A stretch of 29,026 bases of DNA from Bacteroidales bacterium (GCA_034677845.1 JAXDCR010000003.1:1-29026), one strand, 5' to 3'; positions 1 through 29,026 are shown, numbered from the stretch's first letter. Program-made: numbers and translations. The notes: generated from the sequence alone by a model not told the origin.

Positions 1-318
1 GTTTTTTTAAACAACAGCCTGAACCGGTTCAACTATCGCCTTGACCAGTGTCTGGTAAAGGCGGTGGAGGAGCTGCTGGATACAGCTGACAAGCGGCATT
101 ACAATGAACTGATTTTCAATAAAAATCCAATGTTTATAAATGACACCAACCGGTATCACATCGATCTTCGTCCTGACAGTCTGTCTCCTGCCATTGATGC
201 AGGAAGCGACTCCCTGTTGCTGGCCGAACCCGTTCTCCGGTATGATTTCGACGGTCAGCCGCGATACCTTGACAATGCTCCGGATCTCGGGGCTTTCGAA
301 AGAAAAACAACTGACTGA
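1..318 (+). CDS. C-terminal end of a secreted/beta-helix-type protein (choice-of-anchor Q-like tail); 5' truncated by the window edge
   Basis: Frame 1 is open from base 1 (VFLNNSLNRFNYRLDQCLVKAVEELL...) to TGA at 316-318. It ends in SPAIDAG...D.DG.PR...PDLGAFE, a typical tail of Bacteroidota beta-helix proteins. Confidence 0.65.
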   Translation, partial: VFLNNSLNRFNYRLDQCLVKAVEELLDTADKRHYNELIFNKNPMFINDTNRYHIDLRPDSLSPAIDAGSDSLLLAEPVLRYDFDGQPRYLDNAPDLGAFERKTTD

Positions 319-333
319 ATCCCGCGCGGCCGG

Positions 334-1392
334 ATGAACACAGCTACATCACTGATGCTGGCAGGGTTGTGCCTGTTTGTTGCTTCACCGACCTGCGACC
401 GGAAATTGCATGATTACCATTCACCCAGTGAAAGCAATGAGAATGACAGATCTTTCCGGATGGCCTTTTACAACACTGAGAACCTATTTGATATTTACGA
501 TGATCCGCTTACCGAGGATGATGAATTCACTCCCGGAGGTGACCTGCATTGGACTGCAAAAAGATATAAAGACAAGATGAACAAGGTCTACAAGGTCATT
601 GTTGCCTTGGGAGGCTGGGAGCCTCCTGAAATAGTGGGCCTGTGCGAGGTTGAAAACCGGCAGGTGCTGGATGACCTTGTTACCGGAACCCCTCTGGCAA
701 AATACGATTACAGGATTCTCCACCAAAACTCAGATGACCTGAGGGGTATTGACGTTGCCCTTCTGTACAGGGGTGACAGGGTTCGCCTGTTGCAAAGCCG
801 GTATTACAGTCTTACCCGTAAAGGAATCATCACCCGCGAAATCCTGCATGCAAAGGTGCTAGTATCGGAGGATACCTTTCATGTATTTGTAAATCACTGG
901 CCTTCCCGTTCAGGTGGCGAACTCGAGACCGAAAAAAACCGGATTGAGGCAGCGCGTCTTTTAAGATCAGCCGTTGATTCTCTGTTCAGGGTTGACAGCC
1001 GTTCTCGCATTGTGATCATGGGAGACTTCAACGACACGCCGTCCGACCTGAGCATGTCGGAGGTCCTTCAGGCCCTGACAGTTTTTCCTCCTGCCGTTTC
1101 TCCTGACAGCAGGCTTTTTAACCTTTCCGCCGGGGGTGACTTCAGGAACAGGGGTACGATAAAATACGGTGGGCAGTGGTCGGTATTTGACCAAATAATT
1201 GTGTCAGGCGCCTGGTTTGACAAGGAAGGTAATCTGAATGCCGGTGTTGAAAGCTTCAGCATTCTGGATAAGAACTTTTTACTGATTTCCGATGAAGATT
1301 ACGGGGGACTGAAACCCTTCCGCACTTACTCAGGTTATTCCTACCAGGGAGGGTTTTCGGACCATCTGCCCGTTTACATTGATTTATACTGA
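334..1392 (+). CDS. Endonuclease/exonuclease/phosphatase (EEP) family protein, Bacteroidota secreted type
   Basis: 352 aa with an N-terminal signal-like segment. Motifs FYNTENLFD, GLCEVEN, GIDVALLY, VNHWPSR, MGDFND, FDQIIVS and GGFSDHLPV match the EEP catalytic set. Confidence 0.92.
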   Translation: MNTATSLMLAGLCLFVASPTCDRKLHDYHSPSESNENDRSFRMAFYNTENLFDIYDDPLTEDDEFTPGGDLHWTAKRYKDKMNKVYKVIVALGGWEPPEIVGLCEVENRQVLDDLVTGTPLAKYDYRILHQNSDDLRGIDVALLYRGDRVRLLQSRYYSLTRKGIITREILHAKVLVSEDTFHVFVNHWPSRSGGELETEKNRIEAARLLRSAVDSLFRVDSRSRIVIMGDFNDTPSDLSMSEVLQALTVFPPAVSPDSRLFNLSAGGDFRNRGTIKYGGQWSVFDQIIVSGAWFDKEGNLNAGVESFSILDKNFLLISDEDYGGLKPFRTYSGYSYQGGFSDHLPVYIDLY

Positions 1393-1431
1393 CCCGTGCC
1401 TGACCATCTGGCCGATCAGTCCGGTCTCATG

Positions 1432-1710
1432 CTATGGTTTGGCAGGAACAATAGCCTGCCGCCTGCAATAACGGGCACAGTCACCGCAACCCATACACCT
1501 GGCAGAATCGATGAAAGCCTTGCCGCTCTGCATGACCAGGACCTTCTGCTGACACGACCGTATGCAGTGCATGCATCCGTTGCATCTGACGCTGAGTACT
1601 TTATACGGAACTATCTTACCTGGTTCTCCTGCAAAACCAAGATTTGTCATGGCGAGCATGCCGCCAAGGATCAGGCTGCCCCCTGAATATATAAAGTTTC
1701 TTCGTTTCAT
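1432..1710 (-). CDS. Small 2x[4Fe-4S] ferredoxin with twin-arginine (Tat) signal peptide
   Basis: Start reassigned to ATG at 1710 (MKRRNFIYSGGSLILGG..., 92 aa). Two CxxCxxCxxxC motifs: CNGCMHCIRSC and CMGCGDCARYC. Confidence 0.85.
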   Translation of the reverse strand: MKRRNFIYSGGSLILGGMLAMTNLGFAGEPGKIVPYKVLSVRCNGCMHCIRSCQQKVLVMQSGKAFIDSARCMGCGDCARYCRRQAIVPAKP

Positions 1711-1795
1711 GGCTTTTTGATTTTTCTTAACAACTTGTCCCGTTTGACATACTTTATGAAATCCTGTTTGAAATACTGTTTTAATTCTTACGGAA

Positions 1796-1803
1796 CAAAA
1801 ATA
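1796..1803 (-). promoter_or_regulatory. Bacteroidota -7 promoter element for the ferredoxin gene
   Basis: Minus strand TATTTTTG matches TAnnTTTG, 86 bp upstream of the ATG at 1710. No well-spaced -33 element was found. Confidence 0.4.
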
Positions 1804-2092
1804 GTTCCACATATTAAACAATTAAAAATCAATATACAAACTGGCATTATCCATCGACAGAACGGCAAATATGAATGAAAAACACCCGGTTTTCACAGTA
1901 AGGTCCGGAGCCGGCAGGCTATCCTTCAACTGGTAAACCTCCGCGGCATAGGTCATCGTCAAGGTGACGGGTGTGATGTGACAGTTGCGTTGTTTTTTAC
2001 ACTATGACAACAACCAAAAGCAGGATAAAAACGTTATATGCATAAATCCGGTCAATTAAGCATCACGCCGAAATAAGTTGTCAAAGGAATGC

Positions 2093-2872
2093 ATGATGAA
2101 CAGCAAGGGATACAGGTCAGTTGCCCTGTCTTATAACCGCCATGCGGTGATTACCATCCTGAAGATCAGCAGCACGCATGATCCCATGCACTGCATCACA
2201 GAAGTCGATGTCACGGAACCCATGGGATTGATGAAGGAGCATTATGAGAAAACGGGAGTAAAACTTTCCCTGACAGCCTATGTGGTGGCCTGCCTTGCGC
2301 GTATCCTGACGGAGTTTCCTGCTTTCAACTCATTCATCAGGGGCAGGAAATTAATCCTGCTGGATGATATAACCGTGGTGGTTTATATCGAGCGGGAGAT
2401 TCGGGGTGAACCTGTACCGGAACCCGTCGCAATCAAAAATGCCCATCTTAAGACATATAGTGAAATTCATGCAGAAATCAGAAAAGCCCAGATGCAGAAC
2501 GATGACAGTCTGGGAAGTCTGTCGGATGCACAATGGATAAGGTTTGTTCCAAGGTTTCTCGGCCCTCTGATTGCACGCATTCTTGATAACAATATTCGTT
2601 TCGCCAGAAAATACGGCAAAGCGGTTGTGTCATCGGTAGGGATGTATTACAGGGGGCCCTCCTGGTATGTTCCGAACGGCACCACAACCGTGCAGGTGGT
2701 TATCGGGGGTATGAACCGCAAGGTGGTTGAACATGACGGTGTATTCTCATCTGCAGATCATTTGTGCCTGACTGTCACATTTGACCACAGGATTGTTGAC
2801 GGGGGACCGGCTGCACGTTTCATGCAGAGGCTAACCGATCTGATCAGAAGCGGGGATCTTCTGAGGGACTAA
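2093..2872 (+). CDS. Stand-alone 2-oxoacid dehydrogenase E2-type acyltransferase catalytic domain (CAT-like fold)
   Basis: Motifs EVDVT, KLSLTAYVVACLARIL..FPAFNS and LTVTFDHRIVDGGPAARF (HxxxDG active site). No lipoyl or E3-binding domain. The ATG at 2093/2096 is preferred over the TTG at 2078. Confidence 0.88.
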   Translation: MMNSKGYRSVALSYNRHAVITILKISSTHDPMHCITEVDVTEPMGLMKEHYEKTGVKLSLTAYVVACLARILTEFPAFNSFIRGRKLILLDDITVVVYIEREIRGEPVPEPVAIKNAHLKTYSEIHAEIRKAQMQNDDSLGSLSDAQWIRFVPRFLGPLIARILDNNIRFARKYGKAVVSSVGMYYRGPSWYVPNGTTTVQVVIGGMNRKVVEHDGVFSSADHLCLTVTFDHRIVDGGPAARFMQRLTDLIRSGDLLRD

Positions 2873-3062
2873 TACCTGATGGACCCGTCTGTCATTAAGG
2901 CAACCTGACATCCGGAATCCGGCATTCCGGTCTGTGCTGTCAGTCAAGTTGAAATCTGACGAGGTCTGCGATGAATGGAATAAAATGATTATACTTGCAG
3001 CCAGTTCAAAACTGTAACTCTCCCACCCCCCTGCACAGTTAATCGGATATTGCGTAATTACT

Positions 3063-4319
3063 ATGAAAAGACTTAACATGATCAACGTTATCGGGATGGA
3101 TTTCTTCATCACCGTCATGCTTATGCTGTTGATATCCTGTGAGAAGGAGACCAGTTACCCGGAGAATGAGACCTGCCAGACGGGTGATACTTTGACAGCC
3201 ATCGCAGGGAATAACAGAGTGTGGACTGAATATCTGGGGACTGATACAACTGTGCTTGCCTTTCCTGACCCGTACGCAAACTACTGGACATACTCCTTTG
3301 CCCGCACTTCTGAAAATATGGGATTCAGGATTACCGGGGAGTTTGGTGACTGCCGTTACATGAACTTTGCAGTCTATGAGCTCCCGTCAGCAGTCACCTC
3401 AATTAACATGAAAGACGTGGACATCAGGACGGACTGCGGCAATGAGAATCCATTTATTGACGACAGAGTATCTGACAGCCGTTTTTACAGTCTCCATATT
3501 GTTCCGGAAGGCACCATCATTAAAGAAAACTGGCTGAACGTGATCACCTTCGATGCCTCGGCCGACAGCCTGTCGATCTTCCTGCGATATTACCTGCCAC
3601 GCTCAGACAAACAAGCCGGTGCAGAACTTCCCGGAATAGAGGCATTTAACACAATAAGCGGGGAACCAGCGGAACTGCCGGAACCGTTTTCTCTCACGTC
3701 TGTCAGAATAAATATGGACAGTATCAACAACATCCTGAATTCTTTTTTCAGGGTTGAATCGGTACCGGATCAGATCATCCGTTTCTACAATATACGCAGT
3801 GACCTTTACTATGCCAACCCTGACAATCTTTATCTGGCCACTCCCATAACCAGAAAAGAGAATGAGGTGTATATGTTCCGGTTCAAAGCGCCTGTCTTTG
3901 CCCTCACCAGGGAGGAGATACCGACTGCGGAGGTGCGCTACTGGTCTGTAACGCAAAGCGATATAACGACCCGGAGTTTTTTGGGGATGAAAGACGAAGA
4001 CGCCATCATTGCCAAAGACGGTTTCATAAACCTGGTCATAGCTGAGGATACCCCGGAAAACAGGGCCAGGGCAGAGGGTCTGAATTTCATGCCCTGGAGT
4101 GTAAAAAGCGGCAAGATGATACTGATATATCGAAATATGCTAACCAGAGAAGGGTTCACCGGCAGCTTCAACAAGGTTCCCAACCTCGATGGATCGAACA
4201 GCATGAATGTTTTTCTTCAGGCTGCCAGAGTCTATATTGGTGAATACGGACCTGCCGGAAAGAGAATGAGCCAGGAGGAATATCTGAGCAACTTCGGAGG
4301 GTTTCAGATCAGCTACTGA
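3063..4319 (+). CDS. Lipoprotein of unknown function
   Basis: 418 aa with hydrophobic signal and lipobox LLISC followed by acidic EKETSYPENE. Conserved-looking motifs FPDPYANYW, RYMNFAVY, YANPDNLY and VRYWS. Function not recognised. Confidence 0.8.
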   Translation: MKRLNMINVIGMDFFITVMLMLLISCEKETSYPENETCQTGDTLTAIAGNNRVWTEYLGTDTTVLAFPDPYANYWTYSFARTSENMGFRITGEFGDCRYMNFAVYELPSAVTSINMKDVDIRTDCGNENPFIDDRVSDSRFYSLHIVPEGTIIKENWLNVITFDASADSLSIFLRYYLPRSDKQAGAELPGIEAFNTISGEPAELPEPFSLTSVRINMDSINNILNSFFRVESVPDQIIRFYNIRSDLYYANPDNLYLATPITRKENEVYMFRFKAPVFALTREEIPTAEVRYWSVTQSDITTRSFLGMKDEDAIIAKDGFINLVIAEDTPENRARAEGLNFMPWSVKSGKMILIYRNMLTREGFTGSFNKVPNLDGSNSMNVFLQAARVYIGEYGPAGKRMSQEEYLSNFGGFQISY

Positions 4320-4487
4320 ATGGCGGTTTGCCGGAAATACAACCATTGGCTCCCAAAATCCTGTGTTTCGATGACCACTGCCCGTCTTCTCATTTCATCA
4401 GGTATCAGACCGGCGTTATTGCTCAGTGTCTTCCTGATGGCCCTGATCTCCCGGGCAAAGGATTATTCTTAGCGGCACATTTCAATA

Positions 4488-4563
4488 TTTACCGTATTTT
4501 TTGGCGCATCTGGGACAGTAAAGATACCACATATACCATTTTTTATTGACAGGCCCTTTGATT
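4488..4563 (-). pseudogene. Fragment of a second copy of the GyrI-like gene (7819-8307), C-terminal WYxCPRCAKKYGK segment
   Basis: 4492-4563 aligns to 7859-7931 in the same orientation, with 3 substitutions and one 1-nt indel (by-eye alignment). Confidence 0.85.
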
Positions 4564-4864
4564 GCGCGCATTCTTGATAACAATACCCGTTTCGCCGGAA
4601 ACACGGTAAAGCGGTTGTGTCATCGGCAGGGATGTATTACAAAGGACCCTCCTGGTATGTTCCGAACGGCACAAGGACCGTGCAGGTGGTTATCGGGGCA
4701 TGAACCGCAAGGTGGTTGACCATGACAGTGTATTCTCATCAGCAGATCATTTGTGCCTGACTGTCACATTTGACCACAGGATTGTTGACGGGGCACCGGC
4801 TGCACGTTTCATGCAGAAGTTCACCGACCTAATAAAAAGCGGGGAACTGCTGAAAGATAAGTAA
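4552..4864 (+). pseudogene. Frameshifted 3' fragment of a second E2-type acyltransferase gene
   Basis: Aligns to 2561-2872 at roughly 89% (about 34 differences in 300 nt, counted by eye). It has two 1-nt deletions and no 5' half, but still encodes DHRIVDGAPAARF and ends at TAA 4862-4864. Confidence 0.9.
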
Positions 4865-4956
4865 CTTGCCGACCCGGTATACGTAACACCGTAATCCCGG
4901 TCCTGCCTCCGGGATACACCGCCGGTTCATGGTAAAGTGTTAAACACTTGTTTTCC

Positions 4957-4994
4957 ATGTGGCAGCAGGGCTGGTACCTGCCCTGCTGCCACAT
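4957..4994. terminator. Strong 15-bp hairpin downstream of the aldo/keto reductase gene (terminator or 3' stabiliser)
   Basis: ATGTGGCAGCAGGGC-TGGTACCT-GCCCTGCTGCCACAT is a perfect 15-bp stem, 10 bp from the stop at 5005. There is no U-tract on either strand. Confidence 0.55.
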
Positions 4995-5004
4995 AGAGAA
5001 CCGA

Positions 5005-6219
5005 TCAGGTCCTCAGAAACTCCATGGGTACGTCCCTGAGTCTGGCGATATCCTGAATTCTGTTTCTTACATCAAAACCTGCTGAACAGCTGACACGGCA
5101 CTTGTCGCATGAACCGCACACATCACCTGTCAGTCCCGTCTGCTGCAGGGTATACCATGCCTGTTCCATACTCCTGTAACCATAGGCGTACATATAGCTC
5201 CTCATGATTGTCGGGATATCAAGGTTGCGGGGGCATTGCGGAAGGCACCTCTTGCACTGCTGGCAGTACAGGCTGGGTTCCGCCTCCAGCTGCGCCAGGT
5301 TAAGGTCTTTCAGTTCCTGGTCACTCAGCTTCAGGTTCTGTGTCATCTCCACGTTTTTCTGAAGCTGTTCGATGTTTGACATGCCGGAAACGATGGTTGA
5401 TATGTTATCATTCTGCAGTACCCATTTAAGGGCTGCATTTGTATTGATAGCACTGGTTCCCGAATTGTCGCGGAAGACTCCGGCCGTTGTCTTGATAGCC
5501 ATCAGGCCAAGACCTGCCCTTGCTGCGGTATCCATTGCCATGTGCAGGTTGTCCTTATCCTGTACCTTGTAATTATAAGATACCATGATGACATCGTACA
5601 CTCCGGATGCGGCAGCTGCTGCAACAGCTTCCGCGCATGTATCATGGGTGGCAATACCGAGGAAACGGGTTTTGCCCTGTTTCTTAAGGTCATTAAGCAC
5701 ATTAAGGACAGGCTCATATAAAACCGATTCTTTTGAACATACCATGGGAAGCATGAAAATATCCACATATTCCAGGCCGAAACGGTTAAGGCTGTCATCT
5801 GCCTTCTTCTTATAGGAATCGGGACTGAAATCCTTTGTAAAGGTCCCGGTGCGGTTGTCGAAACCATCGGGCGGGGCGGCCGTACCGACGACGAAGGAAT
5901 TACGGGGTAGTCCTTTCAGGGCTTCTCCGACGAGTTTTTCGTTGTTGCCTTCACCGTAGTAGGTGGCCGAAAAGAACAGCCTGATGCCGTAATCATAGGC
6001 TGCCCGGATGAAGTTGGAACTGCTGGTGGCGCCGGTCCCCATGCTGATGACGGGACTCTGGATACCTGTTCTCCCCAGCGCCCGTGTGGGTATGGGAGCG
6101 TAGGAGCTGACCGGCTGTCCGCTATTTGGGGCAGCATTCAGGGTGCCCGGCACGACGGCAGCGCCTGTCAGACCAAGGAGGCTTTTTTTCAGGAATTCTC
6201 TGCGAGCTTTGATTTTCAT
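5005..6219 (-). CDS. Aldo/keto reductase with Tat-like signal and C-terminal Fe-S dicluster domain
   Basis: N-terminus ARREFLKKS. AKR motifs RALGRTGIQSPVISMG, SATYYGEGNNE and SLNRFGLEYVD. C-terminal Cys motifs CQQCKRCLPQCP and CGSCDKCRVSC. Confidence 0.92.
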   Translation of the reverse strand: MKIKARREFLKKSLLGLTGAAVVPGTLNAAPNSGQPVSSYAPIPTRALGRTGIQSPVISMGTGATSSSNFIRAAYDYGIRLFFSATYYGEGNNEKLVGEALKGLPRNSFVVGTAAPPDGFDNRTGTFTKDFSPDSYKKKADDSLNRFGLEYVDIFMLPMVCSKESVLYEPVLNVLNDLKKQGKTRFLGIATHDTCAEAVAAAAASGVYDVIMVSYNYKVQDKDNLHMAMDTAARAGLGLMAIKTTAGVFRDNSGTSAINTNAALKWVLQNDNISTIVSGMSNIEQLQKNVEMTQNLKLSDQELKDLNLAQLEAEPSLYCQQCKRCLPQCPRNLDIPTIMRSYMYAYGYRSMEQAWYTLQQTGLTGDVCGSCDKCRVSCSAGFDVRNRIQDIARLRDVPMEFLRT

Positions 6220-6396
6220 ATCAGTGTGTATTAGGTTGAAATCGGATAGCTAATATAATGGGGACTAAAATTACAAAATGCTTGTTTATTTACAAGGTTC
6301 CCGCCCTGATGGATCTAAAAGAACGGAATACTACTCTGCGGACCGATATACTGTGCCCTCAGGAAAGCCCCCGGTATGTGCTTGTGAGACAGGCGC

Positions 6397-7104
6397 TTAT
6401 CTGGCCATGGCCAGTCTTCTCATGGTAAGAGGCATCAGTTCGATGGCATAACGGAGCGAGGTCCGGGGCATGAGGCACTTGTTGCGCATCACATAATCAA
6501 AAATTTCCTGCCGGTGTTTGCGGCTCTCTTCCTTCAGCAGCCAGCCGTAGCCCTTCTGCACCATATCGTCCTTATCTGTCAGCATAATGGAAGCTATCTC
6601 AATGGCTTTATGGAGGAACTCACCCTTTTTGGCGGGCATGATTAGGCTGACCGCTGCAGCCCTTCTCATCCACCGGTTATCAGACCGTGCCCAGTCCCCC
6701 AGCACATCAGCCTTATGCGGGAAAAGCGTCAGGAGGTCTCCCACGGCATGGTTGCAGAAGCTGTCACATTTGGCCCAGTTGTTTATATAAAGGTTGATCC
6801 ACCGGGCATACGTTTCCATGTCTTCCGGCACTATGAATGAATTAAAGTGTTTGCCCCACATGCTGACAACAAAGGCCTCCTCCATGACGTCGGTCCGCAA
6901 CAGTTCCTCGCAAAGGGAGAAGATGACCTCCTTGCCTTTTTCCTTTATCTTCTGCCAGTACCTTCCGGCTATCTTTTCGACTGTGTGCGTCTTCACCCCG
7001 TAACCATGTACCTCTTCCCTGAAAAAACGACTGAAGCTGAGGCGGGTTTTTTCGTCGGCATGATCAATCAGTTCCTGCCGTATGACCTCGATAAGATGGT
7101 TCAT
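6397..7104 (-). CDS. AlkD-family DNA alkylation repair protein (HEAT-repeat glycosylase)
   Basis: Motifs YGVK, INNWAKCDSFC, WARSDNRWMRRAAAVS, DKDDMVQKGYGWLLKE and MPRTSLRYAIE. The ATG overlaps the upstream stop (ATGA at 7101-7104). Confidence 0.92.
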   Translation of the reverse strand: MNHLIEVIRQELIDHADEKTRLSFSRFFREEVHGYGVKTHTVEKIAGRYWQKIKEKGKEVIFSLCEELLRTDVMEEAFVVSMWGKHFNSFIVPEDMETYARWINLYINNWAKCDSFCNHAVGDLLTLFPHKADVLGDWARSDNRWMRRAAAVSLIMPAKKGEFLHKAIEIASIMLTDKDDMVQKGYGWLLKEESRKHRQEIFDYVMRNKCLMPRTSLRYAIELMPLTMRRLAMAR

Positions 7105-7769
7105 CTATTCCCCTTGATTCTGTATGCCATCCAGATAAGACCTCCCTTCTTTTTTTCCTGTCTGATCAACTGAAGTGAACAGGATTTGCCAAGATTCCCG
7201 AAAATGCTGTAACCGCTTTTACCAACGAGAAGCGGGTGAATGAGCAGGCTGATCTCGCTGACCAGGCCTTTCTCCACCAGCAGGTTCCCCAGGATCCGCC
7301 CTGCATCAACAAACACGATATCAACATTATAATGGCTGTTCAGTTTTTCAAGTGCCAGTTTCAGATCAACTTGATCCTGGCCGGCAACGAGATAATCATA
7401 ATTGCGTTCATTCAGGTAAGTAAGGTAGTCGGCAGGTGTTGTTTCAGACACAAGGGCGATGACATCCCGGCAATACTCAAACCTCCGGCAGGTGTGCAGC
7501 AATCCTTTCAGGCTTCCCCTGCTGTCGACCACAGCCCAGAAAGGAATGTCCGCTGTCCTTTCAGGCTTGATGAAATCGCTTTGATCTTCAGGAGGAATAC
7601 TGCCGTTCCCGTACAGTTCGGTTCCGGCTGTGACCGTTTTGGAACCGATCAGATGTACCCGGGGTGAGTAGCTGCCTGCAATTCTGTAGTGCATTTCCAT
7701 GTCAGGTTCAAAACCTGTCAGGGAGCCGTCCAGGCTGACGGAATTGTGAAGAATGACTCTTGGAAGCAT
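7101..7769 (-). CDS. RibD C-terminal / dihydrofolate-reductase-fold reductase
   Basis: Motifs VILHNSVSLDGSL, LIGSKT, VVDSRG, VFVDAGRILGNLLVEKGLVSEISLLIHPLLVG. No deaminase domain. Confidence 0.88.
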   Translation of the reverse strand: MLPRVILHNSVSLDGSLTGFEPDMEMHYRIAGSYSPRVHLIGSKTVTAGTELYGNGSIPPEDQSDFIKPERTADIPFWAVVDSRGSLKGLLHTCRRFEYCRDVIALVSETTPADYLTYLNERNYDYLVAGQDQVDLKLALEKLNSHYNVDIVFVDAGRILGNLLVEKGLVSEISLLIHPLLVGKSGYSIFGNLGKSCSLQLIRQEKKKGGLIWMAYRIKGNR

Positions 7770-7818
7770 AGATAACGTTCTTTGAATGATTCAACAGGTA
7801 TAATGCAGTGCCGTGATC

Positions 7819-8307
7819 TTATGTCGCCACTTCCGAAATGATGACAGTGTAGTTTTTTCCGTATTTTTTTGCGCATCTGGGACAGTAAACATACCACATG
7901 TACCATTTTTTTATTGACAGGCCCTTTGATTTGGCCAGCTTTTCAAAATCCCTGCACCATTTTCCCGTGTCACCGTATGGGCCCTCATAGACTTTGCTGA
8001 GAAATTTGCCGCTCAGGGTGGTGTTTTCAATACCGGGGATTTCCTTGTCCACCGACAGGTAAACATCCATGTTCCACCTGGATGTGTGATCCGAAAGGCA
8101 TACGGCACCTGTAAGTGCTGAACCTGCCTGTTTCAGTATCCTGTCGAAGTTTCTCATGACATTTCCGAAGTTAAGGGGAATGAAGAACAGGGTTCTGACC
8201 TTCCCTTTAATAAACTTCCTGTTATCCCATTCAATTATCTTATCGTCCCATGGTGCCGGGTCGAATTCGGGGCAGCAGGCATCATCGTCTTTCTTTTGTG
8301 ATTCCAT
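7819..8307 (-). CDS. GyrI-like (SHS2-fold) small-molecule-binding/hydrolase protein with N-terminal CCP and C-terminal CPRC motifs
   Basis: EGPYGDTGKWCRDFEKLAKSKGL resembles the GyrI-like GPY..helix motif. Also has CCPEFDP.PWD and WYVYCPRCAKKYGKNY. The ATG at 8307 is preceded by GGAGG; an alternative ATG lies at 8319. Confidence 0.7.
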   Translation of the reverse strand: MESQKKDDDACCPEFDPAPWDDKIIEWDNRKFIKGKVRTLFFIPLNFGNVMRNFDRILKQAGSALTGAVCLSDHTSRWNMDVYLSVDKEIPGIENTTLSGKFLSKVYEGPYGDTGKWCRDFEKLAKSKGLSIKKWYMWYVYCPRCAKKYGKNYTVIISEVAT

Positions 8308-8440
8308 ACCATCCTCCATTTTTTCAAGGTTTAAGCTCTTATCAAATATACAATTTGGTCATGAGTTGTCAGGGGAAAAAGCCGCAATTTTTGAAAGAGT
8401 TTATCAAATCAGGTTGCCGGCATTTTTTCGGGATTTCCCG

Positions 8441-9046
8441 TCAGGGGATATAGGAGCTGATCAGGAGTGACAGGTTTTCTGCAGTCTCTTCATTTTCAAG
8501 ACCGCTGATCCTGGCAGTCCCTGTCCGTATTTCAGCTTTTACATAAGGCATGGAGTACACGGTATTGTCAACAACAAAGGCTACCATGCGTCCTGTGTTG
8601 CTTCTGGTCAGATCTGCCCATTTCCTGGATCCCTCCATGTTAAATTGCAGGTCGACATTATTGTTGCCGGGTGTGGCTTTCTGAACGTCTGAAATATCTA
8701 AAGCCGCATTGTAGGGCAAGGCTACTATAGCATACCTGGTAGATAGTGCGTCATCATTAATTCTCATAACGGCCAGCCTCACCCCATCCTGTTCATATTC
8801 CATGTTCAGCCGGGGAAGGTCTTCCTGCCGGATGGAGGCCAAGAAGGGTGACTGCATCTCGGAGGCCGGCATGAGTATGGAATCCGCCTTCAGAACGGCG
8901 GCAAATGAAGCAGATAATTCATTCGGCGTGAGTATCGCGTAAATGCCGAAATGTCTGGCCTCTTCCTGTGTGGCCGGTTGTTCGGCCGGTTTACAGGAAA
9001 CCGCCGGCAAAAAGCAAGGAAGTAATAATAATGTGATAGTCCTCAT
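8441..9046 (-). CDS. Lipoprotein carrying an isolated SecD/SecF P1-head-like subdomain
   Basis: Lipobox AVSC. The C-terminus LQFNMEGSRKWADLTRSNTGRMVAFVVDNTVYSMPYVKAEIRTGTARISG follows the SecD P1-head pattern. No transmembrane domain. Confidence 0.75.
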   Translation of the reverse strand: MRTITLLLLPCFLPAVSCKPAEQPATQEEARHFGIYAILTPNELSASFAAVLKADSILMPASEMQSPFLASIRQEDLPRLNMEYEQDGVRLAVMRINDDALSTRYAIVALPYNAALDISDVQKATPGNNNVDLQFNMEGSRKWADLTRSNTGRMVAFVVDNTVYSMPYVKAEIRTGTARISGLENEETAENLSLLISSYIP

Positions 9047-9154
9047 ACCATTTATTTATTAATTGGGTAATTATTATATGTATAAATCAAAAAATAAGCC
9101 GACTAAAGGAGGTTATATCGGGGCATGGGAGAAAGGTATGGAAAATCTGTTCTA

Positions 9155-9460
9155 TCATTTGTTCCTGGTTTTTCTGAATTCAATGAAATATTCAGTCAGC
9201 GCATTGACATAGTCCTCATAGGCCTTTGCTCCCCGGTCGGTTATGCGGCAGGTAGTCAGAGGGTATTTGCCCCTGAATGACTTTGTTATGTCAATATAGC
9301 CGGCCTTGTTCAGTTTGGCAAGCTGAAAACTCAGATTGCCTTTTGTTGTGCCGATATTTTCGAGAAGAAAGCTGAACTCAGCCGATCTGACACCGATCAG
9401 GACGGACATTACGGCAAGCCTTACCTGTGAATGCAGCAGGGGATCAAGGTCTTCAAACAT
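9155..9460 (-). CDS. Winged-helix (MarR/ArsR-like) transcriptional regulator
   Basis: Start reassigned to ATG at 9460. Sequence MFEDLDPLLHSQVRLAVMSVL...FSFL...TKGNLSFQLAKL.KAGYI.I.KSFRGKYPLT...IT..G. It starts 2 bp after the membrane-protein stop. Confidence 0.9.
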   Translation of the reverse strand: MFEDLDPLLHSQVRLAVMSVLIGVRSAEFSFLLENIGTTKGNLSFQLAKLNKAGYIDITKSFRGKYPLTTCRITDRGAKAYEDYVNALTEYFIEFRKTRNK

Positions 9461-9462
9461 AT

Positions 9463-10077
9463 TTATACCTTTTTCCGTCTGGCATACATAACGTGGCCGG
9501 GAATGATGAATGCAAGCAGCCAAGCAAAGGCTTCAACGATCATCTGCTCCTCCAGCCTTAAATAGGAACAAAAGTAAGCCAGCACGCCAAACACAATTCC
9601 GCCGGCTATGAGCATCGCATGGCGCAGGATTCCTCCGGTCACTACCACTGCAAATGCAATGCAGACCATAAAGATCGGATGCTGCAGCTCGAAATTGATT
9701 GAATGCAGTACATTAAACTGGATCAGGTTTATTAGCACAAGGCAGACAACAAGAGAGATCCATACGTAACGCAGCGAAATGCCAATATAAGTCTGGACCT
9801 TTCTATGCTGCCTGACAATATAATAGATGGTGTAGGCCAGCACAAGTGCCCCCAGCACGTAACCTGCCTTTTCAATAAGATTCCTGACCGCGACGGTCGT
9901 GATCCACCGGGAAATAATGTAGCCGGTGGCATACATGTAAAACATCATCCATCCCCATGCGATGAAAAGGATTCCGTCATTTCTGAGCCTTGCCTGCGAA
10001 ACCTGTATCATCTCCCTGATCAGCCGAAGCGAATGGCCAGCCTCTGTCATGTCTGTTTCCTGATTTTCGTTGATCAT
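9463..10077 (-). CDS. Multi-pass membrane protein, partner of the winged-helix regulator
   Basis: About 6 hydrophobic segments. N-terminal SLRLIREMI...FIAWGW and C-terminal IIPGHVM are typical of membrane proteins cotranscribed with this regulator family. Confidence 0.85.
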   Translation of the reverse strand: MINENQETDMTEAGHSLRLIREMIQVSQARLRNDGILFIAWGWMMFYMYATGYIISRWITTVAVRNLIEKAGYVLGALVLAYTIYYIVRQHRKVQTYIGISLRYVWISLVVCLVLINLIQFNVLHSINFELQHPIFMVCIAFAVVVTGGILRHAMLIAGGIVFGVLAYFCSYLRLEEQMIVEAFAWLLAFIIPGHVMYARRKKV

Positions 10078-10102
10078 ATTAAATTGTTTATTATATAAAA
10101 CT

Positions 10103-10145
10103 AGTTTGCATTACAAACTTATTGCATTTTAACGTATTTTCCAAA
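10103..10145 (-). promoter_or_regulatory. Bacteroidota promoter overlapped by a palindromic operator
   Basis: Minus strand TTTG (10142-10145)-N20-TAAGTTTG (10114-10121). The inverted repeat AGTTTG-CATTA-CAAACT at 10103-10119 overlaps the -7 box and the expected start site. Confidence 0.75.
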
Positions 10146-10278
10146 TTCTTGTGATTTTTATTCTGATAACCTGACTCACCTGCCGGCCGGGTCAATGACC
10201 ATGGCGACGCCCGGATCGCGCAAACCTGCCGCCATGCTTTTTCAGGGGACCGGCATGGTATCTCCGGTTCAAATCATG

Positions 10279-11517
10279 TTACAATTCCTTGCTCATACGC
10301 CGCAGAGCGGGGACGAGGAAAGAAATAATGCCGATGAGGAAGATCCCCGTGCCTGAAATGATGAATGTGTTTGTGACGCCGATTGAATCGGCAATAAAAC
10401 CGGTCTGCAGCAACCCGATCATGGAAGGCAGCAGGGTGATGCTGCCGAAAAGTGAAAACACCCTTCCCAGCACCACCGGTTCAATATTCGTCTGCAGCAC
10501 CACGTTAAACGACCCGAAATAGATGGCCCCTGAAACACCTCCCAGCAAAGTAAGGGCGACAAAATATGCGAACCGGTTCGCGGGCAGAAGTCCCGACAAG
10601 GCAAAGGTAAGTCCCAGCAGCCAGTACATCGAATTGATCAGGGTTATCCTGTCGGTTTTCATTTTCAATATTCCCAGCAAGGCGCCGCCCAGCAGCATCC
10701 CTGCGCCCCAGGAAACTTCGACAAGGCTCATCTGGTAAGTGCCGCCGGCAAAGTGATTGACTGTCATCAGCGGGAAGAGGGCTGCCACCGGCATGATCAG
10801 AAAATTGGCCAGGATGGCGAAAATGAAAAGCCACAGCATTCCCCTGTTTTCAACAACCGCCAGAATGCCTTCCTTCATTTCCCTCACTATATCGGGAGGA
10901 TGTGCATCCGGCTGCCTGGCAGGGTTGGGTATGGTCACCATCACCAGGCTTATGCAGGCCATGGTTGCCCCGAGCACATCGAACAACAGCACGTTCGTCA
11001 TGCTGAAGTAGCTGATGAGCAGGGCAGCAAGGGCGGGACCTGCAATGCTGCTCACCGATTGTATCACCTGGTTAACCCCCGCGACACGCATTAGCTCAGA
11101 TTCAGGAGCGAGGAGGGGAACCGAAGCCTGCATGGCCGGCATATGGAATGCGCTGCCGGCCGAGCGGAGCGCAAGCAGCAGATATATATGCCCCAGTTCG
11201 ACCTTGTCCAGGTAGAAAAGCAGGGCCATAAACGCCGAACATAAGGCAATGAATACATCGGCCAGTATCATTACCCTCCTGCGGTCCCACCTGTCGATGA
11301 AGACACCGGTAAGGGGACCCATAACAAGCTGAGGCAGCATATGGGCTATTGTGGTAAAAGCCAGCACCTCGGCTGACCTTGTTTCCATGCTCAGCCAGAA
11401 AACAACCGCATATCCGACGACACCGCTGCTGAGGGTCGAGAACAGCTGTCCCGTCCAGATGATCCCGAAAACCTTCTTCCAGTTGCCCGCCTGATCTTTT
11501 GTGCTGTGTTCGCTCAT
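10279..11517 (-). CDS. MFS transporter, DHA3 / Mef(A)-like efflux family
   Basis: 412 aa, about 12 TM segments. WKKVFGIIWTGQLFS, the MFS motif A GVFIDRWDRRRVMILAD, and FHMPAMQASVPLLAPESEL resemble Mef-type pumps. Substrate not established. Confidence 0.88.
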   Translation of the reverse strand: MSEHSTKDQAGNWKKVFGIIWTGQLFSTLSSGVVGYAVVFWLSMETRSAEVLAFTTIAHMLPQLVMGPLTGVFIDRWDRRRVMILADVFIALCSAFMALLFYLDKVELGHIYLLLALRSAGSAFHMPAMQASVPLLAPESELMRVAGVNQVIQSVSSIAGPALAALLISYFSMTNVLLFDVLGATMACISLVMVTIPNPARQPDAHPPDIVREMKEGILAVVENRGMLWLFIFAILANFLIMPVAALFPLMTVNHFAGGTYQMSLVEVSWGAGMLLGGALLGILKMKTDRITLINSMYWLLGLTFALSGLLPANRFAYFVALTLLGGVSGAIYFGSFNVVLQTNIEPVVLGRVFSLFGSITLLPSMIGLLQTGFIADSIGVTNTFIISGTGIFLIGIISFLVPALRRMSKEL

Positions 11518-11648
11518 TACAGGCTGATAATCCTCAGGTCTTCGGCAACGGTAAAGATCGTCTGCAGTTTATTGGATATCCCGCATTTCTGACCGTTTTC
11601 CGGTAAGGGCAGTACAACAAACTCATATTAAGATGTTGAGGTCGGGCA

Positions 11649-11679
11649 CAAATATATTCCTTTTAGCTTTTGAATGCAA
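11649..11679 (-). promoter_or_regulatory. Bacteroidota promoter of the MFS gene
   Basis: Minus strand TTG (11677-11679)-N20-TATATTTG (11649-11656), implying a ~125-nt leader. Confidence 0.65.
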
Positions 11680-11725
11680 TTGGGACGAAGCTTCAGCGAG
11701 CCGGCAGGAATGACTGATTCTCCGT

Positions 11726-11758
11726 GAAAGAATGACGGAAGGCTAAAAAACCCGTCAT
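11726..11758 (-). terminator. Possible intrinsic terminator after the 11771-12172 gene
   Basis: 7-bp stem ATGACGG/CCGTCAT with a 13-nt loop, followed by UCUUUC on the minus strand. Confidence 0.4.
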
Positions 11759-11770
11759 GTAGGGTGGCAG

Positions 11771-12172
11771 TCAGAATTTAAGGATCAGGCCGATCACGAT
11801 GCCCAGCAGCAGCATTTCTGCCAGTCCCGTCACCAGCTGATAGACCAGTGTCCTGCCAGGCACGATGAACATCATCCAGCCAGATAAAGCATTCATGACA
11901 ACCCTGAAAAACCACATGCCAAGTCCGAACGCGATTCCTCTTGCAGTGCCGCTTTGAGCCGGAAGCACGGGCAGGATGAAAAGGTACACCGCGCAGATCA
12001 CAAAGCCATAGGCAAGATCAATTGCCATGCCTGCCGGCACATTGACAGCCTGACGGGCTATTGGTTTATAACAATCCATAATCCTGGCAGCCAAAGGATT
12101 GCCATTTATCAGCGCATCCATTATGCCAAAAAGGACACCGGAGGACAACGAAGCTACAACGTATCGTGCCAT
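11771..12172 (-). CDS. Small 4-TM membrane protein of unknown function
   Basis: Four hydrophobic helices. Likely start is ATG 12172 (MARYVVASL); the ORF track starts at 12196. Confidence 0.75.
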   Translation of the reverse strand: MARYVVASLSSGVLFGIMDALINGNPLAARIMDCYKPIARQAVNVPAGMAIDLAYGFVICAVYLFILPVLPAQSGTARGIAFGLGMWFFRVVMNALSGWMMFIVPGRTLVYQLVTGLAEMLLLGIVIGLILKF

Positions 12173-12208
12173 GTTTGTATGCAGTTTAATAAACAATTCA
12201 GCATCCTT

Positions 12209-12574
12209 TCAGGACCGGTTGAGTTTCTCTTTTGCCTCTTCCGGTGTGGACACAAAAATGATCCTGCCGCTTTTATTGCTTTAAAGCATTAAATACCACA
12301 GGCTTTTGCTATTGTATTTAGAAAAATCCCCGACGACGGCAAGACGAACACGGTAGTTGGAGAATTTCTGCAGGATCTCGCCTGCCAGACGGGTCTTCAG
12401 GTCGAAAAATGCCGGGTTGAGATTATGTTCATACACAATTATCCGGGATGCGCCGTGGTATCCGCAGTCTGCCATAAGGTCCAGCGCATCCTGTGTGTCT
12501 TTGATAATTACCTTCGCGGATTGCAGCTCGGCAATGGCTGAGCTTCCGGTGTTAAAATATTTAATAGTATCCAT
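12209..12574 (-). pseudogene. DUF4180-family gene interrupted by an in-frame TAA
   Basis: DALDL...FFDLKTRLAGEILQKFSNYRVRLAVVGDFSKYNSKSL is the DUF4180 core. After TAA at 12281-12283 the same frame continues SNKSGRIIFVSTPEEAKEKLNRS to TGA at 12209-12211, giving the expected ~121-codon length. Confidence 0.8.
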
Positions 12575-13655
12575 CGGGGGTTTCTTTCTCCTGTGAGTTC
12601 CTTTTGATTGTCCTATGGTAATTCTTCACCATCTTTCCGAATTCCTTATCTTTTTTATGCCTTTCTGCAAGGGAGGATTCAAAATGCAGTTTTTCCTTCT
12701 GCATTTTCTTGTAGTTCCGGAGAGAAGCAGTATCCACCTCGCCCCTTTCAGCGGCCGCAAGAACGGCACAGCCTTTTTCACCGCTGTGGCTGCAGTCGCT
12801 GAACCTGCATTGCCTGGCAAGTTCCTCGATCCGCATAAAGGTGGTTTCAAGTCCCCCCGAATCATCCGCAATACCCACCTCGCGCATACCCGGGTTGTCA
12901 ACCAGCAATGCTCCCTGCGGCAGCAGGAACAGCTCACGGTGGCTTGTCACATGCATGCCTTTGTTTGTACTTGAGCTTACGGGGCCGGTTTTCATTTTGC
13001 GCTCACCTGTCAGGTTGTTGATGAGCGTCGATTTTCCCACACCTGAAGACCCCAGCAGGCAGTATGTCTTTCCTTTTTCGACAAATGACATAAGGTCCTC
13101 ATACCCCTGTTGTGTCTTATGGCTGACAGGGAAGACCGGCACACCGATGATGCGGGAACGGAGGGCCGAGATCATCAGGTTGACCTCGTCTTCCGCAACA
13201 AGGTCAATTTTGCCAAGTATGACTGCCGGTTTTATATGTGCTGCATGGCAAATCGTCAGGTACCTTTCCAGCCTGTTTATGCTGAAGTCCCTGTCAGCTG
13301 CCTGACAAAGAAAACCCACGTCAATATTCGCAGCAATAACCTGTACCTCACTGTTGCTCCCCGCCGCCTTCCGTCTGATAACCGAATATCGGGGAAAAAC
13401 CCTGTGTATGATGGCAAAGTTGTTGTCATAAAGAGAAATGGCTACCCAGTCCCCCACTGCCGGGAAATCCTCCCGGTGCATAGCCGAGAAGCGAAGGTTG
13501 CCGCTGATCTCGGCTTCAACCTCCCCGCCTCCGGTGGCAACCCAGTATCTTTCCCTGTGTTCGGCGATGACCCTCCCGGCGGCAAAGCTGCACAGACCCA
13601 GGGAGGTTCTTGCTCCCTCAAGTGAAGCGTTATATCCCAGTTCTTCGAGATTCAT
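12561..13655 (-). CDS. rsgA: Ribosome small subunit-dependent GTPase A (circularly permuted GTPase)
   Basis: OB-fold N-terminus (AVGDWV), QVIAANID, RLERYL, G1 GSSGVGKSTLIN, G3 DNPGMRE and Zn finger CRFSDCSHSGEKGC. Confidence 0.95.
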   Translation of the reverse strand: MNLEELGYNASLEGARTSLGLCSFAAGRVIAEHRERYWVATGGGEVEAEISGNLRFSAMHREDFPAVGDWVAISLYDNNFAIIHRVFPRYSVIRRKAAGSNSEVQVIAANIDVGFLCQAADRDFSINRLERYLTICHAAHIKPAVILGKIDLVAEDEVNLMISALRSRIIGVPVFPVSHKTQQGYEDLMSFVEKGKTYCLLGSSGVGKSTLINNLTGERKMKTGPVSSSTNKGMHVTSHRELFLLPQGALLVDNPGMREVGIADDSGGLETTFMRIEELARQCRFSDCSHSGEKGCAVLAAAERGEVDTASLRNYKKMQKEKLHFESSLAERHKKDKEFGKMVKNYHRTIKRNSQEKETPDGYY

Positions 13656-13821
13656 CAGGCAAGCTGCTGATCAGCATCCTAAAAAATTGATCAATCTATG
13701 TTCCGGTTCAGCGCCTGGTTTTTCCACGTCCTGTGAAAGTAAACATAAATTCCCCTGAGATCCGGTCCATATGCAACTGTCTCAGCGATTGACTTTGTCC
13801 ATGGAAATCCAGACGGGTCGG

Positions 13822-14400
13822 TCAGTAATTTTCTTCCCTTATCTGCATGAATGATTTCGGGTGCAGGCAGGCGGGACAGGTCTCAAGTGCCCGGTCGGAT
13901 TCATAAACATAACCGCAGTTAAGGCATTTCCACCAGACTTTCCCGTCCTTTATGAAAACCTTGTCCTCCGACATATTTTGTAATAATTTCAGGTACCGGC
14001 GTTCATGTTCCGCTTCGACCCTGCCAATCATTTTAAATGCTCCTGCAATTTCGGGGAATCCTTCGCTTCTGGCAACCTCCGCGAAATGCGGGTATAACTT
14101 TGTCCACTCCTCATTTTCACCCTCGGCGGCGGCTTTCAGGTTATCCTTTGTGGTGCCGATGATGCCCGATGGATAGGATGCCGTGATTTCTGCCATTCCT
14201 CCTTCAAGAAATGCAAAAAATCTCTTGGCATGTTCCTTTTCCTGGCTGGCAGTCTCCAGGAAGATGTTGGCAATCTGTTCATAGCCTTCTTTTCTTGCGA
14301 CACTGGCAAAAAACTCATAGCGGTTCCTTGCCTGTGATTCCCCTGCAAATGATTTCAGCAGGTTTTGTTCAGTCCGGGTTCCTTTCAGTGTTCTTGTCAT
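13822..14400 (-). CDS. rbr: Rubrerythrin
   Basis: Start reassigned to ATG 14400. LKGTRTEQNLLKSFAGESQARNRY, EKEHAKRF, EAEHERRY (diiron ExxH motifs) and rubredoxin-like CLNCGY...CPAC. Confidence 0.96.
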   Translation of the reverse strand: MTRTLKGTRTEQNLLKSFAGESQARNRYEFFASVARKEGYEQIANIFLETASQEKEHAKRFFAFLEGGMAEITASYPSGIIGTTKDNLKAAAEGENEEWTKLYPHFAEVARSEGFPEIAGAFKMIGRVEAEHERRYLKLLQNMSEDKVFIKDGKVWWKCLNCGYVYESDRALETCPACLHPKSFMQIREENY

Positions 14401-14637
14401 TTTGATGTTTTTTTTGTGACAGCATCCGGTCCCTCCGACGGGACAGGCAGCATACAAAATTATCAAAATTGAGGAACCCGGCGCAGATGCAGGTAAATAT
14501 TCCCTGAGGTTTTCAGACTTCTCTAAAAATTTTACTTTCTTGTGGAAAGTCGGCAATTAAAATATATCTTTAAGCGATCATTTTTCACCTTAGAGGAGAT
14601 CAGTTTTACCAATTAACTAAACCTTAATTTTATCATT

Positions 14638-16362
14638 ATGGATAATGAAAAACAAGAGAAGGGTGCTTCAGGCAGTAAATCCTATTCACGGAGGAACTTT
14701 CTGGCCACCGCTGCTGCAGCCTCTGCTGCTTTTACAATTATTCCGGGCGTTGCCATGGGTAAAAAACTTGGCTATCAGCCACCCAGTGACACCCTGAACG
14801 TTGCGCTTGTCGGAGCCGGCAGCCAAGGTTCGGGCGACATTAGAAGCATCTGCAAGCCAGGTGTCGAAACTGGTACGGGACAGGGCATGATGGGTATGAG
14901 TTCGAGGACCGGTACCGAAAACCTGGTGGCCATTTGCGATGTGGACTGGGGTTATTCATCGGTGACCAATTGTTTCAATACCTATCCTGCAGCCAAAAGG
15001 TATAAGGACTGGAGGGTCATGTACGATGAAATGGCAAAATCGATTGATGCCGTAGTTGTGGCAACGGCCGATCACAGCCATGCCAATCCCGCTGCTCATG
15101 CCATGACGCTCGGCAAGCACGTGTATGTTGAAAAGCCGCTTACCCACAGCATTTACGAATCGCGTCTGCTGACCAGGCTGGCCAAAAAATACGGCGTGGC
15201 CACCCAGATGGGCAACCAGGGTGCTTCCGGAGACGGTGTGCGTCAGGCATGTGCCTGGGCATGGGCCGGCGAAATAGGGGAAGTCCGCCGCTGCGACGTA
15301 TGGACAAGCCGTCCTTCCTGGCCGCAGGGCATGGACGCTCCCACCGACAAGCAGAAAGTCCCGAAGACAATGGACTGGAACCTGTGGATCGCCCACATGC
15401 CTTTCCGTGAATACAACTCAGCCTACACCCCATGGAACTTCCGCGGATGGTGGGATTTTGGCACGGGAGCCTTCGGAGACATGGCATGTCACAACATGCA
15501 CCCTGTATTCAAGGTCCTTCAGCTCACCTATCCGATCAGCGTCCAGGGACAGTCAACAACCCTTAAGAAAGATGCCTGCCCCCACGCCCAGATCGTAAAG
15601 ATGGTGTTCCCCGCCCGTCCCAACCTGCCGAAGATGGCAATGCCTGAAGTTGAGGTCACCTGGTACGACGGCGGTTTTAAAGGTATGATACCCGACCAGC
15701 TTCCTGAAGGCAGGACATGGCAGGGCGAAGGTTGTGCCATTTACGGCACAAAGGACACGATCGTGCTGGGAAGCCATGGTGGCAATGCGTACCTGCTCTC
15801 CGGAAGGACGCCGAAGTCGCCCGAAGTGCTTCGCGTGGTGCCAGAAAACAACCATTACATGGACTGGGTCAATGCCTGCAAGAACCCCGATCTGCGTGAC
15901 AAAATCGCATCGCACTTCGGTGAGGCCGGCCCCTTCAACGAAATGGTGCTGATGGGCGTTCTGGGTGTGCGTATGCAAAAGCTCAACAAGATCCTGATGT
16001 GGGACGGTGAAAAGATGGAATTCACCAACATCGGCGCCAATGAAACGGTATCTACCTACACAGTCAGCAGGAGTATGGGCCAGATGATGGCATCTGCCAC
16101 TGCAGCTGCCAGAACAGCTGGCGGCGCTGCTCCCGGCGGCGCTGCTCCCGGCGGCGCTGCTCCCGGTGGCGCTGTTCCCGGCGGCGCTGCTCCCGGCGGT
16201 GCTGCTCCCGGCGGTGCTGCTCCCGGCGGCGGAATGCCTGCCGGCGGTCCCGGTGGTTTTGGCGGTACCGACGAGTCAACCAAAAATGCAAGGGAATATG
16301 TTGCATCCCTGGTCAAGCATCCTTACCTAAACGGTTTCAGCCTGCCTGATATGCCTGTATAA
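14638..16362 (+). CDS. Gfo/Idh/MocA family oxidoreductase with Tat signal
   Basis: SRRNFLATAAA signal. Rossmann motif VALVGAGSQG, ATADHSHA, HVYVEKPL, TQMGNQG, WRG-type NFRGWWDFGTGAFGDMACH. Confidence 0.95.
   Translation: MDNEKQEKGASGSKSYSRRNFLATAAAASAAFTIIPGVAMGKKLGYQPPSDTLNVALVGAGSQGSGDIRSICKPGVETGTGQGMMGMSSRTGTENLVAICDVDWGYSSVTNCFNTYPAAKRYKDWRVMYDEMAKSIDAVVVATADHSHANPAAHAMTLGKHVYVEKPLTHSIYESRLLTRLAKKYGVATQMGNQGASGDGVRQACAWAWAGEIGEVRRCDVWTSRPSWPQGMDAPTDKQKVPKTMDWNLWIAHMPFREYNSAYTPWNFRGWWDFGTGAFGDMACHNMHPVFKVLQLTYPISVQGQSTTLKKDACPHAQIVKMVFPARPNLPKMAMPEVEVTWYDGGFKGMIPDQLPEGRTWQGEGCAIYGTKDTIVLGSHGGNAYLLSGRTPKSPEVLRVVPENNHYMDWVNACKNPDLRDKIASHFGEAGPFNEMVLMGVLGVRMQKLNKILMWDGEKMEFTNIGANETVSTYTVSRSMGQMMASATAAARTAGGAAPGGAAPGGAAPGGAVPGGAAPGGAAPGGAAPGGGMPAGGPGGFGGTDESTKNAREYVASLVKHPYLNGFSLPDMPV
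16120..16224 (+). repeat. In-frame 15-bp tandem repeat x7 encoding (GGAAP)7
   Basis: Unit GGCGGCGCTGCTCCC, seven copies with minor variants (GGT codons; one GTT giving GGAVP). Confidence 0.97.
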
Positions 16363-16383
16363 GGATCGCTACTGTAAATACAC

Positions 16384-16415
16384 AAGAGAGGGCGTCTTTC
16401 GGGACGCCCTCTCTT
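16384..16415. terminator. Bidirectional intrinsic terminator between convergent genes
   Basis: AAGAGAGGGCGTC-TTTCGG-GACGCCCTCTCTT is a 13-bp stem with a UUCG-containing loop. Confidence 0.85.
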
Positions 16416-16500
16416 ATGCTCTTCAGAGAATCGTCAGACACATCTCAAATTGTGTTTGTCCCTTTAGCAGGCCCGGCAGTCTCAAAGGCCGCTTGTCGCC

Positions 16501-17418
16501 TTACAGCCGGGTAACGGAAGCAAATGACCTGTTTATGCCCTTGCGGTAGCTTACCCGGGGATACCCGAAAATGACAAAAAGACCTTCCCTGCTTTTATGG
16601 TGAATGCCATGGCGCTCCCTGAATTCCTTTGCCCTCCTCCCGCTCTGAATGAAAGGGTGGATCGCCCCCAGCATACAGGTGCCCAGTCCCATTGCCTCTG
16701 CCGCCACCATGGCATATGTGGCAGCCACAATTGGATCGGCCGGATCGGTAAATGGCGAACCATAAAAGTACATGGCAAGCGGCGCATCATAGGTGACGTA
16801 ATTGTTTCCTTTTTGCATTTCGTCGATGTAGCCCCGGAACAAAGGCTCGATAAATCCCCTGAATACTTCGTCATTTGCCTTGCCCCAGAACGGTCGCATC
16901 ATTGAAAGGAAAATCCCCGAGGTCATCCACCGCATCCCTTTCAGGTATTCTGAGTAATCGGCGGCAAAAGACCTGGTCTTTTCTTTTCCGTCGATGACAA
17001 GCACGTTAACATCGGAGGGCGGAATACCCATTGGCGCAGTCCGGGCTGCCTGCAGGATCCTGTCAATGAGCGCAGGTTCAACATCCTTTTCCCTGAATTC
17101 CCTGATGCTCCTGCGACGCTGCAGCAAATTAAGCAGCTGCTCAAAACCGGCGGCATCATTTTCCGGGGGAAGCATGAACAGATCATCCGGAGAAATTTCT
17201 CTGCCCGTAACTTCAATGGCTCCACGGGGACAGACGGCCATGCAGTGGCCGCACCCTATGCAGCCAAAAAAAGGAAAATTGCTTTTGGTTACTTTTCCGT
17301 CTTCAATGACCAGGTTGAAATCCTTGCAGACATCAACGCACAGGCCACATCCATTACACCTTTCATCAATAATCTTCACTTCAGCGCTGCTTTTCGTCCT
17401 GGATGTTGGTATAGCCAT
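16501..17418 (-). CDS. Nitroreductase family protein with N-terminal 2x[4Fe-4S] domain
   Basis: Start reassigned to ATG 17418 (MAIPTSRT). CNGCGLCVDVC, CIGCGHCMAVCP, RRSIREF, ARTAPMG and AEAMGLGTCMLG. Confidence 0.93.
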   Translation of the reverse strand: MAIPTSRTKSSAEVKIIDERCNGCGLCVDVCKDFNLVIEDGKVTKSNFPFFGCIGCGHCMAVCPRGAIEVTGREISPDDLFMLPPENDAAGFEQLLNLLQRRRSIREFREKDVEPALIDRILQAARTAPMGIPPSDVNVLVIDGKEKTRSFAADYSEYLKGMRWMTSGIFLSMMRPFWGKANDEVFRGFIEPLFRGYIDEMQKGNNYVTYDAPLAMYFYGSPFTDPADPIVAATYAMVAAEAMGLGTCMLGAIHPFIQSGRRAKEFRERHGIHHKSREGLFVIFGYPRVSYRKGINRSFASVTRL

Positions 17419-17597
17419 AGAATTATTGTAAAACATTAAATAAAAGATAATTATCACTTTACGATGGAAGGCCGCCGACTGTTCCTGAGCCGTCATACGG
17501 CACGAATGAAAGTTAAGCATTATCGGAATGCCATTCACCATGCAATAAACTGTTTAAAAAATTTTCGTTAACCCCTACTTTTATCCATTTTTACAGA

Positions 17598-20552
17598 ATG
17601 AACGGGAAGTTTGCCATACTGCTGGGTGTGCACCGGATAACGGGTCCCCTGTTCAGTGCCGTCATCCTCTCCCCTGGTGCCGGCAAGGCATTTTATACAG
17701 TTAATGACCGACTGTCGCTGGCGAATCTGAAAGAATACGAACCGGTTCTGCTTCCCGAGCAGACCGGCCTGGTGAAAACAATAGAAGAATACAGTGACAG
17801 GAATCTCCTCAGGGTATTTTCAAAAGAGAAAAAAAATGCACAGCATTTTCTGGCATCACTGGATGAGGCATTTATTGAATCACACCTGAGGCCTTATATT
17901 GAAAAAAGGCTGCAGCGCTGTATGGAGCTGCTCCAGGGCAGTGAAACGCCCGTATACATCAAAAAGCAGTACAACAACATCTATGAGGAAGACAGGATCT
18001 TTCTGCCGGATGAAAAGGCAAATGCGGTTTTCAACTTCATACGGACAGAGGAAGGCCTTAAGTATTACCTCACGCTTAACCAGGGTGAGGAGAACATCAC
18101 ATTGTTTGGAAGGACAGGTTTCATACTCATTAATGATCCCTGTGTGCTGGCCCTTGATAACAGGCTGCTGCAGATTGAAGACATCGATGGAAAGAAGCTT
18201 GTCCCTTTTTTCAGGAAACAGCATATCCTCATCCGCAGGGAAACGGAAAGGCAGTTCCTTAAAACCTTCGCTAAAACTGTCATTCAGAGGTACACAGTCA
18301 ATGCGCAAGGTTTTAATATTACCGACCGATGCAACAGGCCGGTACCTGTGCTTTCGCTTGAATCCGCACTTGATGGCAAGCCTCTGTTCGTCCTTCAGTT
18401 CCGCTATGATGAAAGGACGGTATACTACGCCAATATCAGGTCAGAGCTGCAGGTCAGCATGAAAGAGGTTGACGGGCAGTTTACCTTCGCGCGGTTCATC
18501 CGAGATCTTCCCTTCGAAAACCACATAATATCCTCTCTGCTCGAAAAAGGCCTCGCAGTCATGGATGCCGCGGCATTCAGGCCCCTTCCCCTTGTCAGGT
18601 CCGAAAGCCCTTTGCTTGCGCACAGCCTTGTCTCCTGGCTGAACGTCAACTCATCCGCCCTTATGGAACTGGGCATTGAAGTGAAACAGTCGCTTCCCCA
18701 AGGTCGCTTCTATACCGGGCCATTGGAGCTGAAGGTAAGCATAACCGAAAACAACAACGACTGGTTTGATATAATGGCCACCGTGACAATTGACGGCCAC
18801 GAGATACCATTCAGGGCTTTCAGGCAGAACCTGTTGAACGGAAACCGTGAATACATGCTTGCAGATGGAAGCATCCTTGTACTTCCCGAAGAGTGGTTCG
18901 CCCGCTTCAGCAACCTGATGCCGTTCGCAAGGGAGGACACGAACCGTCTTATGGTGGACAGGCAACATTTCCCCTTGCTGAAGGAAAGCTTTTCAGGAAT
19001 GGACGGCACATGCGAAGGTAGAATAAACAAATGGCTCGAATCCCCCGGGGAAGCTGAACAACCCGTTCCGGCGGAGATCAGGGCTGTTCTTAGGGACTAC
19101 CAGAAGCAGGGGTTCAACTGGCTGCTGAAGCTGAACCGGCTCGGTTTCGGCGGCTGCCTGGCAGATGACATGGGACTGGGGAAAACGTTGCAGACCCTGG
19201 CAGTTCTCATACATGTGATGAAGCCTGAAGAGACGCCCCATACCGGCGCCCGGAAGCCAGTCTCAGGCTCGCAGCTCAACCTGTTCGACAACGGAGCAGC
19301 CACCGCATACAGGGTAAAGCCATCCCTTATCGTTGTGCCGCTGACCCTGGCACACAACTGGCTGAACGAGATCAGCAAATTCCTGCCTTCCGTCAGGGCA
19401 GGATATTACGGTGGCCAGAACAGGAAGCCACTCAGGGAATATTATGACTCACTGGAACTTATTATAACCTCTTACGGCATGGTAAGGAACGACCTGGAGC
19501 AGTTCCTGGCGGTGGACTTTTTATATCTGGTGCTGGATGAAAGCCAGGTTGTCAAGAACCCCCGTTCAAAGACCTACAGATCATTGCTTTCAATAAAGGC
19601 GGACCACAGACTTGTGCTGACCGGAACCCCAGTCGAGAATTCGCTGACGGATCTGTGGGCGCAGATGAATTTCCTGAATCCCGGCCTGCTGGGAAGCTTT
19701 GAATTCTTCAGGAATGAATTTGTCATTCCCGTTGAAAGATACCAGAACGACAGCCAGAAAAGGATTCTTAAAACAATTATCCATCCCTTCATCCTTAGAA
19801 GGACAAAAGCTGAGGTGGCACCGGAACTTCCTGAACTGAGCTGCCATGTTGTCTACTGCAACATGTCTGAATCACAGCAGGCATTTTACGAGACTGAAAA
19901 ATCCAGGGTAAGAAACCTCATACTTGATAACATAAGCAGTAAGGGGATTGAAAAATCCTCGATTATCATTTTAAGGTCCCTTACCCAGCTGCGGCTTGCC
20001 GCCAATCACCCGGCGCTCGTTGACAGCACATATGGTGAGGATTCGGGAAAGTACGATGCCATCACTGAAAATCTGCTCAATCTGATAGCAGAGGATCACA
20101 AAGTACTTGTCTTTTCCTCCTTTGTCAGGCACCTTGAGATAATTAGAGATTTTTGCCTGTCTAAGGGCATTCAGCATAAATGGATGACGGGGGACGTGCC
20201 CCGGAAGGAAAGGGAGGAAATCATAAGGGACTTTGAAATAAACAGTGGCAACCGCCTTTTCCTGATCACGAACAAAACGGGAAGTTACGGTCTGAACCTG
20301 GTGTCAGCGGATTACGTGTTCATTCTTGATCCCTGGTGGAACCCTGCTGTCGAGGAGCAGGCTGTAAGCCGTGCGCACCGCATGGGACAGCATAGGAAGG
20401 TGTTCGTTTACCGGTTCATCACAAAGGACTCAATCGAGGAAAAGATTCAGTTGCTGCAGCAAAGAAAAATACGGCTTGCCGAGAGCCTCACTGGTGGCAG
20501 CAGTCGTTTCAGGATCACTGACAAGGAAGAAATCCTGCATTTGCTGGAATAG
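17598..20552 (+). CDS. SNF2-family (DEXQ) helicase/ATPase
   Basis: LRDYQKQG, LADDMGLGKTLQ, LVLDESQVVKN, LTGTPVENSLTDLW, LRRTK, DPWWNPAVEEQAVSRAHRMGQ. Confidence 0.96.
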   Translation: MNGKFAILLGVHRITGPLFSAVILSPGAGKAFYTVNDRLSLANLKEYEPVLLPEQTGLVKTIEEYSDRNLLRVFSKEKKNAQHFLASLDEAFIESHLRPYIEKRLQRCMELLQGSETPVYIKKQYNNIYEEDRIFLPDEKANAVFNFIRTEEGLKYYLTLNQGEENITLFGRTGFILINDPCVLALDNRLLQIEDIDGKKLVPFFRKQHILIRRETERQFLKTFAKTVIQRYTVNAQGFNITDRCNRPVPVLSLESALDGKPLFVLQFRYDERTVYYANIRSELQVSMKEVDGQFTFARFIRDLPFENHIISSLLEKGLAVMDAAAFRPLPLVRSESPLLAHSLVSWLNVNSSALMELGIEVKQSLPQGRFYTGPLELKVSITENNNDWFDIMATVTIDGHEIPFRAFRQNLLNGNREYMLADGSILVLPEEWFARFSNLMPFAREDTNRLMVDRQHFPLLKESFSGMDGTCEGRINKWLESPGEAEQPVPAEIRAVLRDYQKQGFNWLLKLNRLGFGGCLADDMGLGKTLQTLAVLIHVMKPEETPHTGARKPVSGSQLNLFDNGAATAYRVKPSLIVVPLTLAHNWLNEISKFLPSVRAGYYGGQNRKPLREYYDSLELIITSYGMVRNDLEQFLAVDFLYLVLDESQVVKNPRSKTYRSLLSIKADHRLVLTGTPVENSLTDLWAQMNFLNPGLLGSFEFFRNEFVIPVERYQNDSQKRILKTIIHPFILRRTKAEVAPELPELSCHVVYCNMSESQQAFYETEKSRVRNLILDNISSKGIEKSSIIILRSLTQLRLAANHPALVDSTYGEDSGKYDAITENLLNLIAEDHKVLVFSSFVRHLEIIRDFCLSKGIQHKWMTGDVPRKEREEIIRDFEINSGNRLFLITNKTGSYGLNLVSADYVFILDPWWNPAVEEQAVSRAHRMGQHRKVFVYRFITKDSIEEKIQLLQQRKIRLAESLTGGSSRFRITDKEEILHLLE

Positions 20553-20607
20553 AATTTCCGGAGATTAAAAAACCTTGCTTTGGAAACGGTGATCGCATGC
20601 AGGTGGA

Positions 20608-22029
20608 CTAAGGTACATTTTTCGCGTCTGCCTTTAGTCCCAGTTTCTCCGCTTCCCTCAGCATTAACTCATGTGCCTCGTCGTAGTTATTTCCGATCAC
20701 ACCCTCCAGAATAGCTTCCTTGATTGCATTTTTAATGATGCCAATCTCCCGGCAGGGACCCAGGTTATAGGTCTTCATGATTATCTCCCCGGTTATCGGG
20801 GGCTGGAAGTTGCGTATGGCGTCTTTTTCCTCAATCTCCTTTATTTTCTGCCTGACAAGCATGAAGTTGTCCAGGTAAAGCTTCACCCTGGCATCGTTCC
20901 TTGAAGTCACATCGGCTTCGCACAGGTCCATCAAATCGTCAATGTTCTCTCCTGCTTCAAAGATCAGCCTTCGTATGGCAGAGTCCGTGACATCCTCTTC
21001 CACCAGTGAGATAGGTCTTAAATGCAGCCTGACAAGCTTCTGAACGTATTTCATGTTCTGTCCCATCGGCAGGTGAAGGCGCCGGAAAACCTCAGAAACC
21101 ATCTTCGAACCGATGAATTCATGTCCGTAAAACGTCCAGCCGTGCCCTGCAACATATTTCTTCGTAGCCGGTTTGGCAATATCGTGCAGAAGCACTGCCC
21201 ATCGGAGCCAGAGGTTTTCGGACTTCTGTGCAATGTTGTCCAGCACCTGCAAGGTATGGTAAAAGTTGTCCTTGTGACCCTGCCTGTCTTTTTTATCGAT
21301 CCCCTTCAAACGGGCAAGCTCCGGAAAGACCTCCGGCAGAAGTCCCGTTTTATCCAGCAGTTGCAGTCCCTCCGACGGTCTTTTGCACATAATGATCTTA
21401 TTAAGCTCATCGGTTATCCGTTCCATGGAAACGATCCTGATTCTTTCGCGGTTACTGCGGATGGCGCTGAGAGATCTTTCCTCGACAGTAAATCCAAGCT
21501 GGCCCGCAAGCCTGACAGCCCTCATCATCCTGAGCGGATCATCTGAAAAGGTGACTTCGGGATTTTGCGGTGTCCGGATGATTCCCTGCCTCAGATCATC
21601 AAGTCCCCCGAACGGATCCACCAGCAAACCGTAGCTGTCAGGGTTGAGTGAAACGGCAAGCGTATTGATGGTAAAGTCTCTCCGGTTCTGATCATCCTGC
21701 AGGGTGCCGTTTTCAACCACGGGTTTTCTGGAATCCGGGCTGTAAGATTCTGTCCGTGCCCCTACAAATTCAAGTTCCATATCAGGCAGCCGCAGCATGG
21801 CTGTACCGAAATTCCTGTAAATGCTGATCCTCCCTTTCCGGCCTGTCTTTGATGCCACTGCCCTGGCCATTTCTATGCCGCTTCCAACGACCACTATGTC
21901 AATGTCCTTGGAAGGTCTGTGAAGCAGCAAATCCCTTACATAGCCGCCAATTACGTAACAGGGCAGGTTCATTTCCTGCGCAACCCCGGAAAGCAACCTG
22001 AAAATTTTGTGTTCAAGGTGAATGACCAC
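20608..22029 (-). CDS. cca: CCA tRNA nucleotidyltransferase with HD domain
   Basis: VIGGYVRDLLL..DIDIVV, RRDFTINTLA, FSDDPLRMMRAVR, LLHDIAK. GTG start. Confidence 0.93.
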   Translation of the reverse strand: MVIHLEHKIFRLLSGVAQEMNLPCYVIGGYVRDLLLHRPSKDIDIVVVGSGIEMARAVASKTGRKGRISIYRNFGTAMLRLPDMELEFVGARTESYSPDSRKPVVENGTLQDDQNRRDFTINTLAVSLNPDSYGLLVDPFGGLDDLRQGIIRTPQNPEVTFSDDPLRMMRAVRLAGQLGFTVEERSLSAIRSNRERIRIVSMERITDELNKIIMCKRPSEGLQLLDKTGLLPEVFPELARLKGIDKKDRQGHKDNFYHTLQVLDNIAQKSENLWLRWAVLLHDIAKPATKKYVAGHGWTFYGHEFIGSKMVSEVFRRLHLPMGQNMKYVQKLVRLHLRPISLVEEDVTDSAIRRLIFEAGENIDDLMDLCEADVTSRNDARVKLYLDNFMLVRQKIKEIEEKDAIRNFQPPITGEIIMKTYNLGPCREIGIIKNAIKEAILEGVIGNNYDEAHELMLREAEKLGLKADAKNVP

Positions 22030-22179
22030 TCTGATCGTTTACAGTGATTATGATCTGCCGTAAAATTACAATTTTTGCACAGGCAAAACCCGCTTCACAT
22101 AAAATAAACCCTTGCCTCAGGCAGGGAGGGAGGTGAACCTCACTGTAAAAAAGGAGGGAAGGTCGTTTTACATAAAGTA

Positions 22180-22210
22180 TTGCTAAATCCGGAAGCTTTA
22201 TTTATCTTTG
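22180..22210 (+). promoter_or_regulatory. Bacteroidota promoter upstream of the TPP riboswitch
   Basis: TTG (22180-22182)-N20-TATCTTTG (22203-22210). Confidence 0.75.
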
Positions 22211-22217
22211 ACACCTG

Positions 22218-22300
22218 AATTCACTAAGGGGGTGCCTTAACATTAAGGGCTGAGATCATACCCTTAGCACCTGATCCGGGTAATGCCGGCGAAGGGATCG
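22218..22300 (+). ncRNA. TPP (THI-box) riboswitch aptamer
   Basis: GGGGGTGC...GGGCTGAGA...ACCC...ACCTGATCCGGGTAATGCCGGCGAAGGGA. P2 CTAAGGG(22224-30)/CCCTTAG(22261-67), P3 GCCTTAA/TTAAGGGC, P5 CCGG/CCGG. Confidence 0.97.
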
Positions 22301-22301
22301 G

Positions 22302-22331
22302 GCAACAGTGGGGATATCATTGTTGCTTATT
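22302..22331 (+). terminator. Candidate expression-platform hairpin of the TPP riboswitch
   Basis: GCAACAGTG-GGGATAT-CATTGTTGC (9 bp including one GU pair), followed by UUAUU, 24 nt before the ATG. Confidence 0.5.
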
Positions 22332-22354
22332 AACAATAATAATACCTATACATC

Positions 22355-24751
22355 ATGAAACAGTTCATGCTGTTGATTGTATGCGTGCTTTGCATCATGC
22401 CTGCCAACGCACAGCTTGTCATTGAAGGCAGGGTGACAGGCACCCGGGAGGAACCGCTGATCGGGGCATATGTCTTTGTCAGCAACACCTACTATAAAAC
22501 CATGACTGATGATTCAGGCAGCTTCAGGATCGCAGATGTGAAACCAGGCATTTACAGGCTTACCGTGAGCTTCGTCGGATATGAAACCGCCGATGAAATT
22601 GTCGAGCTGACCGAAGACCTCCACATCAGGATCCGTCTTGTCGAATCCCCCGTCATGGGCGAAGCAGTTGTTGTTTCTGCGGTCAGGGCTTCCCAGAACA
22701 GTCCCACAACCTTTTCAACCCTGGGGAAGGAAGAAATCACCGTTCGCAACAAGGTGCAGGATCTCCCGCTGCTGCTGAACCAGATGCCGTCAGTGGTCAC
22801 CACCTCCGATGCCGGTACAGGCGTGGGGTATACAAGCCTTCGGATCAGGGGAAGCGACATCACCCGCATCAACGTCACCATCAACGGGATCCCTCTCAAT
22901 GACCCGGAGTCACATGCGGTCTACTGGGTTGACATACCCGATTTTGCCAGTTCAGTGAACAGCATTCAGGTTCAGCGTGGTGTCGGATCTTCCACCAACG
23001 GAGCCGGAGCTTTCGGAGCTTCCATGAACCTGGAGACTGGCACCGTCAGTTCGTCGCCTTACGCGAAGCTCGACCTGTACCTTGGATCTTTCGGCACCTG
23101 GAAAACTACTTTTCAGGGTGGTACGGGTCTGATGAGAGACCGTCTGTATGTTGAAGGCCGCGCCTCGGCTATCGGCTCAGATGGTTATATTGACCGGGCA
23201 AGTTCCGCCCTGGGCTCCTATTTCATGCAGGGAGGTTATCACGATCACAATACGCTGGTGAAAGCCATTGTTTTTGGCGGAAATGAAAAGACATACCAGG
23301 CATGGTACGGCGTTGACAGATCAACCCTGGCAAGCGACAGGACCTTTAACTGGGCCGGTGCCATCTACCGCCCGGATGGAACCATCGGGTTTTATGATAA
23401 CCAGACTGATAACTACAGGCAGCAACATTTTCAACTTCATTTCTCCCGGATGTTGAAACCGTCGGTCAACCTTGGCCTGGCGGCACATTATACCCGTGGC
23501 AAGGGGTATTACGAGGAATATATGCAGGACCAGGATTTCTCGGATTATGCGCTTGAACCATTGCTTTTCGGTCTCGACAGCGTGCTCCTCGAAGACAGAT
23601 ATCAATATGTTTACAGCGATACGGTCGATCAGACCGATCTCATCAGACGGAGGTGGCTTGATAACCATTATTACGGCATGACCTGGTCACTTCGGAAAAT
23701 CGCCTCCCGGTCTGACCTGATATTCGGGGGATCTTACAGCCGGTATGAAAAAGCCAGGCATTTCGGCGAGATAATATGGGCAGAATTTGCCAGCCAGAGC
23801 GGCATCCGCCATCTTTATTATGACAATATGGCCGGCAAGTCGGACCTGAATTTTTACTTTAAGGCATCCTTTGTTCCGGTTAAAAATCTGACTCTGCACG
23901 GTGACCTGCAATTCAGGCATATTTCATACCGGGTGAAAGGTACGGAGGACTATGGAAGGCCTGTTGCCATCCTGGAAAAATTCCTTTTCCTGAATCCGAA
24001 AATCGGTCTTTCGCTTGACACAAGGTTCGGCAACATATACGGATCATACGGTATGGCTCACAGGGAGCCCATCAGGGATGATTACCTTGATGCCGCCCCT
24101 GGTGAAAAACCCGAGGCCGAAGTACTGGGTGATTTTGAATGCGGTATCCGGAAGTATGCTTCAAGGTTTACCTATGCTGTTGACCTGTTTCTGATGAGCT
24201 ACCGTAACCAGCTGATATTGACAGGTGCCATTAACGACGACGGGGCTTATATAAGGAAAAATGCGGGGAGGAGCTACCGTACGGGACTGGAGGTCACCGC
24301 AGGTTACCGGCTGGCACAGATGCTGTACCTCGAAGGCAACATGGCGTTGATGAGGAGCGGGACTGACAACAAAGAACCGGATACAGCCGGCATGATGAGA
24401 ACATACAGAAATGTCGACATTGCCTTTTCACCAAGGGTAACGGGCGGTTTGCAGGCAGACATAAATCCCCTGAAAAACCTTCAGATCAGCTGGCAGCTCA
24501 AATTTGTGGGCAGCCAGTACCTGGATAACACAGGGAACCGTGACCTCATGCTTAAAAAATATACCGTGCAGGATGCGGGACTAAAGTACCTGCTTGCTGC
24601 CGGAAACCTAGGAAGTATTGAAATCAGCTTCCAGATAAGCAATTTGCTGAATGCCAAGTACGAATCCAACGGTTATGTATGGAACAACGCACCGTTTTAC
24701 TACCCCCAGGCAGGGATTCATTTCCTGGGGGGACTTTCCGTTAAAATCTGA
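22355..24751 (+). CDS. TonB-dependent outer-membrane receptor, probable thiamine transporter
   Basis: Signal peptide, carboxypeptidase-regulatory-like N-domain, plug (SLRIRGSD..RINVTINGIPLND..SIQVQRGVGSSTNG.GAFGAS), beta-barrel. Sits directly under a TPP riboswitch. Confidence 0.93.
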   Translation: MKQFMLLIVCVLCIMPANAQLVIEGRVTGTREEPLIGAYVFVSNTYYKTMTDDSGSFRIADVKPGIYRLTVSFVGYETADEIVELTEDLHIRIRLVESPVMGEAVVVSAVRASQNSPTTFSTLGKEEITVRNKVQDLPLLLNQMPSVVTTSDAGTGVGYTSLRIRGSDITRINVTINGIPLNDPESHAVYWVDIPDFASSVNSIQVQRGVGSSTNGAGAFGASMNLETGTVSSSPYAKLDLYLGSFGTWKTTFQGGTGLMRDRLYVEGRASAIGSDGYIDRASSALGSYFMQGGYHDHNTLVKAIVFGGNEKTYQAWYGVDRSTLASDRTFNWAGAIYRPDGTIGFYDNQTDNYRQQHFQLHFSRMLKPSVNLGLAAHYTRGKGYYEEYMQDQDFSDYALEPLLFGLDSVLLEDRYQYVYSDTVDQTDLIRRRWLDNHYYGMTWSLRKIASRSDLIFGGSYSRYEKARHFGEIIWAEFASQSGIRHLYYDNMAGKSDLNFYFKASFVPVKNLTLHGDLQFRHISYRVKGTEDYGRPVAILEKFLFLNPKIGLSLDTRFGNIYGSYGMAHREPIRDDYLDAAPGEKPEAEVLGDFECGIRKYASRFTYAVDLFLMSYRNQLILTGAINDDGAYIRKNAGRSYRTGLEVTAGYRLAQMLYLEGNMALMRSGTDNKEPDTAGMMRTYRNVDIAFSPRVTGGLQADINPLKNLQISWQLKFVGSQYLDNTGNRDLMLKKYTVQDAGLKYLLAAGNLGSIEISFQISNLLNAKYESNGYVWNNAPFYYPQAGIHFLGGLSVKI

Positions 24752-24848
24752 TGTACGGTCCGGATCGCTGTAAAATAACCAGCAGAAATACTGGCGATTG
24801 CTATTAATTTGTTAAAATTTTGAAAAAAATCAAGTTTCTGCAACAACT

Positions 24849-24865
24849 TTGGCACAATTTTCGTT
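24849..24865 (+). promoter_or_regulatory. Sigma54 (-24/-12)-type promoter
   Basis: TTGGCACAATTTTCGTT has a perfect -24 TTGGCAC. The -12 position (GG-N10) reads GT instead of GC. Upstream DNA is AT-rich. Predicted start ~24876. Confidence 0.6.
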
Positions 24866-24875
24866 ATAGATATCA

Positions 24876-24985
24876 AGGGTTTTATTAGTTAGTTAGGGTT
24901 AATAAATTTTTCAGGGTTTTCGTAAATTTTAGGTTTAATCTTTAGGGTTATGAAACCAGGGACAACCAAGGTCCCTGGTTTTTTT
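24876..24985 (+). ncRNA. Putative sigma54-dependent small RNA with repeated AGGGUU motifs
   Basis: AGGGTT at 24876, 24895, 24913 and 24944, and AGGTTT at 24931, in a U-rich, C-poor, non-coding stretch bounded by a promoter and a terminator. Confidence 0.6.
24953..24985 (+). terminator. Intrinsic terminator
   Basis: AAACCAGGGAC-AACCAAG-GTCCCTGGTTT followed by TTTT (7 T in total). Confidence 0.9.
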
Positions 24986-24992
24986 ATATGGT

Positions 24993-25034
24993 GCAGACAT
25001 CAGTCTGACCCATGACGCAGACATCAGTCTGACC
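24993..25034. repeat. Perfect 18-bp direct repeat x2, each with an internal palindrome
   Basis: GCAGACATCAGTCTGACC at 24993-25010 and 25017-25034. Each contains CAGAC-N4-GTCTG. Confidence 0.9.
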
Positions 25035-25165
25035 GCACCGCATCTCCTGGCTGTTCACATCCGTCGCAATTGTTTTAACGGCAGCTGTTAAAATTAATGC
25101 GGCAAGTAATGTATTGAATGTAAATTTTTGCTTTTTTTGCAAAGGAATCCGACAATCTGGCAACC

Positions 25166-25981
25166 ATGATGGAGCTTTACAGGGAGATATGGAATAAATA
25201 TTGCAGTTCAGTATGCTCCATCAGGTTCCTGAATGGCAGCGATATTGAGATTGCGGTTTTTACCGGTTTCAGGAGCGGCAATTTCATTTTCACAACAGAT
25301 CTGATCAACAGATTCCAGAAGGCTGAGTTTGTCGAAATCAGGTTCGTCAAGCATGACGGATACAGTGTCTTTGCGCAGGAGCGTCTTTCTCTCCATGATT
25401 TCAACGAACAGATTATCACGACCTGCGACCAGGAGATTATGGGCTTTGCAGTAATTTCAGCCACTGATTTAAACTTTGAGCAGGTTGCCCCGCTCATCCT
25501 GGCTGAGAATCACCCCATTTCAATAGGTGACCCCCTAGCGCTGATGGGCTTTCAATTCAACACCCCGAGTCTTGCCATAAAATCGGGAATTGTCTCTGCC
25601 TTTATCCACCGTAACCATTCACGTCTGATTCAGTTTGACGGCTCCGTGATCTGGGGCAATTCCGGAAGTCCCCTTATTGATTTACAGTCAGGTGAAGTGA
25701 TTGGCATTCTGGGTCATTACCTTGATAAGAAACACAGGTCTTACGAAAAAATCCAGGAGATCAGCAATGCCAACATCAAAATGCTGGAACAGGCTCTTGG
25801 CAAGCTTGACGTTTCCGGGGTAGACCCCATCCAGGTGCTGATCGCATGGGAAAAACAAATCCAGCAGTTATTCGCTGATACTTACAAGACTACCGGTTAT
25901 GGTATGGGCATTGCCCTTGATTACAGGGAAATCAGACAGCTGTTAAAGTCTTGCGGAATTGATTCCTCTTACAGGGATTAA
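25166..25981 (+). CDS. Trypsin-like (S1C) fold protein, probably catalytically inactive
   Basis: IGDPLALMGF, SGIVSA and IQFDGSVIWGNSGSPLIDLQSGEVIGI match the S1C C-terminal lobe. The His and Asp motifs are degenerate. No signal peptide. Confidence 0.8.
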   Translation: MMELYREIWNKYCSSVCSIRFLNGSDIEIAVFTGFRSGNFIFTTDLINRFQKAEFVEIRFVKHDGYSVFAQERLSLHDFNEQIITTCDQEIMGFAVISATDLNFEQVAPLILAENHPISIGDPLALMGFQFNTPSLAIKSGIVSAFIHRNHSRLIQFDGSVIWGNSGSPLIDLQSGEVIGILGHYLDKKHRSYEKIQEISNANIKMLEQALGKLDVSGVDPIQVLIAWEKQIQQLFADTYKTTGYGMGIALDYREIRQLLKSCGIDSSYRD

Positions 25982-25984
25982 ATG

Positions 25985-28636
25985 TCAGCCCTCCTTCTTT
26001 GTTGCTGCCAGATAGGCAAATTCTGCCGCTTTATCAATGGCCCGGGAAAGATTTTCAGGGCTTCTTCCACCTGCCGTGGCAAAGAACGGCTGGCCGCCCC
26101 CGCCTCCGTTGAACTCTCTGGAGGCCTTTTTAACAATCTCCCCCGCATGAAGTTTCTTTTCCCTGACAACCTTCTCAGAAATCATAACGGCCAGATGAGG
26201 TTTGTCATGGATAACAGCCCCTATTACCAGATAAAGGTTGTCAACTTCGTTCCTGATCTGAAAAGCGACATCCCTTATCAGGGAAGCATCTTCAACCGGC
26301 CCTTCAGGCTTTCCCGTGATGAGGACAAGGTCTCCCACCTGCTTCCTGTTCCTGAGCAGCTCATTCCTGAATGATTCCGTGGATCGGCGGTTGAACTCTT
26401 CAACCTTTTTTTCAAGCGCTGATTTCTCCTTCAGCAGCGACTCAACTGCATCCACGATGTTTTGTGGATTGTTCAGGAGCTTTTCAAGCAACTTCATCTT
26501 TGATTCGAGTTGCAGGCAATAGGCTTCGGCTTTCTCACCCGTTATGGCCTCAATCCTGCGGATACCGGAGGCGATCGAGCCTTCGGAAAGGATCTTGAAC
26601 AACCCTATCTGGCCTGTTGTATCAACATGAGTGCCCCCGCAGAGTTCCACGGAGTCACCGAACCTGATTACCCTTACCCTGTCTCCGTATTTTTCACCGA
26701 AAAGTGCGACAGCCCCCTGCCTTATTGCTTCTCCGACAGGCACACCGCGCATTTCATCCCTTGGCAGTCCTTCCCTTATTTTTTTGTTTACCGCCGATTC
26801 AACCTGGCGAACCTCATCGTCCGTCATTTTCCGGAAGTGCGAAAAATCAAATCTCAGATAGTCCGGGTTAACAAGGGAACCTTTCTGTTCCACATGCCTG
26901 CCAAGCACTTCCCTCAGTGCCTGGTGCAGCAGGTGGGTGGCTGTATGGTTGCTTGCCGTGTTCATCCGCAGTCCCCTGTCAACTACTGCCTCAAAGGGCA
27001 GGTTGACGTCTGCCGGTATCCTTTCCGTGACATGGATTACCAGGCCATGCTCCCTGAAGGTATTAATGACGGGTATTCTCTCAATGCCGTTGTCAATATA
27101 ACCCGTGTCACCCACCTGGCCTCCGCTTTCAGGATAAAAAGGGGTGGTGTTGAATACGAGGTGATATAATTCGCGGTCTCTTCCGCTTACTTTTCTGTAG
27201 CGGCTCATCCTTACGATGGCCCTGGTGTTTTCGTATCCCACGAAAGCCTCTTCTTCCTGGTCCGGCCCCACGCTCACCCAGTCATCCGTCCTGACTGCGG
27301 TTGCTGACCGCGACCTTTCACGCTGTGCCTCCATCTCCCTGTCGAAAGCTGCCCGGTCAACATTCATCCCCTGGTCCTTCAGCATAAGTTCAGTCAGGTC
27401 AAGAGGAAAGCCAAAGGTGTCATAGAGTTCGAAAGCGGTTTTCCCGCTGACCGTCTTTTCGTTTTTCTGCCTCAGATCTGCCGTGATCTGCTCAAGCAGT
27501 TTGATACCTCCTGCAAGGGTTCGGAGAAAGGACTGCTCTTCCTCGTGGATGACACGTTCGATGGTCGCCCGCTGGGCAACCAGTTCAGGAAACACATCAC
27601 CCATGGATTCAATCAGAGCCGGCATCAGTTTGAACATAAACGGCTTATCCAGCCCAAGATACGTATAGTAGTACCTTACGGCGCGACGAAGGATCCGCCT
27701 GATCACATACCCTGCCTTTGTGTTGGAAGGCAACTGCCCGTCACTTATGGCAAAGGCCACAGATCTCAGGTGGTCAGCGACAACCCGCATGGCTACGTCA
27801 CCTCTGTCATCGCTGCCATAGGCCCTTCCGCTCAGTGAGGCGATTGCGCCTATGATGGGCTGGAAAATGTCGGTATCGTAATTCGAGGTCTTGCCTTGCA
27901 CCACCATGCACAATCTTTCAAAACCCATCCCTGTGTCAACATGTTTCCTGGGAAGCGCCGTCAGATTGCCGTCTGCTGTGCGGTTGTACTGAATGAACAC
28001 CAGGTTCCAGATCTCAATGACAAGCGGATCACCCTTGTTGACAAGCTCCCTTCCGTCCTTATTCCTGCGTTCCTCCTCAGACCGCAGATCGACATGGATT
28101 TCCGAACAGGGGCCGCAGGGACCCGAATCCCCCATCTCCCAGAAATTATCCTTCTTGCTTCCCGGCAGTATCCTGTCGCCTTCTACCCACCTTTTCCAGA
28201 ATCCGAGCGATTCCAGGTCACTCTCAAGCGACTCGGAAGGATCGCCTTCAAAATAGGTGACATAAATCCTGTCCCTTTCAATGCCGATTTCCTCCGTCAG
28301 GAATTCCCAGGCCCAGCCGATGGCCTCCTGCTTGAAATAGTCCCCGAAAGACCAGTTGCCCAGCATCTCGAACATCGTATGGTGATACCCGTCAAATCCC
28401 ACTTCCTCCAGATCGTTATGCTTGCCTGATACCCTGAGGCATTTCTGCGTGTCGGCAATTCTCGGGTGCCTGACCGGGGCATTTTCAAGGAAAATATCCT
28501 TGAACTGGTTCATACCGGCATTTGTGAACATCAGTGTGGCGTCATCCTTTATGACCATTGGAGCGGACGGAACTATCTCGTGCCCCCGGGATCGGAAAAA
28601 ATCCAGAAATTTTTGTCTGACAAGTCGCGACTTCAT
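25985..28636 (-). CDS. alaS: Alanine--tRNA ligase
   Basis: LMFTNAGMNQFK, HHTMFEMLGNWSFGDYFK, EIWNLVFIQY, DTGMGFERL, editing motifs NHTATHLLH and ELCGGTH, C-terminal GGGGG. Confidence 0.99.
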   Translation of the reverse strand: MKSRLVRQKFLDFFRSRGHEIVPSAPMVIKDDATLMFTNAGMNQFKDIFLENAPVRHPRIADTQKCLRVSGKHNDLEEVGFDGYHHTMFEMLGNWSFGDYFKQEAIGWAWEFLTEEIGIERDRIYVTYFEGDPSESLESDLESLGFWKRWVEGDRILPGSKKDNFWEMGDSGPCGPCSEIHVDLRSEEERRNKDGRELVNKGDPLVIEIWNLVFIQYNRTADGNLTALPRKHVDTGMGFERLCMVVQGKTSNYDTDIFQPIIGAIASLSGRAYGSDDRGDVAMRVVADHLRSVAFAISDGQLPSNTKAGYVIRRILRRAVRYYYTYLGLDKPFMFKLMPALIESMGDVFPELVAQRATIERVIHEEEQSFLRTLAGGIKLLEQITADLRQKNEKTVSGKTAFELYDTFGFPLDLTELMLKDQGMNVDRAAFDREMEAQRERSRSATAVRTDDWVSVGPDQEEEAFVGYENTRAIVRMSRYRKVSGRDRELYHLVFNTTPFYPESGGQVGDTGYIDNGIERIPVINTFREHGLVIHVTERIPADVNLPFEAVVDRGLRMNTASNHTATHLLHQALREVLGRHVEQKGSLVNPDYLRFDFSHFRKMTDDEVRQVESAVNKKIREGLPRDEMRGVPVGEAIRQGAVALFGEKYGDRVRVIRFGDSVELCGGTHVDTTGQIGLFKILSEGSIASGIRRIEAITGEKAEAYCLQLESKMKLLEKLLNNPQNIVDAVESLLKEKSALEKKVEEFNRRSTESFRNELLRNRKQVGDLVLITGKPEGPVEDASLIRDVAFQIRNEVDNLYLVIGAVIHDKPHLAVMISEKVVREKKLHAGEIVKKASREFNGGGGGQPFFATAGGRSPENLSRAIDKAAEFAYLAATKKEG

Positions 28637-28700
28637 GAAGGTTTTAAGAAAAATGATTATATTAGATTGATATATTTTAACATTTCAGGGTTAAAATTGA

Positions 28701-28732
28701 TTTGTAAAATTAGTTTTTTTCGTTTAGATTTG
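28701..28732 (+). promoter_or_regulatory. Bacteroidota promoter of the M23-peptidase-like gene
   Basis: TTTG (28701-28704)-N20-TAGATTTG (28725-28732). Confidence 0.75.
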
Positions 28733-28773
28733 TTGGTCCTGTACTTTATTAATAATTAATTAGTTGCATTTGC

Positions 28774-29026
28774 TTGATTCTTAGAAGGAAAAAATACAGG
28801 TTCAACCCTGAGACCCTGACTTATGATGAAATATCGCTTTCTCAAAAGCATCGTGTCAGGTTTTTTGTCATGGCAGGCATGCTGTTTGGTATATCCGGCA
28901 TGTCCTGCGGATACCTGCTCAACCGTTTCTTGCCTTCCCCCGAGACTTTGGTATTGCAGAACAGGGCCTCTCTGCTTGACAGGGAGTTCAATGCCATGCT
29001 CAACAGGGCCCTTGCAGTGGAATCGA
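28774..29026 (+). CDS. N-terminus of a probable M23-family peptidase (runs off the window; absent from the ORF track)
   Basis: TTG start, MILRRKKYRFNPETLTYDEI..., then a TM segment and coiled-coil start. KY.FNPETL.Y is the typical N-terminus of Bacteroidota M23 proteins, often adjacent to alaS. The catalytic domain is not visible. Confidence 0.7.
   Translation, partial: MILRRKKYRFNPETLTYDEISLSQKHRVRFFVMAGMLFGISGMSCGYLLNRFLPSPETLVLQNRASLLDREFNAMLNRALAVES

Follow-up and report, generated by a model that had tools for sequence, protein, structure and literature searches.

A conserved gene for a predicted small non-coding RNA in uncultured Bacteroidales, read as a distant relative of FopS

Genes and Features of the Locus

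The whole stretch of DNA analysed here, called the window (29,026 nucleotides), is a complete contig of a Bacteroidales MAG that is 88.5% complete, with an assembly size of 2.4 Mb. A cluster of short AGGGTT motifs, recognized in an initial annotation made from the sequence alone, sits in the intergenic gap 24752-25165 between an open reading frame for 798 amino acids, a TonB-dependent receptor read as one for vitamin B1, and one for 271 amino acids. The neighbours other than the receptor gene are housekeeping genes; they encode a trypsin-fold protein, an enzyme of the CCA-adding/poly(A) polymerase type and alanyl-tRNA synthetase. The features of the locus are:

22218-22314, + strand: TPP riboswitch (RF00059, 67.7 bits versus a gathering score of 54.3), preceding the receptor gene
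22355-24751, + strand: gene for the TonB-dependent receptor, 798 aa (Pfam: CarbopepD_reg_2, Plug, OMP_b-brl_3)
24839-24844, + strand: −35-like element TGCAAC, ECF-type (boxes found in 76 of 83 unique loci)
24850-24855, + strand: TGGCAC, sigma-54 −24-like, within the ECF-type spacer (29 of 83 loci)
24862-24866, + strand: −10-like element CGTTA, ECF-type (TGCAAC-N17-CGTTA, 24839-24866)
24871-24985, + strand: predicted sRNA transcript of ~115 nt, its 5′ end (± ~5 nt) inferred from promoter geometry
24876-24881, + strand: motif 1, AGGGTT (homologues have GGGTTAAT here)
24885-24900, + strand: TTAG-TTAG-TTAGGGTT run, read in the sequence
24895-24900, + strand: motif 2, AGGGTT, inside TTAGGGTTAA (homologue alignment)
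24913-24918, + strand: motif 3, AGGGTT, inside TCAGGGTTTT (homologue alignment)
24927-24947, + strand: core TTTTAGGTTTAAT-NN-TTAGGG, FopS-like module containing motifs 4 and 5
24931 (start), + strand: motif 4, AGGTTT, inside the core
24944 (start), + strand: motif 5, AGGGTT, inside the core
24956-24985, + strand: Rho-independent terminator (8-bp G+C-rich stem, 7-nt loop, seven T)
25166-25981, co-oriented: downstream open reading frame, 271 aa (partial Trypsin_2 match only; syntenic in 54 loci)

The initial annotation had read five motifs at these starts, spaced by 19/18/18/13 nt, together with the TTAG-TTAG-TTAGGGTT run, the TGGCAC box and a strong terminator, and in all of this it is borne out. 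The stem of the terminator is formed by pairing of 24956-24963 with 24971-24978 and is followed by the T-run 24979-24985; it is the sole terminator-like site on the + strand within 24600-25300. AGGGTT is present four times within 74 nt versus about 14 times per strand across the 29-kb window. The number expected per 74 nt is ~0.04, from which a Poisson probability of four or more of ~1e-7 per position is obtained. Three AGG[GT]TT within 70 nt are encountered at only three further places in the 2.4-Mb genome, all of which look, judged from their sequence context, like coding sequence, so that the present locus looks like the sole non-coding site with such a motif cluster.

Outside the terminator the RNA is predicted to fold weakly (frequency of the MFE structure 0.0012, z −1.9), and structure prediction finds nothing conserved in the first ~85 nt, in agreement with the initial view of a largely single-stranded body. 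Two other readings of the region were tried. A G-quadruplex was rejected in view of the 15-28 nt loops between the four GGG runs, not all of which are conserved, and a small peptide was rejected for lack of conservation of its ATG at 24950; among the homologues there is no conserved open reading frame in the sRNA region.

Conservation of the RNA

The locus is, judged by sequence comparison, a real and conserved gene for a predicted non-coding RNA of about 115 bases in uncultured Bacteroidales of anaerobic digesters. With a 151-nt query, blastn finds homologues in 30 of the 34 same-genus genomes and, beyond the genus, in both other genera of the family that were sampled as well as in a few further families; in most relatives there is a single hit per genome. 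Their alignment has a near-invariant core, conserved G-rich units upstream of it, and terminator strands that change together. The core reads UUUUAGGUUUAAU-NN-UUAGGG, in which only NN varies, and it is kept in 27 of the 29 blastn homologues, which were retrieved independently of the pattern. When 185,579 species genomes were scanned for the exact pattern, 102 stretches were obtained, of which ~85 are true copies, all from uncultured Bacteroidales or Bacteroidota MAGs; the others are C-termini of a conserved GTPase gene and coding sequence of Helicobacter. It should be noted that the invariance of the core within the pattern-scan set is a consequence of the search pattern itself. The public runs in which the sRNA sequence occurs are anaerobic-digester and sludge metagenomes, and in the four public "RNA" runs it is present as eight low-depth contig pieces that are flagged as probably DNA.

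The terminator helix covaries: in 68 sequences 96.7% of the cells are paired, as compared with 38-59% in slid controls, and seven of the eight pairs have compensatory double changes. The initial annotation had made its reading depend on the conservation of the motifs at related loci, and indeed all 24 full-length homologues have 5-8 RGG(G)UU units each. A covariance model built here on the 88-nt 3′ module (R1) finds one full copy in the window's own genome (82.9 bits; the next match in this 88.5% complete genome has 25.9 bits) and matches in 10 of the 151 genomes sampled across the order.

Relationship to FopS and GibS

At the gathering score the only Rfam family found in the whole window is the TPP riboswitch; no family reaches its threshold on the sRNA, as the initial annotation had supposed, and at a relaxed E-value there are, besides FopS, chance-level matches only. 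The comparison with FopS that had been proposed was the right lead, since the 3′ half of the sRNA is a distant FopS-like module. FopS (RF04319) is a paralogous sRNA family of Bacteroides thetaiotaomicron with GibS as a relative; FopS RNAs pair near the start codon of susC and so repress its translation, whereas the RRM protein RbpB, to which they bind, relieves this repression (Ruttiger et al., 2025, PMC11697453).

The FopS model aligns end to end with 24904-24988, although with only 16.5 bits versus the gathering score of 56. In at least six same-genus genomes it scores 25-29 bits exactly on the sRNA, being the top match in some of them only, and in three other families there are intermediate scores of 33-44 bits; true FopS RNAs are found in G037, a genome of a different family, which has five copies with 60-78 bits. 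Conversely, R1 recognizes a true FopS with 27.1 bits (E = 0.002) and exact overlap. The two models thus match each other reciprocally, below threshold. What the RNAs have in common is the order U-rich/UUUUUCA, UUU(A/U)AGGUU(U)AAU, UAGGGUU, hairpin/terminator (in the FopS sequence U-rich/UUUUUCAUGG, UUUAAGGUUAAU, UAGGGUU and hairpin, the same blocks being present in the sRNA 3′ half), and that the host is here, too, a member of the Bacteroidales with RRM_1 proteins.

The differences are considerable. FopS RNAs are 65-70 nt long, whereas the sRNA is ~115 nt long and has three extra motif units on its 5′ side. FopS RNAs have a conserved R1/R1′ seed (about consensus positions 1-21, with UUUUUCAUGG) at their very 5′ end, which is not so in the sRNA, where of this seed only UUUUUCA is present, ~35 nt inside the RNA, and where CAU of the FopS seed is CAG in the window and CGU, CUC, UGU or CUA within the clade. 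FopS promoters are canonical, with TAnnTTTG at −7, and a true FopS locus (L140) carries TATCTTTG at the promoter, whereas TAnnTTTG is absent ahead of the sRNA, which has AAC-N17-CGT, an ECF-type promoter. Finally, there are 12-15 FopS paralogues per genome versus a single full copy of the sRNA plus one weak paralogue, and the sRNA is fixed beside a receptor gene with a TPP riboswitch and has as hosts environmental and digester organisms of other families. To our knowledge, FopS and GibS have so far been described in gut Bacteroidaceae only, where they were discovered by BLAST. We therefore read the sRNA, from matches that are sub-threshold in both directions, as a distant relative of FopS/GibS and not as a member, because it departs from FopS in score relative to the cut-off, 5′-terminal seed, promoter type, copy number and taxon.

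The weak paralogue lies in the own genome, G000, at a contig end (C290:1-78, − strand; locus L153). It resembles the 3′ module of the sRNA (R1, 25.9 bits) and carries UUAGGUUAAU, UUUUAGGUUUAU, UUAGGGU and a G+C-rich terminator, and therefore a second FopS-like RNA is probably encoded in this genome. Another type of small RNA with the same units, UAGGUUUAGUUAAU ... UUAGGGUUAAGGUUG, and a terminator is seen in two other genomes (L145:28-99 in G011, and L151:1504-1575, − strand, in G007); with ~29 bits in the FopS model and ~25 bits in R1, this type suggests a small family of paralogous RNAs within the genus.

With respect to RNA-binding proteins, the expectation of RRM proteins together with a lack of Hfq and CsrA agrees with what is found: the genome has two genes for RRM_1 proteins, one at C19:3155-3428 and one on C253, and Hfq and CsrA were not found in it (88.5% complete). 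RbpB recognizes the motif GUAGGAUA in vitro and bound, at 5 µM, a probe with three GUAGGAUA repeats (bioRxiv 10.1101/2021.04.27.441718). With this motif the repeats of the sRNA have UAGG alone in common. The 3′ UTR of one RRM_1 gene (C19:3155-3428) contains a 24-nt stretch (C19:3569-3592) that is 88% identical to 24902-24925 of the sRNA; at E = 0.17 this similarity may be due to chance.

Promoter of the sRNA

The promoters recognized by ECF sigma factors are characterized by AAC at −35 and CGT at −10; for example, SigW of B. subtilis recognizes TGAAAC-N16-CGTA. Upstream of the sRNA, TGnAAC-N16/17-CGTT is present in 76 of the 83 unique loci, and its distance from the 5′ region that is conserved in the RNA does not vary; AAC and CGT are 16 nt apart in 34 loci and 17 nt apart in 41. 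It is retained, together with the RNA, in G020, where the upstream receptor gene has been lost.

The initial annotation had assigned the promoter to sigma-54 and had viewed the locus as a self-contained unit. As a conserved non-coding RNA gene with its own terminator this unit stands, but of the −24/−12 promoter only the −24 half is there, and control by sigma-54 is not upheld. Ten nucleotides after the GG of TGGCAC there is GT and not the conserved GC, and therefore the −12 box reads TCGTT as compared with TTGCW. TGGCAY occurs in 29 of the 83 unique loci versus 76 for the ECF-type boxes; among the 54 loci from which it is missing, the AAC/CGT boxes persist, and they include same-genus loci (L011, L012, L019) that have all RNA motifs and both boxes but not TGGCA.

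The full sigma-54 proposal is that an RpoN-dependent promoter drives a decoy RNA that does not base-pair but titrates, in the manner of CsrB, RsmZ and CrcZ, an RRM or cold-shock protein. The −24 element TGGCAC is perfect and its position suits a start near 24876, and the spacer TGGCAYGRTTTT is nearly invariant in the window's clade, which is beyond the conservation of an ordinary spacer and counts against the ECF reading. The genome contains rpoN and at least five genes for sigma-54 activators (PF00158) as well as ~16 genes for ECF-type sigma factors, and therefore either factor is available. The RNA, moreover, is unstructured with at least five UAGG-like units, RbpB does bind a probe with three copies of GUAGGAUA, and the decoy-associated proteins Hfq and CsrA of other bacteria were not found in the 88.5% complete genome. 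Besides the −12 element and the distribution of TGGCAY, however, it speaks against this proposal that the one clean intergenic sigma-54-like site in the genome has TTGCA, that neither a sigma-54 activator gene nor an upstream activator site is seen adjoining the locus, and that FopS RNAs, which are the closest characterized relatives, act by base-pairing and are antagonized by RbpB rather than titrating it. Genome-wide, a loose ECF motif turns up no more often than in controls (30 versus 31), and TGGCAY-N6-TGCW is found 50 versus 11 times, the excess being almost wholly within coding sequence. All in all, from sequence comparison we hold it to be quite likely that the promoter of the sRNA is of the ECF type and improbable that it is of the sigma-54 type, what remains being left to another factor or to both; a sigma-54-driven decoy appears equally improbable.

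Upstream of the −35 box there is an A/T-rich block (24806-24832; TTAAAATTT..AAAA), which in the genus reads TTCTTAAAATTTC(T/A)TAAAA and which may be an UP-like element or the site of a regulator.

Candidate Cognate ECF Sigma Factor

Among the ECF sigma genes of the genome, the one at G000:C149:1047-1628, which has its best scores with SigM/SigW/SigY-type models, is conserved with 72-90% identity in 25 of the 30 genus genomes searched. At 21 of 27 loci in the genus, TGAAAC-N17-CGTATAA lies ~190-230 nt upstream of its orthologue. This promoter-like site overlaps the beginning of the divergent uvrA gene, within its first codons. The synonymous positions of the uvrA codons under the boxes (GTT-TCA and TTA-TAC) are frozen in 18 genomes, whereas adjacent codons for Gly, Ala, Arg, Val and Leu are free to vary, which points to a constraint at the nucleotide level, i.e., to a promoter. 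When a PWM built from 19 sigma-gene sites of other genomes is applied, the own sigma-gene site ranks first and the sRNA promoter ranks 46th of ~4.8 million positions. The spacer of the sigma-gene site reads ATGGCAT in several genomes and includes, in G002, a 13-mer identical to the one in the sRNA promoter of G002 itself, which makes TGGCAT look like part of the spacer in this class of ECF promoters and not like a sigma-54 box. The motif was not found upstream of the orthologue in one subclade of the genus (L201-L205), in L187 and in five other families, and beyond one part of the genus the assignment of this ECF factor holds only weakly.

The sigma gene itself has a leader of ~220 nt with conserved blocks (C149:854-1046, locus L181, and the orthologous loci L182-L207). 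A Shine-Dalgarno-like box, AAGGAGGT, and a TTG start codon are present, which is unusual for Bacteroidota.

Independent Gene or Part of an mRNA

An orthologue of the receptor (37-60% identity) is found directly upstream of the sRNA and on the same strand in 82 of the 97 loci with enough flank, and the arrangement of TPP riboswitch and receptor recurs in L081 and L124; in the distant L075-type clade a riboswitch match is below the threshold (48.4 versus 54.3 bits). With a perfect-stem finder, a terminator between the stop codon of the receptor gene and the sRNA promoter was not seen in 55 of 62 unique loci, the window included, and therefore read-through from the receptor gene could also supply the RNA. 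These findings are the basis of the view that the element is mainly the 3′ UTR of the receptor mRNA, as its terminator or stabilizer or as a processed product, the level of which follows the TPP riboswitch. It is also in line with this view that in a subclade (L055, L079, L087, L101, L109) the core lies 136-187 nt past the stop codon and an ECF-type motif is missing, and that among the FopS RNAs FopS-14 is derived from a 3′ UTR; the small subclade without the motif may form its RNA by read-through only. If the element were mainly a 3′ UTR, however, one would not expect promoter boxes that are kept, in 76 of 83 loci, at a fixed distance from the conserved 5′ region, nor 15 loci, including that of the nearest relative G020, in which another gene is upstream and promoter and RNA are kept, nor receptor orthologues of four other families without the sRNA module downstream. 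We regard the 3′-UTR view as rather unlikely. It should be noted that the two routes to the RNA, from its own promoter and via the 3′ UTR of the receptor mRNA, are not mutually exclusive.

In the L075-type clade the leader of the receptor gene (L075:5324-5640, − strand; similar loci are L071, L078, L126 and others) contains a conserved hairpin, CTATCCG...CGGATAG. The hairpin would sequester the start codon and is likely to be an expression platform.

On its other side the sRNA is followed by the co-oriented gene for the trypsin-like protein (25166-25981), which is conserved in 54 loci. The element could thus be thought of as the leader of this gene, a protein-dependent attenuator with the repeats as protein site, comparable to those of TRAP, HutP and PyrR. 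Repeated triplet-containing motifs ahead of a terminator would fit, as would a weak Rfam resemblance to a PyrR site and a His leader, although the scores of 14-17 bits are far under the cut-offs. A conserved anti-terminator pairing is absent, however, and the sequence of the terminator varies freely while the motifs are fixed; from the terminator to the start codon there are ~180 nt; and in the wider family the RNA is conserved but the downstream gene is not. An attenuator therefore appears very unlikely.

Just past the sRNA terminator there is an 18-nt direct repeat, GCAGACATCAGTCTGACC, the two copies of which (24993-25010 and 25017-25034) are 6 nt apart and each contain the inverted repeat CAGAC/GTCTG. 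A protein that acts on the downstream gene could bind to these repeats.

Predicted Mode of Action

The predicted function of the sRNA is base-pairing of the FopS kind, binding of an RbpB-like RRM protein via the UAGG motifs, or both, and we infer that the FopS-like mode is the most likely mechanism. Overall, we lean towards a gene for an independently transcribed, trans-acting sRNA of ~115 nt that has an ECF promoter and combines FopS-like pairing with a platform for an RRM protein. Transcription would start ~7-10 nt after the CGT of the TGnAAC-N16/17-CGTT promoter, which would probably be read by the SigW/SigM-like ECF factor encoded at G000:C149:1047-1628 and not by sigma-54. The single-stranded, G/U-rich body would, by analogy with FopS, pair with translation-initiation regions of mRNAs for envelope proteins or transporters, and an RbpB-like RRM protein, one of the two encoded in the genome, would bind to the platform formed by the repeated UAGG(G)UU units and would modulate the pairing activity; especially the invariant core that is common to FopS could be the contact surface for the RbpB-like protein. 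The outcome would be a riboregulator controlled by envelope stress and comparable in function to the sigma-E-dependent sRNAs of Proteobacteria.

A search for pairing partners did not single out targets. Over 3318 start regions from 2016 crude gene calls, the duplex energies calculated for the sRNA are no better than those for reversed or shuffled RNAs; contiguous Watson-Crick or G-U complementarity over 13 nt is found 2072 times as compared with 1156-5507 times for shuffled RNAs; and the start region of the adjoining receptor gene ranks 2814th of the 3318. An anti-start-codon seed, UUUUUUC(A/G)U, pairing with AUGAAAAAA, was also considered; it suits the L075-type clade and FopS but was rejected here since the clade of the window does not conserve it.

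It is possible that the sRNA has a pure decoy role, and the extra motif units are indeed what such a role would lead one to expect. In its strongest form the proposal would be that the sRNA is the first ECF-sigma riboregulator described in Bacteroidota and that its UAGG(G)UU array is a multi-site decoy for abundant RbpB-type RRM proteins. If this were true, envelope stress would reset post-transcriptional control globally by a CsrB-like switch, in a phylum that lacks CsrA and Hfq, which is physically tied to the locus of the vitamin-B1 outer-membrane receptor. We consider this unlikely.

Comparison with Known Systems

Provided that the assignment of the promoter is right, the sRNA resembles MicA, RybB and MicL, the sigma-E (ECF)-dependent sRNAs of Proteobacteria, in that an ECF factor directs the synthesis of a small RNA ending in a terminator; the promoter of MicL is also located at the 3′ end of another gene, and the role to be expected is a lowered synthesis of envelope proteins. 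This does not mean that the RNAs are related. There is no sequence relationship, Hfq was not found here, and the likeness is an analogy of mechanism, not membership. In a 2026 review of commensal sRNAs an ECF-dependent sRNA is not listed for Bacteroidota. If confirmed, the locus would be a handle on how envelope stress is coupled to post-transcriptional control in this phylum.

With CsrB and RsmZ, which act on CsrA, and with the sigma-54-dependent CrcZ, which acts on Hfq/Crc, the sRNA has in common a short purine-rich motif that is repeated along a small RNA. The motifs of these RNAs, however, are either A-rich or presented as GGA by the loops of hairpins; neither CsrA nor Hfq was found here, and dependence on sigma-54 is unsupported.

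The closest comparison is that with FopS. A FopS-related module is present in many uncultured Bacteroidales of digesters and sediments, and it is rewired relative to FopS: it is a single copy, is longer by the extra motif units, is fixed behind a TonB receptor gene with a TPP riboswitch, and is also under an ECF-type promoter, probably that of the conserved SigW/M-like sigma factor. Its near-invariant 21-nt core is a candidate for an RNA element recognized by RRM-type chaperones or by conserved targets. On the sequence evidence, the sRNA gene is a new, rewired variant of the FopS kind.
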